Position numbers and translations under genes: made by a program
Source of the DNA: Clostridia bacterium
GTDB lineage: Bacteria > Bacillota > Clostridia > Christensenellales > UBA1242
Reading direction: 5' to 3'
DNA length: 64,000 nucleotides
NCBI GenBank assembly: GCA_016297915.1
Contig: JAEDFU010000004.1
Span: 1,544 to 65,543, forward strand
Shown: in pieces, positions 1 to 64,000 of the stretch
Position numbering within the stretch: position 1 is the first letter of the stretch
Layout of the letters: each line of letters starts with the position of its first letter
The notes under the pieces: model-generated
The model's input: only the letters and a program-made list of their open reading frames with translations
Told to the model about the DNA's origin: nothing
The model's database searches: none

Positions 1-584
1 TGGAGCACGGAGTATATTTGCGACCACATTTTGCCACGCTCAATTATAAAGTACTCCATAAAGATATAATCTTTGGCACTCGACAAGTCTACTAAAAGAC
101 TATCCAAAAAGTCCTCACCACAACTTAAAAATTTGGTATTTGTATTTTTGTAAGGAACAAAACCAGTAGTCCTATAAATGTAATTAAATACCCCACTCGC
201 ATCTTTGAAATCAGTTGTAATAAGTTTTTGAACATCGCTAGATAATTGAATATTCTTGCCAAATTGATTGAATGTATATTCTGAGTACTTTTTTACTTTT
301 TTTGGAATTTTTATTTTCAAAAACAAGAAACAAAACGCAACTCCAACCAGTGGCATCAAAATACACAAAATTACTAGTGGTAGTTGCCCCTCTATTATCA
401 TATCCGAATTGATAATCGCAAGCACAACAAAAAGTGCAATTATAGACAAAACTATATTAATCGGAACAATTTGAAAGCTCTCAGATATAACAAGCGGAAA
501 AACTATATACAAAACAAGTTGCATAAGTATTGCAAGACAAATAAGAGTAAACCTGCTAAATATTAATTTTAAACACTTTTTCAT
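1..584 (-). CDS. cls: cardiolipin synthase (PLD family), N-terminal part; 3' end lies beyond the left window edge
   Basis: Not in the ORF track (no stop in window). Manual translation from ATG at 584 gives MKKCLKLIFSRFTLICLAILMQLVLYIVFPLV...INSDMIIEGQLPLVILCILMPLVGVAFCFLF (two TM helices). This is followed by FLSCGEDFLDSLLVDLSSAKDYIFMEYFIIERGKMWSQIYSVL, the usual bacterial Cls layout. AAAGG SD about 6 nt upstream. Confidence 0.7.
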   Translation of the reverse strand, partial: MKKCLKLIFSRFTLICLAILMQLVLYIVFPLVISESFQIVPINIVLSIIALFVVLAIINSDMIIEGQLPLVILCILMPLVGVAFCFLFLKIKIPKKVKKYSEYTFNQFGKNIQLSSDVQKLITTDFKDASGVFNYIYRTTGFVPYKNTNTKFLSCGEDFLDSLLVDLSSAKDYIFMEYFIIERGKMWSQIYSVL

Positions 585-1020
585 AAAAAACCTTTTGATT
601 TAGTTTGCAAATATTTTAAGCGTATTATAACATATTTTGAGACAATTCATAATTAAAAACTATAATTTTTGGATTTTTTATAATCTCAAATTTTTAGAAA
701 TTATACTAAAAATTAAGTTGTAATATTTAGTTAATGTCAACTGTAAGTATATCTTCCCCAAATACAACAAAACAAATTTAAGGAATGAGTATTGCATTTT
801 TTGGAAATGTGCACTAAAATGTCACGGTATAAAAAAATTATTTTTTTGCCTACACTTGACACACTTGTTTTGAGCAAAATGGAAGAAGGCAAATATTTGA
901 GCATTAATTGTGTAAACTAACTCAAAATCCTTGCTCCCTATATCACAGCTGAAACTAACTTTTTTAGCTCTTGAAAACAAGTTAAATGAAAACCAAATGG
1001 AACAAAATTAATTATTTGAA

Positions 1021-1058
1021 GCAAAAGCAAAAAGACACACTTAAATAAGCGTGTCTTT
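1021..1058 (-). terminator. rho-independent terminator downstream of gltX
   Basis: Stem AAGACAC (1032-1038) / GTGTCTT (1051-1057). On the minus strand it is followed by UUUUUGCUUUUGC. Starts 10 nt after the gltX stop. Confidence 0.7.
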
Positions 1059-1067
1059 TTTGTATAA

Positions 1068-2732
1068 TTATACATTGAGTTCTGCCTTTAAAATATCTAG
1101 TCTACGATACAATTCGTCTTTGCCAAGTACACAACAGATTGAGAACAAATCTGGTGTATTGGTTTTTCCTGTAAACGCATATCTAATAATATTACACAAA
1201 CTAGCCACATTTCCATTATATTTGCTTGGGTCTTGTTTGTAAAGTTTGTTATCTACGCAAAAGTTGTTGTTTTCTGCAAGCTTTTTTACTCTTTCAAACC
1301 AATCAGTCTTGTCCAAATCACTCTCAAAGAGTACAATATAAGTTTGCAATATTTTGCATAATAATGCATTGTCTATGCCTGTAATTTGCGAGAAATCGTG
1401 CTCTATATTTTCGAAATTATCAAACATATAATTGTAGTATTCCCTAACCATAGACCATTTGAAGATATCTTTTCTAGGTTTTGGGGTGTCTCTTTCGATA
1501 CTTAGAACATCTATTGCATATTGCTCGTTTGATTTCAACATCTCAGCAAACTCTGTATCATAATCCTCCGCCCAAGCAAGCAACTGATTATAAACATTGC
1601 TAGCCGAAAGCCTTGATATATATTCTTTGGATACATCGTTTAGTTTGACCATATCAAACATTGGGTTTCCACTGCCAATTTTTTCGAGTTTAAATGGAAA
1701 TTCGTGATAATCAGTATTTGGATTTTCCTTTCGCCACATTTCAAAATCACTGTTAAGTAGATTTAGTAAATATTCCTTAACAGCAATTATTGGATAACCG
1801 TCTTGTACAAAGTACATACAGTTAGCTTCAGGATCTTTTCGCTTACTTAATTTTCTCTTTTTGCCATCATCCAATTTGCAAATGTTTGGAGTATGCACAT
1901 AAGGAATAAGATTAAAGCCAAATTTTTGAAAAATTTCAATGTGACTTGCAACCGACTGATACCAATCCTCTCCACGAACAATCATTGTTGTTCCCATAAG
2001 AGTATCATCAACAGCGTGAGCAAACGAATAAACTGGGATACCATTACTCTTGATAAGAACCACATCCTTACCATTTTCCCTTATCTCTCTCTTGCCCTTG
2101 ATTAAATCATGAATTTCAAAAGTTTTGTCCGGATTACCGGTAGAAAGCAGTCTTAGAGCAAATGGTTTGCCAGCGTTAAGATTTTCCTCAATATCATCGA
2201 GAGTCAAATTTCTACATACATCATGGTCAATTGTATCGTTGTTTTGCTCAATTTCTTGTTCTCTCTTAGCTACTATATCCTCTTTGTCCTCAAGTTTGGA
2301 ACAAAAACAAGGATAAGCTCCGCCTCTTGACACCAAGTACTTAGCAAAAGCCCTATAGATATCCAATCTTTTGCTTTGTACATAAGGCCCATAAATCCCC
2401 TTTTCAGGTTCATTTCCTCTATAGCCTTCCATAGGGATGATATCAAATTTGCCAAGAGCTTTGTACAATAGGTCTCCGGCATTTTCAATCTCTCTTTTCT
2501 GATCTGTATCCTCAAGCCTTAAATAAAACACACTCGATGGAGTCTTAGCAAGCATTTCGTGCAATACACACTGAAATAATCCACCAATATGCAAGTATCC
2601 TGTTGGACTAGGTGCAAATCTTGTTACAACACCGTCTTTGAGAAGTGGTCTACTTGGATACTTAGCAAAATAGTAATTAATATCATCATTTACATTGGGA
2701 TAAAGCAAATCTGCTAATTTATTAAAGTCCAT
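1068..2732 (-). CDS. gltX: glutamate--tRNA ligase (class I aaRS)
   Basis: RFAPSPTGYLHIGG (HIGH motif), KLSKR (KMSKS motif), GluRS-type catalytic core. Confidence 0.9.
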   Translation of the reverse strand: MDFNKLADLLYPNVNDDINYYFAKYPSRPLLKDGVVTRFAPSPTGYLHIGGLFQCVLHEMLAKTPSSVFYLRLEDTDQKREIENAGDLLYKALGKFDIIPMEGYRGNEPEKGIYGPYVQSKRLDIYRAFAKYLVSRGGAYPCFCSKLEDKEDIVAKREQEIEQNNDTIDHDVCRNLTLDDIEENLNAGKPFALRLLSTGNPDKTFEIHDLIKGKREIRENGKDVVLIKSNGIPVYSFAHAVDDTLMGTTMIVRGEDWYQSVASHIEIFQKFGFNLIPYVHTPNICKLDDGKKRKLSKRKDPEANCMYFVQDGYPIIAVKEYLLNLLNSDFEMWRKENPNTDYHEFPFKLEKIGSGNPMFDMVKLNDVSKEYISRLSASNVYNQLLAWAEDYDTEFAEMLKSNEQYAIDVLSIERDTPKPRKDIFKWSMVREYYNYMFDNFENIEHDFSQITGIDNALLCKILQTYIVLFESDLDKTDWFERVKKLAENNNFCVDNKLYKQDPSKYNGNVASLCNIIRYAFTGKTNTPDLFSICCVLGKDELYRRLDILKAELNV

Positions 2733-2749
2733 ATTTCTCCTTTTTTTGT

Positions 2750-3847
2750 TTACGCAACAATTAGTGACAAGTCATAGATTAGTTTTGCGAAGGTATTTGT
2801 TACAAAGTCATCTAAATACACAAGTGATGCTTTTTTTGATTTGGTTAAAGTATCCAAATAACTACCATAATCAACACCAGCAATAAGACCAAACTTATAT
2901 TGCGCTATTTTGTAAATATCTTGTTCGTTATAGGTACTTACATATGTTTTGAGTCTCTGATTAAAGACACTACAGCTATACAAATAGTTATTTACCAATT
3001 CCATAATATTGTCATGTGCAGTCCCCTCGTCATCTAAGCCTGCAATAACTGTTGGAGATAGAGTTTTGATTGTATTTAGATTGTCTATAAGCGAAAATTT
3101 ATTTGAATTCATTACAATCGAATCCAAATCGTCAGCAATCCCCTTTGACCCTACCGAATAGTCGAAAGCCTTGAAATTGTTTAAATAAACAATGTATGCA
3201 ATATCTACATAAGTCTTTTCAATCTTGGTTTCCAGAGGCGATGCTGCAATTGCATCAGGATTAGAAACACAATACTTGTTGTTAAGATTGATAAATTTGT
3301 AAATAAAGTCGAACGACTTGTCTATAACCCTATTAAGTTCAAATGAATAATTAGAAAGATTAAATTCCATTACATTGCTAACGCCACCCTTAGTTGCATC
3401 ACAGAATGTATTGTAAGCATTTTTGAAAGTTGCAAGTTGTGACTTGAGAGCTTGCAAACTATTATACAAGTCATTCATCTCATTTTTGTCATATTTTGCA
3501 CTTGACATCTTCAAATAAAAATTCTCTTGATTTTTTTCGTAATAATTAAAGATATTATCCAAAATCTTTTGCTGATAGCCAAGAACCACATATTTTTTGG
3601 CAAGTTTATTCGAAGGCAATGTTGCATTAATTACATTTTTGACATCCGCCTCATAATTGATAACTATAGAATTTGGTCTAGTCTCGTCCGAAAAGAACTT
3701 ATTATCGCCCTCAACGACACATACTTCCTTTGTTTGAGTATACAATTTATTTAGGTCTTGAGACTTATAATCATCTCCACAACCACACAAACAAACCAAA
3801 GCTACCAGCGGAAGAACAAGTAAACTAAAAAACTTTTTCATACACAC
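2750..3847 (-). CDS. lipoprotein of unknown function
   Basis: Signal peptide plus lipobox MKKFFSLLVLPLVALVCLCGCGDD. Helical N/Y/K-rich mature part. No recognisable domain. Confidence 0.6.
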   Translation of the reverse strand: MCMKKFFSLLVLPLVALVCLCGCGDDYKSQDLNKLYTQTKEVCVVEGDNKFFSDETRPNSIVINYEADVKNVINATLPSNKLAKKYVVLGYQQKILDNIFNYYEKNQENFYLKMSSAKYDKNEMNDLYNSLQALKSQLATFKNAYNTFCDATKGGVSNVMEFNLSNYSFELNRVIDKSFDFIYKFINLNNKYCVSNPDAIAASPLETKIEKTYVDIAYIVYLNNFKAFDYSVGSKGIADDLDSIVMNSNKFSLIDNLNTIKTLSPTVIAGLDDEGTAHDNIMELVNNYLYSCSVFNQRLKTYVSTYNEQDIYKIAQYKFGLIAGVDYGSYLDTLTKSKKASLVYLDDFVTNTFAKLIYDLSLIVA

Positions 3848-3852
3848 ACCTC

Positions 3853-4851
3853 TTAGTATCCTAGCACATTAAGTACATATATAAGACTACTTTGTGCACC
3901 GATTACAATTTCACTCAAGTTTTGACCATCCGCCATCTGTTGTTTGGCTATGTTTTGTTTGCCAAGTGCTTTGTTATACTCGGACGAATACTTATTGCTT
4001 AGAGTATTATAACTATTCAAAAAGCCGTATTCTGTGTACTTTGTCGAAAAGATATTTACATTTTGATTAATCTTAATAATTTTGTCCAAAACCAAATGCA
4101 AATCGTGTGCATAATAAGGCTCTTCCATAATCTTAATACTAGACTTGGTTGCCACATTTAGACTACGGCCAAAACTATCCATTAATGCAAGCTTGGTATC
4201 AAAGATTGTTTGAGAATACTTAGCTTTGATTATTTCAAACATTTTGGCAATCAACTGAGATGCATTATTAAGACATTCTCTATATGTCACTCTTAAGTTT
4301 GAGTAGTTACCGAGCAAAACTTCCATTTCTGTATTTGTACCAGTAACCGTTGCTTGACACGAATTTAGATTGTCTATGTTATCACTTAGAGACTTATAAC
4401 TGCTTGTGTACTTTTTTGCAATTGATTTTAATTCCTTGGTCAAGCTATCAATTCCAGTTGTGTTTTTGATATAAGGAAGCAAACTAGATATAATATTATC
4501 CGCCTCTTGTTCCATTACTGTATAACTATCAAAGTAACATGTTACATTGCCACCCTCATCGTAGGTTGTAATTATAGTGTCAGATAACATTGTCTCTCTT
4601 AGAGATATAATAGACTTTTCGTTAGACGATGCACTCGAAAAAAGCTGCGACGCATCCTCACCATAATAATTGTATTTTCTCAAACTAATAAGTTTTTCTT
4701 TTGTTCCCAACGACTCTTTGTAGTCAACAATCTCACAAACTTTGTTATATGCGACTACTTCGTCTTTTTCCTTAAAGACAAACGCCCAAATGCCGAATGC
4801 TATAACTACTACAACACTGAGCGCTACGACTATTTTGACCCAAAACTTCAT
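3853..4851 (-). CDS. N-terminally membrane-anchored protein of unknown function
   Basis: Single N-terminal TM (KIVVALSVVVVIAFGIWAFVF). Ends 5 nt upstream of the lipoprotein gene. Weak similarity to it (MEVLLGNYSNLRV vs MEFNLSNYSFELNRV). Confidence 0.55.
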   Translation of the reverse strand: MKFWVKIVVALSVVVVIAFGIWAFVFKEKDEVVAYNKVCEIVDYKESLGTKEKLISLRKYNYYGEDASQLFSSASSNEKSIISLRETMLSDTIITTYDEGGNVTCYFDSYTVMEQEADNIISSLLPYIKNTTGIDSLTKELKSIAKKYTSSYKSLSDNIDNLNSCQATVTGTNTEMEVLLGNYSNLRVTYRECLNNASQLIAKMFEIIKAKYSQTIFDTKLALMDSFGRSLNVATKSSIKIMEEPYYAHDLHLVLDKIIKINQNVNIFSTKYTEYGFLNSYNTLSNKYSSEYNKALGKQNIAKQQMADGQNLSEIVIGAQSSLIYVLNVLGY

Positions 4852-4936
4852 ACTCTCTCCTAATCAATTGAATATGTTTACACAATTATCAATTATATTT
4901 TATCAAAGTTTGATATTGTCGTCAATGAAATCCCCT

Positions 4937-5671
4937 TTAGTATTCGACATTTTTGAGCACTAATCCTTTGGACGGCATAGTTTTGCCAGCCTGGTCTCTT
5001 GACTTTGACTCAATAACATCCTTTAGCTTTTCACACTGTAATTTGCCATAGCCAACATCAACAAGTGTTCCCATGATAATTCTCACCATGTTATACAAAA
5101 AGCCATTGCCAGTGATAACTAATTTGTATAGACCGCCACCCAAATCAACTATACTACAAAGATAAACTATTCTTACTTTGTCCTTAACCTCAGTGTTACT
5201 TGCACAAAAACTCGAAAAATCATGCTCACCCTCAAAATACTTACACGCTTCCCCCATAGCCTCAATATTTACATTTAGACCAATTTGTGTCGCAAATCTC
5301 TCGTAAACAGCATTTTGCATACCGCAGTAAAAGTAGTACTCATATGTTTTTTGCTTGGATGAATACCTTGCATGAAAGTCACTGCTACACTTATCTATCT
5401 CAAGCACCCTTATATCCTTGGGCAGTATTGCATTGAGATAAGATAGTGTCCTATGTTCGTTAATATCCTCATTGCAATCAAAGTGGCACACTTGACAAAT
5501 TGCTGACACACCAGCATCTGTTCTGCCTGACGCTACAATACTTATATCACTCTTCAAAACCTGTTTGAGTGCAGACTCCAACTCACCTTGAATAGTCACT
5601 TTGTCCTTTTGTATCTGAAATCCAGAATAATTTGCACCGTCGTAACTTATTTTTAGAACATATCTTTGCAT
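4937..5671 (-). CDS. truA: tRNA pseudouridine(38-40) synthase
   Basis: ISYDGANYSGFQIQ and catalytic GRTDAGVSA motif; 244 aa. Confidence 0.9.
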   Translation of the reverse strand: MQRYVLKISYDGANYSGFQIQKDKVTIQGELESALKQVLKSDISIVASGRTDAGVSAICQVCHFDCNEDINEHRTLSYLNAILPKDIRVLEIDKCSSDFHARYSSKQKTYEYYFYCGMQNAVYERFATQIGLNVNIEAMGEACKYFEGEHDFSSFCASNTEVKDKVRIVYLCSIVDLGGGLYKLVITGNGFLYNMVRIIMGTLVDVGYGKLQCEKLKDVIESKSRDQAGKTMPSKGLVLKNVEY

Positions 5672-5800
5672 AAATTTTCCTCATGGAATGAATTAAATCT
5701 AATTATACTTGTAATAATTAACTAGTCAATTTAATTTTAATACAAAATAGACAATTATTCAATTGTTTGAAAGGAATTTACACCAAAGATAGATAATTAT

Positions 5801-5829
5801 TTGACTAATTTTGTGCTAACAAATATAAT
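5801..5829 (+). promoter_or_regulatory. sigma-70-type promoter of the PFOR gene
   Basis: TTGACT (5801-5806), 17-nt spacer, TATAAT (5824-5829). The TTG that opens the ORF-track ORF is the -35 box. Confidence 0.7.
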
Positions 5830-5863
5830 GAGAATAGTACTTTTTATGACAAGGAGAAAAATA

Positions 5864-8800
5864 GTGAAAAAAATTACAATCGACGGAAATACCGCCGCAG
5901 CAACCATTGCTTATGCACTAAGCGAAGTTGCTACAATCTATCCAATAACACCTAGTTCTACTATGGCGGAGCTCTGTGACCAATGGGCGTCTGAGGGCAG
6001 AACAAATATCTTTGGACACAAAGTCAAAGTTGTAGAAATGCAATCCGAGGGTGGAGCTTCGGGAGCTTTGCACGGAAGTTTGTGTTCGGGAGCTTTGACT
6101 ACTACTTTTACAGCAAGCCAAGGACTGCTACTAATGATTCCTAATATGTACAAGATAGCTGGGGAACTCACCCCTTGTGTTATGCATGTAAGCGCTAGAG
6201 CACTTGCAACTCACGCTCTATCTATATTTGGTGACCATTCAGATGTTATGAGCATCAGACAAACTGGTTGGGCAATGCTTTGTGCATCTGGAGTTCAAGA
6301 GGTAATGGACATGGCACTTGTTGCACACTTGTCTACTCTTGAAAGCAGTGTTCCATTTGTACACTTCTTTGACGGATTTAGAACAAGTCACGAAATCAAT
6401 ACTATTGAAGATATTGATATTGAGAGCATCAAGACCTTAGTTCCTTATGACAAAATCAAAGATTTCAAAGCTAGAGCTCTAAATGCAAATAACCCTCATC
6501 AACAAGGAACTGCTCAAAACCCAGATATCTATTTCCAAAATAGAGAGACTGCCAATGAGTATTACATCAAGACCCCTGCTATTGTTCAAGATTACATGGA
6601 CAAAGTTGGCAAGATTACTGGCAGGCATTATCATTTGTTTGATTACTATGGCGACCCAAATGCCGAGGAAGTAATAGTAATTATGGGAAGTGGCGCTAAT
6701 ACTACAGAGGAAACTGTCAAGTATCTAAATTCCCAAAAAGGTCAAAAAGTTGGCGTAGTTGTAGTAAGACTATATAGACCTTTTGATACCAAGGCTTTTG
6801 TTGATGCACTCCCTAAGACTGTCAAGAATATTGCCGTACTAGATAGAACCAAAGAGCCAGGAAGCAATGGCGAACCTCTATACAAAGATGTTGTTTGTGC
6901 GCTTGCTGAACACAACTTTAAGGCAACTGTATATGGCGGAAGATACGGTCTTGGTAGCAAAGAATTCACTCCAACAATGGTTAACGCTGTTTACGAAAAT
7001 TTGCAAAGTTCCAATCCAAAAAACCACTTTACTGTAGGTATTAACGACGATTTAACTCATACAAGTTTGCCATTAATTAACAAAATCTACCCTAGTGACG
7101 AGAGCGTAACCGCATGCAAATTCTACGGCTTTGGTGGTGACGGAACAGTTAGTGCAAACAAGTCAAGTATCAAGATTATTGGAAACAATACAGACCTCAA
7201 TGGTCAAGCATACTTTGAGTATGATAGCAAAAAGAGCGGCAGTGCTACAATAAGCCACTTAAGATTTGGCAAAAACAAGATAAACGAGAGCTATTTGCTA
7301 GATAATATCGACTTTGTGGCTGTTCACAAAGAGGCTTATGTAAGCAAGTACAACCTACTTAACAATGTCAAAGAAAACGGAACACTACTTCTTAACACAG
7401 GCTGGAATTTGGATGACTTGGATGTAATGCTTCCAAACAGAATGAAAAAAGAAATCGCATCAAAACATATCAAATTCTACACAATTGATGCAGACAAGAT
7501 TGCTGGGGAAATTGGTCTAGGAAACAAAATAAATCTTGTTATGCAATCAGCATTCTTCAAACTTATTGGAATTATTCCAAGCGAACTAGCAGTATCTGAG
7601 ATGAAAAAATACGCCGAAAAGAGCTATGGTAGCAAGGGTCAAGCGGTTCTTGATATGAACTACAAAGCCATAGACAGCGGTGTCAATAATATTGTCGAAA
7701 TCAACTACCCAGCATCATGGGCAGATTTGAAAGATATGGAAGCAGTAATAGATAATAATTCCGAACAAGAATATTACGAAAAAATCATTAAACCTATATC
7801 TAGACTTGAAGGAAATGATTTGCCAGTAAGTGCATTTGACCCAAGAGGCATAGTTCCTACAAATACAGCTAGGTTCGAAAAGCGTGGAGTTGCAACTCAA
7901 CTTCCTTGTTGGCAAAGTGATAAATGTATTCAATGTAATATGTGTTCGTTTGTTTGCCCTCATGCAGCAATTAGACCACACCTTGTCAAACCTGAAAATC
8001 TAAATAATGCACCAGATGGCTTTAAGTCATCAAATGCTATGGCAGAAAAGAACCTTAAATTTGTAATGCAAGTAAGTTCCAAAGACTGTACTGGATGTGG
8101 CGTCTGTGCTAGTGTTTGCCCTGCCAAAGAAAAAGCGATTCTTATGCAAGATGCAACCAATCTTATGGAAAAAGAAAACAAAAACTACGAATTTGTAAAT
8201 TCTATTCCAAACGAAAAGAGTGGCGTATTTAAGCCAAATACTATCAAAGGCAGTCAGTACAACATGCCATACTTTGAGTTCTCAGGAGCATGCGCTGGAT
8301 GTGGAGAGACACCTTATCTTAAGGTTATTTCGCAAATGTTTGGCGATAGAATGGTTATTGCCAACGCTACTGGTTGCTCTAGTATCTATGGTGGCTCATC
8401 CCCTACTTGTCCATTTGTCAAAGACAAAAATGGTCATGGAATTGCTTGGGCAAATAGTTTGTTTGAGGACAACGCAGAATTTGGATATGGTATCAAAATT
8501 GGTCATCAAATCCAACAAGACAATTTGCGTGCAAATCTAAATAAAATTTATGATGCCGAACTAGACAGCGAACTTAATGAGTTAATCGAAGAATACTCAG
8601 GTTCTGACGAGACAAATCGTCAAAGAGAACTTGCCGAACTTATCACAAACAAACTACAAAACATTCAAGTTCCACAAGAACTAAAATGCACCAAGGAAGC
8701 AATTTTGACGGACAAAAATAACTTCTCTAACGAATCTATTTGGATTGTCGGTGGAGACGGCTGGGCATATGATATCGGTTACGGTGGTCTTGATCATGTA

Positions 8801-9382
8801 CTTGCAAGTGGCGAAAATGTTAATATCTTGGTGCTAGATACAGAGGTTTACTCTAATACAGGCGGACAAGCAAGCAAGGCAACTCCTATGGGTGCAATTG
8901 CCAAATTTGCTAGCAATGGTAAGCGTACTAACAAAAAAGATCTTGGCATGATTGCCGCTCAATACAAGAATGTTTATGTTGCCAAAGTTGCAATGGGTGC
9001 TGATATGAATCAATTCCTCAAAGCTATTGAAGAGGCAGAAAATTACAATGGCGTATCAATCATTATAGCTTACGCTCCTTGTATCAACCATGGAATCAAG
9101 ATGGAAAATAGCCAACTCGAAGAGAAAAAAGCTGTCGAGAGTGGTTACTGGCATTTGTATAGATACAATCCAATGCTCAAAGAACAAGGCAAAAACCCAT
9201 TTATTCTAGATAGCAAAGAACCTACTCTTGATTATGAGGAATTCCTAAAAGGCGAAACAAGATACAAATCCCTACTTGCTAAGGACGAGGAACTTGCCAA
9301 AGAACTATTTGAGGAAGCTAAGAGCAATGCTATCGACACATACAATCACTACAAAATGTTAGCAGAAAAAACAGATTTTTAG
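5864..9382 (+). CDS. nifJ: pyruvate:ferredoxin (flavodoxin) oxidoreductase, single-polypeptide PFOR
   Basis: 1172 aa from GTG 5864, preceded by AAGGAGA 7 nt upstream. N-terminus KKITIDGNTAAATIAYALSEVATIYPITPSS. Two 4Fe-4S ferredoxin motifs (CIQCNMCSFVCP, CTGCGVCASVCP). TPP motif GGDGWAYDIG. Confidence 0.93.
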   Translation: MKKITIDGNTAAATIAYALSEVATIYPITPSSTMAELCDQWASEGRTNIFGHKVKVVEMQSEGGASGALHGSLCSGALTTTFTASQGLLLMIPNMYKIAGELTPCVMHVSARALATHALSIFGDHSDVMSIRQTGWAMLCASGVQEVMDMALVAHLSTLESSVPFVHFFDGFRTSHEINTIEDIDIESIKTLVPYDKIKDFKARALNANNPHQQGTAQNPDIYFQNRETANEYYIKTPAIVQDYMDKVGKITGRHYHLFDYYGDPNAEEVIVIMGSGANTTEETVKYLNSQKGQKVGVVVVRLYRPFDTKAFVDALPKTVKNIAVLDRTKEPGSNGEPLYKDVVCALAEHNFKATVYGGRYGLGSKEFTPTMVNAVYENLQSSNPKNHFTVGINDDLTHTSLPLINKIYPSDESVTACKFYGFGGDGTVSANKSSIKIIGNNTDLNGQAYFEYDSKKSGSATISHLRFGKNKINESYLLDNIDFVAVHKEAYVSKYNLLNNVKENGTLLLNTGWNLDDLDVMLPNRMKKEIASKHIKFYTIDADKIAGEIGLGNKINLVMQSAFFKLIGIIPSELAVSEMKKYAEKSYGSKGQAVLDMNYKAIDSGVNNIVEINYPASWADLKDMEAVIDNNSEQEYYEKIIKPISRLEGNDLPVSAFDPRGIVPTNTARFEKRGVATQLPCWQSDKCIQCNMCSFVCPHAAIRPHLVKPENLNNAPDGFKSSNAMAEKNLKFVMQVSSKDCTGCGVCASVCPAKEKAILMQDATNLMEKENKNYEFVNSIPNEKSGVFKPNTIKGSQYNMPYFEFSGACAGCGETPYLKVISQMFGDRMVIANATGCSSIYGGSSPTCPFVKDKNGHGIAWANSLFEDNAEFGYGIKIGHQIQQDNLRANLNKIYDAELDSELNELIEEYSGSDETNRQRELAELITNKLQNIQVPQELKCTKEAILTDKNNFSNESIWIVGGDGWAYDIGYGGLDHVLASGENVNILVLDTEVYSNTGGQASKATPMGAIAKFASNGKRTNKKDLGMIAAQYKNVYVAKVAMGADMNQFLKAIEEAENYNGVSIIIAYAPCINHGIKMENSQLEEKKAVESGYWHLYRYNPMLKEQGKNPFILDSKEPTLDYEEFLKGETRYKSLLAKDEELAKELFEEAKSNAIDTYNHYKMLAEKTDF

Positions 9383-9464
9383 TCTTTAAAGAATTAATAT
9401 TTATCACAACAATTTAAGTAATTATGACTTTACTTTTGTATAATTTTGAATAGTACACAAAAAA

Positions 9465-9497
9465 ATACAGATATTCCCTAAATATCTGTATTTTTTG
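9465..9497 (+). terminator. rho-independent terminator of the PFOR gene
   Basis: Perfect 11-bp stem ATACAGATATT (9465-9475) / AATATCTGTAT (9481-9491) followed by a T-run. Confidence 0.8.
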
Positions 9498-9633
9498 TAT
9501 TTTGCATAGTACTTATTTTCTATTATTTTTAGTATGTCCCCACGACTTTTGTCAATCAAAAAACAACCAAATTCCCCAAATTTTTAGATTTTGACATATC
9601 ACAGTAATAGGGCTTTTTTGCACCAAATTTTGG

Positions 9634-9732
9634 CTACAAAAAAACACCGATTACAAAGTTACTATTGCTAAAATCACTTTGATATCAAAGCAATAAATGA
9701 AAATAAGTATTCCTTTTTGTAATTGGTGTTTT
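9634..9732 (-). terminator. compound long hairpin, candidate tkt terminator
   Basis: 17-nt arms AAAACACCGATTACAAA (9641-9657) / TTTGTAATTGGTGTTTT (9716-9732), one mismatch. They enclose an inner hairpin TATTGCT (9663-9669) / AGCAATA (9689-9695). On the minus strand a 7-U tract follows. Lies 118 nt after the tkt stop. Confidence 0.4.
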
Positions 9733-9849
9733 GCTGGGTCAAAAGTTACTGCAAAAGTACAATTTGTCAGTCACTGCCCAAATTTATAATGTTGACATAT
9801 AGGGCTCTATATGTTCATTACATTAGTAGGATATCTAAATTTTGATAAA

Positions 9850-11847
9850 TTATACAATAGATAATATTTTGTCACGATTTTTTTTGATAACACTTATTAT
9901 ATCCTTGCAAATACATTCTGCAGTCAAGCCAAACTTAGCATATAACTCGGCAGGTTTGGCACTTCCGCCAAAGTCATCAACTCCATAGCATTTGCCATAC
10001 TTTCCAACAAATTTGTACCAACCAGAAGTAGCTCCAGCTTCGATACTAAATATCGACTTCATTTGATTTGGAATTATGCTATTTTGATATTTTTCGGATT
10101 GACTCTCAAATAGTTCGACACAAGGCATTGATACTACTCTTATGTTGTAGCCTTTGGTCTTACACATTTCCTTAACTTCAAGTGCAAGAGAAACCTCACT
10201 GCCTGTTGCAATGATAACTCCGTTGAGTTCTCCTCTATCTTCCTTAGACAAAATGTATCCGCCGAATTTGGCGTCACTCAAATCACTCTCAAAGTCTCTC
10301 AAATTTTGTCTTGAAAGGATTATGTTGCTAGGCTTTTGCGAAGTGAGAGCAATTTGAAAACTTGCCTTAGTTTCAACCAAATTTGCTGGTCTAAAGGTGT
10401 ACATATTTGGAATACATCTAAGAGTCCAAAGTTGTTCGCAAGGCTCATGTGTAGCTCCGTCCTCGCCTACTGCAATACTATCATGAGTAAAGACCGAAAT
10501 ACATTTAAGTCCCATAATCGCTCTAAGTCTTAGTGATGCTTTCATGTAGTCACTAAAGGACAAAAATGTACTATCTATAGGCACTAATCCTCCATACAAG
10601 GCAATTCCGTTTGATATACAGCCCATTGCAAATTCTCTAATGCCAAATTTGATATTTCTACCAGAAAAGTTTTCGTTTATTGCGCATGAATCATTATACT
10701 TAACCTTAGTACTAGAACTCAAATCTGCCGAACCGCAAATGATATTCTGATAACTCTTGCATAGTTCTTGCAAGACTAAATTTCCAAGGTCTCTTCCGGA
10801 CAAGTCTTTGTTTGTCTCGATATCTGCAAGCATCAAATCAATGTTATCAAACTTGTTATTCAAAAATTGTTGTAATAATTTGTAATCTCCTGGATATGCA
10901 CGAGAATAAACTTTTAGTTTTTCTTTGGTGTTTTTCTTGAAGGTATCAAATCTCTTTTTTAAGAATACAAAGTCTCTTGCAACATCTTTGTCGAGTTCAA
11001 ATGGTTTAGAGTTTATTTCTAATTTTTCTCTTAGCAACCTAACATTTTCACTACCAAGTAGGCTTCCGTGAGACTTGTTGCTGTCTTGCAATACACTACC
11101 AAAGCCAATATGAGTATTGATCTGAATAAAACTAGGTTTGTCTTTGCTCTTTTTTGCAAGCAAAATTGCTTGGGTAATTTGTTCGACATCATTGCCGTCA
11201 GCAACTTCGATTGTATTAAAGCCAAGGCTTTGCATATACGCCAATGTATTTTGACCCATAACGCCAGAGATATCGCTATCTAGAGTTACTTTGTTGCAGT
11301 CATACAAAACTGTTAGCTTATTTAGCCCCAAAGTTCCAGCCAAGCTCAAAGCCTCATAGCTAACACCTTCCATCAGACACCCCTCACCAACGAGTGCATA
11401 GGTGTAATTATCAAAGAGTGTAAGGTCTGGCTTATTGAACTTAGTTGCCATGATTTTTTGAGCAATAGCAAGCCCAACAGCAGTAGCAACGCCCTGTCCC
11501 AAAGGCCCAGTTGTTGCATCAACACCCGGAACCAAACCAACCTCAGGGTGTCCCGGAGTAATAGAGCCTAGTTTTCTAAATTTCCTAAGATCATCCATTG
11601 AAATTCCAAAGCCAAAAGCGTGCAAAGTAGCATACAAAATACTACTTCCATGCCCTGCGGACATGACAAATCTATCTCGAAAAATATTTTTGTCGTCATC
11701 TGGGATAACATTCAAAATCTTGGAATATAGACTATATAGAATTGGTGCAGAGCCTAGAGCAATCCCTGGGTGTCCACTACCTGCCTCTTCTATCATATCT
11801 ATTGCAAGTATTCTCAAACTATTAACATTTTTATTTTCCAAATCCAT
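9850..11847 (-). CDS. tkt: transketolase
   Basis: 665 aa. GHPGIALGSAPILYSLY, TPP-binding GEGCLMEGVSYEA and the C-terminal transketolase domain. Confidence 0.93.
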   Translation of the reverse strand: MDLENKNVNSLRILAIDMIEEAGSGHPGIALGSAPILYSLYSKILNVIPDDDKNIFRDRFVMSAGHGSSILYATLHAFGFGISMDDLRKFRKLGSITPGHPEVGLVPGVDATTGPLGQGVATAVGLAIAQKIMATKFNKPDLTLFDNYTYALVGEGCLMEGVSYEALSLAGTLGLNKLTVLYDCNKVTLDSDISGVMGQNTLAYMQSLGFNTIEVADGNDVEQITQAILLAKKSKDKPSFIQINTHIGFGSVLQDSNKSHGSLLGSENVRLLREKLEINSKPFELDKDVARDFVFLKKRFDTFKKNTKEKLKVYSRAYPGDYKLLQQFLNNKFDNIDLMLADIETNKDLSGRDLGNLVLQELCKSYQNIICGSADLSSSTKVKYNDSCAINENFSGRNIKFGIREFAMGCISNGIALYGGLVPIDSTFLSFSDYMKASLRLRAIMGLKCISVFTHDSIAVGEDGATHEPCEQLWTLRCIPNMYTFRPANLVETKASFQIALTSQKPSNIILSRQNLRDFESDLSDAKFGGYILSKEDRGELNGVIIATGSEVSLALEVKEMCKTKGYNIRVVSMPCVELFESQSEKYQNSIIPNQMKSIFSIEAGATSGWYKFVGKYGKCYGVDDFGGSAKPAELYAKFGLTAECICKDIISVIKKNRDKILSIV

Positions 11848-11862
11848 TTCTACTTTTCCTCA

Positions 11863-12372
11863 TTATCCATAAAATTTAACGATTTCTTCCAAGAACTTAT
11901 CCAACAAATCCTTGCCTGATAATTCTCCGCAATCGATAATCAAGTCAGATTTTTTTTCACAAATAAAATTTCTGTCATCAAACAAATCCCAATTAATAAT
12001 CTTAACACTATCGGATAAGTTCTCACTATCTTGAATTTTTTTGTATCTATCTTTTGATAATTTCAAGTATACAATTACGCAACTATTTTTGATATATGTA
12101 TAGTTTATATCTTTGTTAAGCAAGCTATACTCAACATTCAATACTGTATCTTCGTATGTACAAATACGCTTGAGTATTGATGACTCTTTTCTCTCCAAGT
12201 AATCCTTGCCACAAACATCTTCCATTTTTGCCATATCAAAGAGTTCAAACTCAATAATTTTTGCTACATTAGCATAATACATTTCCAATTTTTTAGATAA
12301 GTCTAAGCCAAACTGGTCAACAAATTGGTTTGATAAGCCAATAAGGCATATATTCGCTTTTGGCATTAACAT
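11863..12372 (-). CDS. shikimate-kinase-fold protein with degenerate catalytic motifs (probable pseudoenzyme)
   Basis: Colinear with AroK (NICLIG..., VIVYLKLSKD). Walker A is GLSNQFVD instead of GxxGxGKS/T. The DxD and GGG shikimate-binding motifs are absent. Confidence 0.45.
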   Translation of the reverse strand: MLMPKANICLIGLSNQFVDQFGLDLSKKLEMYYANVAKIIEFELFDMAKMEDVCGKDYLERKESSILKRICTYEDTVLNVEYSLLNKDINYTYIKNSCVIVYLKLSKDRYKKIQDSENLSDSVKIINWDLFDDRNFICEKKSDLIIDCGELSGKDLLDKFLEEIVKFYG

Positions 12373-12518
12373 TCCTCCCCAGTTAGATTACATATTTTGC
12401 TCGTGCAACCTATTAATTTCCCAATCTAACATTTATTTTTATTTAGCAATACCATATTTTGATTGTACAATAATTTTACAAGTTTTACAATAGTATTTAG
12501 TCAAAAATTCAAATTTCT

Positions 12519-13664
12519 TTAACTTTTTGCACTCCTATTTTGGTTCTCACTCGCCAAGTATTTCTCAAATTGTTTGTTTTGAACTTTGAACCTATAATTT
12601 TTCTTCCAAACCTTGATGTATGGGCTAATTATTATCCAAATAATAAACACAGAAAATATCAAAGTATAAATCCAATAATCAACAAAATTATAATTATCAA
12701 TATTTTTGACGCAGTCAACTTGAATATCTTTTTTGAGCGTACAAACTACATTGCCAGACTCCAAGGTTGAATAATAATTATCAAACAAATCTGTATTGTT
12801 TGCTTTGTCGTAATCCAATATTCTTTTGATTGTTTCGTTTGCTGGATGACCATAAGTATTTACACCACAGCTAGCAACGGCAATTTTGGGACTTGTTATA
12901 CTTAAAAATTCAGTTGTATTTGAATACTTGCTTCCGTGGTGAGATAGTTTTAGAATGTCCACATCAAGAACTTCGCTATATTGCGAGATAAGTTCCCTCT
13001 CAATATCTTCGGATATATCTCCAGCAAGGAGAACCCTTACATCATTATCCTCGATTATGATAGTTGGAGAATAATCATTTGTTGACGATAGTTCACCTAT
13101 GTTTGCAGTATCTAGAGTTGTTAACATTCTGATTGTTACATCGCCGTCAGTTATATATTCGGATGTATTAAACTTAACACATATATCTTTGCTTACAAGA
13201 GTCTTTAATAATTGTCTATAAGTATAATTTTCACAACTTGGCTCGCAGTTTTCGTAAATCTCAAAAATCGCCGGTCTATAAAATGTGCCAACTTTGTAAT
13301 TTTCGAGAATATAATTCATGTTTCCACTATGGTCAACATCAGGGTGAGTCAAAACAACATAATCAATTGTCTTGGAATTTTGGAGAACGACATTATCTAG
13401 ATAATATTTTAGTTTGTGACAGTATTCCTTTGTGCCACTATCTACAAGCATTGTCTTGCCGTTTGAAAATTTGATTGCTATAGCGTCGCCTTGACCAACA
13501 TCTACAAAATGCACTTGTGTTTCAAAACTCTTTGGAATGTTTGGACGAATATGTAGAAAAATCTCAAGACTATAGGAGAATATATTTGAAAACATCAAAA
13601 GAACTAGCATTGCTATCAAAATTATGTTAACCCAAAGTCTTTTTTCTTTTGTATTAGTCATCAA
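12519..13664 (-). CDS. ComEC/Rec2-related metallo-beta-lactamase-fold protein, membrane anchored
   Basis: VHFVDVGQGDAIAI, LTHPDVDHSGN and LKLSHHGS motifs of the ComEC C-terminal MBL domain. N- and C-terminal TM helices. No ComEC channel domain. Confidence 0.7.
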   Translation of the reverse strand: MMTNTKEKRLWVNIILIAMLVLLMFSNIFSYSLEIFLHIRPNIPKSFETQVHFVDVGQGDAIAIKFSNGKTMLVDSGTKEYCHKLKYYLDNVVLQNSKTIDYVVLTHPDVDHSGNMNYILENYKVGTFYRPAIFEIYENCEPSCENYTYRQLLKTLVSKDICVKFNTSEYITDGDVTIRMLTTLDTANIGELSSTNDYSPTIIIEDNDVRVLLAGDISEDIERELISQYSEVLDVDILKLSHHGSKYSNTTEFLSITSPKIAVASCGVNTYGHPANETIKRILDYDKANNTDLFDNYYSTLESGNVVCTLKKDIQVDCVKNIDNYNFVDYWIYTLIFSVFIIWIIISPYIKVWKKNYRFKVQNKQFEKYLASENQNRSAKS

Positions 13665-14499
13665 TAAATTTTTTAAAACTCCACCAATGTTTTTTTAGTT
13701 TTTTCCTGCGAAACAAACTCTTGATTTGAGGAATCATAGCTTTGGTAGCCTTGTAGCCCTCATCTATCATCTCAAGCATGCCTGTTGTTTTGGATGCACT
13801 AAATCTCTTTAAATCAGGTTTTATCATAATATCCGAGTTTAGATAGCCTTTGATTGCATTACTCTTCATCATAACTCCAACACTGGTCACGAGCAAATCA
13901 AGGTATTTTTTTGATGTTGTTCCATTGCCTCGAGTTGAATTAATATCAATTGAAACAACAGCATCACATCCAAGTTTTCGCAAAACATCGGCAGGAATAG
14001 TATTTTGGAGACCTCCGTCAAATAGCACCTTATCCTCAAACTCAACAGCATTAAATACTGTTGGCACTGCACAACTGCCTGCCAAGGCCTTGCAAAGTCT
14101 ACCCTTGGTGATATCTACTTCGTTGCCCGAAACCATATCAACAGCAACGGCACAAAATGGAGTTTTTAGATCCTCAACATTGATGTCGCCCATAGTATTT
14201 ATAATAATCTTTTCGATTGCCTCGGTTGAACTTGGCATAAATGGAATCAAATTTTTTCGAACATCTTTGACTTTGAGTTTGGTTGCAATATCTAACATTT
14301 CCTGACTAGTAAGCCCATAAGCGAGCATTGCACCCACAACTGAGCCTATAGATGTGCCACTTATGTAGTCAAATTTGATATTCTCCTCCTCAAGTGCCTT
14401 AACGACACCAATAAGTGCAAAACCCCTTGCACCTCCACCACCCAGAGCAAGTCCAATTTTGCGATATTTTTTTAGTTTTGGAGCAACCAATATTTCCAT
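13654..14499 (-). CDS. patatin-like phospholipase
   Basis: GGGGARG oxyanion motif, GTSIGS nucleophile elbow and a DGG motif. I prefer ATG 14499 (AAAGGTG SD upstream) to the ORF-track start 14553. Its 3' end overlaps the downstream MBL gene by 11 nt. Confidence 0.8.
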   Translation of the reverse strand: MEILVAPKLKKYRKIGLALGGGGARGFALIGVVKALEEENIKFDYISGTSIGSVVGAMLAYGLTSQEMLDIATKLKVKDVRKNLIPFMPSSTEAIEKIIINTMGDINVEDLKTPFCAVAVDMVSGNEVDITKGRLCKALAGSCAVPTVFNAVEFEDKVLFDGGLQNTIPADVLRKLGCDAVVSIDINSTRGNGTTSKKYLDLLVTSVGVMMKSNAIKGYLNSDIMIKPDLKRFSASKTTGMLEMIDEGYKATKAMIPQIKSLFRRKKLKKHWWSFKKFIDD

Positions 14500-14680
14500 A
14501 CACCACACCTTTGTCTTGAGCTTTCGTACAGTAAGTTTCATAGTGACGAGCAAAACACCCTCAAGACTCCCTAAAAACTACTCATCCTATAAAATAATTA
14601 TATACAAAAAATGTTTTCAAAACAAACAAATTTACATCAAAGCTTACTTTTTATATTTTAAAAAGTATTTCCAAAATTAA

Positions 14681-14709
14681 TTGAAAAAATGCAGAGTTTG
14701 TTATATAAT
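14681..14709 (+). promoter_or_regulatory. sigma-70-type promoter of ung
   Basis: TTGAAA (14681-14686), 17-nt spacer, TATAAT (14704-14709). GAGGAA SD before ATG 14733. Confidence 0.65.
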
Positions 14710-14732
14710 TAACAAAAGCGAGGAACAAAAGA

Positions 14733-15410
14733 ATGTTTGTAATCAAGAAAAACTGGTTTGATTTATTAAAGAGTGAATTTGAAACCCCTAGTTACAAAAA
14801 TCTAGAAAAATGGCTAAATCACGAATATCAGACCAAAATTATTTATCCAAAACCAGAAAATGTGTTTAACGCACTCAATTTGGTTCAATATGATGATGTC
14901 AAGGTAGTGATTATTGGTCAAGACCCCTATCACAACCCAAATCAAGCACACGGACTGTCTTTTTCGGTTGAAAAAGATGTAGCAATTCCTCCGTCGCTTC
15001 AAAATATTTACAAAGAACTAAATAGTGATTTGGGATGTTATATTCCTAATAATGGAAATTTGACCAAATGGGCAAAGCAAGGCGTACTGCTACTCAACAG
15101 TGTACTTACTGTTGAGCAAAACAAACCAAACAGCCACAAAAACAAAGGCTGGGAGCAGATTACTAGCAAAGTGGTCAGTTTGCTGAATGAAAGAAAAAAC
15201 CCTGTTGTATTTTTGCTCTGGGGATCTAATGCCAAAGCAATCGGAAAAAATATTGATACAACCAAGCACTATGTCTTGACAGCTGTTCACCCAAGCCCAA
15301 TGAGTGCCAATCAAGGCGGTTGGTTTGGATGCAAACATTTTAGCAAAACAAATGAGATTTTAAAGAGCCTAGGCAAAACACCTATCGACTGGCAAATTGA
15401 AAATATCTAA
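14733..15410 (+). CDS. ung: uracil-DNA glycosylase (family 1)
   Basis: GQDPYHNPNQAHGLSFSV and HPSPMSA motifs; 225 aa. Confidence 0.93.
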   Translation: MFVIKKNWFDLLKSEFETPSYKNLEKWLNHEYQTKIIYPKPENVFNALNLVQYDDVKVVIIGQDPYHNPNQAHGLSFSVEKDVAIPPSLQNIYKELNSDLGCYIPNNGNLTKWAKQGVLLLNSVLTVEQNKPNSHKNKGWEQITSKVVSLLNERKNPVVFLLWGSNAKAIGKNIDTTKHYVLTAVHPSPMSANQGGWFGCKHFSKTNEILKSLGKTPIDWQIENI

Positions 15411-15414
15411 ATAA

Positions 15415-15443
15415 GCAGGCACTAGTATTGCCTACTTTTTTTT
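15415..15443 (+). terminator. rho-independent terminator of ung
   Basis: Stem GCAGGCA / TGCCTAC followed by an 8-T run. Confidence 0.6.
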
Positions 15444-15514
15444 GATACAGGGGTATTTACAAACGACTCAAATTATAGTAAAATATATTTGATTAATTTT
15501 ACAGGAGAAAACTT

Positions 15515-16099
15515 ATGAGTAGGATGTTATCTGTGTTTACCGAAATAGTACTCCCTATTTTGATATTAGCTGTAGGAATAGCACTATCAATTATTTTGTA
15601 CAAACATTTGCAAAAAAAATTTAGCCACCCTGTAACCCCCTCTTATCAAAAAAACTCAACACCGCAAGTCAAGCTAAAAGAAAACTATTGTACCGAACAG
15701 GAAATGGTTTTTTTGAACGCACTCCACAAGGCACTACCTAGAGACTGTATATCTTTTCCAAATGTTGGAGTTTCAAAATTAATTGAACCCAAGGGCAATC
15801 TTGTTGACTACAAATCTGTAATAGATAAGTATGTGGATGTATGTGTATTTTTGCGAAAAGGAATGAAACCAATTTTGGTGATAGACTTATTTGAACCAAG
15901 TCCAGTAGCTCAGCAACTCAAGAAGTTTGATGACAATGTTTTGGCTGTACTCAATGAAGTCAAAATTCCAGTAATGCACAAACAAATACAAAACGAATAC
16001 AACATTGAGGAACTAAAAATAGAAGTTTTGCAAAAAATGAACAATTCAACAGTCGCTTATTTAAAAGACAAAATATTGGACGAAGTAAACAAAAAATAG
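15515..16099 (+). CDS. membrane-anchored DUF2726-like (nuclease-fold) protein
   Basis: N-terminal TM helix. E(Q)EMVFLNALHKALP...VDVCVF pattern resembles DUF2726. Recognised by eye only. Confidence 0.4.
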   Translation: MSRMLSVFTEIVLPILILAVGIALSIILYKHLQKKFSHPVTPSYQKNSTPQVKLKENYCTEQEMVFLNALHKALPRDCISFPNVGVSKLIEPKGNLVDYKSVIDKYVDVCVFLRKGMKPILVIDLFEPSPVAQQLKKFDDNVLAVLNEVKIPVMHKQIQNEYNIEELKIEVLQKMNNSTVAYLKDKILDEVNKK

Positions 16100-16132
16100 A
16101 TTGTAATTGTCAAAAAACTATATACAAATGTC

Positions 16133-16160
16133 AAAAGCACAAGATTTCTTGTGCTTTTTT
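16133..16160. terminator. bidirectional terminator between the DUF2726-like gene and glmM
   Basis: Perfect 10-bp stem AAAGCACAAG (16134-16143) / CTTGTGCTTT (16148-16157), flanked by an A-run and a T-run. Confidence 0.8.
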
Positions 16161-16161
16161 A

Positions 16162-17481
16162 CTATTTAATATCTAGTATCAATTTTTCTATTTTTTGTAT
16201 CAAGAGTATATTTTCAAATTCACTAGGACCTTCGACATATATTCTAATCATTGGTTCAGTGCCACTAGGTCTTACAACTATTCGTGCGTTTGGATTATCA
16301 ATTTGAAGTCTTTTTAATTGATTTTTAATATTCTCGTTTTTGTCCCAAGATGTGCGAACATGCTGAGAAACTGGAATATTTTTGATAGTACTTGGATACT
16401 TATATAAATCTTTGAGTAGTCCCGAAATATCTAGATTATTATCAACAATAATTTTGAGCAAATACAAACAATTGAACAATGCATCACATGTGGTGTTATG
16501 TTCATATAAGCAGATATGCCCCGACGGCTCACCTCCGACTATCAATCGTTTTTTGCCAAGCATACCTATTACATTCTTGTCTCCAACATTACATCTAATT
16601 AGATTGATACCCTGCTTTTTGAGTGATTGTTCTAGACCCATATTTGACATGATTGTTCCAACAACTGTAAGACTATTCAATTTGTTTCGTTGTTTGAAAT
16701 ACATTGCCAAAACATAAAGCAAATCATCTCCGTCTAGAATTGTGCCGTTTTTGAGAATTAATCTAAGTCTATCGCCGTCACCATCAAAAGCTATTCCATA
16801 GTCGGCTTTGTGTCTCAAAACTTCTGCTTTTAGATTTTCTACATGATTAGCCCCACAATTATTATTTATGTTTGCACCATCGTTATCACATGATATTTTG
16901 ATAACATTTGCTCCAAGTGACTTAAAAACATGTGGAGCAACATTGTAATTTGAGCCATTAGCACAATCAACAACAAGAGTAATATTTTCAAGATTACACT
17001 TACATTCGCTTTTTAAATAATCAGTATAAACTGTAGGCATAATATTATCAAAAGTAATTGTTCCCTTGGTTTTGCTTGGCCTTAATCTGGAATTTATGTA
17101 ACTATCTATCTCAATTTCATCTGTTTTTCCAAGTTTTGTGCCAATATTAGAAAAAATCTTAACGCCATTATACGAATAATCATTGTGTGAAGCTGTTATC
17201 ATAACCCCTCCACCAACTACTGTTTTTGACACCAAAAAAGAAATCATAGGAGTTGATACAACTCCTACATAAACAACATCAACTCCATAATCACTAAGTC
17301 CTGCAGCTATTGCCGAAAAATATGTATCTCCACTGGTTCTTGTGTCTTTGCCAACAATAACCAACTTTTTTAGATTGTGATTATCTATATATTTTGCATA
17401 AGCCTTGCCTACATTGTATACAAGTTTTGAATTAATACTTTTGTCAACTATTCCTCTAATTCCATCTGTTCCAAATATCAT
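16162..17481 (-). CDS. glmM: phosphoglucosamine mutase
   Basis: MIFGTDGIRG, phosphoserine loop TASHNDYSYNGVK, metal site FDGDGDR. Confidence 0.92.
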   Translation of the reverse strand: MIFGTDGIRGIVDKSINSKLVYNVGKAYAKYIDNHNLKKLVIVGKDTRTSGDTYFSAIAAGLSDYGVDVVYVGVVSTPMISFLVSKTVVGGGVMITASHNDYSYNGVKIFSNIGTKLGKTDEIEIDSYINSRLRPSKTKGTITFDNIMPTVYTDYLKSECKCNLENITLVVDCANGSNYNVAPHVFKSLGANVIKISCDNDGANINNNCGANHVENLKAEVLRHKADYGIAFDGDGDRLRLILKNGTILDGDDLLYVLAMYFKQRNKLNSLTVVGTIMSNMGLEQSLKKQGINLIRCNVGDKNVIGMLGKKRLIVGGEPSGHICLYEHNTTCDALFNCLYLLKIIVDNNLDISGLLKDLYKYPSTIKNIPVSQHVRTSWDKNENIKNQLKRLQIDNPNARIVVRPSGTEPMIRIYVEGPSEFENILLIQKIEKLILDIK

Positions 17482-17527
17482 AAAAAAACAACCCCTAATT
17501 ATTAATATGATTAGAAGTCGTTTTAAG

Positions 17528-18403
17528 TTAAAACTTTGGATGTAAATTATTTAAAAATTTGATAGCTTCACTACTTGCAATCGCACCATCACTACAAGCA
17601 GTAATAATTTGTCTAAGTGATTTTTTCCTAATATCGCCAGCTACAAAAACATTGTTTATATTTGTGTGCATTACCTCATCTGTCAACAAAAATGTCCCGT
17701 CATTTGCTAATTTTTCTTTGTACAAATCAATATTTGTTTCTTTGCCTAAATCCACAAAAATTCCATCACATTGAATTTGTTTTTCGCTAATTCCAACTAT
17801 GCATTTAACTCCACTGAGTCGCATGTCACCACCAGTTATCTCAATAGGTTTTACATTACTATAATGCTCATAATCAGGATTATCAAAACCATTAGACAAA
17901 TCTAGCACGATTAAATCATTTGTTATGCTAGACAAATATTTAATAGAATTAAGAGCTGAGTTGTTTTTTGTAAAGACAACAAGCTTTTTATTCTTATACA
18001 GACTGCCATCGCATACAGCACAATAGCTCAGTCCATGCAATTTATATTTATCCTCGTTTGCAATATTTAGTCGTTTTGGTGATGTTCCTGATGCAATAAT
18101 TAGAGTTTTGTATTCAATACGATTAGTGTCAGTAATTAATGTGTTTTTGTCAAAATCTATCGCTTTTATATCATCAAACTCAAAGTTTACGCCGAATTTG
18201 ACGCATTGCTCATACATTTTTTGTACCAAATCAAAGCCGTCAATTTTATCAAATCCGGGATAGTTTTCGATATCTTTGAGACTTGCGGTTGTTCCACCCA
18301 AATAATTTTGTTCAATAATCAAAACCGATTTATTTGATCTTGCCGAATAAATACCTGCGGTCAGTCCTGCTACGCCACTGCCAATTATAACTATATCAAA
18401 CAT
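17528..18403 (-). CDS. thioredoxin-reductase-like flavoprotein lacking NADPH-binding motifs
   Basis: FAD motif IIGSGVAGLTAG, redox-active CAVC, C-terminal FAD motif FVAGD. Canonical GGGNSA and HRRDxxRA are replaced by TKNNSA and DLSNGFDN. Confidence 0.7.
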   Translation of the reverse strand: MFDIVIIGSGVAGLTAGIYSARSNKSVLIIEQNYLGGTTASLKDIENYPGFDKIDGFDLVQKMYEQCVKFGVNFEFDDIKAIDFDKNTLITDTNRIEYKTLIIASGTSPKRLNIANEDKYKLHGLSYCAVCDGSLYKNKKLVVFTKNNSALNSIKYLSSITNDLIVLDLSNGFDNPDYEHYSNVKPIEITGGDMRLSGVKCIVGISEKQIQCDGIFVDLGKETNIDLYKEKLANDGTFLLTDEVMHTNINNVFVAGDIRKKSLRQIITACSDGAIASSEAIKFLNNLHPKF

Positions 18404-18603
18404 ACTTAATCCTCCTATTGCATAGTATTATGCAACTACCAAATTAGTCGCTACAAATACAAATTTTTTGTCAATTTATTATCGCCTACAACATGTTTAT
18501 TATTTGTTTCAAAATTCATATAACAAAGTATACTTGAGAATGTAAAAATGTGAAAGTTTAACTTATAATATTTTGTACATTATATCAAAATTTTTTCAAA
18601 AAG

Positions 18604-18638
18604 TAAAAAAAGTTGGCAACTTAATCCAACTTTTTTTA
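18604..18638 (-). terminator. terminator of the alpha operon (after rplQ)
   Basis: Stem AAAGTTGG / CCAACTTT with flanking A- and T-runs, directly after the rplQ stop. Confidence 0.75.
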
Positions 18639-18648
18639 AAACAAATAA

Positions 18649-19152
18649 TTAAACTAATTCAATGATTGCCATTTCAGCGTTGTCACCGTTTCTTGTACCA
18701 AGTTTAACAATTCTTGTATATCCACCGCCAGTACCAAGAGTTTCTTTTCTCTTAGCATATTTAGGAGCATAAACATTAAATATTTTCTCGATAAGAGGGT
18801 GCTTAATATCTGCTGTACGCTTAACAAAATCTGCTTTGGATTCTTTTTCGGCTCTAACTTCTTGAATGTCATACAATTTGCTCATCATATCGCGTCTAGC
18901 AGCCAATTTCTTTGTACCATCGTTGATAACTTCTCTTTGAGTTTTTACGCCTTTAGCATCAACAGTAGTTTTAGTTGTTTTTACAACATCCTCATATGTA
19001 TTGATAGCTTTAGTAATAATTTTTTCAGCATAAATTCTTACTTCTTTTGCTTTTTCAAGAGTAGTTTCAATTTTTCCATACCAAAGAAGATTTGTAGCAA
19101 GACTACGCATAACAGCCATTCTTTCGTCTGTAGGTCTATTTAATTTTCTCAT
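18649..19152 (-). CDS. rplQ: 50S ribosomal protein L17 (long form, about 45-aa internal insertion)
   Basis: N-terminus RKLNRPTDERMAVMRSLATNL and C-terminus GGYTRIVKLGTRNGDNAEMAIIELV. Confidence 0.9.
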   Translation of the reverse strand: MRKLNRPTDERMAVMRSLATNLLWYGKIETTLEKAKEVRIYAEKIITKAINTYEDVVKTTKTTVDAKGVKTQREVINDGTKKLAARRDMMSKLYDIQEVRAEKESKADFVKRTADIKHPLIEKIFNVYAPKYAKRKETLGTGGGYTRIVKLGTRNGDNAEMAIIELV

Positions 19153-19172
19153 TATACAAATTCTCCCTTAAA

Positions 19173-20126
19173 TTATTCTTCGTCATTTCTTAGTGACAAA
19201 CCAAAACTTTGAAGTTTTGCAGCAACTTCTTCCAAAGAGCGTTTACCCAAGTTTTTAACCTTAGCCAAGTCACTTTCGGACTTTTTGGTAAGATCAGCAA
19301 CTGTATTGATTCCAGCTCTCTTGAGGCAGTTATAACTTCTTACAGACAAGTCAATATCTTCGATTGTCATTTCTAGTACTTTGGTTTGTTTATCTTCTTC
19401 ACGACTAACAAGAATATCCATTTGTGACATACTTTCAACCAAGTCAACAAATAGCCCAATATGGTCTTGAACAAGTTTGCCAGATAGAGAAATTACTTCT
19501 CTAGCAGACAAAGTCCCATTTGTCTCAACTTCGATTGTAAGTTTGTCATAATCAATACTTTGACCAACACGAGTGTTTCCAACAAAGTAGTTTACTTTTT
19601 TGACAGGAGTAAAGATAGAGTCAACGGCAATATAACCAATTGGCATATCTTCTCTCTTATTAGCATCAGCAGGAACATATCCTCTGCCACGACCAATATA
19701 AACTTCTAGTTCGAACTTAGCAGTATCGTCAAGAGTACAAATATGAAGATCAGGATTTAGAATTTCAACCAAATCGTTTGGTTCAAAATCTGCAGCAGTA
19801 ACTTCGCCAGCACCATATTTATTAATTCTTAAAATAGTTGTGAAATCTTTGGCAGTATCAAAACTTTTTACAGCCAAATTTTTGATATTAAGGACAATGT
19901 CAACAACATCCTCAGTAACACCTTTAATTGTAGAAAACTCGTGTTGAACACCATCAATCTTTATTCCAATTGGAGCAGCACCTGGAAGAGCAGACAAAAG
20001 CACTCTTCTAAGACAGTTTCCAAGTGTAATACCAAAACCCCTATCCAATGGTTCTACAACAAATCTTGCAAAACAGCCATTGTCAGTTTCTTCACAAGTA
20101 ATTCTTGGTTTTTCAATTTCCATCAT
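19173..20126 (-). CDS. rpoA: DNA-directed RNA polymerase subunit alpha
   Basis: RpoA NTD and CTD (SVRSYNCLKRAGINTVADL). Start moved to ATG 20126 (GAGGA 8 nt upstream); the ORF-track start is GTG 20141. Confidence 0.93.
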   Translation of the reverse strand: MMEIEKPRITCEETDNGCFARFVVEPLDRGFGITLGNCLRRVLLSALPGAAPIGIKIDGVQHEFSTIKGVTEDVVDIVLNIKNLAVKSFDTAKDFTTILRINKYGAGEVTAADFEPNDLVEILNPDLHICTLDDTAKFELEVYIGRGRGYVPADANKREDMPIGYIAVDSIFTPVKKVNYFVGNTRVGQSIDYDKLTIEVETNGTLSAREVISLSGKLVQDHIGLFVDLVESMSQMDILVSREEDKQTKVLEMTIEDIDLSVRSYNCLKRAGINTVADLTKKSESDLAKVKNLGKRSLEEVAAKLQSFGLSLRNDEE

Positions 20127-20154
20127 GTGATTTTTCCTCACTTATTTTTATTTA

Positions 20155-20778
20155 TTATTTAGAGTACAACTCTACAATCAAATGTTCACGGATGTTAAGA
20201 TCAATATCGTCTCTTTGTGGCATTGCGTTAATTTTTCCAGTAAGTTTTTCTGTGTTAAACTCCAACCATTTAGGCATAACAACTTTAACATCTTTCAATT
20301 CTTTAAACATAGGAAGTTCCTTTTTGTTCTCTTTGACAGCGATAACATCGTCAACTTTAACAAGGTAACTAGGGATGTTTACAGTCTTGCCATTAACAGT
20401 GATATGTCCGTGGTTAACAATTTGTCTACTCTCTTTTCTTGAAGCACCGATACCCATTCTGTATACAACATTATCAAGTCTTCTTTCCAAAAGTGATAGC
20501 ATATTTTCGCCGACAATACCAGTTCTTTGGTTATTAGCCATATCATAATATGCTCTAAATTGTTTTTCAAGCAAGCCATATGCTTTTTTAACTTTTTGTT
20601 TTTCTCTCAATTGTAGACTATATTCAGTAGCCTTCTTCCTTGCAGCGCCATGTACACCTGGTACATTAGGTCTTCTTTCCATAGCACATTTTTTAGAAGT
20701 ACATCTTTCGCCCTTAAGGAATAGTTTGCATCCCTCACGACGACAAATTCTACAATCTGCACCTGTATATTTTGCCAT
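20155..20778 (-). CDS. rpsD: 30S ribosomal protein S4
   Basis: MAKYTGADCRICRREG (zinc-finger form) plus S4 RNA-binding domain. Confidence 0.93.
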   Translation of the reverse strand: MAKYTGADCRICRREGCKLFLKGERCTSKKCAMERRPNVPGVHGAARKKATEYSLQLREKQKVKKAYGLLEKQFRAYYDMANNQRTGIVGENMLSLLERRLDNVVYRMGIGASRKESRQIVNHGHITVNGKTVNIPSYLVKVDDVIAVKENKKELPMFKELKDVKVVMPKWLEFNTEKLTGKINAMPQRDDIDLNIREHLIVELYSK

Positions 20779-20797
20779 TTAATATATTCTCCTTTAA

Positions 20798-21193
20798 TTA
20801 TATTCTTCTGCGTTTTGGTGGACGACAACCATTGTGTGGAATTGGTGATACATCCTTAATCATAGTGATATCAATGCCAACTGTTTGAAGTGCTCTGATA
20901 GCAGTCTCTCTACCATTGCCTGGTCCTTTAACATAAACTTCAACAGACTTGATACCTTGTTCTTTAGCACTTTTAGCAGCGATTTCAGCAGCTTGTTGAG
21001 CAGCATAAGGAGTGCTTTTTCTAGCGCCACTAAGACCCAAACTACCAGCACTACTCCAAGAAACAGCATTTCCAGCGTTGTCTGTAATTGTGATAATAGT
21101 GTTGTTAAAAGAAGCGTGAATATATGCAGCACCTTTATCTAAATTCTTAGTTACTTTTTTCTTTTTTGTAACTTTACTTTTTGTAACAGCCAT
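20798..21193 (-). CDS. rpsK: 30S ribosomal protein S11
   Basis: [29 protein letters not shown]. Confidence 0.93.
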
Positions 21194-21214
21194 TTATTTT
21201 CTCCTTAAAAATTT

Positions 21215-21595
21215 TTACTTAGCTTTCTCTTTTTTGGACTTAGAAACAGTTTTCTTAGGACCTTTTCTAGTTCTTGCATTTTGTTTTGTGTTTTGACCAC
21301 GAACTGGCAAACCTTTTCTGTGGCGAATTCCACGATAGCAACCAATCTCTTGTAGTCTTTTGATGTTTAATGAAACTTCTCTTTGAAGGTCACCTTCAAC
21401 AACGCAGTTCTTTTCGATATACGCTCTGATTTTACCTACTTCTTCTTCGGTCAAATCCTTAACACGAGTATCTGGATTAACTTTTGTTTCCTTCAAAATT
21501 TCATTAGCAGTTTGTCTACCAATGCCGTAGATATAAGTCAAACCTATCTCTACTCTCTTGTCATTTGGTAAATCAATTCCAGCAATACGAGCCAT
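21215..21595 (-). CDS. rpsM: 30S ribosomal protein S13
   Basis: [26 protein letters not shown]; GGAGGA SD upstream. Confidence 0.93.
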
Positions 21596-21669
21596 TTTTT
21601 TCCTCCATAAATTTATTTAATTTATTTGTTTAGATAATACTTGTAAAGTTGCTAAATTTATTAGCATAA

Positions 21670-21873
21670 GTAATGCTCAAACTTTGAGCATTACGGTCTC
21701 AAAAGAGATTTTGAGACGGTTATGTAAATAACATAACTTTAAGCCAAATCAAGTTGTCTGATTTGGTCTCCCGAAAAGGCATGGGCCTTATCGAAATATA
21801 TATAAACGCAAAGTAAGAATTTGCCGCGACTTACTTGCAATTATTTTCAAAGTCATTACTCAAAATCATGAGT
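21670..21873 (-). other. hairpin-dense structured region in the rpmJ-rpsM spacer (function unknown)
   Basis: Seven consecutive stem-loops: 21670-21694, 21696-21717, 21720-21736, 21744-21766, 21776-21789, 21808-21838, 21858-21873. No SD-preceded ORF and no U-tracts. Confidence 0.5.
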
Positions 21874-21907
21874 GTAAAATAGATTACATTAGACTTTTTA
21901 GACAGTA

Positions 21908-22024
21908 TTAACCTTGTCTTTGTTTGTGTTTAGGATATTTTGAACAAATAACCATAACTGTGCCATTTCTTTTGATAATTTTGCAACTGTCACACATTTT
22001 CTTTACTGATGGTCTTACTTTCAT
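21908..22024 (-). CDS. rpmJ: 50S ribosomal protein L36
   Basis: Not in the ORF track. Manual translation gives [38 protein letters not shown] (38 aa, zinc-binding form). Confidence 0.92.
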
Positions 22025-22036
22025 AACTTTACTCTC

Positions 22037-22264
22037 CTAATTTTTGTTTTTTAGTCGCCAAATTATGCGACCTTTTGTTAAGTCGTAGAGTGACATTTCA
22101 ACTTTTACTTGGTCACCCACTAAAATTCTAATGTTGTTTAAATGAAGTTTTCCGGATAAATAAGCGGTAATTATATAACCATTAGAAAGCTGAACTTTGA
22201 AGTTAGCATTTCTCAAAACTTCGACTACAACACCTTCTGTTTCTACAACATCTGTTTTTGACAC
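22037..22264 (-). CDS. infA: translation initiation factor IF-1
   Basis: [25 protein letters not shown]...RIIWRLK. Start set to GTG 22264, 10 nt after AGGAGG. The ORF-track TTG 22288 would overlap the upstream gene. Confidence 0.9.
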
Positions 22265-22278
22265 AAACAACAAGCCTC

Positions 22279-22539
22279 CTATTTGCAATCACTAGATTTA
22301 ATGTAATCTTTCAAATATTTTATGACATCACAATTTTTTATCAAATTTAGATTTAGTCCACTATTTGATTTTAACAATTGCAAATGTCTAAAATTCTTTT
22401 TCTTAGGACATTCCAAAGGTCTTGATTTGCCATTTACGAGATACGCAAAATTATTGTCTATCTTAAATATTACAAATATCTCGTTTTTTTCTCTTCCTGC
22501 TGTTGCTTTTACAACAGCTCCACTACAAAATTCTGCCAT
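22279..22539 (-). CDS. KOW-domain RNA-binding protein (map-infA spacer gene of Bacillota)
   Basis: [18 protein letters not shown]...[19 protein letters not shown] pattern plus conserved position between map and infA. Confidence 0.6.
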
Positions 22540-22548
22540 AAATTCCTC

Positions 22549-23295
22549 TTATAATGTCAAAATTTCAACACCATTTTCGGTTAATAAAACTGTATTTTCG
22601 TAGTGAGCAGATGGCAATCCATCCTTGGTTTTGCAAGTCCAACCGTCTGACATAAATACAACATTTTTGTCACCCATATTAACCATTGGCTCTATGGCAA
22701 TAACAGCACCTGCATTTAGTCTAGGACCACTACCAGCTTTTCCATAATTTGGAACCATTGGATCTTCGTGAAGATGACTTCCTACGCCATGTCCAACAAG
22801 TTCCCTAACTATTGAATAGCCATTTTTTTCTACAAAAGTCTGTATTCTATGAGATATATCACCTACGAATGCACCACTTTTCAAATCTTTTATACCTTCA
22901 AAGAAGCTTTGTTCTGTAACTTTAATTAATCTTTTAACTTTTGCATCAATTTTTCCTACAGGAAAAGTTCTCGCAGCGTCGCCGTGATAACCTTTGTACT
23001 TAGCGCCACAGTCAATGCTTATGATGTCTCCTTCCTTAAGGATAATATTGTTACTTGGGATACCATGAACAATTGTATCGTTTACCGATGCACAAATGCT
23101 ACCTGGAAATCCGCAATAGTTCTTAAAGGAAGGCGTTGCACCTTGAGACTTGATGTAATCAAAAGCAATTTTGTCAAGCTCCTTGGTACTAATGCCAACC
23201 CTTATACTATCTTCCACAACTTTAAGTGTATCTCTAGTAATTCTTCCTGCTTCTCGCATAAGGTCGATTTCTTCTTGAGATTTAATCTTAATCAT
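22549..23295 (-). CDS. map: methionine aminopeptidase, type I
   Basis: Metal-ligand context DIISIDCGAKYKGYHGDAARTF, GHGVGSHLHE, IEPM. Confidence 0.93.
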   Translation of the reverse strand: MIKIKSQEEIDLMREAGRITRDTLKVVEDSIRVGISTKELDKIAFDYIKSQGATPSFKNYCGFPGSICASVNDTIVHGIPSNNIILKEGDIISIDCGAKYKGYHGDAARTFPVGKIDAKVKRLIKVTEQSFFEGIKDLKSGAFVGDISHRIQTFVEKNGYSIVRELVGHGVGSHLHEDPMVPNYGKAGSGPRLNAGAVIAIEPMVNMGDKNVVFMSDGWTCKTKDGLPSAHYENTVLLTENGVEILTL

Positions 23296-23917
23296 TGTTT
23301 ACCTGGTTTAGTATTGCTTTAACCAATGCATAGGTATCCTCAACAGTATCTGTTGCATCGATTTTGCTAAACACACCTTTTTCTTTGTAAAAATTAATAA
23401 CATCTTGTGATACAGCCTGTTTGCTTAGTCTAACTTTGATAACTTCAGGTTTATCATCGTCTCTAATATAAACATCTCCACCACACTTTTCGCACTTGCC
23501 TTCTTTCATCCACTCAAGAGATGTTGGTTGATTGCAACTGCCACACATTCTGCGACTAGATAATCTTTCGATTATTTTGTCCTCAGATAGATCAATCATA
23601 AGAGCCAAATCTATATCTGTAATGCCTTCCAAAAACTTAGCTTGTGCCAAATTTCTTGGATAGCCATCAAGAATAAATCCGTTCTTACAATCGTCAGACT
23701 TTAGTCTATCTTCAACTAACTTATTTGTTAGTTCTTCAGGAACAAGCTCGCCTTTGTCTATATAAGACTTAGCAATTTTGCCTAGTTCCGTTTCATTTTT
23801 TATGTTGTTTCTAAATATTTCTCCAGTTGAGATATGTGGAAGATTGTACTCACGACTAATAATTCCTGCTTGAGTACCCTTGCCACTTCCTACTGGCCCA
23901 AGTAATACTAGTTTCAT
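23288..23917 (-). CDS. adk: adenylate kinase (zinc-lid form)
   Basis: P-loop GPVGSGKGTQ; lid CGSC...CEKCGG. Confidence 0.93.
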   Translation of the reverse strand: MKLVLLGPVGSGKGTQAGIISREYNLPHISTGEIFRNNIKNETELGKIAKSYIDKGELVPEELTNKLVEDRLKSDDCKNGFILDGYPRNLAQAKFLEGITDIDLALMIDLSEDKIIERLSSRRMCGSCNQPTSLEWMKEGKCEKCGGDVYIRDDDKPEVIKVRLSKQAVSQDVINFYKEKGVFSKIDATDTVEDTYALVKAILNQVNND

Positions 23918-23936
23918 TAATTTTCCTCTTTCATTC

Positions 23937-25241
23937 TTATTTCAAAAAGCCTTTGTAACTCTTCATAAGCATTTGAGCTTCCAAAGATTTATCAAATTCG
24001 ATAGCAACCGAAACTACGATTAGAAGTCCAGTAGCACTAAATGCACTAACCAAAGATCCGCCAATTGATTTGAAAATCAAACTTGGGATAATTGCTATAA
24101 CAGACAAGAATAATGCACCAAATAGAGTTACTCTATTTGAAATTTTCTTTAGATAATCTGATGTAGGTTTTCCTGGTCTAATACCTGGAATAAATCCACC
24201 ATTTTGTTGAATATTTTTGGATACATCGTCTGGATTGAAAGTAACTTGTGTCCAGAAATATGCAAAGAATGTAATAAGCAAGCCAACAAGGATAATGTAA
24301 ACCCAACTACCAGCACCCAACCATTTGCTATACCATAGATAGAATTTGTTGGTTGAAGTATCAACAAAGATACTAAGGATTAGTTGTGGGAACGAAAGTA
24401 ATGACATTGCAAAGATAATTGGCATAACACCTGTTGCATTTACTCTAATTGGAATAAATGTGCTTTGACCGCCATACATCTTTCTACCCTTGATTTGTTT
24501 TGCGTATTGAACAGGAACTTTTCTCTCAGAACCATCAATCCATACAATAAATCCAAATATAAGGATTAATGCTAGGATGAATAGCAATAGTTCGGTCAAA
24601 CTTCCCATATCTCCTTTGAAGATGTTTGTGAAGTTTGTCAAAAGTGAAGTACCTGCAGTAGATAGAATACCTACAAAGATAAGAATTGATTGACCATTTG
24701 AAATACCTAGTTCTGTAATTTTTTCACCAAGCCAATAAGTAAACATAGAACCTGCAATTAGAACCAAAGTAACTACAATACCTACAAACCAAGTAGGAAG
24801 AGTTAATCCATCTCCAAGAGTTGATTCTTTTAGTACACCCTCAAAACTTATAACAATTGCAACTGCTTGAGCTATTGCCAAAACTAATGCAGCAATTTTG
24901 GTATAACCGGCGATTTTCTTTCTACCTTCGTCACCCATCTTGGATAATCTCTCAAGACTAGGAACAGCGATAGTAAGCAATTGAATAATAATAGATGCAC
25001 TGATGTAAGGAGCAATACCTAGAGCCAATAGCGAACCGTTGGCAAGCGCTCCACCACTCACTGAACTAAGCAGACCCAAGAAACCTTCGTCTCCAGAAAC
25101 CTGAGATGCAAATGCAGACGCATCAACACCCGGAACTGGAATCCAGCATCCTAGTCTGTAAATAAGAACCAAAAGAATGGTAAGTAATATCTTATTTCTA
25201 ATTTCTTTTACCTTAAAAGCATTGATAAAATTTTTAAACAT
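23937..25241 (-). CDS. secY: preprotein translocase subunit SecY
   Basis: 434 aa, 10-TM SecY sequence, position after rplO. Confidence 0.93.
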   Translation of the reverse strand: MFKNFINAFKVKEIRNKILLTILLVLIYRLGCWIPVPGVDASAFASQVSGDEGFLGLLSSVSGGALANGSLLALGIAPYISASIIIQLLTIAVPSLERLSKMGDEGRKKIAGYTKIAALVLAIAQAVAIVISFEGVLKESTLGDGLTLPTWFVGIVVTLVLIAGSMFTYWLGEKITELGISNGQSILIFVGILSTAGTSLLTNFTNIFKGDMGSLTELLLFILALILIFGFIVWIDGSERKVPVQYAKQIKGRKMYGGQSTFIPIRVNATGVMPIIFAMSLLSFPQLILSIFVDTSTNKFYLWYSKWLGAGSWVYIILVGLLITFFAYFWTQVTFNPDDVSKNIQQNGGFIPGIRPGKPTSDYLKKISNRVTLFGALFLSVIAIIPSLIFKSIGGSLVSAFSATGLLIVVSVAIEFDKSLEAQMLMKSYKGFLK

Positions 25242-25687
25242 TATAATACCTCGGCTTTTCCACCAACCTCATTGATCTTTTGCATTGCAGTTTCTGAAAA
25301 TTTGGCTGCTTTAACAGTAAGTTTCTTTTCCAACTTTCCATTACCTAATACTTTTAATCCATAAGGGGCAACTTTACTAATAATATTCTTTTCTTTTAGT
25401 AATTCAACTGTAACAACAGTATTATCTTCAAAGTTGTTCAAATCTTCAACATTGATAACATTGTAAACTTTGTCGAAGTTCTTGTTGTTGAAGCCTCTTC
25501 TTGGTAATTTTCTGATAAGTGGCATTTGACCGCCTTCGAATCCTGGACGAACGCCACCGCCACTACGAGAGTTTTGACCTTTTGTACCCTTACCACTAGT
25601 TTTGCCTAGTCCAGAGCCTAAACCTCTTCCTAATCTTTTTGCTTTTGGAGTAGAATTAGGAGCAGGTGCTAATTGATGTAATTTCAT
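25241..25687 (-). CDS. rplO: 50S ribosomal protein L15
   Basis: [38 protein letters not shown]. Confidence 0.93.
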
Positions 25688-25697
25688 AGTCTCCCCC

Positions 25698-25928
25698 TTA
25701 GATTTCCTCTACACGAACAAGGTGTTTGATTTTGAAAATCATACCTCTAACAGCACTATTGTCTGGAAGTTCGTTAGATGAATTTAATTTGTTTAGTCCC
25801 AAAGCAACAGCAGTTTGTCTTTGGTCTTTTGAGTAACCGATAGGACTTTTTACAAGTGTTACTTTAAGTCTTTTTTCTTTTTTTGCAACTTTTGTAGGAG
25901 TTGCACTTGTCTTAGTTGTTTCTGCCAT
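25698..25928 (-). CDS. rpmD: 50S ribosomal protein L30 (N-terminal extension)
   Basis: [25 protein letters not shown] core, preceded by about 17 extra T/K-rich residues. Confidence 0.9.
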
Positions 25929-25938
25929 AATACACCTC

Positions 25939-26496
25939 TTACAAAATTTCCTCTACAGTTTTTCCACGAAGACTTGCGATTTCTTCTTTGCTTCTCAATT
26001 GCATAAGAGCATCCAAAGTAGCCTTTACGCAGTTGATTTTGCTACGAGAACCGTATGCTTTTGCTGTGATATCTTTGATACCGCATAGCTCAACAACTGG
26101 TCTAACTGAACCACCAGCGATAACACCAGTACCTTCTTTAGAAGGCAAAAGTTTTACTCTTGATGTTCCAAATTTACCGATAACTTCGTGAGGTATAGTA
26201 GTTCCCTCAAGAGGAATACTAACCATATGTTTTTTTGCACTCATTGTTGCTTTGTCAATAGCATTAGGAACTTCGGCAGCCTTACCAGTACCGATTCCTA
26301 CCTTGCCAGCTTTGTCACCAGCAACAACAAGAGCTGCAAATCTCATATTTCTACCGCCCTTAACAACCTTAGTAATACGATTTACATCTACAAGTTTGCT
26401 AGCAATTGGGTCGATTTCTTTATTAAAAGATTTTTTATCGTTGTGATTTCTATTGCCACCCTTTTTCTCAAATGGCTTTTTTTCAGTATTTTGCAT
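25939..26496 (-). CDS. rpsE: 30S ribosomal protein S5 (N-terminal extension)
   Basis: [24 protein letters not shown] core, with about 20 extra basic N-terminal residues. Confidence 0.93.
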
Positions 26497-26507
26497 ATAA
26501 ACACCTC

Positions 26508-26876
26508 TTAAAACTCAAGACCAGCATCTCTAGCACCATCAGCCACTGCTTTTACTCTGCCAGTATATTGATATCCAGCTCTGTCAAATACGACTTGCTT
26601 GATACCTTTTTTCATAGCATTTTTAGCAACAGCCTGTCCTACAATGAATGCGGCTTCTTGTTTAGTTTTTCCTTCAATTGATTTAACAATGGCTTTGTCC
26701 ATTGTAGATGATTGAGCAAGAGTAATACCCTTAGTATCGTCAATTACTTGAGCGTAGATATTATTCAAACTTCTGAATACATTAAGTCTTGGTCTTTCAG
26801 TAGTGCCTGAAATTTTTTCTCTAACGCGTTCTGCACGCATTTTTCTATTTTCATTTTTATTAATCTTCTTAATCAT
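26508..26876 (-). CDS. rplR: 50S ribosomal protein L18
   Basis: [41 protein letters not shown]. Confidence 0.93.
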
Positions 26877-26886
26877 AACCTAACCT

Positions 26887-27423
26887 CTACTTCTTACCAC
26901 TCTTAACTTCTTTGCGAACAACAGTTTCGTCTGTGTAACTGATTCCATAAGCATGGTATGGTTCTACTGGTTTAATATTTCTAACTTTTGCAGCAAATTG
27001 ACCAACTAACTCTTTGTCAATACCTTTAACAGTGATAGTTGTTTTGTCGCAAGAAAGTTCAATACCTGGGATAGCCTTAAGAACTACTGGATGTGATAAA
27101 CCAATATTCAATACTAAATCTTGTCCTTGTTGATTGATTTTGAAACCAACTCCGTTAACATTTAGAGATTTTTCAAAGCCTTTTGAAACACCTTCAACCA
27201 TGTTAGCGATTAATTGTCTATAAAGACCATGGAAAGCGTTGTATTGAGGTTCAGTATTGTTATTGATAACATTTACATGACCATTTTCAACTTTTACTTC
27301 GATTTTAGGATTGATTTCTCTTGAAAGAGTACCCTTAGGTCCAGTAACAGTAACGAGTTTGCCAGCAACTGTAACATTTACGCCTTGTGGCAATACGATT
27401 GTCTTTTTACCAATTCTACTCAT
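26887..27423 (-). CDS. rplF: 50S ribosomal protein L6
   Basis: MSRIGKKTIVLPQGV; operon position. Confidence 0.93.
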   Translation of the reverse strand: MSRIGKKTIVLPQGVNVTVAGKLVTVTGPKGTLSREINPKIEVKVENGHVNVINNNTEPQYNAFHGLYRQLIANMVEGVSKGFEKSLNVNGVGFKINQQGQDLVLNIGLSHPVVLKAIPGIELSCDKTTITVKGIDKELVGQFAAKVRNIKPVEPYHAYGISYTDETVVRKEVKSGKK

Positions 27424-27435
27424 AACTTTTACCTC

Positions 27436-27819
27436 CTACCATACATAAGCAAGCACTTCACCGCCAACACCTAGTTTTCGTGCTTCCCTATCAGTAATTA
27501 TTCCTTTGTTGGTAGAAACGATTGCAATACCCAAGCCATTGATAACCTTAGGTAAATCTTCTACGCTTGCATAAATTCTAAGACCTGGTTTAGAGATTCT
27601 TCTAAGACCTTGGATAACCTTGTTGTCTTTGAATTCAATAATCATATTAGCCTTGATGCCTTCGCCTTCAACTTTGTAAGAAGCGATATAACCCTCTTTT
27701 AGTAGAAGTTCAGCAATGGCTAGTTTAGTTTTTGATACAGGAATGGAAACAGTTGTATGTTTAGCGTTCAACGCATTTCTCATTCTTGTAAGCATATCTG
27801 CGATTGGATCTATTGTCAT
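27436..27819 (-). CDS. rpsH: 30S ribosomal protein S8
   Basis: [22 protein letters not shown]. Confidence 0.93.
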
Positions 27820-27835
27820 AATTTGTTTCCTCCTT

Positions 27836-28021
27836 TTACCAACTTGACTTCTTTACACCAGGGATTTCACCTTTGTAAGCAAGTTCCCTAAAACATATTC
27901 TGCAAATACCATACTTTCTTAGTACAGAATGTGGACGACCACAAATTTTGCAACGAGTATATTCGCGTGTAGAAAATTTTTGTACTTTTTGTTGTTTATT
28001 TAATAATGCTTTTCTTGCCAT
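27836..28021 (-). CDS. rpsZ: 30S ribosomal protein S14, type Z (zinc-binding)
   Basis: 61 aa; [23 protein letters not shown]. Confidence 0.93.
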
Positions 28022-28040
28022 ATTTTTCTTCCTTTACCTC

Positions 28041-28592
28041 CTACTTTTTGAAAGGCATACCTAGTTTAGAAAGAACTAGTTTTGCATCCTCATCAGATTT
28101 AGCAGAAGTAACAATAACAATGTCTAAGCCACGAACTTTGTCAATCTTTTCGTAACTAATTTCTGGGAATACCAATTGCTCAGTAAGACCCATAGAATAG
28201 TTACCCTTTCCGTCAAAAGATTTTTTGGAAACGCCTTGGAAGTCTCTAAGTCTAGGAAGTGCAATTGAGATAAGCTTGTCTAGGAACTCATACATATGCT
28301 CTCCTCTAAGAGTAACCTTAGCACCAACTTTCATACCTTGTCTAACCTTGAAGTTAGCGATGGATTTTTTAGCCAAAGTTGTAACTGGTTTTTGACCAGT
28401 GATAGTAGCCAACTCGTCAACAGCTTTGTTGAAAGCTTGAGAGTTATCCTTAACATCACCAAGTCCACGGCTAACGATAATCTTTTCAATCTTTGGAACT
28501 TGATTGATATTCTTGTAGCCTTGTTCTTTCATCATAGCAGGAACTACGACTTCGTTGTACATTTTGTGTAATCTATTCAATTCTTTTGCCAT
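28041..28592 (-). CDS. rplE: 50S ribosomal protein L5
   Basis: L5 family sequence ([18 protein letters not shown]..., GMPF); operon position. Confidence 0.93.
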
Positions 28593-28601
28593 AATTCCTC
28601 C

Positions 28602-29150
28602 TTACTTACTCTCTACTTTTTTGGTAGTAGTAGATTTTTTTGTTGTTGTTTTCTTTTCTTCAGTTTTTGTAGCTGTCTTGGTTGTTTTTGCTTTTGTTTC
28701 AGTTTTCTTTTCAGCTACAGGAGCCTTCTTGGCAGTTTCTTTTTTTGCTTCAACTGCTTTTGGGGCTGATTTTGTTTCTTCTACCTTTTTGGTAGCAGTC
28801 TTTGTTGTTTTAGTTTCTTTGGTTGCTTTTTTGGTAGTATCTAGGCTAGCACCACATTTTTTGCAAGTACGAGTCTTTTTGCCGTCAGCCATGTTGTGAG
28901 CAACTCTAGTAGCTTTACCACAAGAAGGACAAACGATTTGAACATTACTAGCGTCAATTTTGTTTTCCTTTTTGATAATGCCACCCTTATCTTGAGCACT
29001 TCTTGGTTTTTTGTGTTTAGATATAATGTTTACACCTGCTACTACAACGGAGTTGTCTGCAGGCATTGCAACTAACACTTTGCCAGTTTTGCCTTTATCT
29101 TTTCCAGCGATAACTACAACTGTATCACCTTTTTTAACATTTAATGCCAT
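28602..29150 (-). CDS. rplX: 50S ribosomal protein L24 with C4 zinc ribbon and about 75-aa K/T/E/A-rich C-terminal tail
   Basis: KOW core VKKGDTVVVIAGKDKGKTGKV; CPSC...CKKC; low-complexity tail TKKATKETKTTKTATKK.... Confidence 0.9.
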   Translation of the reverse strand: MALNVKKGDTVVVIAGKDKGKTGKVLVAMPADNSVVVAGVNIISKHKKPRSAQDKGGIIKKENKIDASNVQIVCPSCGKATRVAHNMADGKKTRTCKKCGASLDTTKKATKETKTTKTATKKVEETKSAPKAVEAKKETAKKAPVAEKKTETKAKTTKTATKTEEKKTTTKKSTTTKKVESK

Positions 29151-29161
29151 AATTAATCTCC

Positions 29162-29530
29162 TTATAATACTTCAGGTGCAAGCGAAATAATTTTCATGAA
29201 ACCTTTGTCTCTAAGTTCTCTTGCAATTGGTCCAAAGATACGAGTACCTTTAGGTAATTTTTGGTTATCGATTATAACAGCAGCGTTGTCATCAAATTTG
29301 ATATAAGAACCGTCAGGTCTTGAAACACCCTTAGAAGTTCTAACGATAACTGCTTTTACAACATCACCTTTTTTAACTGTACCACCAGGAGTAGCAGTTT
29401 TAACAGATGCTACGATAATGTCCCCGATGTTACCACTTCTACGAAATGAGCCACCCAAGATTCTAATACACATAATTCTCTTAGCGCCACTATTGTCGGC
29501 AACTTTTAATATTGTTTGAGGTTGTACCAT
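29162..29530 (-). CDS. rplN: 50S ribosomal protein L14
   Basis: [20 protein letters not shown]. Confidence 0.93.
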
Positions 29531-29541
29531 ATTTTATCTCC

Positions 29542-29802
29542 TTATTTAGCCCTTTCGACTATTCTCACTAATCTAAAGTACTTGTCTTTACTTAGTGGAC
29601 GAGTTTCCATAATTTCAACAGTGTCGCCAATTTTTGCTTCATTGTTTTCGTCATGGGCTTTGAATTTTTTGGTTGTTTTGTAAACTTTGCCGTATAGTGG
29701 ATGTCTTTTATCAAGTTCTACAGCAACAGTAATTGTTTTGTCCATTTTGTCACTAACAACAACACCAATTCTAGTTCTTCTGTTATTTCTTTCAACTGTC
29801 AT
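29542..29802 (-). CDS. rpsQ: 30S ribosomal protein S17
   Basis: [17 protein letters not shown]...HPLYGK. Confidence 0.93.
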
Positions 29803-29827
29803 TATCTTTATCCTCCTATACTAGCAC

Positions 29828-30034
29828 TTAGGCGTTAGCCTTTTTATTTAATTCTCTTTCAGTAAGAATGGTTTTAACTCTAGCGATATCCTTTTTTACA
29901 ACATTTAGTTGCATAGGATTAGCAAGTTGTCCAGTAGCGTTTGAAAAACGAAGATTAAATAATTCTTGTTTTAATGACTTTAACTTTGCGTTAAGTTCTT
30001 CGTTAGTCATTTCTTTAAAATTCTTTGCTTTCAT
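29828..30034 (-). CDS. rpmC: 50S ribosomal protein L29
   Basis: LKSLKQELFNLRFSNATGQLANP. Confidence 0.92.
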   Translation of the reverse strand: MKAKNFKEMTNEELNAKLKSLKQELFNLRFSNATGQLANPMQLNVVKKDIARVKTILTERELNKKANA

Positions 30035-30474
30035 TATTCGTTACCACCTTCAATAATTTCTTCATTTTCTTTCATAACGAATTTAGTTTTGCAAGGTAGT
30101 TTGTGTCCAGCAAGACGCATAGCTTCTCTAGCTTGATCTTCAGCAACACCCTCTAGTTCAAATAATACTCTACCAGGTTTAACAACGGCAACCCAAAATT
30201 CTGGAGCGCCCTTACCTTTACCCATACGGGTACCGATAGGTTTTTTGGAAACTGGTTTTTGAGGGAATACATTTATCCAAACCTTACCACCACGCTTAGT
30301 GAAACGGTTGATAGCAACTCTGGCAGCTTCAATTTGATTAGCAGTAAGCCAACAAGGCTCTGTAGCAACCAAACCATAAGTACCATAAGCAAGCTTATTA
30401 CCGCGTGTGGCTTTACCTTTCATTCTTCCTCTAAATTGTTTTCTTCTTGTAACTCTTCTAGGCATCATTAACAT
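30034..30474 (-). CDS. rplP: 50S ribosomal protein L16
   Basis: [25 protein letters not shown]. Confidence 0.93.
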
Positions 30475-31154
30475 AATGCTTCACCTCCATTATCAGAAGT
30501 ATTATCGCAAGTTACAGATCTTTTGTTTAGGATTTCGCCTTTGCAAATCCAAACTTTAACACCGATAACACCAAAAGTTGTGTGTGCTTCGTAAGTAGCA
30601 TAATCGATGTCTGCTCTGATTGTGTGAAGTGGAAGTCTACCTTCGTGATAATGCTCAGATCTAGCAATCTCAGCACCGTCAAGTCTGCCACTAACCATAA
30701 TTTTGCAACCAACAGCGCCAGCCTTCATAACTCTTTGCATTGCTTGTTTCATTGCTCTTCTGAAGCTAACTCTCTTTTCGAGTTGCATAGCAATACTCTC
30801 AGCAACCAATTCAGCATCAAGGTCAGGTCTCTTTACTTCTTTAATATTAATGCTAATGTTTTTGATATTGCTAATTTTAGTAATGTCATTTTTTAATTCT
30901 TCAACTCCTGCACCCTTTTGACCAATAATGATACCAGGCTTAGAAGTATAAATATCAACGGTTAGACGGTTAACAGTTCTCTCGATGATAATCTTAGAAA
31001 TACTGTTACCAGCGTGTTTTTTGTTAATGTATTTTCTAATTTTGTTATCTTCAATTAGATAATTAGAGAATTCTTTTTTGTTAGCAATCCAAGAAGAACT
31101 CCATTCTTTATTAACACCAACTCTCAAACCGTGTGGATTAACTTTTTGTCCCAT
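30468..31154 (-). CDS. rpsC: 30S ribosomal protein S3
   Basis: [22 protein letters not shown] domain. Confidence 0.93.
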
Positions 31155-31172
31155 AATTCTTTTCTTGCTCCT

Positions 31173-31562
31173 TTACTTTTTTACGCTGTCTAACACGATA
31201 GTGATATGACAATTTCTTTTTATAATTGTGTCAACACCACCTCTACCTCTAAAAGATACTCTTTTAAAAGATGGTGCTTGGTTAGCATATGCTTCGGCAA
31301 CAACAAGTTCATCTCTATTTAGACCCATGTTGTTTTCGGCATTAGCCATTGCAGAGCATAGTACTTTTTTAACTACAATTGATGCTGTACTAGGAGTAAT
31401 ATCAAGTATTGCACAAGCCTCAACAGCAGATTTGTTTTTGATTAAATCCAAAAGTCTTTTTGCTTTTGGAGCACCCATTCTAACATATCTAGCAGTAGCA
31501 GTAGGACGAGTGTCTCTAGTTTCTAATCTTTTTGCAGATTTTTCTTTCATTCTCTTAGCCAT
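31173..31562 (-). CDS. rplV: 50S ribosomal protein L22 (N-terminal extension)
   Basis: ARYVRMGAPKAKRLLDLIKNK core after about 17 extra basic residues. Confidence 0.92.
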   Translation of the reverse strand: MAKRMKEKSAKRLETRDTRPTATARYVRMGAPKAKRLLDLIKNKSAVEACAILDITPSTASIVVKKVLCSAMANAENNMGLNRDELVVAEAYANQAPSFKRVSFRGRGGVDTIIKRNCHITIVLDSVKK

Positions 31563-31575
31563 AATTTATCTCTCC

Positions 31576-31854
31576 TTACTTCTTTCCTGCAACCTTATCA
31601 CTGCCATGACCTCTAAAAGTTCTAGTAGGAGCGAATTCACCAAGTTTGTGACCAATCATATCAATTGTGCAGTAAACTGGGATATGTTTCATTCCGTTAT
31701 GTACAGCAATAGTGTGTCCAACGAACTCAGGATAAATAGTTGAGCTTCTGCTCCAAGTCTTCAAAACTTGTTTTTTACCCTCAGCGTTTAATTTTTCAAT
31801 TCTTTTTAGTAACCTTTCTTCAACATAAGGTTTTTTCTTTAATGATCTACTCAT
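31576..31854 (-). CDS. rpsS: 30S ribosomal protein S19
   Basis: [33 protein letters not shown]. Confidence 0.93.
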
Positions 31855-31865
31855 ACTTTAAACTC

Positions 31866-32693
31866 CTAATTCACACGCTTAAGTATTAGCTTGCTACTTT
31901 GTTTTTTGGTGTTTCTAGTCTTCTTACCAAGAGCAGGTTTACCCCAAGGAGTAAGTGGAGATTTTCTACCAACTGGGCATTTACCTTCACCACCACCATG
32001 TGGGTGATCACAAGGGTTCATAACGCTACCACGAACAGTAGGTCTGATACCTTGGTGTCTAGTTCTACCTGCTTTTCCGATAGATACTATTTCGTGTTCA
32101 AGATTACCAACTTGACCAATTGTAGCCTTACAATTAGCAAGAACCAATCTCATTTCTCCTGATGGAAGTTTAATTGTAACATATCTGCCCTCTTTGGCCA
32201 TAAGTCTTGCTTCCATACCAGCAGATCTAACGATTTGACCGCCTTTTCCTGGAGTAAGCTCGATGTTGTGGATAACAGCACCAACTGGCATATCTTTCAT
32301 TTCAAGAGCGTTACCAACTTTGATTTCAGCATTTGCGCCACTCATAACAGTGTCACCCATGTTAAGACCAACTGGAGCTAAGATATATCTCTTTTCGCCA
32401 TCAGCATAGTTAAGCAATGCAATGTATGCACTTCTGTTTGGATCGTATTCGATGCCAACAACCTTGGCTGGAATACCATCTTTGTTTCTCTTAAAGTCAA
32501 TAATTCTGTATTTAACTCTGTTGCCACCACCTCTGTGTCTAACAGTAATTCTGCCTTGATTGTTTCTACCAGCAAATTTTTTCTTTTCGGTAAGCAATGA
32601 CTTTTCTGGAGTCTTTTTGGTTACTTCTTCAAAAGAAGCGGTAGTATAAAATCTTCTAGCAGGAGATGTTGGTTTGTATGTTTTAATAGCCAT
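31866..32693 (-). CDS. rplB: 50S ribosomal protein L2
   Basis: [27 protein letters not shown]. Confidence 0.93.
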
Positions 32694-32707
32694 TATAATT
32701 TATCCTC

Positions 32708-32998
32708 CTACGATAGACTCTCGAAGAACTCAATGGCTTTGCTATCAGCAGTTAAAGTTACATATGCTTTTTTGAAGTCGCTAGTATAACCTTGAGTCTT
32801 GCCTTGTCTTTTTAGTTTGCCGTCAACATTAAGAGTGTTAACTGATTTAACTTTTACTCCAAAAATTTCTTCAACGGCTTTTTTGATTTCAACTTTGTTT
32901 GCATTTTTGTCAACAACAAATGCATATTTTTTGTTGTGGATGTCTGCATAAGTTTTTTCACTTAGAAGTGGTTTTTTAATAATATCAAATGTTTTCAT
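32708..32998 (-). CDS. rplW: 50S ribosomal protein L23
   Basis: IIKKPLLSEKTY, KKAYVTL. Confidence 0.92.
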   Translation of the reverse strand: MKTFDIIKKPLLSEKTYADIHNKKYAFVVDKNANKVEIKKAVEEIFGVKVKSVNTLNVDGKLKRQGKTQGYTSDFKKAYVTLTADSKAIEFFESLS

Positions 32999-33624
32999 TA
33001 TGCCTTATACCCCTCTTCGATTGATTTAATAGCGTCAGCAGTAAGAACCAACTTGTCGCATTTAACAATATCATAAACATTAAGAAGGTCGCTATTTGTA
33101 ACTTCAACATTTTGAAGATTAGCACTTGCTCTCATAACATTTTCGTTAAGTCCCTTGGTTACGATAACAGCAGTTCTGTCAGCACCAATTTTGTTTAGAA
33201 CTTCAACCATTGTCTTAGTCTTAGCATCTTTGATGTCAAGATTTTCAAGAACGATAAGCTCTTTGTTTGCAAGTTTAGTAGAGATTGCGCTACGGAATGC
33301 AACTCTCTTAGCTTCTTTGTTTACTTTTTTGGAGAAATCTCTAGGCTTAGGTGCAAATGCGATACCACCGCCTCTCCATTGAGGTGCTTTGGTTGAACCT
33401 TGTCTTGCTCTACCAGTACCTTTTTGTCTCCAAGGTTTTTTAGCATGACCTCTAACTTCTGAACGAGTAAGAGTGCTCTTGGTACCTTGTCTTAAATTGG
33501 CTAGATGTGCAACTACAACTTGATGGATAAGTGCTTCGTTATATTCTTGTTTGAATACACTATCATTAAGTCTAATTGAACCACATTCTTCACCCAATAA
33601 ATTAAGTAATTTTGTGCTTGCCAT
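32998..33624 (-). CDS. rplD: 50S ribosomal protein L4
   Basis: KPWRQKGTGRARQGS...QWRGGGIAFAPKPRD. Confidence 0.93.
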   Translation of the reverse strand: MASTKLLNLLGEECGSIRLNDSVFKQEYNEALIHQVVVAHLANLRQGTKSTLTRSEVRGHAKKPWRQKGTGRARQGSTKAPQWRGGGIAFAPKPRDFSKKVNKEAKRVAFRSAISTKLANKELIVLENLDIKDAKTKTMVEVLNKIGADRTAVIVTKGLNENVMRASANLQNVEVTNSDLLNVYDIVKCDKLVLTADAIKSIEEGYKA

Positions 33625-33635
33625 AGTTTAACTCC

Positions 33636-34274
33636 TTATGCGTTTACTTTAACAGCAGATTTAACACTAACCAAACTACCTTTCGCACCAGGAATAGCAC
33701 CTTTGACAAGTATTAAGTTTCTCTCTGCGTCAACTTTAACAACTTTTAAATTTTGAACAGTAACTTTTTCGTTACCCCATCTACCAGCCATTTTCTTACC
33801 CTTGAAAACTTTAGCAGGGAAAGTGTTAGCACCGATAGAACCAACATGTCTATGTACAGGACCGTTACCATGGGTCATTCTGTGTCTGTGGAAATTCCAT
33901 TTTGCGATAGTACCGCTGAATCCATGACCTTTGGATGTACCTGTAACATCGACAATATCACCTTCTGCAAATACATCGCATGTGATCTTGTCACCAAGTT
34001 TGTAATTTTCGGCATCGTCGAGTTTAAATTCTCTTAGATATCTCATTGAAGAGATTTCAGCCTTTTTCAATTGACCAAGCATTGGTTTATTTAGTAATTG
34101 TTCTCTAACATTATCAAATGCTAATTGAACAGCTTGATAACCATCATTTTGCATAGTCTTAATTTGAGATACAAAACATGGACCAGCTTCAATAGCAGTA
34201 ACAGGGACAACTAAACCATTGTTATCAAAGATTTGAGTCATGCCAAGTTTTTTGCCTAATATTGCTTTTTTCAT
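33636..34274 (-). CDS. rplC: 50S ribosomal protein L3
   Basis: ILGKKLGMTQIF, GTSKGHGFSG. Confidence 0.93.
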   Translation of the reverse strand: MKKAILGKKLGMTQIFDNNGLVVPVTAIEAGPCFVSQIKTMQNDGYQAVQLAFDNVREQLLNKPMLGQLKKAEISSMRYLREFKLDDAENYKLGDKITCDVFAEGDIVDVTGTSKGHGFSGTIAKWNFHRHRMTHGNGPVHRHVGSIGANTFPAKVFKGKKMAGRWGNEKVTVQNLKVVKVDAERNLILVKGAIPGAKGSLVSVKSAVKVNA

Positions 34275-34295
34275 TATCTTTTATCCTCCCTGTCC

Positions 34296-34604
34296 TTAAA
34301 GTTTGATATTGATGTCTACACCTGCAGGAAGTTCAAGCTTCATAAGAGCATCAACTGCTTTTGCTGAAGGACTGTAAATATCAATTAGTCTTTTATGAGT
34401 TCTTAGTTCGAACTGCTCACGACTATCCTTGTATTTGTGAGTAGCTCTGATGATTGTAACCACTTCTTTGTTTGTTGGAAGTGGAATTGGACCGCTAATC
34501 TTTGCACCAAATTTAAGAGCAGTATCAACAATTCTCTTGCTTGCTACATCAATTAGGTTATGGTCAAATGCATTTAATTTAATTCTAATTTTTTGTGTTG
34601 CCAT
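34296..34604 (-). CDS. rpsJ: 30S ribosomal protein S10
   Basis: [16 protein letters not shown]...RTHKRLIDI; AAGGAGA SD upstream. Confidence 0.93.
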
Positions 34605-34692
34605 TAATTTTCTCCTTTAATTAATTTGCCTAAAAACTTGTGTATATCGCACATGAGTTGCACCCAATAAAATCTCCAATAAACCACAAAAA

Positions 34693-34730
34693 CCCCTTTT
34701 GAAAACAAATTAAAGCTTATTTTCAATGGG
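34693..34730 (-). promoter_or_regulatory. terminator-like hairpin in the S10 leader (candidate attenuator)
   Basis: On the minus strand, CCCAUUGAAAA...UUUUCAAAAGGGG (7 bp, internal loop, 3 GC pairs) is followed by UUUUUGUGGUUU. It lies about 90 nt upstream of rpsJ. Confidence 0.35.
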
Positions 34731-34907
34731 AGCATATGATATATTCTTACACTTTACCGTGTGTTCACTCGCTGTAATCAAAAAAAATATGCGAAGTTTT
34801 TAGTCGTTTACAATCTATTGCGTAAACACTTCAAAAGTGTAAATTATCCCTAAAAATCGGCATTTTTTAGAGTAACTTCACACCAAGCAAAACATTACAG
34901 CATACAT

Positions 34908-34936
34908 ATTTTATCTAAAAAAGACCCAAAAGTCAA
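34908..34936 (-). promoter_or_regulatory. sigma-70-type promoter of the S10 operon
   Basis: Minus strand: TTGACT (34936-34931), 17-nt spacer, TAAAAT (34913-34908), with an AT-rich UP-like tract upstream. Implies a leader of about 300 nt. Confidence 0.6.
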
Positions 34937-35120
34937 CACTTTTTCAAAAATTTTTTGCAAATTTTAACAAAATTTTTAAACAACTAATTTTTTATAAAAT
35001 TTTTAATGTTCTCCACCAATCAATCAAATTAAAATTGATTTGACTTCCCCATATATTAATGTTTTATTATTAATATAATATATTATATCATATAAATAGG
35101 ATAATTGCAATAGTTTCTTA

Positions 35121-35146
35121 CAAAAAAATCCTCCGAGCGGAGGACC
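35121..35146 (-). terminator. rho-independent terminator after the DUF1858 gene
   Basis: Minus strand: GGUCCUCCGCUCGGAGGA followed by UUUUUUU (plus-strand A-run 35122-35128). Confidence 0.85.
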
Positions 35147-35158
35147 AAAAAATTTGTA

Positions 35159-35359
35159 TTATTTTTTCATATCTTCGGTTAGTTTTTTAACCATTAGATC
35201 AATATCTGCATCGTGAACAGCACCAGCTTCTGCCAAAGTCTCCATTTGACTCATTGGACAGTGAACACAGTGCATGCCAAACCCCTGCAATATTGTTTCT
35301 GCATTTGGACAAAGCTCCAAAACTTCGCCAATTGTAGTATCTTTTGTGATTTTTGCCAT
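35159..35359 (-). CDS. DUF1858 / hybrid-cluster-protein-associated redox disulfide domain protein
   Basis: 66 aa; TTIGEVLELCPNAETILQGFGMHCVHCPMSQMETLAEA is the typical DUF1858 pattern with CxxC. Confidence 0.7.
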   Translation of the reverse strand: MAKITKDTTIGEVLELCPNAETILQGFGMHCVHCPMSQMETLAEAGAVHDADIDLMVKKLTEDMKK

Positions 35360-35521
35360 ATAATTCTCCTTACATTTGACTATCTATCAAATAAATAATT
35401 TATTAATTTTTCACATTAAACAAAATACTTTTTACAGTCAATAAGATTATTGTACTGATATCTGCAAAAATGTATTTGCCTAACATTTTTAGTATAACAC
35501 AAACTTGGCATAATAGTCAAA

Positions 35522-36457
35522 TCAATCAAAACGATTTGAGCAATTATTACATACTCTATTGCCAACATGATTCTTAAATCCGCATTTTGGACATACTTTA
35601 AAAGTGGCTATATTTGGCATAAATCTGCCATTTTGCATAGTACTATTTTGTGCAGAGGATATATTATTATTTTGTACTGGGACTGCACTCTCACTCCCCC
35701 TCAAACTACTCAAAACTACACTTGGCTTGATAGATGTCTTGTGATGAACAATATATTCATTTATCTTTTTTTGATAGCGTTTAGGAAAATCAATTGCTTT
35801 TAGCTTGATATTTTTGACAAATATTCCAATATAATCATATGCATCTTCCAAATCAGTATTCAAAAGTTTGGCAATATAATCATTATTATTTAAGATATTT
35901 TCAATAGAAATCTTATCTTTTTCAATCTTTTTGTTGATTTTATTACCTATCCAAAGACCAACATCTGTATGCACATCTTCGGTTTTTTCTTTGCCTGTAT
36001 CATTTATCAAACACTTGACTAGTAGTCCTGCATCGATTACTTTTGTAGTGCAACTACCCTTCATATAGCCTTTTATTCTTCCTAATTCTTTACTTTTCAA
36101 AAAGAACGGCTCATCAGAGTCAAATTCAAAATCCTTAAATTCCTGAGTGCTTACAAAGTACAAGTCGACTCTAATTCTTTTTATTTTTGCGCCATGTTTA
36201 TTTAGTTTTTCAACCTTTGCTCTTCTGTAAGTTTCTGGGATGGTTTGTTCAGTTATTTTGTATTTACCCGGCAAAATAACATCTGCCACCCTAGACTTAT
36301 AAACTACTACGCATTGAGTGCCATCTCTTACGATAATATTCTTGTTTAAGTACATGAATTTCTTTCTTTTAAGCAAAAAAACCATGTGACTGTTCATATC
36401 TGCATCACACTCGATATTTTTATTAAACAATTCTTTTATACTCGAAAATAGCCCCAT
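35522..36457 (-). CDS. SPFH/Band-7 (YdjI-like, PF13421-type) protein with C-terminal zinc ribbon
   Basis: MGLFSSIKELF start, IIVRDGTQCVVVYKSRVADVILPGKY, VDLYFVSTQEFKDFEF, C-terminal CPKCGF...CNNCSNRF. Confidence 0.6.
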   Translation of the reverse strand: MGLFSSIKELFNKNIECDADMNSHMVFLLKRKKFMYLNKNIIVRDGTQCVVVYKSRVADVILPGKYKITEQTIPETYRRAKVEKLNKHGAKIKRIRVDLYFVSTQEFKDFEFDSDEPFFLKSKELGRIKGYMKGSCTTKVIDAGLLVKCLINDTGKEKTEDVHTDVGLWIGNKINKKIEKDKISIENILNNNDYIAKLLNTDLEDAYDYIGIFVKNIKLKAIDFPKRYQKKINEYIVHHKTSIKPSVVLSSLRGSESAVPVQNNNISSAQNSTMQNGRFMPNIATFKVCPKCGFKNHVGNRVCNNCSNRFD

Positions 36458-36639
36458 ATTTAATTAATTTTAGCACAATTACATTAATTAACAAACTAAT
36501 GTATGTTATTTTAATGAAAAGATTTAATTATTTTTCAACAAAATTTTGTCAATATTGCAATCAAATATTCAAGACCCATAGTCATAATATTGGATAAAAA
36601 TTAATATATTTTATTAACTAACAAAATGGAGAATCAAAA

Positions 36640-37359
36640 ATGTACAAAGTATCAGATATAATTTCTACCCCTGTTATTAGTTTGTTTGAGGGTGAATACA
36701 TAGGTATAATTTATAATATAATGTTTGATTACAAACAAAAAAAATGCAATTACGCATGCATACTCGACGAAAAAGATAATATCCCTAAACTTATCAAATT
36801 TAGAGATATTTACAAAATTGGCAACGAGTGTATCTTTATAAAAAATCAAACATACTTGGACTTGGAATCAAATTGCGACAAAGAAATCGAGGAAAACACC
36901 AATCCGATAAATTTGAAAGTATATAATCTTAATTGTGAATACATAGGGACAAGCCACGATATTATTATTGACAAGGATTACAAGATAGACAAAATCATCT
37001 TAAATAACGGCAAAGTAATCAATCGTGATGAAATATTTAATATTGGAAAAACCACAATTATTGTTGGCAACGATGTGTCAATCCAAAAATTTAAACCAGT
37101 CACCAAAAATATAAAAATTCAAAATGTCGAAAAAAAAGTAATGATTTTGTCTAGTCTTATAAAAAACGAACAAACACCTCCTAGCAATAAGATTATCACC
37201 GACTTTAGATTTTTGATAGGAAGATATTTGAGTCAGGATATTGTAGCATTTAATGGAGAACTCATTGCAAAAAAAGATGCAGTTATCACCAAAGATATAG
37301 TCAACAAAGCCAGTTCTTATGGCAAACTTGTTGAAATTGCTAGATATAGCAAAGCTTAA
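36640..37359 (+). CDS. PRC-barrel-like (YlmC/YmxH-like) repeat protein
   Basis: MYKVSDIISTPVISLFEGEYIGIIYNIMFD resembles the PRC barrel, with a second similar segment. Recognised by eye only. Confidence 0.35.
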   Translation: MYKVSDIISTPVISLFEGEYIGIIYNIMFDYKQKKCNYACILDEKDNIPKLIKFRDIYKIGNECIFIKNQTYLDLESNCDKEIEENTNPINLKVYNLNCEYIGTSHDIIIDKDYKIDKIILNNGKVINRDEIFNIGKTTIIVGNDVSIQKFKPVTKNIKIQNVEKKVMILSSLIKNEQTPPSNKIITDFRFLIGRYLSQDIVAFNGELIAKKDAVITKDIVNKASSYGKLVEIARYSKA

Positions 37360-37369
37360 GTAAAAACAC

Positions 37370-37396
37370 AAAAAGGTCTCTATTTGAGACCTTTTT
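37370..37396. terminator. bidirectional terminator between convergent genes
   Basis: Perfect 10-bp stem AAAAGGTCTC (37371-37380) / GAGACCTTTT (37386-37395) with a 5-nt loop. Confidence 0.85.
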
Positions 37397-37398
37397 AT

Positions 37399-39513
37399 TT
37401 ATTTTTTGAGTTTTTTGGCACTATCTAAAAGACCTTGCAAAGATGTTTTCTTTTTTGGTTCTGGTTTAGTCTCTTCAGCTGGTTTTTCTTCAGTCTTTGT
37501 TTCCTCAGTTTTGTCAGCGGAAGTTTCTTGTGATGTTTCTTTTTTGTCTACATCTTTGTCTTTTGTCGATTCTTTGTCCTCAACAGCTTTGATTGTGTCA
37601 TCAATTGAATTAGCCAAATCATTTTGATTGTCGATTAATTCTTTGTTTGTTTTTTCGATATCTTTTTGGATATTTGCAAGATTTGCAAATGGATTTGAGT
37701 ATTGCTCAGCTTCCTTCTTTTCTCTTGCTTTGATTTCTTCAATATCCTTGTTGTACTCAGAGTTTTGTTTGTTTACTTCTCTAAGTTTGGATAGCAACTC
37801 ATTTTCTTCGTTTTTGAGTTGTTCATCACGATTATCACTTGAAACTATATCGGCAATTGGATTTTTCTTTTGAGCTTTGACTTCGGTCTTTTCTTCCTCG
37901 TCATCCTCATCATCAAAATCCTCGTATTTTCTACGCTTTTTCTTATCAGCAACTCTTTGTCTAAATTCTGGAGTATTGAAGTAATCTCTAACATTATTGA
38001 TAGCCTCAATCTCAGCAAGTCTAACCTTGATATCTTGTTCAAGTTTGAGGATATACTCTTGTTTAGCCTTGATATCAGCGTCTTGGTCAGCAACAAGCAA
38101 TGTCATTTTGTCGATTTCTTCTTGCAAAATCTTAGATTTTTCTTCTTTTTCCTTAAGGATTGGTTCTTGTTGAGCTTGAATTTCTTTGTTAATTTGTCCC
38201 CAAACCTTGTTAGCATAAGTACGACATTCACTCATCATATTTTCTTCGACTTGAGATTTTTTCTCTTTGATTTCTGCAGTAAGCGATGCAATATCTGAGT
38301 CCATCTCAGTTTGTTGTTTTTCAAAATTGACTTTGGAATATTCGTAGTCTTTTTCCAATTGTTGTTGTTTTTGTTGTTCTTCGTTATATCTCTTTTTTAG
38401 GTAGTTAGCCTCAATCTTAACTGATGTTGCATTTAATTGCTCAGTAAGAGATGCCATGTTTTCCCTAACGGCTTGAGATTTTCTCTCATAATCTTTGGTA
38501 ACTTCGTCAAAAGCCTTTTGGAAGTTAAACATTTCTTGCTCTTTGGAGTTAATTCTCTCAGTTATTCCACGCTTAAAGTTAAAGTATTTTTCACCCTCTA
38601 ACATAGCTCTATCTAGTAGCAAAGCACTCTCAACCCCAACTGGTTCAAAGTTAAAGTCCTCAAAGTGATTTGTGTTCATCTCTGCTTCTTCAGCTTCTTT
38701 TTGTTCTTGCAAAGCTCTCTTTTCGAGATATTCTTGCAATACTGGAATAGCCTCTCTAATTTCCTTTGGAGTAAACAAAACTTCGTAATCAACAAATGAA
38801 GGCATTGTTGAGCAGGCTTTGTTTAGATATCTTTCAAATTCATGGAATTCATAATACAAGTCAGCATATCTGCTTGATTCTAGCAATTTAAGAATAGTTG
38901 TTACAAACAAACCAATAAAGGTATAAAATAGTGGGAACATGAATATTTCGAGTAGTCCCTCAAAAGTTCCGATTGTCTCGCCTGCAGTAGCACCACTGCC
39001 ACTACCATATTGATTAAGTGGCGCACCATAAACAAATACAAATCCAAATAGCATTGTTAGCACAGATACCATGATTGTGATAAACATAACCGTATTTGAA
39101 ATATTCTTGTATGCACTACTACGAGTTGGTTGGTCAATACAGGAAACAGAGTTGATATACTCTGATGGTTGTCTATCTCTATTAAGCATGTATTCCTGCC
39201 AAGAATATCTTAGAGTCTTAGGAACTTGCTTAAACTTGTTGTTGACCTCAACCAAGTTATCTTCGTTAATAAATGGATTTTTCTTAAAATACCTATTAAA
39301 TCCCGAAACACTATGCAAAAGTCTTGACTCATAAGTACGAGATATTAATACACAACAGATAATGATGCCTAGTAGGAACACAGCCAAAGACACATAAAGT
39401 ACATATTGCAAACCCGATTGAGGGTCTGTACCACTGAAACTACCAATGGTTCTAAATACATTCATGATGCTGCCTACTAAGTTATCTGCCAAAAACTGAC
39501 ATACATTAGACAT
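37399..39513 (-). CDS. polytopic membrane protein with about 480-aa E/K-rich coiled-coil tail, unknown function
   Basis: Three hydrophobic helices (about aa 37-58, 143-165, 190-215). The remainder has heptad-like E/K/Q-rich sequence and an acidic DFDDEDDEEE patch. AGGAGA SD upstream. Confidence 0.6.
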   Translation of the reverse strand: MSNVCQFLADNLVGSIMNVFRTIGSFSGTDPQSGLQYVLYVSLAVFLLGIIICCVLISRTYESRLLHSVSGFNRYFKKNPFINEDNLVEVNNKFKQVPKTLRYSWQEYMLNRDRQPSEYINSVSCIDQPTRSSAYKNISNTVMFITIMVSVLTMLFGFVFVYGAPLNQYGSGSGATAGETIGTFEGLLEIFMFPLFYTFIGLFVTTILKLLESSRYADLYYEFHEFERYLNKACSTMPSFVDYEVLFTPKEIREAIPVLQEYLEKRALQEQKEAEEAEMNTNHFEDFNFEPVGVESALLLDRAMLEGEKYFNFKRGITERINSKEQEMFNFQKAFDEVTKDYERKSQAVRENMASLTEQLNATSVKIEANYLKKRYNEEQQKQQQLEKDYEYSKVNFEKQQTEMDSDIASLTAEIKEKKSQVEENMMSECRTYANKVWGQINKEIQAQQEPILKEKEEKSKILQEEIDKMTLLVADQDADIKAKQEYILKLEQDIKVRLAEIEAINNVRDYFNTPEFRQRVADKKKRRKYEDFDDEDDEEEKTEVKAQKKNPIADIVSSDNRDEQLKNEENELLSKLREVNKQNSEYNKDIEEIKAREKKEAEQYSNPFANLANIQKDIEKTNKELIDNQNDLANSIDDTIKAVEDKESTKDKDVDKKETSQETSADKTEETKTEEKPAEETKPEPKKKTSLQGLLDSAKKLKK

Positions 39514-39642
39514 AATTTTCTCCTAATTTCATTTTCTATATACATCTAGTATTATATCATACTAAACTCAATTTAACTAATAATTTTTAGCACAATTTCA
39601 AAAAATTTTATATTTTGACAAAACATCATAAACTTTCCAATT

Positions 39643-42600
39643 CTAGTCGATTTCTATAAGTTTCCCTAGATAAAAAGAGTATAAATATTTTTTGTCAACT
39701 TGAGTATTTGTTGCTTTTTCAAAGGCTTGTTTATAAATTTCTAGTTGCAAAGCATAAGTTTTTTTGAGATACATTTCGTCTTTTGTGCGGTTAGTCTTGT
39801 AGTCAATTAGACACACTTTGCCGTCTTTGACAACAACCAAATCTATAATTCCCTGCACAATCACCTTAGTATTATTATCGCTATTTTTTACAATTTTATT
39901 ATAGTTTTCTTGCATAATAAATTGTTTTTCGGTGTATTTTTTGTCTGCGTTCAAAACTATTGGCGACAGAACTTCTATAGCCTTGCAAATGCTATCAATA
40001 TCTATCTGTGTTGCACTTACTTGGTCTATCACATTTTCTCTTACAAGCCTATCTATCAAATCACTGATTTGTGCCTTGTTTTCGTCAAAATTTAGATTTT
40101 GCATAACACTATGATAAGCCGTCCCAATTTTAAGAAAATCTCTACTTTCGATTTTGTCCTCAGGGCTTAATGCATGAGGAACATAATTTAGATTTTCATA
40201 ATCTTTTTGTTCATTAAGGATATTTGTTACTGTATTTTTGATAGTAAAAGTCTCAAAGTTAGGCAAGGCTTTGGAGTTATTTTCAAAAATCTTTTTTAGC
40301 TCCAAATCCGCATTTTGAATAATTACAGGCTCATTCCCTACACTTGAGTCGTCAACAATATCTTGTGCACTCAAAAACTTAATATCAAATTTACTATCTA
40401 AATCCTCACAACAAACAAAGTCTTTGCTTGATAAAAAGTTTGAATAATACACCTTTGGAATTGCTTTGAATATCATATCAAAGTAGTTCTTAGCATTGTA
40501 AACTTGCGACACAGCATTTTTTTCAAAGTTATCCAAGTTGTACTGACCTATTAGAGATAGCCTTTCTTTTGGTCTGGTCATTGCAACATAAAGTAGTCTA
40601 ATTTCTTCGTTAAGTTCTGACTTTTTGTTGTCTATTTTGCAAGCGTTTCGCAATATAGTATCCTGCAAAGCCCTATCACTATTTGTATATTTAAGTCCAA
40701 AGCCAAAGTTATCGTTAATAATTATATCGTTAGTGTCTTTGTTTATATTGAATTTTTTGCCCAGTCCACAAAAAATCACGGCTGGGAACTCAAGCCCTTT
40801 GCTATAATGAATTGTCATAATTTGGACAGCATTTCCGCCAGTTCCTACTTTTTGCAATTCGTTATCTACAGAAACAAAGTCGATAAAATCAATAAATTTA
40901 TCTATGTTGTATCTGTAATTTTCGCCGTCAGCAAGAGACAAAAGTTCATTAATTTTAGCAATTCGTTCGTTGCCATTTGGCATGCTTTTGATCTTGGTCA
41001 TAAGCGAAAAGTCATTCAAAACTTTATTTAAAAACTCACTAATAGTATGAGAGTTTAGATACATTCTCATATTATCAACAAATTCAAAAAATGCGTGGAG
41101 TTTGACGGCAATTTCATCGTTATTATCGTAGTTTGCAATTGCATCACAAAAATTGCTACAGTTGGAATAGTTTTTGATACTTATAAGTTGCAAATCTGTT
41201 AAGTCAAAAAGATGCTTGAGAACTACAGCCAAAGATATCTCATCTTTGAGACTGCTCATAATCCTTACGCATGCTACACACAATTTAATCTCAAATGAAT
41301 TATAAAAATCAGACGATATTACGGCATTAACTGGGATTTGCATAGCACTAAGAGTATTAAAGAGTCTACCTACAAAAGTACCTCTTGACCTTACTATTAT
41401 CGCTATATCTTTGAAGTCATAATAAGTTCCGTCTTGTTTTTTGATTGTTCTGAGCTCGGCAATTTTGTTAGCTACAACTATGGCTTCTTTTTTTTCTAGC
41501 TCAACACTCTCCAAAGTCTCATCGTCACCAGTACTAGAATTAATTATCTGCATATCGACAACGCATTTGTCTACCTTCTTGTCAGACTCAAATCTTGAAT
41601 TTTGGCTATAGTTTATACCGATTGTATTTTCGGTTATAAGTTTGTCGAATATTAAGTTATTAAACTCTAGAATGTTTTTGTCACTACGATAATTTTTGTT
41701 AAAGTTTATCACCTTGTTTTTGATGCCGTCATTTGAAAATTTGTAGAACTTACTTACAAAAATTTTTGGTGAGGATTGTCTAAACGCATATATGCTTTGC
41801 TTAACATCCCCTATCATGTAATAGTTGTCATCAGATGTAAGTTTGCTTACAATCTTTTCTTGCTTTTCGTTGATGTCTTGATACTCATCAAAGAACACAA
41901 ACTGATATGTATCTTTTAGAATATTTTCTATTTTGGGATTTTCCAAAAGCTTGAGCATTTTGTCCTCAAGATCATTAAAGTCATTTGCGTTTTTCTTGTT
42001 TTTTTCTTGAGTGTATTTTTCCAAAGATTCAAAGCATAATTGTAGTAACAATTCAAGATTATCCTTAGAAGCAAGCAAATTTTGTTTGATTTCGTCAAAA
42101 TCAAAGCTTATTAGACTGCTTTTGATTTGCTTAATGAGTTCCAGATAATCTTTGTTTAATTGGTCAACTTTTTCGTCAACATCCAATTCAAAAACACTGG
42201 CATTTTTGTCTTTTCTAGGTTTAGTTAGTGTCTCCAGAGAGCCTAAAATTTTGATAAATTGTTCAAAACTTTTTGACTCAGTGAGTCTTAACATATCTTG
42301 AATTCTATGCGACAAGAATTCATAGTATTTAATAAGATCACTAGATCCTATTTCCTGAGCATAATCCATAAACTGTGACAAACGAATACTTATCATTTTG
42401 ACTGAATAGTGCCACAAGTAGTCACATACAGGATTTGTATTAAGGTTCAAATCAAAGCTACTTTTTGTCCTCTCTATCCAATCTTTTTCATCAGCCTTAT
42501 TTCTAAGATAATTAATCATGATGAGGATAATCTTTTTGAGATTTTGCTCATTTCTTTTTGAATTGTAACTATCATATAGTTCAAAAAATCTATCGTCACT

Positions 42601-43050
42601 GTCTGCAATATGTTTTTCAAAAACACTACTTACTGAGTTTTCTAACAAAAACTTGCTTTCTTTGTCCGAAAGCATCCTAAAGTCCGGACTCTCGTTTATT
42701 TCATAAAAGTACTTGATAATGAGTTTTTTGCAAACAGAATGCAATGTCCCTATTTCGGCAGAATTAATCAAATCTAGCTGTGAGTTCAAAAACTCCTTGT
42801 CTTTTTGGTCAACAGTTTTTAGTGCTTCGGTTATTTGATTAAATAACTTTTGCTTAATCTCTGTTGCTGCTGCATCCGTAAATGTCAAGACCAAGAGCTT
42901 TTTGACCGATACATGTTCGTTCAAAATTATTTGCATAAGCTTTTGTATCATTGTCGATGTTTTGCCAGAGCCAGCCGATGCGGAAACTAGTACATTTGAA
43001 TTGGAACTATCCAGAAATAATTTTTGTTCTTCGTTAGGTGTATATGCCAT
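39643..43050 (-). CDS. addA: ATP-dependent helicase/nuclease subunit A (AddA)
   Basis: UvrD-type Walker A SASAGSGKTS, FFDEYQD, C-terminal PD-(D/E)xK GIIDLVVVKDGKVCLIDYKT. Overlaps addB by 1 nt. Confidence 0.9.
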   Translation of the reverse strand: MAYTPNEEQKLFLDSSNSNVLVSASAGSGKTSTMIQKLMQIILNEHVSVKKLLVLTFTDAAATEIKQKLFNQITEALKTVDQKDKEFLNSQLDLINSAEIGTLHSVCKKLIIKYFYEINESPDFRMLSDKESKFLLENSVSSVFEKHIADSDDRFFELYDSYNSKRNEQNLKKIILIMINYLRNKADEKDWIERTKSSFDLNLNTNPVCDYLWHYSVKMISIRLSQFMDYAQEIGSSDLIKYYEFLSHRIQDMLRLTESKSFEQFIKILGSLETLTKPRKDKNASVFELDVDEKVDQLNKDYLELIKQIKSSLISFDFDEIKQNLLASKDNLELLLQLCFESLEKYTQEKNKKNANDFNDLEDKMLKLLENPKIENILKDTYQFVFFDEYQDINEKQEKIVSKLTSDDNYYMIGDVKQSIYAFRQSSPKIFVSKFYKFSNDGIKNKVINFNKNYRSDKNILEFNNLIFDKLITENTIGINYSQNSRFESDKKVDKCVVDMQIINSSTGDDETLESVELEKKEAIVVANKIAELRTIKKQDGTYYDFKDIAIIVRSRGTFVGRLFNTLSAMQIPVNAVISSDFYNSFEIKLCVACVRIMSSLKDEISLAVVLKHLFDLTDLQLISIKNYSNCSNFCDAIANYDNNDEIAVKLHAFFEFVDNMRMYLNSHTISEFLNKVLNDFSLMTKIKSMPNGNERIAKINELLSLADGENYRYNIDKFIDFIDFVSVDNELQKVGTGGNAVQIMTIHYSKGLEFPAVIFCGLGKKFNINKDTNDIIINDNFGFGLKYTNSDRALQDTILRNACKIDNKKSELNEEIRLLYVAMTRPKERLSLIGQYNLDNFEKNAVSQVYNAKNYFDMIFKAIPKVYYSNFLSSKDFVCCEDLDSKFDIKFLSAQDIVDDSSVGNEPVIIQNADLELKKIFENNSKALPNFETFTIKNTVTNILNEQKDYENLNYVPHALSPEDKIESRDFLKIGTAYHSVMQNLNFDENKAQISDLIDRLVRENVIDQVSATQIDIDSICKAIEVLSPIVLNADKKYTEKQFIMQENYNKIVKNSDNNTKVIVQGIIDLVVVKDGKVCLIDYKTNRTKDEMYLKKTYALQLEIYKQAFEKATNTQVDKKYLYSFYLGKLIEID

Positions 43051-46000
43051 TATTTATCTCCTTTTAGTTCTTGTATAGTATCGACTGGTTTAACCACTCT
43101 ATCGTTATCATTTAGATAGCCACAAAGCCCACCAAATTCACAGTAATCACAAGCACTACTATTTTGAACTTTGAGCGGATGCGGATTTATGTCTCCATCT
43201 AAAATGTTTTGAGTAGCAACTTTGACTTGATTAATTGCAAAATTAACAAGAAAATCAAAGTCTGCACTATCAATACACATTTTAGTCAAAAATGAACTAT
43301 TTTTGTAAAACTCGCCAGACTTAGTTGTTGACAAATTAATTACACTACTCTTGTAATTTGGCAATGTTAAATTATTATCCATTGCCAAAAGATTAGATTT
43401 GTCGCCATCAATTACGCCCGAAAATTTGTAATTTTGCTCACTTGCCTTAAATGAGTTTTTGATTGGCAGATAGAAAACTCCTACAGGATTTAGTTTGTTT
43501 TTATCCGCAAAAGCCTTGGCGTAAACTAGCAACTGAAGTTTTTTGCCACTTGCCACATCGGTGTAATTATCAAAACTACTATCTCCTGTCTTGTAGTCAA
43601 TGACAATAAATTTGTTACCCCAAATGTCAACTCTATCAATAACGCCCTTGACACCAACTGGAACTCCTGCAATTTTGTCTGAAAAAGCATATTCCAAGTA
43701 CTTTTTGTTTGGCTTAAAACTGCTTAGGGAAAGCTCGTTTTTGATAGCACCAATTATTCGCACTAATTCTTTTTTAAGCGATTTTAGGGCATAGTTATTA
43801 AGTGGCACTTCGAGCAAAAATTTGTATTTTGGGGACTGCAAGAGATTATCCAAATAATCAATTGCAAAAGTCTCTGCATCAAAGTCAAAATTATCTACTA
43901 TCTTTGGAAGAGTATTTTTGAGTATTTCGTGAATCATATTTCCGATATCTTGTGGAGATAACTCACATTTTTGATTGACCTTTAGTCTTAGTCCATATCT
44001 AGCAAAATGTTTGTAAGGGCAACTGTAATATGTTTCTATTTGGCTTACACTTGTTGAATTATTTGTAAACATATTGACATTTGGAATATTCCCTAGTTGT
44101 CTGGATTTGAAGTTATTGTCTATAAGTTTATAGATATTCTCTTCACCACTCATTTCAACTAGCAAATTGAGTATCTTGTGAAAATTCTCGTTATCCTTGT
44201 AAATCTTGTAATTTTTGGTCATGTTCAAAATATTATTAATAATTACATCGTGCGTTTGGTTATTAAACAAAACACTCTCCATATTGATTTGATATCTAGA
44301 ACTATCCACAAAATCAAGATAGCCTGACATATTAACTATCTGAAGCCCACAAATATAACTTAAACTTTTAACAAGCGAATTTGGAAAAAGTTTGCCACCT
44401 GCTTCATTTTCAGGAAAGCTTATTATAACGCCATTTTTTGCCTTTTGCATAGTATCAAAAAGTTTGTAGACTTTTCTTGCATTTAGCAGTGCAATAGTTG
44501 GATTGATTTTGTTACTATTAGGAAGTCTTGCAATCTCGTCATCGGACAAGAGTCCATTATCTATTTTGAGAGATGGGAGTTTCCCCTCATTACTGCCGAG
44601 AATATACAAATATTGATAATCACTTATGTAACTAGTTTCAAAGTCGGCTATAAACAAAGTGTTGCTAGTAATTGGAGGCATCGTAATATTTGTTGCATCC
44701 AAATAAGATATCCAAGTCTCCAAAAACTCATCAAAGCAGGTTTCATCATCGCCAAAGACAGACTTGTAATCGTCGCATGCGTGATCAAACTTGTTTAGGA
44801 CTTGATCAATAACTCGTGTGTCTATGGCGTTTAGTTTTGGAATATAATTTGAAATATATTTAGACAAATACTCCGTAATTTTGAATACGACATTATCAAA
44901 ATAATCATTAATTGAATGTGTTTTTTTAGCAAAATCTTTGATTGAATTTATAAATTCAAAAAATCCAAGCAAGTTTTCGTCATCAGTCAAATCAGATTTC
45001 AAGCAAGCAAAACCTTTTCTTCCGCTTTTTCTGAGGCTCTCATCAAACTCACTAAGTTTGACAAAATCGAAATCAAATATTTTGTTTTTGATAATACACA
45101 AAATATCGCTTGCCACAAATTGCCCATCTAAGAGTTTGCAAATGTTTAAAATTAATCTTATGTACTCGTGCTCTGTAATGCTCGAACTTTGGTCTAGATA
45201 ATATGGAATGTGATATAGTTGCAGTTCGTCTATAAGTAGTTTTTTGTAAAGCATCATACTTGGCACAACAATGGCAAAATCTCCAAAATTGCAATCACTA
45301 TGGCATGTCTTATTATAAATATCTGCTATAGCAAATTTAACCTCGTCGCAAGAATTATCAAAGCAGTTTACTGTAAACTTTGATATCATCTCCCCTGTTT
45401 TTTGAGGTGAATAAGCCAACAGATTATTTGCAATAATATCATTATTTGTAATCTTGTCGATTGCAAAATTAAGTCCATTATACTTAAAACAATCTACAAG
45501 GTCAAAATATACTTTGTTAGTAAAAATATTTTTGTTATTTGAGTCTTTGCTATACGGACAAGTTATGTAAGTCTTATCGCTAAACCTTGCAATCTTGTAG
45601 ATAATCTGCAAGTACAACTCAGTAAAGTCCTCAAAATCCACAAAATAAAAACAAGTATTTTTTAGATTGTCTCTATTTAGTGTATCTGCAAAAAGTTTGA
45701 GTCTATTAAAACTATCTGTGTAGTCGTTTTTCAAAAACTTTTCGTACTCAGAATATATAAGTTTTATGTCTTTTTGTTTTAGGTTTGCATAATCAGTGCT
45801 ATCGGTCACATACATATCGTCACAAGTGATATTACAGCTCTTATACAGACATATTGTTTCAAATAATTCGCTTGCAAAACCCATAGTGCTACTAACTTTG
45901 CCAAAAGTATGCAACTTGGATTTATTTTCAATAAGGAGTTTTTTGGTGAGTGCAATTCCCGATTGCTTGGACAAAATTTTTTGTGTTGGTGTACTTATCA

Positions 46001-46214
46001 AAAACTTTTTGGACAGACGAGAAATTGACATAACATCAATATCAAAAAAACAGCTCTCGCCAAGTTTGTCAAAAAGACTTTGTTCCAAACTAAACAAAGA
46101 TCTATCTGGGGCAATTATTATGTGATGTTTTGATTTGTCTCTCGACTTCAAAATCTCAAATATTTTGGCGTTTAAATCTCTAGTCGTCAAACCTGCCAAT
46201 ATATGAATGTCCAT
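43050..46214 (-). CDS. addB: ATP-dependent helicase/nuclease subunit B (AddB), Fe-S type, no N-terminal Walker A
   Basis: C-terminal nuclease GVIDRVDIWGNKFIVIDYKTG flanked by YYSCPYKHF and CDYCEFGGLC cysteines. The N-terminus AGLTTRDLNAK replaces GxxGxGKT. Confidence 0.85.
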   Translation of the reverse strand: MDIHILAGLTTRDLNAKIFEILKSRDKSKHHIIIAPDRSLFSLEQSLFDKLGESCFFDIDVMSISRLSKKFLISTPTQKILSKQSGIALTKKLLIENKSKLHTFGKVSSTMGFASELFETICLYKSCNITCDDMYVTDSTDYANLKQKDIKLIYSEYEKFLKNDYTDSFNRLKLFADTLNRDNLKNTCFYFVDFEDFTELYLQIIYKIARFSDKTYITCPYSKDSNNKNIFTNKVYFDLVDCFKYNGLNFAIDKITNNDIIANNLLAYSPQKTGEMISKFTVNCFDNSCDEVKFAIADIYNKTCHSDCNFGDFAIVVPSMMLYKKLLIDELQLYHIPYYLDQSSSITEHEYIRLILNICKLLDGQFVASDILCIIKNKIFDFDFVKLSEFDESLRKSGRKGFACLKSDLTDDENLLGFFEFINSIKDFAKKTHSINDYFDNVVFKITEYLSKYISNYIPKLNAIDTRVIDQVLNKFDHACDDYKSVFGDDETCFDEFLETWISYLDATNITMPPITSNTLFIADFETSYISDYQYLYILGSNEGKLPSLKIDNGLLSDDEIARLPNSNKINPTIALLNARKVYKLFDTMQKAKNGVIISFPENEAGGKLFPNSLVKSLSYICGLQIVNMSGYLDFVDSSRYQINMESVLFNNQTHDVIINNILNMTKNYKIYKDNENFHKILNLLVEMSGEENIYKLIDNNFKSRQLGNIPNVNMFTNNSTSVSQIETYYSCPYKHFARYGLRLKVNQKCELSPQDIGNMIHEILKNTLPKIVDNFDFDAETFAIDYLDNLLQSPKYKFLLEVPLNNYALKSLKKELVRIIGAIKNELSLSSFKPNKKYLEYAFSDKIAGVPVGVKGVIDRVDIWGNKFIVIDYKTGDSSFDNYTDVASGKKLQLLVYAKAFADKNKLNPVGVFYLPIKNSFKASEQNYKFSGVIDGDKSNLLAMDNNLTLPNYKSSVINLSTTKSGEFYKNSSFLTKMCIDSADFDFLVNFAINQVKVATQNILDGDINPHPLKVQNSSACDYCEFGGLCGYLNDNDRVVKPVDTIQELKGDK

Positions 46215-46270
46215 GCGATTTTCTCCTACACTCCAATTGTATCAAAAATCAGGACAAATTTCAACAAAAC

Positions 46271-46519
46271 TCACCTTGATAATTTTTTTATTTCACGCTC
46301 TAGTTTGCTTATTTTTTGCAGATATTTTTCTTCCAAACTAAGTTCGCAATTGCGTTTGATTAGCCTAACTAGTCCAAAAAACAGATTATTTATATCATCG
46401 TCAGAAACAATCCCGCTTGGACTTTTGAACTTAAGAATTTGTTTATTTACAAAAAATACTCTGCCGTGTTTACAGATAAAATCGCTCTTTTTCATACATA
46501 AATTATTGACATTTATCAT
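46271..46519 (-). CDS. small hypothetical protein (82 aa) upstream of addB
   Basis: ATG 46519 has AAGGA 8 nt upstream. The ORF-track start 46588 would overlap the divergent gene. No recognisable domain. Confidence 0.45.
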   Translation of the reverse strand: MINVNNLCMKKSDFICKHGRVFFVNKQILKFKSPSGIVSDDDINNLFFGLVRLIKRNCELSLEEKYLQKISKLEREIKKLSR

Positions 46520-46567
46520 ACAAATAATCCTTAGTTCATATAATTTAGAAAAAAACAGAGGGAAATT

Positions 46568-47527
46568 ATGCAAGAAAATTTTATACATATAATGTCCAAA
46601 TCACCATGTTATATTTCAGTTAACGGATGTGCAATTGGTTTGATTGATAACACTAATACAATGGAACTAGACTTTGTAACCAAGACAGACAAAGTATTTG
46701 TGAACTTTGAGCCTGTTACTTACAAAAAAAGCCAACTACCCTATACTTTTGAACTAGACACAGCAAATAAGGTGCGTTGCCAAAACGAAAATGTGCTAGT
46801 TGTACCATTTCCAAACAACCACTATGATGTAATTGTAAAGCCATTCGATATTAACCCAAATTTACAGACCAAAGCAATTCTAAATCAAAATATTGGAAAT
46901 TATTATGTGACTATTACATCATCGTCTATTAGCAATCTTACAATTTTTAGTGGAGCTAGCATTGTTTACAGTACAACTCTCCCATTGATTTCAAGTGCCA
47001 AGTGCGAACTAAAAAAAGGCATTATTGTTGTCGAGGGCTATATAAATGACAACAGCTATTATTTGTTTATGATTGACTCAAGTAATTTGAAGGTGTTATT
47101 TAGCGACACTGTGTGCTCAATTAGTTCGGATGCGGACGAAATAATGGCACTCAAAAACCTACACGACATCTCACATCATTCAGTAGTATGCAAACTCAAG
47201 TTTTCCACCAAACAAAGCGAAAAATATCATGTCTATGAAAACAATACTTGCGGAATATGTCAAAGTATACTACTGCTTCCCAAGGATTTTTTGGAGTGCA
47301 CTACAGTTGGTGACGAAAGCAAAATTAGAACCATGCTTTGTGACAATCTCAAAAACACCCCTGTTGCCAAATTCCAGAGTTACTTTGGAGAATTCAAACA
47401 TGTGTTTTTAAACAGGCACAATATCTTGCAAGACAAAATTAATTATACTGTTATTGGAAGCAAATGCAAAAATTACAACTTTGTGCTAAGCGGTGGCAAA
47501 ATAAAAGAAATAGAAGAAGTTTTTTGA
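46568..47527 (+). CDS. hypothetical protein (319 aa), no recognisable domain
   Basis: GAGGG SD 5 nt upstream of ATG. Soluble, looks beta-rich. Cys pairs CGIC and C...C. Confidence 0.55.
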   Translation: MQENFIHIMSKSPCYISVNGCAIGLIDNTNTMELDFVTKTDKVFVNFEPVTYKKSQLPYTFELDTANKVRCQNENVLVVPFPNNHYDVIVKPFDINPNLQTKAILNQNIGNYYVTITSSSISNLTIFSGASIVYSTTLPLISSAKCELKKGIIVVEGYINDNSYYLFMIDSSNLKVLFSDTVCSISSDADEIMALKNLHDISHHSVVCKLKFSTKQSEKYHVYENNTCGICQSILLLPKDFLECTTVGDESKIRTMLCDNLKNTPVAKFQSYFGEFKHVFLNRHNILQDKINYTVIGSKCKNYNFVLSGGKIKEIEEVF

Positions 47528-47587
47528 TGGCGAACGATAATAATATTTGCTTATTTGGCTGAGTTTGTTATATAATAAATATATAAA

Positions 47588-48313
47588 TTGAATTTAAGGA
47601 TAAGCAAATTGGATAAATACAAAGTTATTGCAATAGTTGCCTTGATTATCGTACTGCTAATAATTATTGTTTTTACTAGCAAGTATCGAATAATCAAGAC
47701 TTACGAAAAATATCTAAAAGTTGGAAACAAAGCCAATCTAAGCGGTAAACAAATTGCGTTTATCTCCAAACAGAACCTAGAGCTTGATGATTTGGAATTT
47801 GCTCTAACAGATGTAAAGTTGGGAGATGCATATAGCCCCAAGTACAAAACCTTGATACTAAGCGAGGATGTTTGTAATTCAGCGTCACTTAGCTCTATGG
47901 CTATTGTTTGTCACGAACTTGGGCATGCAGTTCAACACAAAAAACAAACACCTTTGTTTGTAATGAATCAACTAACCAGCAAGATTACAAGATTTACAAA
48001 TAAATTTATAATTCCTCTACTAGTTATTGGATTATTCTTGTTTTTGCTCAAGTATCCAAATGATTCTGTAGGCAAAATTTTAATGATTGTGTCTGGAGCA
48101 TTGTTTGGACTACATGTGATTAACTTGCTAATACTAATTCCACTAGAATATGATGCAAGCCGAAGAGCACTCAAATATATCAAAGAGTACAATCTAGTAT
48201 CCCCTAGTGAGTATCGCAAATCAAAAAAATTACTTAGAACAGCCGCTCAGACTTATATTGCAGGACTACTTGATAGTTTATTTGTATTTAACAAAAAAAG
48301 GAAGAAAAAATAA
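47588..48313 (+). CDS. YugP-type membrane zinc metallopeptidase (Zn_peptidase_2-like), paralog 1
   Basis: HELGHAVQ motif, N-terminal and two central TM helices. The true start may be TTG 47609 (AAGGA 8 nt upstream). Confidence 0.7.
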   Translation: MNLRISKLDKYKVIAIVALIIVLLIIIVFTSKYRIIKTYEKYLKVGNKANLSGKQIAFISKQNLELDDLEFALTDVKLGDAYSPKYKTLILSEDVCNSASLSSMAIVCHELGHAVQHKKQTPLFVMNQLTSKITRFTNKFIIPLLVIGLFLFLLKYPNDSVGKILMIVSGALFGLHVINLLILIPLEYDASRRALKYIKEYNLVSPSEYRKSKKLLRTAAQTYIAGLLDSLFVFNKKRKKK

Positions 48314-49014
48314 TGTACTACGAATATTATATTTTAGGAATTATCCTTTTGCCGGGAATTATTCTTGCTATATATGCTCAAAGCAAAGTATCCTACACTT
48401 TTCATAAATATAGCGAATGTTTTTCTAGTTGTGGAAAGACTGCTAGCGAAGTTGCAAGAATGTTTTTGGACTTTGCAGGGCTAAAAGATATCAAAATTAT
48501 AAGAGTTAGAGGTGAGCTTACTGATTACTATAATCACAGACAAAAAACACTAGCACTTAGTGATAGTGTTTATGATAGTATGTCAATATCTGCTCTTGGC
48601 GTTGCATGCCACGAAGTTGGTCATGCATTGCAATACAAAACCAACTACATTCCAATCAAAATTAGAAATTTTATAATCCCAATTTGCAATATTGTCAACA
48701 ATTTGCTTTGGGTTTTGATAATCCTCGGTGCAATATTCTTTTATACAAATATCGGTATTTGGTTTTGGTATATTGGTATTGGAGCTTTTGCTCTATCTGT
48801 ACTTGTTAACCTTGCTACTCTACCTTGCGAATATAATGCTAGCAATCGTGCACTTAAACTTTTGCAGGATAGCACAATTTTAACCGAAGAAGAAACTGGT
48901 TATGCCAAAAAAGTCTTGTACGCAGCTGGACTTACTTATGTTGCAAGTTTGGTTGTATCTATTCTCAACTTAGTAAGATTACTGCTTGTTTTGGGTCGAA
49001 ACAAACGAGATTAA
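48313..49014 (+). CDS. YugP-type membrane zinc metallopeptidase, paralog 2
   Basis: HEVGHALQ motif and the same TM layout. Start overlaps the paralog-1 stop (TAATG). Confidence 0.7.
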   Translation: MYYEYYILGIILLPGIILAIYAQSKVSYTFHKYSECFSSCGKTASEVARMFLDFAGLKDIKIIRVRGELTDYYNHRQKTLALSDSVYDSMSISALGVACHEVGHALQYKTNYIPIKIRNFIIPICNIVNNLLWVLIILGAIFFYTNIGIWFWYIGIGAFALSVLVNLATLPCEYNASNRALKLLQDSTILTEEETGYAKKVLYAAGLTYVASLVVSILNLVRLLLVLGRNKRD

Positions 49015-49020
49015 ATACAC

Positions 49021-49341
49021 TTATGGTTGAATATTAGTTATACAAACGCCTGAGTCCTTGCCGTTCATTACACTTATTCCATTTGAACTACAGCAACCAT
49101 CGTGATTAAACAAGCACTCAGCCCTACACTCAATCTTAACATCCTTATTGTGTCTAAAAGGATGAATATCTGGAGCAACTTCAAACATATTTTTGCTAAT
49201 ATCTTGATGTTGCTCTTTTTTGCGGTCTTTGTTTAATTCAAATGTCCCGCACTCACACGAACGCTTAATAGTAATCCCCTTGCTCATACATGCACATTCA
49301 TTATTGTACTTACAATTTAATTTTTTGCACTTTAAATCCAT
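49021..49341 (-). CDS. DUF1540-like cysteine-rich protein
   Basis: Two Cys-rich repeats (CKKLNCKYNNECACMSKGITI and CRAECLFNHDGCCSSNGISV). Confidence 0.5.
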   Translation of the reverse strand: MDLKCKKLNCKYNNECACMSKGITIKRSCECGTFELNKDRKKEQHQDISKNMFEVAPDIHPFRHNKDVKIECRAECLFNHDGCCSSNGISVMNGKDSGVCITNIQP

Positions 49342-49440
49342 TTTTTGCTCCTTTTTTCAAAAATAATTTAATTCATATAAATATTTTTGACAAGTCATCC
49401 CAAATTTATCCAAAAATAAGTATTTAGCGTAATTTTTGGT

Positions 49441-49469
49441 TTGACAAAAAACTAATATTTTTTTAAAAT
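49441..49469 (+). promoter_or_regulatory. sigma-70-type promoter of rplI
   Basis: TTGACA (49441-49446), 17-nt spacer, TAAAAT (49464-49469). AAGGAGAG SD before ATG 49506. Confidence 0.65.
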
Positions 49470-49505
49470 AACTATGATACAAAACTCAAAAAAGGAGAGT
49501 ATTAT

Positions 49506-49943
49506 ATGAAAGTAGTATTACTAAAAGACCTCAAAGGCAAAGGCAAAAAAGGCGATGTAATAAATATTTCGGACGGATATGCACTAAATTTTTTGATACC
49601 TCAGGGAATTGCAAAAGCTGGCACATCTTCTAATCTCAACGAAGCAAATCAAGCCAAGGAAGCCAAGGCTTATCATGACGAACAAGATCGACTAAAAGCA
49701 GTTGAACTAGGCAAAGTAATCGATCAAACCACAGTGAATCTCAAAGTTAAATGTGGAGCAAATGGCAAAGTATTTGGAAGTGTTACAAACAAAGAGATTT
49801 CGGATGAACTTGCCAAATTAAATATTAATGTTGATAAGAAAAAGATAGAAACAGACGCTATAAAATCTGTTGGATTATATACAATCAAAGTTAAACTTCA
49901 TCCAACTGTTACAGCTAGTCTCAAAGTTAATATTGAATGTTAA
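49506..49943 (+). CDS. rplI: 50S ribosomal protein L9
   Basis: [36 protein letters not shown]. Confidence 0.92.
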
Positions 49944-49997
49944 AAAAAGCACTAAGTGCAATTGGGGTGTACCCCAAATTCACTTAGTGTCTTTTTT
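49942..49997. terminator. bidirectional compound terminator (rplI / YitT-family gene)
   Basis: Outer stem CACTAAGTG (49950-49958) / CACTTAGTG (49981-49989). Inner stem TTGGGGT/ACCCCAA. A-run before, T-run after. The 3' arm overlaps the last codons of the YitT-family gene. Confidence 0.75.
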
Positions 49998-51005
49998 ATT
50001 GTGTTTTGTCTTTTTTTCTGGTGTATTTTGTTCTGGTTTTGGTGTGTCCAAAGTTGTATTTTGAATGCCTATCTCTATTTCATTTCGTTTGTTTGATTGA
50101 AATTTGTCAATCTCCTTATTGAGTTCTGCAGTTTTTGTCCAAAATCCAACTACATCACTAACTTTGGTTGAGTAAATAAAAGCTGTAGGATCTTCCTCTC
50201 TAAGAATTCTTGTAAGAGTTCCGCTTTGGAATTTACTAATCAAGCAGATGATATAATCTCTGTCCTCATGCGAGTACATTCCTTCGCATTTTGTGCGAGT
50301 ACAACCCCTGCTCAATTCTTCCATAATTCTCTTAGAAATTGCGTCACCCTTGTTTGTGATTATGTGATAAGCTCTTACTTGCTTGTAGCCATCGTTTACA
50401 AAATCTGTACATACAGAGCAAATTCCAAGAGCAACAATTGTATAAGGCAAAATCTCAATACCATTACTAAATACGAACAAAGAAAGTACAACTACAATCA
50501 TATCAATTATTATTACAATCGAGCCAATTGATGCCTTGGGATTTTTGCGTCTAACTATGCTTGCTATCATGTCTCCACCGCCAGTCGAGCCACCAAATCT
50601 AACAACCAAGCCAATACCAACACCCATGAGAACTCCGCCATATGTTGCCGAAATCAATGGCTCAAAGTTAAGGTTTAGATTGATAAGACTACAAAGTTCC
50701 ATTGCCACCGAAAAAGATGCAATGCCAATGAGCGATTTGATTGCAAACCTCTTGCCCAAAGCACCTAAAGCATACAAAAATAGTCCAATATTTAGTACAA
50801 AATAAATTATTGATGAATTTAAGAAATGTATTCCCATTTTGTTAAGCAATGTGCTTATTATCATGGATAGTCCCGAAAATCCACCTGTTGAGATATTGTT
50901 TGGTTCCAAAAAAATTGAAAATGCAAAACCCATTACAGTTGTGCCCAAAACAATCATCAAAATATCAAACGCTAGTTGCCATTTGTTTTTTACTTTGATA
51001 TACAT
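49980..51005 (-). CDS. YitT-family membrane protein (DUF2179 C-terminal domain) with basic C-terminal tail
   Basis: GGFSGLSMI motif, 5-6 TM helices, DUF2179-like segment (AYHIITNKGDAISKRIMEELSRGCT). Confidence 0.7.
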   Translation of the reverse strand: MYIKVKNKWQLAFDILMIVLGTTVMGFAFSIFLEPNNISTGGFSGLSMIISTLLNKMGIHFLNSSIIYFVLNIGLFLYALGALGKRFAIKSLIGIASFSVAMELCSLINLNLNFEPLISATYGGVLMGVGIGLVVRFGGSTGGGDMIASIVRRKNPKASIGSIVIIIDMIVVVLSLFVFSNGIEILPYTIVALGICSVCTDFVNDGYKQVRAYHIITNKGDAISKRIMEELSRGCTRTKCEGMYSHEDRDYIICLISKFQSGTLTRILREEDPTAFIYSTKVSDVVGFWTKTAELNKEIDKFQSNKRNEIEIGIQNTTLDTPKPEQNTPEKKTKHNKKDTK

Positions 51006-51043
51006 AAATTAACTCCTTTTTCAAAAAACACCACAAAAAAGTC

Positions 51044-51075
51044 AAAAAAACAACCTAAGTTTGAAATTTAAGTTG
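51044..51075 (-). terminator. terminator after rplL
   Basis: Minus strand: CAACUUAAAUUU/AAACUUAGGUUG stem followed by a 7-U run. Confidence 0.65.
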
Positions 51076-51097
51076 TTTTTTTGTAACTATTGGATAA

Positions 51098-51472
51098 TTA
51101 TTTAAGTTCTACGCTAGCGCCAGCTTCTTTAAGTTTTGCTTCGATTTCTTTAGCTTCTTCAGCTGGAACATTTTGTTTCAATTCCTTTGGAGCTCCGTCA
51201 ACCAATGCTTTAGCTTCGCCAAGACCAAGACCTGTAAACTCTTTAACGATTTTGATAACAGCAATCTTGTTTGCACCTGATTCTTTAAGAACTACTGTGA
51301 ATTCGCTCTTCTCTTCTGCAGCAGGAGCAGCAGCACCAGCAGCAGCACCCATAACAGCTACAGGGGCAGCAGCACTAACTCCAAATTCCTCTTCTAACAT
51401 TTTTACTAATTCGCTAACTTCCATAACAGAAAGTTTTTTGATTTCTTCTACTAATGATTTTAAATCAGCCAT
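51098..51472 (-). CDS. rplL: 50S ribosomal protein L7/L12
   Basis: Ala-rich hinge, [39 protein letters not shown]. Confidence 0.93.
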
Positions 51473-51509
51473 TTTAAATTTCTCCTTAATTTTTATTATT
51501 TTTTAATTT

Positions 51510-52013
51510 TTAGTTTTGCTTTTCAGCGATTGCATTTAATGCTCTTGCCAATGCGGAAACTGGAGCATTAAGAGTACCAAGAAGCATAGCAATAAGAACA
51601 TCTTTCGAAGGTATCTTAGATAATTCTTCAACTTGTTCCTTAGTGAATATTTGACCATTAACAATACCAAATTTAACAGCCATTTTGTTTAAGTCTTTTG
51701 AATGTTTGCAGAAAACTTTGGCAGGAGCAACTTCGTCTTCGCTAAATGCAACAGCAGTTGTTCCTTCAAACATTGTAGCATCATAACCAGTGATTCCGAG
51801 CGAATCCAAAGCACGAGTCAAAAGTCTGTTTTTGAAAACTTTGTATGTTACATTGTTCTCTCTAAATTCCTTTCTGAGTGCAGTATCTTCAGCAACAGTG
51901 ATTCCACGGTAATCTACAAAGATGATAGATTTTGCTTGCTCTAACTTTGATTTGATGTCTTCTACTAATTCTTTCTTTAATTCTAGATTAGCGCTCAAAA
52001 TATTATCCTCCAT
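51510..52013 (-). CDS. rplJ: 50S ribosomal protein L10
   Basis: IIFVDYRGITVAEDTALRKEFRE. Confidence 0.93.
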   Translation of the reverse strand: MEDNILSANLELKKELVEDIKSKLEQAKSIIFVDYRGITVAEDTALRKEFRENNVTYKVFKNRLLTRALDSLGITGYDATMFEGTTAVAFSEDEVAPAKVFCKHSKDLNKMAVKFGIVNGQIFTKEQVEELSKIPSKDVLIAMLLGTLNAPVSALARALNAIAEKQN

Positions 52014-52157
52014 TAGTTATTAAAAACAAAACATCTCATGCCTAACAAAGACACGAGATGTCAAATATTTAACACTCATCTTTCCTCGGCAAGCGTAAAA
52101 TAATTTACTTTAGGACATAGTCACTTGCTGTCTTAGGCACATAATATTTCATTTTCG
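52014..52157 (-). promoter_or_regulatory. L10 (rplJ) leader with attenuator hairpin
   Basis: The leader contains GCCUAAGACAGC (resembles the 23S L10-binding site) and a GCAAGUG/CGCUUGC helix. A terminator-like hairpin CAUCUCGUG...CAUGAGAUG (52032-52060) is followed by UUUUGUUUUU just upstream of the SD. Length matches the roughly 140-nt Firmicute L10 leader. Confidence 0.55.
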
Positions 52158-52163
52158 TTAAAT

Positions 52164-52192
52164 ATTATATATTAATTAATTTTTGTTGTCAA
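52164..52192 (-). promoter_or_regulatory. sigma-70-type promoter of rplJL
   Basis: Minus strand: TTGACA (52192-52187), 17-nt spacer, TATAAT (52169-52164). Confidence 0.7.
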
Positions 52193-52292
52193 TAGTTTTG
52201 CAAATATTTTTGCAAATTTTCAAATGTTTATTGATTTTTAAAGTTGTTCATTTTGATTGATTATAATGCTTAAATGTATATTTTTCAAACCC

Positions 52293-53867
52293 CTACACAT
52301 CCAAATCAATAAACTCATCGTAAGTGATTGATTTGTCAAATACTTTTTTGTCTGTAATTTTGATAATTCTATTACAAACAGTTTGCATAAGTTCTTGGTC
52401 ATGAGATGTAAGTAGCAAATTGCCTTTGTAACTTATAAGTCCTTTGTTGAGCGCTGTAATACTCTCCAAGTCAAGGTGGTTTGTTGGCTCATCAAATATA
52501 AGTAGATTACCAGATGTCAACATCATCTTGGCTAGCATACATCTGACTTTTTCACCACCAGATATAACCTTGGCCTTTTTTAGTCCCTCCTCACCAGAGA
52601 ACAACATCCTACCAAGCCACGAACGCAAGTAGGTTTGTTCTTGCTCTTTTGAGAATTGTCCTAACCACTCTACTAAACTTAAATCACAGTTTTCAAAGTA
52701 TGAATTGAAGTTTTGAGGAAGATACGAAAAAGTTATCGTTTTGCCCCACTTAACTGTACCAGTATAATCCTTATCGACGCCTGCAATTATATTAAATAAA
52801 GTGCTGATTGTTGTAGATTTATCACTAACAATACCGATTTTGTCATTTTTGTTTACAACAAAACTTACTCCCTCAAAAACTCCAGGTTTGGTTAAATTTT
52901 CAACAATCAAAATATCGTTGCCAGCCTCTCTATCCATTTCAAAGTTGATGTATGGATACTTTCTGGTACTTGGCTTAATGTCATTGATTGTAAGCTTTTC
53001 GAGTTCCTTTTTTCGACTTGTAGCTTGACGGCTTTTGCTTGCATTTGCCGAAAATCTTGCGATAAATTCTTGAAGTTCTTTGGCTCTAACTTCGGCTTTT
53101 TTGTTAGCTTCTTTTTGTTGTCTAAGCATAAGTTGGCTAGTTTCGTACCAGAAGTCGTAGTTTCCAAGATAAATATTGATTTTGCCGTAGTCGACATCAC
53201 AAATATGTGTGCAAACATTATTCAAAAAGTGTCTATTATGGGATACTATGATTAAGATATTCTCAAAGTTTATAAGAAATTCCTCTAACCACCTAACCGA
53301 CTTAATATCCAAGTTGTTTGTTGGCTCATCTAGGATTAGTATATCTGGATTGCCAAAAAGTGCTTGTGCAAGCAATACTTTGACCTTGATTGGTGCATCA
53401 AGAGTGCCCATCATACTATAATGTAGCAAAGTATCCACACCAAGTCCGTTAAGAAGTATTCCTGCATCACTTTCGGCCTCCCAACCACCAAGCTCTGCAA
53501 ATTCAGCCTCAAGTTCGGCAGCTTTCATGCCATCTTCTTCGTTAAAATCAGGCTTTGCATATAGAGCATCTTTTTCTTTCATAATTTCAACGAGTCTATG
53601 ATGCCCCTGCAAAACTGTATCCATTACTGTATAATCGTTAAATGCCTCTTGGTTTTGGTTCAAAACAGACATTCTTTCGCCAGGAGACACAACCACCTCA
53701 CCTTTTTGAGGTTGTAATTCGCCAGACAATACTTTTAGAAAAGTAGATTTGCCTGCACCATTTGCACCGATAATTCCATAACAGTTGCCTTTGGTGAATT
53801 TCAAATTTACTTCGTCAAACAATTTGTGACTTCCAAATTGTACACATACATTATTTACTTGTATCAT
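52293..53867 (-). CDS. ABC-F family ATPase (YbiT/YdiF-like) with degenerate second ATP site
   Basis: Colinear with E. coli YbiT. NBD1 Walker A GANGAGKST is intact. NBD2 Walker A is VSDKSTTIS instead of GTNGVGKST. The NBD2 signature ISGGEK, Walker B LLIFDEPTNHLD and SHD are intact. Confidence 0.85.
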   Translation of the reverse strand: MIQVNNVCVQFGSHKLFDEVNLKFTKGNCYGIIGANGAGKSTFLKVLSGELQPQKGEVVVSPGERMSVLNQNQEAFNDYTVMDTVLQGHHRLVEIMKEKDALYAKPDFNEEDGMKAAELEAEFAELGGWEAESDAGILLNGLGVDTLLHYSMMGTLDAPIKVKVLLAQALFGNPDILILDEPTNNLDIKSVRWLEEFLINFENILIIVSHNRHFLNNVCTHICDVDYGKINIYLGNYDFWYETSQLMLRQQKEANKKAEVRAKELQEFIARFSANASKSRQATSRKKELEKLTINDIKPSTRKYPYINFEMDREAGNDILIVENLTKPGVFEGVSFVVNKNDKIGIVSDKSTTISTLFNIIAGVDKDYTGTVKWGKTITFSYLPQNFNSYFENCDLSLVEWLGQFSKEQEQTYLRSWLGRMLFSGEEGLKKAKVISGGEKVRCMLAKMMLTSGNLLIFDEPTNHLDLESITALNKGLISYKGNLLLTSHDQELMQTVCNRIIKITDKKVFDKSITYDEFIDLDV

Positions 53868-54066
53868 ATTCTTACCTATTATATTGATATTTTTAACTTA
53901 AATAGTTTACCTAAAAAAAGCCTTTGTGTCAATACAAAACCATAGACACAGCTCCAAAAGTTAATCTCAAACTAATTTTATTACAAAATTTATCTAGCTA
54001 AGCACTGTATTTTTTGCATATATTTGATGATCCTGTGTAAAATTTTTGGATTACACAAAATCTTAT

Positions 54067-54095
54067 TTGAAATTATGTACAAAATATGATATAAT
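54067..54095 (+). promoter_or_regulatory. sigma-70-type promoter of the GNAT-domain gene
   Basis: TTGAAA (54067-54072), 17-nt spacer, TATAAT (54090-54095). Confidence 0.65.
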
Positions 54096-54124
54096 ATTTA
54101 CAATAAAAAGTATGGAGTGATATT

Positions 54125-54775
54125 ATGACAAAAAATATAAAATCAGTAATACCTCATCAAAAGTTAGGAAACATTATATTTGACCTATCTACTCATGACG
54201 AGTTGTTGTCAAACAAAATCCCAAATAACATACTCGAAGATTACAAAAACTCTGACAATCAGTCCTTTTTGTCGGACTTATATGTTAAATACATAAATGA
54301 CGACAAGATGACAAATATTATTGGTGGATTGCTAGAAAACCCAAATAAACTAGATAAGCAAGACATAATTGACTTTATTAATTCAAAATATTCTAGCAGT
54401 AGCAAAAGCAACAAATTAGAGTCTGACACCCTCTCGGCTGGAGATCACATTAGCATTAATATGTATATGCCGGAAAACCCAACTGAGAGCATATATAATT
54501 GTGAAGTCAAAATCAAGCAAACACCCAAGCATACATTGTATGCTTATATAGACAACAACTTCACTCACGAAGATTATAGAGGACTTGGTCTTATGAATTT
54601 GGGATTTGCCAAACTAGAAGAATTCCTCGCTCAAAACGATATCTACAAGGTTGTGCTTGAAGCTATTAATTTGGACGGAAATCAAAACTTAAATAAGATT
54701 TACCTAAGCAAAGGTTTTGAACAAAAAGGCGATAAATTTGTCAAAACAATTGATCAAGAAATGGAAAGATTTTAA
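54125..54775 (+). CDS. protein with C-terminal GNAT acetyltransferase-like domain
   Basis: EDYRGLGLMNLGFAKLEEF (R-x-x-G-x-G motif A) and NKIYLSKGFE. The N-terminal ~130 aa are unassigned. Confidence 0.5.
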   Translation: MTKNIKSVIPHQKLGNIIFDLSTHDELLSNKIPNNILEDYKNSDNQSFLSDLYVKYINDDKMTNIIGGLLENPNKLDKQDIIDFINSKYSSSSKSNKLESDTLSAGDHISINMYMPENPTESIYNCEVKIKQTPKHTLYAYIDNNFTHEDYRGLGLMNLGFAKLEEFLAQNDIYKVVLEAINLDGNQNLNKIYLSKGFEQKGDKFVKTIDQEMERF

Positions 54776-54849
54776 ATACAAAATGTCTATGCAACAAAGC
54801 ATTATTTTTAGGCTTATTCAAGCGATAATTTTCACATTGCATAGTACAC

Positions 54850-54882
54850 AAAAAAAATCCAAGAAAAACTTGGATTTTTTTT
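54850..54882. terminator. bidirectional terminator (GNAT gene / rplA)
   Basis: AAAAAAAATCCAAG-aaaaa-CTTGGATTTTTTTT; abuts the rplA stop. Confidence 0.85.
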
Positions 54883-54883
54883 A

Positions 54884-55564
54884 TTAATATTGAACTTTGA
54901 TACCAGGTCCCATTGTTGAAGACACTGAAACTGACTTAATATAAGTACCTTTAGCTGCTGCTGGTTTTGCTTTTACGATAGCATCCATAACAACTTTTAG
55001 GTTTTCAGCAAGTTTGTCTGCACCAAAAGAAACCTTACCAATCATAACATGGACAATGTTATTCTTGTCTAGTCTGTATTCAACTTTACCAGCCTTAATC
55101 TCAGCGATTGCCTTAGCAAGATCAGTTGTAACTGTACCGCTCTTAGGGTTTGGCATAAGACCTTTTGGTCCCAAAACCTTAGCAATTCTACCAATTACTG
55201 GCATCATGTCTGGAGTAGTTACGCAGACATCAAAACCAAACCAGTTTTGAGTTTGAATCTTAGTAACCATATCCTCAGCACCAACAAAATCTGCACCTGC
55301 TTTGGTTGCAATATCTGCATTGTCACCCTTAGCAAATACTAAGATCTTCTTAGTCTTACCAGTTCCGTGTGGCAATACAACAACGCCTCTAACTTGTTGG
55401 TCAGCGTTTCTTCCGTCTACACCCAACTTAACATGCAATTCAACTGTTTCGTCAAACTTTGCACTTGCAGTCTTAACTGCTAGGTCTAGAGCATCTGCTA
55501 CTGTATATAGAGTAGCTTTGTCTACTAATTTAGCAGACTCTATGTATCTTTTACCTTTCTTCAT
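54884..55564 (-). CDS. rplA: 50S ribosomal protein L1
   Basis: [30 protein letters not shown]. Confidence 0.93.
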
Positions 55565-55624
55565 ATTTTTCTTCTCCTTGTGGTTTTAGTGAATAAATTA
55601 CAACTAAAATTTTTATTCTCCCAC

Positions 55625-56053
55625 TTAATCAACTACCGTAACACCCATGCTTCGGCAAGTTCCCTCGATCATGCTCATAGCAGTCTCAAGTGTTGCTGCA
55701 TTAAGGTCAGGCATTTTTAGTTCTGCGATTTCTTTGATTTGTGCTTTGGTAATCTTAGCAACTTTGGTTTTAATTGAATTAGCTGAACCGCTTTCGATTC
55801 CGCAAGCTTTTTTGATTAAAACTGCAGCTGGTGGAGTTTTGAGCACAAATGTGAAAGATCTATCAGCGTAAATTGTAACAACAACTGGAATAATAAGACC
55901 TGCTTTGTCACTAGTTTTGTCATTAAAATCCTTAACAAATGAAGGAATATTAATTCCGTAAGGTCCAAGACCGCTTCCTACTGGAGGTGCTGCCGATGCC
56001 TTACCTGCTGGTAATTGCAATTTTACAACTGCTGTAACTTTTTTCTCTGCCAT
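55625..56053 (-). CDS. rplK: 50S ribosomal protein L11
   Basis: [27 protein letters not shown]. Start set to ATG 56053 (AGGAGG 7 nt upstream) rather than 56086. Confidence 0.93.
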
Positions 56054-56169
56054 TTTTTTCCTCCTGCCAATATCTTTTGTTGGCAAATGTGGTATAAGTG
56101 AAATGCATGAACAAATTTACATTTCTCCCACTATATTTTAAATGGTTATAATAACCATAAAAAATCAAA

Positions 56170-56862
56170 TTAAATTTTGCGTACTTGTTCTAGGCTCAAA
56201 TCAACTGGGGTGTCTCTTCCAAACATCTCAACCATAACTTTGAGTTTGGCATTTTCTTTGTCAACTGCAACAACAGTTCCAACAAATCCATTGAGAGCAC
56301 CGTCCAAAACTTCGACCTTATCATTTTCGGCAATTGTAATATCTACAACTGTATTCTTTTCGAGTCTCATCTTGCGGATTTCTTCCTCAGTCAAAGGTAG
56401 TGGACGACCTTTTGGCCCAACAAAACCTGTAATTCCCCTAGTACGAGTAACAGCGTGCCAAATATCATCACCATAAATCATCTTTACAATGATATAACCT
56501 GGCATAACTTTTCTGGAAACTATTTTTTGTTTTCCGTTCTTTTCCTCTACAACATCTTCCATTGGTATTACGATATCAAATATACGATGTTGCAAACTAT
56601 ACTTGTCTTTGACGATTTCCAAATTTTCTTTGGCTACATTTTCATAACCTGAGAATGTGTGCAAAACATACCATTTTGCCTCTTCCTTTTCGCTATCAAC
56701 AATAGTCTCGGTAGTATCATCAATAAGATTGCCCGAACCTACAGTTGACTCAACCGCATCAATAGCCTCATTGCTTATAGGACTATCCACTACTTCCAAA
56801 TCGGTATTTGCAGTCTCAGATTCTAAGTTATCCAAAGTCTCGTTTAATTCTTCGTTTTCCAT
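56170..56862 (-). CDS. nusG: transcription termination/antitermination factor NusG with about 60-aa acidic N-terminal extension
   Basis: KWYVLHTFSGYENVAKENLE NGN core and C-terminal KOW domain. The extension is D/E/T/S-rich. Confidence 0.9.
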   Translation of the reverse strand: MENEELNETLDNLESETANTDLEVVDSPISNEAIDAVESTVGSGNLIDDTTETIVDSEKEEAKWYVLHTFSGYENVAKENLEIVKDKYSLQHRIFDIVIPMEDVVEEKNGKQKIVSRKVMPGYIIVKMIYGDDIWHAVTRTRGITGFVGPKGRPLPLTEEEIRKMRLEKNTVVDITIAENDKVEVLDGALNGFVGTVVAVDKENAKLKVMVEMFGRDTPVDLSLEQVRKI

Positions 56863-56883
56863 TAGAATGCTCCTTCTAGTTTT

Positions 56884-57201
56884 TTATGGTAGCAACAAAT
56901 TATTTATCAAACTAAATAATCTATCTACACCAAAAAGCAAAAGTGTACAGATTGCAACTACACTAATAACTACACAAGTATTCTTACAAACTGTTCCAAA
57001 AGAAGGTCTAGAGACTTTTTTGAGTTCGCTCCAAACTTCGCCAGCTTTTTTCTTAAGTGATTTTTTGTCGGACTTGTTTTTCTTAGCGACTTTCTTTTGT
57101 TTGTTATCTACTTTTTCGTTTTTCTTGAGTTGTTTTTTGTTAGCATCTGGAGTAATGATTTCTACATCAGACTCTGCAGGCTGTACATTTTTTTTAGCCA
57201 T
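56884..57201 (-). CDS. secE: preprotein translocase subunit SecE with basic N-terminal extension
   Basis: C-terminus ELKKVSRPSFGTVCKNTCVVISVVAICTLLLFGVDRLF. ATG 57201 preferred (GGGAAG 7 nt upstream). Confidence 0.85.
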   Translation of the reverse strand: MAKKNVQPAESDVEIITPDANKKQLKKNEKVDNKQKKVAKKNKSDKKSLKKKAGEVWSELKKVSRPSFGTVCKNTCVVISVVAICTLLLFGVDRLFSLINNLLLP

Positions 57202-57228
57202 ATTCAAACTTCCCTTAAAAATATATTT

Positions 57229-57378
57229 TTACTTTGTTTCTTTGTGAACAGTGTGTTTTTTGCAGAACTTACAATACTTTTTAACTTCGATTCTGTCTGG
57301 ATCGTTTTTCTTATTCTTTTGGCTATCGTAATTTCTTTGTTTACATTCTGTGCAAGCAATAATAATATTATCTCTCAT
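57229..57378 (-). CDS. rpmG: 50S ribosomal protein L33 (zinc-binding form)
   Basis: Not in the ORF track. Manual translation gives [55 protein letters not shown] 7 nt upstream. Confidence 0.92.
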
Positions 57379-57416
57379 AACAATTCTCCTTCCGATGAGT
57401 TTTCCTTAGCGAGTAA

Positions 57417-57446
57417 ATTTTAGCATAAGGACAAATGATTTGTCAA
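57417..57446 (-). promoter_or_regulatory. sigma-70-type promoter of rpmG-secE-nusG
   Basis: Minus strand: TTGACA (57446-57441), 18-nt spacer ending in TGc, TAAAAT (57422-57417). Confidence 0.6.
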
Positions 57447-57566
57447 TATCTTTACAATAAAAAATAGAGCCGTCTTGTAACTCTACTTTTATTATGCTAT
57501 ATATAATATAATATATATTAGACCAAAAATCAAGTCTTTTTAGCAATTTTGCAAATATTTTTTTGA

Positions 57567-58613
57567 TTAATAAAATTCATAACCTCTTTGCCTTGCTTCT
57601 TCCCTAGTCGTCTCGCTTATATTTTCAATCAATCCCTGTCTTTTGTATTCGTCACTTTGGCTCTTGATCTGGCTTATAATCCAGTCCCATTTTTTAACCT
57701 TTTTATAATCAAATCTTTTCGCAAACTCACCAAATTTATATTTTTCAACCCTGCGCTCAAAGTCAGCATCTAACCTTATTCTTAGATTATTAATATCATC
57801 TTCCCAAATAATATTATCTTCGTCTTGCGTTTTTATCCATTCGCAATACTTTTTGATAATTTCGTACATTTCTTGAGATTGCCCTAACTCATTATTCTCT
57901 TTGAGGTATTCCATTTGTTCGCTACTATATGTGTTGAGACCGACATTCGTATCGTTAGTTACATCACCATAGACTGGATTATATATAAGTTTTCCGTATT
58001 TGGACAATTGTGCAGCGTATATAAATGTTGGAGAAATTGAGCCAAAGAAATTTCCATTACCCGCCTTTTCGTATTTTTCGATATTATCCTTTACAATTAA
58101 ATCACTGTTATTTTCTTTTCCATTCTTTTCTCTGAAGTAGTTTAATTGCATTTCATAGGCTCTTCCATAATTCATAAAATTAGACCTATTCAGATATGAA
58201 TAGAGCACTGGCATAAGTTTATCTGGATTCTCCTTTAGTCCAATCATATCCTTTGGGAATTTGGCAACAAATACATTCTTTTCACCAGTTTCATCAACTA
58301 ACTTTTGTAAGCCATATTTTTTCACAGTTTCCTCATCGTATATTTCCACTTTGTCAGGATCAAAGCACAAAGAATAAGATCTTGGCTTATACTCAGAATG
58401 TTCAAAATTTGAATTTGAAAACATTTTTGATTTTTCTCCAAAATCGACACAGTATCCATAGCCTTGAAAAAACTTGGTTACCTCAGCACCATCATATTCA
58501 CTATACAATGTAGGCAATGTCAACGGTTGATTTGGAAGTCCATAATAAAGAAAATATAAATAATCGCCTTTTTCATTTAATGTATTACTATTTTCAATAG
58601 CATCTTTTAACAT
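57567..58613 (-). CDS. hypothetical protein (348 aa), no recognisable domain
   Basis: ATG 58613 preceded by AGGTGG 6 nt upstream; the ORF-track start 58670 is unlikely. Soluble, Y/N/E-rich. Confidence 0.55.
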   Translation of the reverse strand: MLKDAIENSNTLNEKGDYLYFLYYGLPNQPLTLPTLYSEYDGAEVTKFFQGYGYCVDFGEKSKMFSNSNFEHSEYKPRSYSLCFDPDKVEIYDEETVKKYGLQKLVDETGEKNVFVAKFPKDMIGLKENPDKLMPVLYSYLNRSNFMNYGRAYEMQLNYFREKNGKENNSDLIVKDNIEKYEKAGNGNFFGSISPTFIYAAQLSKYGKLIYNPVYGDVTNDTNVGLNTYSSEQMEYLKENNELGQSQEMYEIIKKYCEWIKTQDEDNIIWEDDINNLRIRLDADFERRVEKYKFGEFAKRFDYKKVKKWDWIISQIKSQSDEYKRQGLIENISETTREEARQRGYEFY

Positions 58614-58679
58614 AATTTTCCACCTAAAATTTATTAAGATTATAATAACACTATCAATCCCCAAAGTCAATACTGATTG

Positions 58680-58716
58680 AAAAAAAAGAGTAAAGATAGA
58701 TTTAATTCTTTACTCA
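58680..58716 (-). terminator. rho-independent terminator after the 705-aa gene
   Basis: Stem GAGTAAAGA / TCTTTACTC followed by an 8-U run on the minus strand. Confidence 0.8.
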
Positions 58717-58749
58717 TTTATAACTAAATTTTATGTTTAAACAGTAGCC

Positions 58750-60867
58750 TTATTTTTCCATAGGATTATCGCTAACAAAATCATTATGCATTCCTAATGA
58801 CCTTTCATAGTTTAAATCTTTAAATAAAGACGCTTCTTCTACTTTTTTATCAACATCTTTATGATTCTCATCAAATGCCCTACGCTCAAAATTCATTCTA
58901 GCTCGTTCTAGGCTTTCTGCCAAAGAAGTTGATTCCTCTTTAGGTGTATCCATAGGATTCTCAGAAACTGGCTCTTTTTGCGAAGTGGTTTGTTTTTCGC
59001 CATAGTAGTTGCCAAAAGTAGGTTCTTCTGATTTTCTATCATCTTGTAATCCTGCAGTACTTTCTTGCAAATCTTCTCGGACAGCCTTTAGATTTTGCAA
59101 TTCATCAAACACAGATCCACCTACATTATCTTTTGCATATTGCGTTTTTGCACCATTTGTTGTTGTTTCTGTGTTATTAGCTGGTGACATTGTGTCATTA
59201 TCTAGTGTTTCCCCTGTATAAATTGGCGTTTGGGACTCAGTACGCTTATTATCAGTTTCTACTTCTACTGTCTTAGCGTGAGCTGTAACATTATACAAAG
59301 CAGAACCAATTTTGTCAGGATATGTTTTGACTGTCTCATCGTCTGAAACTTCTTTTGTGACATCTCCGGAAATAGATTTGCCTTCATTGCTAGTCTTGCT
59401 AGTTATTTCGCTTATAGTTTTTAATCTTTCTAGTCTAGTATCTCTAAGCTCGTTTTGATACTTTGCATTTTCGTCTCTATACGCTGCAACAGAGGCATCG
59501 TCATGGTCGTGGTCTACTGTGTGAGGTTGTGCCGAATCATTTTCAAAAATAGATTGATTTGATACTTGTGCACTATCTTTCAAGATACTATCTCTAAGAG
59601 CATCAGCCTGTCTTTTTTGAGCTTCTAGTTTTGCAATTTCTTCCACAATATTTGGCTGATTTTCAGCACTTTTTGGAGTTTGCATAGTACTTGTTTCTTG
59701 TGTCGCAAATTGCTGTTGTTGATCAACTATTTGTGGAGTTTGCTCCTCTTTTTGCTCTTGTTCGGATTCTTTTTCTTCGGATTCTGATTCCTCTTTTTCT
59801 TCGCTTTCAGCAGATGACTCATCAAACAATACAGGGTTTTCAAAGCTTGGATTAACTGGACTAGCACCCATTGAATGCATTTCACTTGCCTCAAATTCTT
59901 TGGCAAGAACAGTTGCATCGTCACTGCCTACTCCAGTGCCTTGAGCATCAAGAGTTGAATTATTTTCCAATGCTTGGTTCATCTGGTTTAGTTTTTGTCT
60001 ATCTGATGCATCAAGCATATTAATAGCCTTTTGCTCTGCCTTATCGCTTACTTTGTTTACATTTTCAGTAAACACTGCAAGAGCCTCGGTCATAGACATA
60101 TTGAATTCGTTTTCTTGATTCAAATAAATATCTTTTGTTCCAGATACTTCCTCAATACAAGCATCCAATAGTTCGTTTAATGATTTATAATTTTTTTCTT
60201 TGAGGAAAACATCTTGGATAAGTTCATATCTTTGATTAAATGCAGAAAGAACAGCATTACTAAATTCATTGTCCATTTTGGTTAGTTTGGAAAGACGCAT
60301 TGTAAAGTATTTGCCGTAAGCATCAAGCATTTTTTCCTCAGACAACTTTGAGAGTAGCAACATATACGCCTTTTTGGCAAGGATATAACTATCATCTATT
60401 GTCAAATCGTCAAGGGTCTTTTTTTCTTTGCCCTCATCATCACCTTCGTCAGACTCATCTGATACATTAAATCTTTCGTAAGAATCATGCAAAAAATCCT
60501 CAACTGTGCTCTTAAATTCGGCAATTTTTGTTTTGATAATATTTTGGAGATAACCATTAACCTTGTCAACCTCCTCAAGTACATAGAGTGAAGAGGTGGC
60601 ATTTTTGTCGTCATCTCTAGAATTATCAAAACAAATTTCAAACAAAATCTCGCCATAACCAAGCAGGTTTCCATTACAGTACATAGAATTGTTGTATGAA
60701 CTTTTTCTGATTTTTTTGAGATTTATAAGTTCATTTACAATTTGTGGAGCGATATTATAATTGCCTTTTTCGTCGTACTGACCTAGCAAATTATTTTTGA
60801 TAATATCCATTTTTTCGGTAACGAAATTATCTTGAGTATTTTTTCTTGTAAATTTATCGTTTTCCAT
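58750..60867 (-). CDS. hypothetical acidic protein (705 aa): folded N-terminal half plus long low-complexity C-terminal half
   Basis: GAGGA SD 8 nt upstream. No signal peptide or TM helix. aa ~330-705 are E/S/Q/T/D/N-rich (ESEEKEESESEEKESEQEQKEEQ). No recognisable domain. Confidence 0.55.
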   Translation of the reverse strand: MENDKFTRKNTQDNFVTEKMDIIKNNLLGQYDEKGNYNIAPQIVNELINLKKIRKSSYNNSMYCNGNLLGYGEILFEICFDNSRDDDKNATSSLYVLEEVDKVNGYLQNIIKTKIAEFKSTVEDFLHDSYERFNVSDESDEGDDEGKEKKTLDDLTIDDSYILAKKAYMLLLSKLSEEKMLDAYGKYFTMRLSKLTKMDNEFSNAVLSAFNQRYELIQDVFLKEKNYKSLNELLDACIEEVSGTKDIYLNQENEFNMSMTEALAVFTENVNKVSDKAEQKAINMLDASDRQKLNQMNQALENNSTLDAQGTGVGSDDATVLAKEFEASEMHSMGASPVNPSFENPVLFDESSAESEEKEESESEEKESEQEQKEEQTPQIVDQQQQFATQETSTMQTPKSAENQPNIVEEIAKLEAQKRQADALRDSILKDSAQVSNQSIFENDSAQPHTVDHDHDDASVAAYRDENAKYQNELRDTRLERLKTISEITSKTSNEGKSISGDVTKEVSDDETVKTYPDKIGSALYNVTAHAKTVEVETDNKRTESQTPIYTGETLDNDTMSPANNTETTTNGAKTQYAKDNVGGSVFDELQNLKAVREDLQESTAGLQDDRKSEEPTFGNYYGEKQTTSQKEPVSENPMDTPKEESTSLAESLERARMNFERRAFDENHKDVDKKVEEASLFKDLNYERSLGMHNDFVSDNPMEK

Positions 60868-60991
60868 ACTATTTTCCTCGTAAAGTAATTATATTTTGTG
60901 AGTGTTTAAACAAAATATCAAGTTTTTTTGAGTTTAATTTGCAATTACACTATTTATACAAGTATTGTATCATACTTAATCAAAAAAGAAA

Positions 60992-61032
60992 AACAAAAAA
61001 AATAACATCATGAAATTAATCATGATGTTATA
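60992..61032 (-). terminator. strong rho-independent terminator after tuf
   Basis: Stem ATAACATCATGA / TCATGATGTTAT followed by UUUUUUUUGUUUUU on the minus strand. Confidence 0.85.
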
Positions 61033-61054
61033 TGTTTGTGATTTACAAGTGAAA

Positions 61055-62257
61055 TTACTCGATGATTGAGCTAACAACACCCGAACCAACTGTTCTACCA
61101 CCCTCACGGATAGCGAAACGAAGACCTTGCTCGATAGCGATTGGAGTGATAAGTTTGATAGTCATTCTAACATTATCACCTGGCATAACCATTTCAACGC
61201 CTTCAGGAAGTTCGATTGTACCAGTAACATCTGTTGTACGGAAGTAGAATTGAGGTCTGTAACCATTGAAGAATGGAGTATGACGACCACCTTCTTCTTT
61301 CTTCAATACATAAACTTCAGCTGTGAAGTGAGTATGTGGATGAATTGAACCTGGTTTAGCAAGAACTTGTCCTCTTTCGATTTCGTTTCTTTGAACACCA
61401 CGAAGTAGAAGACCTACATTGTCTCCAGCTTCAGCTTGGTCAAGCATCTTTCTGAACATTTCAACACCAGTAATAACTGTTTGAAGTTTAGAACCCATAC
61501 CAACGATTTCTACAGTGTCACCAACTTTAACTGTTCCTCTCTCTACTCTACCTGTAGCAACTGTACCACGACCTGTGATTGTGAATACATCTTCAACTGG
61601 CATAAGGAATGGTTTGTCAGTTTCTCTTTGAGGATCTGGGATGTAAGTATCAAGAGCGTTCATAAGCTCGTTGATGCATTGACATGCAGGATCATCAACT
61701 CTACCTTCTTTAGCAGCTTCCAAAGCTTTTAGAGCAGAACCTTTGATAATTGGAGTTTTGTCTCCTGGGAAACCATACTCAGTAAGTAGGTCTCTGATTT
61801 CCATCTCTACTAGTTCAAGTAGTTCTGGGTCATTAACTTGGTCAGTTTTGTTCATGAATACAACAATGTATGGAACACCAACTTGTCTAGCAAGAAGGAT
61901 GTGCTCTCTTGTTTGAGGCATTGGACCATCAGTTGCAGCAACAACTAGGATAGCTCCATCCATTTGTGCAGCACCAGTGATCATGTTCTTAACATAGTCT
62001 GCGTGTCCTGGACAGTCAACATGCGCATAGTGACGCTTGTCTGTCTCGTATTCAACATGGGCGGTATTGATTGTAATACCTCTTTGTCTCTCTTCTGGTG
62101 CTTTGTCAATAGCGCCATAATCCATTGCAAGTGCTTTACCTTGAGCAGCAAGTGTCATAGTAATAGCAGCAGTCAATGTAGTTTTGCCGTGGTCAACGTG
62201 TCCAATGGTACCAACGTTAACATGAGGCTTAGTTCTTTCGTATTTTGCTTTTGCCAT
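61055..62257 (-). CDS. tuf: elongation factor Tu
   Basis: [45 protein letters not shown]. Confidence 0.97.
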
Positions 62258-62292
62258 TTTTTAATATCCTCCTAAATTTATTTAATTAAAAA

Positions 62293-64000
62293 TTAGCTTT
62301 TTTTGTTTTCGCCTATAACTTTGTCGGCGATATTTTTTGGAACCTCTAGATAATGAGAGAATTCCATACTGAAAGTTCCACGACCTTGAGTAAGTCCACG
62401 AAGATCTGTAGCATAACCAAACATTTCTCCAAGAGGAATCTCTGCGTGAATAACTTGAGTACCGTTACGCAAATCAGTGCCACTTAGCACGCCACGCCTA
62501 CGGGTAATATTACCCATAACATCGCCTAAGTAGTCATCAGGTGTTTCAACTTCAACCTTCATAATTGGTTCAAGTAAAACAGGGTCTGCCTTTCTCGCAC
62601 CTTCTTTGAAAGCTAGCGAGCCAGCAATTTTATATGCCATTTCTGATGAGTCTACATCGTGATAAGAACCATCAAAAAGCGTAACCATAAAATCAACGGT
62701 TTCAAATCCAGCAAGAACACCATTTTGTTTTGCTTCTTGAATACCTGCGTCGATAGCTGGGATATATTCCTTAGGAATAGCACCACCAACAATCTTGTTT
62801 TCAAATTTGTAACCTTCTCCGGCTGGAAGTGGAGTAAGTTTAACCCAACAGTGACCGTATTGACCACGACCACCAGATTGTTTGATATACTTACCTTCAA
62901 CTTCAACTTCCTTGCGGATAGTCTCTCTGTAAGCAACTTGAGGAGCACCAACATTGGCGTCTACCTTAAATTCTCTCTTTAGTCTATCTACAATAATTTC
63001 AAGGTGAAGTTCACCCATTCCGGCAATGATTGTTTGACCAGTTTCTTGGTCAGTGTATGTCTTAAATGTTGGGTCTTCCTCAGCAAGTTTTACAAGTGCT
63101 ATAACCATTTTTTCTTGGTCAGCCTTAGTCTTAGGCTCAATAGCAACTCTAATAACTGGCTCTGGGAAATCCATACTTTCAAGCACGATTGGCTTATTTT
63201 CTGCACATAGTGTATCACCAGTAGTTGTATCCTTAAGTCCTACTAGTGCTACGATTTCACCTGCGTAAGCCTCTTCGATTTCTTCACGGTGATTAGCGTG
63301 CATTCTTATAATTCTACCGATTCTTTCTTTTTTGTCCTTGCAACTATTGTATACATAGCTACCTGCTGTAAGAACACCAGAATAGATACGGAAGAATGTA
63401 AGTCTACCAACATAAGGGTCAGTCATAATCTTGAATGCAAGACCAGCAAATGGTTCTGTATCCGAACTATGTCTATCCTCTTCGATATCTGTGCCAGGTT
63501 TGGTACCTCTAATAGCCACGATATCTGTTGGCGCTGGCATGTAGTCTACGATTGCGTCAAGCAATTTTTGAATACCTTTGTTTTTGAAAGATGTACCACA
63601 AACAACTGGGTTTAGTTTACCAGCGATAGTACCCTTTCTGATACCTTTTTTGATTTCTTCAACTGTCAAATCGCCAGTCTCAAAATATTTTTCCATCAAG
63701 GCATCGTCTTGTTCAGCAGCAACTTCAACAAGTTCTGCTCTAAATTTGTTTGCTTTTTCTTTGTACTCAGCAGGAATTTCCTCTACTCTAATTTTTGAAC
63801 CAGTCTCGTCATCATAATAAGTTGCATTCATTTCAACTAGGTCTATGATTCCTCTAAATTCGTCTGCTTCGCCAATAGGCAATTGGATAGCAACTGCATT
63901 AGCCTTTAGTCTAGCTTTCATGCTGTCGATAACTTTTTCGAAGTTAGCGTCGTTAATATCCATTTTGTTTACATAAGCCATTCTAGGAACATTATATTTG
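62293..64000 (-). CDS. fusA: elongation factor G, 5'-truncated by the right window edge
   Basis: The frame stays open to base 64000 ([14 protein letters not shown] = G4 region). Domains II-V are present. Confidence 0.95.

Follow-up and report, generated by a model that had tools for sequence, protein, structure and literature searches.

A candidate two-part leader in the rpmJ-rpsM spacer of a gut Clostridia lineage: a putative S4 operator joined to an array of hairpins maintained as structure

Alpha-operon leaders and the folding of the rpmJ-rpsM spacer

Ribosomal-protein leaders are a main source of natural protein-binding RNAs. Among those that bear on the alpha operon, the S4-Clostridia leader (RF03140) is found upstream of rpsM-rpsK-rpsD-rpoA-rplQ in Clostridia (Eckert & Weinberg 2020, PMC7247131), and consists of two adjacent hairpins that are separated by CUGGGU and flanked by GAAAGG on the 5' side and CAAUUAGG on the 3' side. 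The alpha leader of E. coli, which is under autogenous control by S4, provides the precedent for such regulation (PMC7247131); it forms a pseudoknot into which the rpsM RBS is incorporated (Alpha_RBS, RF00140), and according to the title of PMC3616713 it is restricted to Gammaproteobacteria. It has also been demonstrated that protective stem-loops, placed between cistrons or at the 5' end, can set differential decay within operons, with E. coli malE-malF, Rhodobacter puf and Clostridium cellulolyticum cip-cel as examples (PMC5927463, PMC10667835).

The locus described here lies in a 64-kb stretch of DNA (the window) from a host that belongs to an uncultured, AT-rich gut Clostridia lineage. The genes and the gap of interest are as follows.

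21908-22024, minus strand: rpmJ (L36), a 38-aa ORF and the last gene ahead of the spacer
21596-21907, minus strand: the rpmJ-rpsM gap, 312 nt between the two gene calls
21215-21595, minus strand: rpsM (S13), the ORF that heads the rpsM-rpsK-rpsD-rpoA-rplQ block
20155-20778, minus strand: rpsD (S4), a 207-aa ORF, 19 nt past rpsK in the same operon

Pfam supports these calls in loci L001-L010, with Ribosomal_L36 matching an identical rpmJ gene, Ribosomal_S13 found together with the same gene order, and Ribosomal_S4 and S4 domains both placed on rpsD. Gene order and Pfam thus agree with the preliminary description in locating rpsD in the alpha operon; rpsD has no leader of its own, and its product is presumed to be the trans-acting regulator of the operon. 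The ORF list for both strands likewise upheld the description of a 312-nt gap without a credible ORF, as the frames in the gap span only 20-33 codons and all lack an SD. A small ORF or leader peptide was rejected on these grounds, and none of the frames is conserved because the sister-species sequences are unrelated. Two other initial impressions did not survive. Spacers between rpmJ and rpsM had been taken to be usually short, whereas over 76 Clostridia species they have a median length of 294.5 nt (IQR 175-355; at least 200 nt in 52 of the 76) and a median folding z of about -3. The 312-nt gap is not exceptional within Clostridia, where long, highly structured rpmJ-rpsM spacers are the rule and the expectation from Bacillus or E. 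coli is inapplicable. Segments of the spacer had also been considered richer in G+C than their surroundings, but its GC content is 29% against 34% for the whole window.

The gap is nonetheless a real, unusually hairpin-dense untranslated RNA. Its MFE is -85.7 kcal/mol, as compared to -50.5±4.5 in dinucleotide shuffles (z -7.9), and the antisense strand reaches -83.1 (z -7.6). A GC-regressed scan sliding along the whole window ranked 21621-21800 as the top outlier on both strands (-5.3/-5.0, next best -3.7), which places the most structured 180 nt of the 64 kb in the rpmJ-rpsM gap; its hairpin density is unmatched by the other intergenic regions of the window, and the next outliers are ordinary terminators. 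All seven hairpins of the preliminary description were found where it had placed them, and the fold contains further predicted helices. The stems are almost all perfect Watson-Crick. From 5' to 3' on the transcribed strand, the helices are:

21892-21897/21849-21854, minus strand: predicted closing helix, newly added
21874-21887, minus strand: predicted helix, newly added
21858-21873, minus strand: stem-loop, 5 bp
21808-21838, minus strand: stem-loop P1, 9 bp with one bulged U
21776-21789, minus strand: stem-loop, 5 bp, extended by an outer 4 bp (21771-21794)
21744-21766, minus strand: stem-loop, 8-9 bp, within array unit 21741-21770
21719-21737, minus strand: stem-loop, 7 bp
21696-21717, minus strand: stem-loop, 9 bp
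21670-21694, minus strand: stem-loop, 11-12 bp, perfect
21650-21666, minus strand: predicted helix, newly added
21607-21625, minus strand: predicted AU hairpin abutting the SD, newly added

The spacer occupies the same position as RF03140, and with the E. coli leader it shares a place upstream of rpsM in an operon containing rpsD. No Rfam family, S4 leaders and Alpha_RBS included, matched it. RF03140 (gathering threshold 37.5 bits) gave no match even at E<=10 either in 21100-22400 or in 13 outgroup loci, and none at the gathering threshold in the whole window; the same search detected it in the equivalent spacer of L028, L079, L088, L073 and L034 (38.6-49.3 bits). Neither GAAAGG nor CAATT[AT], the flanks of RF03140, is present in the window spacer. 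The Alpha_RBS model returned 29 bits at 21563-21666, below its gathering score of 38 bits; this match owes its score to the conserved rpsM start (AUGGCUCGUAUUGC), the modelled hairpin has non-canonical pairs, and sub-threshold matches of 18-27 bits occur in all relatives. Matches to the LasI thermometer, freshwater-2 and other Rfam entries were at chance level and were dismissed.

The conserved 5' module and its P1 hairpin

Comparison with related loci divides the spacer into parts that differ in how they are conserved:

21849-21897, minus strand: conserved 5' domain, in the MFE fold a closing helix AAAGUC/GACUUU around hairpins 21874-21887 and 21858-21873
21794-21847, minus strand: core leader motif and candidate S4 operator, delimited by covariance model R1 and covariation
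about 21796-21806, minus strand: AUAUAUA box 3' of P1
21650-21794, minus strand: array of six stem-loops between the core motif and the RBS, with linkers of 0-3 nt and no U-tracts; units 21771-21794, 21741-21770, 21719-21737, 21696-21717, 21670-21694 and 21650-21666
21602-21649, minus strand: RBS-proximal segment, conserved in the genus (L003, L091-L110)
21639-21649, minus strand: weak 4-bp hairpin within the RBS-proximal segment
21602-21606, minus strand: SD GGAGG, adjoined by the 3' arm of AU hairpin 21607-21625

The 5' domain, which contains a genus-conserved GUAAUC box at 21882-21887, is ~100% identical to that of the sister species L003, L007 and L091, as compared to only 77-83% identity at the third-codon positions of rpsM (81% for L003). 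The core motif has an A-rich 5' flank, AAAAUAAUU, and a short helix P0 (AUAA/UUAU), and is built around P1, in which 9 bp interrupted by the bulged U21812 enclose the loop UCGCGGCAAAUU at 21818-21829. In the genus-only alignment A3, P1 is 97.8% paired with compensatory changes at 4 of its 9 pairs, and the observed score was reached by none of 500 shuffles. Covariance model R1 matches the window once, at 21794-21847 (75.7 bits), and matches each of 13 genus loci once (66.7-79.8 bits).

A conserved, covarying RNA structure in an operon that encodes its putative ligand, here rpsD, has the general character of a ribosomal-protein leader. Because of its position and the precedents of the E. coli alpha leader and RF03140, the P1 module is most likely an operator for S4 feedback on the alpha operon, an assignment by analogy; the S4 ligand of RF03140 was assigned by the same prior logic and is putative there as well. 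The ligand could instead be another protein, or the module could have none. The earlier suggestion of an S4-responsive leader holds up for P1 only, out of the seven hairpins; P1 and its A/U-rich flanks are conserved and covary, and the element belongs to no S4 leader family in Rfam.

How P1 would communicate with translation initiation across ~200 nt is not evident, because the SD finds inconsistent partners between species in the folding ensembles; SD sequestration was discarded as a mechanism for this reason. The AU hairpin at 21607-21625 forms with a pairing probability of 0.8-0.9.

Related Clostridia outside the genus carry a wider motif, P1-CGGCU(G)-P2, about 35 nt ahead of the ATG of rpsM. 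The joint MAFFT alignments of genus and outgroup (A2, A5) were structurally unreliable, and per-sequence MFE folds were used instead; independently folded, 14 of 16 outgroup sequences show P1, a 5'-bulge CGGCU(G) and P2 with differing stem sequences. Measured in 14 outgroup loci, the distance from the end of the trimmed motif to the ATG is 32-46 nt, and mostly 32-39, as compared to about 199 nt in the window and about 229 nt in L003. Both P2 and the CUG are missing from the window copy. The 13 distinct genus loci all lack P2 and carry an array, whereas all outgroup loci have P2 and either no array or at most one hairpin, and the window P1 is, as judged from these sequences, a genus-specific, P2-less derivative of the wider motif. 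In both the RF03140 instances and the outgroup motif, GCGGCUGG is followed directly by a hairpin, although GCGGCU is the 3' strand of stem 1 in RF03140 and CGGCU is an unpaired 5' bulge in the outgroup motif; in the window, where P2 is missing, the CGGCU region is part of the terminal loop UCGCGGCAAAUU, and only the pentamer GCGGC of the GCGGCUGG box is shared with RF03140. It is possible, if somewhat doubtful, that P1-CGGCU(G)-P2 represents an uncatalogued motif, widespread in non-Lachnospiraceae gut Clostridia, of which the window carries a P2-less form joined to a structure-only array.

Purifying selection on the stems of the array

The array between the core motif and the RBS is conserved in an altogether different manner. 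The window array folds with a z of -9.6, and the 14 genus arrays, from about 13 distinct loci, all have a sense-strand z between -2.8 and -9.6. These arrays vary from 3 to 7 hairpins and from 71 to 197 nt in length, and their loop and stem sequences are all different. The window array is no more similar to those of 11 further genus members than shuffled controls are (z -0.9 to +2.1), and it is unrelated in sequence even to that of a sister species with an identical S13; its sequence has been replaced faster than synonymous sites change. Turnover by entire units can be seen in a perfect hairpin, ATCGAGC-ACAA-GCTCGAT, which is present whole in L095 and wholly absent from L096, and an arm of which takes in flanking bases.

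Over shorter distances the stems are clearly retained. All within-species variants of the spacer are located in the array, mostly in loops: 8 of 12 variant events fall in loops and one in a linker, and of the three that hit stems two are C>U changes that yield a sense-strand G·U. In close pairs, 46 of 65 changes occur in unpaired nucleotides, which make up 36% of the total (p = 1.3e-8). The stems of the array are therefore kept by purifying selection. Of the stem changes in close pairs, 8 give a wobble pair on the sense strand and 2 on the antisense strand, and in 13 of the 14 arrays the sense MFE equals or exceeds the antisense MFE in stability (p = 0.002); because of this strand asymmetry it is suggested that selection acts at the RNA level, although the 8:2 wobble asymmetry is not significant by itself. 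Hypermutation of the spacer was rejected, as within the species it carries 22-29 differences per kb, compared to 16-21 outside it. The conservation and covariation of helices raised in the preliminary description thus apply in part: P1 covaries and the array stems are kept between close strains, and the array sequence is unconserved between sister species.

With loops and stems both free of sequence conservation, the array can only act in a generic way. Its stable stem-loops stand at a cistron boundary and are conserved as structure, and like the known protective stem-loops they are consecutive hairpins free of U-tracts, located between cistrons and independent of sequence. The protective cases usually have one or two hairpins, whereas the genus arrays have 3-7 in tandem over 70-200 nt; in further distinction, the array lies inside a ribosomal-protein leader, downstream of a conserved operator-like motif. 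The processing platform proposed at the outset fits the hairpins other than P1 better than a ligand-binding leader does, if taken as a generic "processing/stability platform".

A proposed composite leader and its alternatives

On this evidence, we consider it somewhat probable that the gap is a composite alpha-operon leader, or intercistronic UTR, in which a candidate S4 operator precedes a protective array selected for its structure. The conserved 5' module with P1 would serve as the operator in a feedback of S4 on rpsM-rpsK-rpsD-rpoA-rplQ. An ancestor of the genus would have gained about 70-200 nt between the motif and the RBS, and this segment would have been kept as a chain of short, near-perfect stem-loops whose sequence is free to change so long as foldedness is retained, with turnover occurring hairpin by hairpin, possibly via snap-back synthesis. 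Most likely, the array would compact a long stretch that is free of ribosomes and make it hard for endo- and exonucleases to attack and for Rho to load; it may thereby shield the alpha mRNA at its 5' end and also stand as a barrier at the 3' end of the infA-rpmJ segment upstream. This mode of action is modelled on selective RNA processing and stabilization, for which the AUAUAUA box, single-stranded and lying between P1 and the array, might, speculatively, offer a cleavage site. The array should be dispensable in principle, since relatives lacking one still express, and may regulate, the same operon.

To our knowledge, no S4 leader has been described in Clostridia outside Lachnospiraceae, and the P1-CGGCU(G)-P2 motif with its P2-less form provides a concrete and testable candidate. 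The array, for its part, is a natural test of structure-only selection, with about a dozen close species carrying unrelated sequences, conserved stems and drifting loops at the same position, and it bears on what selection for foldedness alone looks like and on whether long untranslated stretches of essential operons have to be shielded from nucleases or Rho. Should it prove necessary for regulation or stability, it would constitute a clear natural case of sequence-independent selection on RNA foldedness, as well as a new accessory element of ribosomal-protein autoregulation. Whether an operator hairpin coupled to a structure-only array amounts to a previously undescribed two-part architecture for an alpha-operon leader is a proposition we advance tentatively, and with rather low confidence.

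Other explanations merit consideration. The array might be integral to a switch responding to S4 or another ribosomal protein, whether as a substitute for P2, as a source of kinetic delay, or as a multibranch link between operator and RBS. The loss of P2 and the gain of the array do coincide on one branch, but this co-occurrence is a single evolutionary event, and the free variation in hairpin number, length and sequence is hard to square with a specific tertiary role. RNAalifold does propose, for the L100 group, a long-range helix between the AU box and the pre-SD sequence with the array inside it; being invariant, the helix has no support from covariation, and as it is missing from the Boltzmann ensembles of every species it was set aside, leaving an integral switch unlikely. 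A different set of observations bears on events in DNA. The stems are near-perfect Watson-Crick and the antisense strand folds nearly as well, and for this reason an origin or maintenance at the DNA level, through template-switch "palindrome correction", is possible. That the hairpins are nothing but a neutral by-product of snap-back or template-switch synthesis in an AT-rich, unconstrained spacer, with no function as RNA, might be argued from the same two features, from the unit-wise presence and absence of ATCGAGC-ACAA-GCTCGAT between L095 and L096, and from a turnover that outpaces synonymous sites. We regard this as quite unlikely, given that comparable hairpin density occurs in no other intergenic region of the window, that the property persists in all 14 genus arrays, that changes avoid stems, and that both the wobble preference within stems and the relative stability of the strands favor the sense RNA.

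Short palindromes clustered in an intergenic space within an operon also recall REP/BIME sequences, and the absence of the array from the same site in the outgroup would be in keeping with an inserted REP/BIME-like or MITE-like selfish element. REPs, however, are dispersed, near-identical copies, while each hairpin of the array is unique. A blastn-short search of the 64-kb window with the spacer returned only itself and chance matches of 10-15 nt, and the longest palindrome, sought in exact or degenerate form among 241 million metagenome records, was found on one contig, which is the same locus. No terminal inverted repeats or target duplications were found around the array, and the sequences at this site are unrelated across species; the REP-like repeat entertained initially thus finds no support, and insertion of such an element is highly improbable. 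Least likely of all is an independent, stable small RNA, which the high structural z-score and the strongly conserved 5' module might otherwise recommend. Such an ncRNA gene, too, had been offered as an alternative, yet the region is bracketed by neither promoter nor terminator: in the window no promoter was detected ahead of P1, and across 21100-22400 the sense strand has no hairpin plus U-tract that would resemble a terminator. It has, moreover, no Rfam family, and it shares the orientation of a tightly packed operon in which its position is always the same.

The same scans weigh upon the possibility that the hairpins are terminators, attenuators or pause sites dividing the spc and alpha units, with the alpha genes driven from a promoter immediately ahead of rpsM. 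Downstream of the array, at 21647-21619, there is indeed a weak promoter-like site, TTTACA-17-TAAATT (9/12), and in the outgroup locus L114 a hairpin and T-run can be discerned by eye right after rpmJ, with a promoter-like site upstream of its motif. The scan of L114, however, found no terminator, and the terminator scan of the window agrees with the original remark that no stem-loop is trailed by a U-tract, unlike the bona fide terminators elsewhere in the window, which carry long ones. Promoter-like matches were fewer than shuffles would lead one to expect (3 against 5.2), and the site at 21647-21619 is unconserved in L003 or L091, as read by eye; a promoter there would, in addition, strand the strongly conserved P1 module, leaving it no gene downstream to act upon. 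Taken together, these points render a division of the two units by the hairpins very unlikely. A candidate promoter in the P1 region, TTGACT in L003 or ATGACT in the window followed by TAAGTC, was rejected, since it falls inside the covarying P1 stem and has no valid -10. As a separate matter, L095 and L096 carry an insertion gained independently, and this insertion contains a consensus promoter.

Spacer and fold

The minus-strand gene order in the window, with Pfam assignments taken from identical contigs, is secY-adk-map-(86-aa ORF)-infA-rpmJ, then the gap, then rpsM-rpsK-rpsD-rpoA.

21908-22024, minus strand, rpmJ
21596-21907, minus strand, rpmJ-rpsM gap (312 nt)
21215-21595, minus strand, rpsM

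The spacer finding is real. As first described, the 312-nt gap is without a credible ORF (those found are 20-33 codons, none with an SD), which rules out a coding role for its array, the six tandem stem-loops at 21650-21794; the impression that it is G+C-richer than its surroundings was mistaken (29% vs 34% for the window). All seven stem-loops of the preliminary description were recovered where it had placed them, together with several more. The sense RNA folds at -85.7 kcal/mol against -50.5±4.5 in dinucleotide shuffles (z -7.9), and the antisense strand is nearly as well folded (z -7.6). When a sliding 180-nt structure scan was run over the whole window and regressed on GC, 21621-21800 came out as the strongest outlier on both strands (-5.3/-5.0; next best -3.7). 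The second-strongest plus-strand outlier was a long inverted repeat at 9641-9735 (both strands), whose arms of about 18 bp, AAAACACCGAUUACAAAG...CUUUUUGUAAUUGGUGUUUU, are spaced about 55 nt within a 200-nt stretch lacking a long ORF.

A long spacer is not in itself unusual in this clade. An S13 probe led to 80 species-representative loci, the nearest titled, for example, 'uncultured Clostridia bacterium' or 'Christensenellales bacterium'; Lachnospiraceae make up most of the remainder. Across the 76 with rpmJ before rpsM, spacer length has a median of 294.5 nt (IQR 175-355, range 18-547), so that the premise of usually short rpmJ-rpsM spacers fails here. Most are also structured (median z about -3; z < -4 in 31%), and the window's, at z -9.1, ranks 2 of the 66 scored. 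As such, a long structured rpmJ-rpsM spacer is normal in Clostridia, and that of the window is an extreme case. The S4-Clostridia leader RF03140 lies inside the spacer in five loci (two Blautia, Konateibacter, Hominisplanchenecus and Ca. Bariatricus), in agreement with its first description as the leader of rpsM-rpsK-rpsD-rpoA-rplQ (PMC7247131). In L028, L079, L088 and L073 (Blautia, Konateibacter, Hominisplanchenecus) a second conserved element, CAUUUCA plus a hairpin, stands between the RF03140 motif and the RBS, ~60-100 nt 5' of rpsM; RF03140 may be part of a larger leader.

The conserved hairpin P1 and its relatives

Contigs with identical S13 form two groups, the window species (L001, L002, L004-L006, L008-L010) and a sister species (L003, L007), between which rpsM third-codon identity is 81%. 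The first ~115 nt and last ~30 nt of the spacer are essentially identical in the two, whereas the middle ~170-200 nt is unalignable, its global alignment scoring at the shuffled level (z 0.1); the sister species has a different hairpin run at the array position. Ten further lookups with S13 variants (89-98% identical) added 26 loci, and in every member of the 93-100% S13 group (the genus) the 5' module is retained and leads into an array of that member's own, with 3-7 simple hairpins in 71-197 nt. The two parts of the gap thus evolve in opposite ways: the P1 module is conserved and covarying, but the array sequence is unalignable even to the sister species.

The module core, P1 (21808-21838), has 9 bp, a bulged U21812 and the loop UCGCGGCAAAUU, flanked 5' by AAAAUAAUU and 3' by G-UUUAUAUAUAUUU. 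Among ten distinct genus sequences it is paired at 97.8%, with both-sided changes in four of nine pairs; its covariation score was reached by 0/500 shuffles, and slid controls were only 31-52% paired. A covariance model based on P1 finds a single site in the 64-kb window (21794-21847, 75.7 bits) and one per genus locus; in outgroup species it matches the corresponding place weakly (20-32 bits). The module is a leader motif and probably the real regulatory element of the spacer. As leads only, the P1 loop CGCGGCAA resembles the 16S 530-loop, CCGCGGUAA, and GUAA, contained in the conserved upstream GUAAUC, has reportedly been discussed for Firmicutes S4 leaders in PMC7247131.

In the outgroup (S13 identity 75-92%) a longer hairpin occupies this position: P1 is followed by an unpaired 5' bulge CGGCU(G), a second helix P2, often with a CAUUCCA loop (of which the CAUUUCA element is reminiscent), and then the P1 3' strand and the AUAUAUA box. 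The P1-CGGCU(G)-P2 architecture appears in 14 of 16 independent MFE folds despite differing stem sequences. From the trimmed motif end to the rpsM ATG is 32-46 nt (mostly 32-39) in 14 outgroup loci, compared with about 199 nt in the window and about 229 nt in the sister-species locus L003. The genus has thus lost P2 and acquired the array on one and the same branch.

The motif is absent from Rfam. Alpha_RBS matches stayed below threshold (18-29 bits vs a gathering score of 38) and owe their score to the conserved region around the rpsM start codon, and RF03140 had no match at E<=10 in the window or 13 outgroup loci; its sole feature in common with the outgroup motif is the box GCGGCUGG with a hairpin after it, and homology is unproven. 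This uncatalogued leader motif, with its P2-less derivative, is new. The only family at gathering threshold in the window is the ribosomal protein L10 leader RF00557 (52019-52155, minus strand, 69 bits vs 44).

An array selected for structure

The window array has no significant similarity to other genus arrays (z -0.9 to 2.1), and yet sense-strand z is -2.8 to -9.6 in 14/14 arrays. Within the window species, all spacer variants fall inside the array: 12 events comprise eight in loops, one in a linker and three in stems, two of the latter being C>U changes that give a sense-strand G·U and the third opening a loop-closing pair. Spacer divergence (22-29 per kb) is just slightly above that of the flanks (16-21 per kb), which rules out hypermutation. 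In five independent close pairs the unpaired nucleotides (36%) take 46 of 65 changes (binomial p = 1.3e-8); between L091 and L092, loops or linkers account for 20 of 21 differences and all stems are retained. Homologous hairpins of the L100-L108 group carry compensatory swaps, e.g. GCAGG/CCUGC vs GCAGU/ACUGC, and one perfect hairpin of L095 is missing from L096 as a unit. The array is thus selected for structure, not sequence. Also new is such a tandem array of hairpins, in which foldedness is maintained although one sister species differs from the next by replacement of the sequence. Sense folds are at least as stable as antisense in 13/14 arrays (p = 0.002), and stem changes in the close pairs are paired on the sense strand alone vs the antisense alone by 8 to 2; this is suggestive of selection on the sense strand, although inconclusive because most stems are perfect Watson-Crick.

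Several other identities for the array were considered. Intrinsic terminators are ruled out: none of the gap hairpins is followed by a U-tract, as originally noted, and the sense strand has no terminator-like site. The other intergenic outliers inspected were ordinary bidirectional terminators with long U-tracts. The two strong hairpins between convergent ORFs at ~37360-37400 and ~49945-49985, with A-runs and U-runs at their flanks, are typical bidirectional intrinsic terminators, unlike those of the array. The suggested REP-like, dispersed repeat is not supported, as blastn-short of the spacer against the 64-kb window returned the self-match only and, of 241 million metagenome records, just one has the longest palindrome, again downstream of this rpmJ. 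That contig (L117, JABLTK010099825.1, 2360-2581), the sole metagenome carrier of the 25-nt palindrome, agrees with the window as far as ...AAATTTATG and then diverges to unrelated sequence in place of GAGGAAAAAAATGGC (rpsM); the probable cause is a chimeric assembly at the AT-rich pre-SD segment, or else a rearrangement. A stable ncRNA fares no better, as the promoter/terminator scan excludes an sRNA gene that carries signals of its own.

Putative mode of action and transcription

The leader is composite: an operator-like hairpin that covaries and is conserved in sequence stands beside a hairpin array that is conserved in structure but free in sequence. Given its position, precedent, and an rpsD in the operon that has no leader of its own, S4 is the putative ligand, and we give roughly even chances to S4 binding at P1 (its GCGGC loop and the A/U flanks included) as the route of feedback on the alpha operon; the earlier proposal of an S4-responsive leader thus survives as a candidate for one hairpin and not for the rest. 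No consistent pairing linking P1 to the SD across the array was found, and control by an operator 200 nt upstream is as likely at the level of stability or transcription as at that of translation. As loops, stem sequences, hairpin number and length are all unconserved, the array may, tentatively, act generically as a compacting and protective structure. It would hold a long stretch free of ribosomes in a compact form that resists RNases or Rho, serving the alpha mRNA as a 5' shield and the segment upstream as a 3' barrier, for which selective RNA processing and stabilization offers a model (PMC5927463, PMC10667835). Speculatively, an endonuclease could cleave at the AUAUAUA box, which is single-stranded and lies between P1 and the array.

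As the scan gave no promoter 5' of P1 in the window, the leader there is most simply read through from infA-rpmJ. Promoter content varies within the genus, since L095 (634-765) and L096 carry an extra ~100-nt insertion upstream of P1, which contains a long hairpin as well as a promoter close to consensus (TTGAAA-17-TATAAT with TG, 11/12); outgroup locus L114 has a promoter-like site upstream of the motif. The ORF between map and infA (22279-22539, minus strand; 86 aa) shares a few bases with the infA start region and keeps its position in all relatives (86-92 aa). A Pfam search at E<=1 gave no match for it, and none of the contigs has a precomputed hit. The best promoter-like site of the neighbourhood, TTGATA-16-TAAAAT (10/12; 22317-22344, minus strand), lies just 5' of infA, and a transcript covering infA-rpmJ-leader-rpsM could start there.
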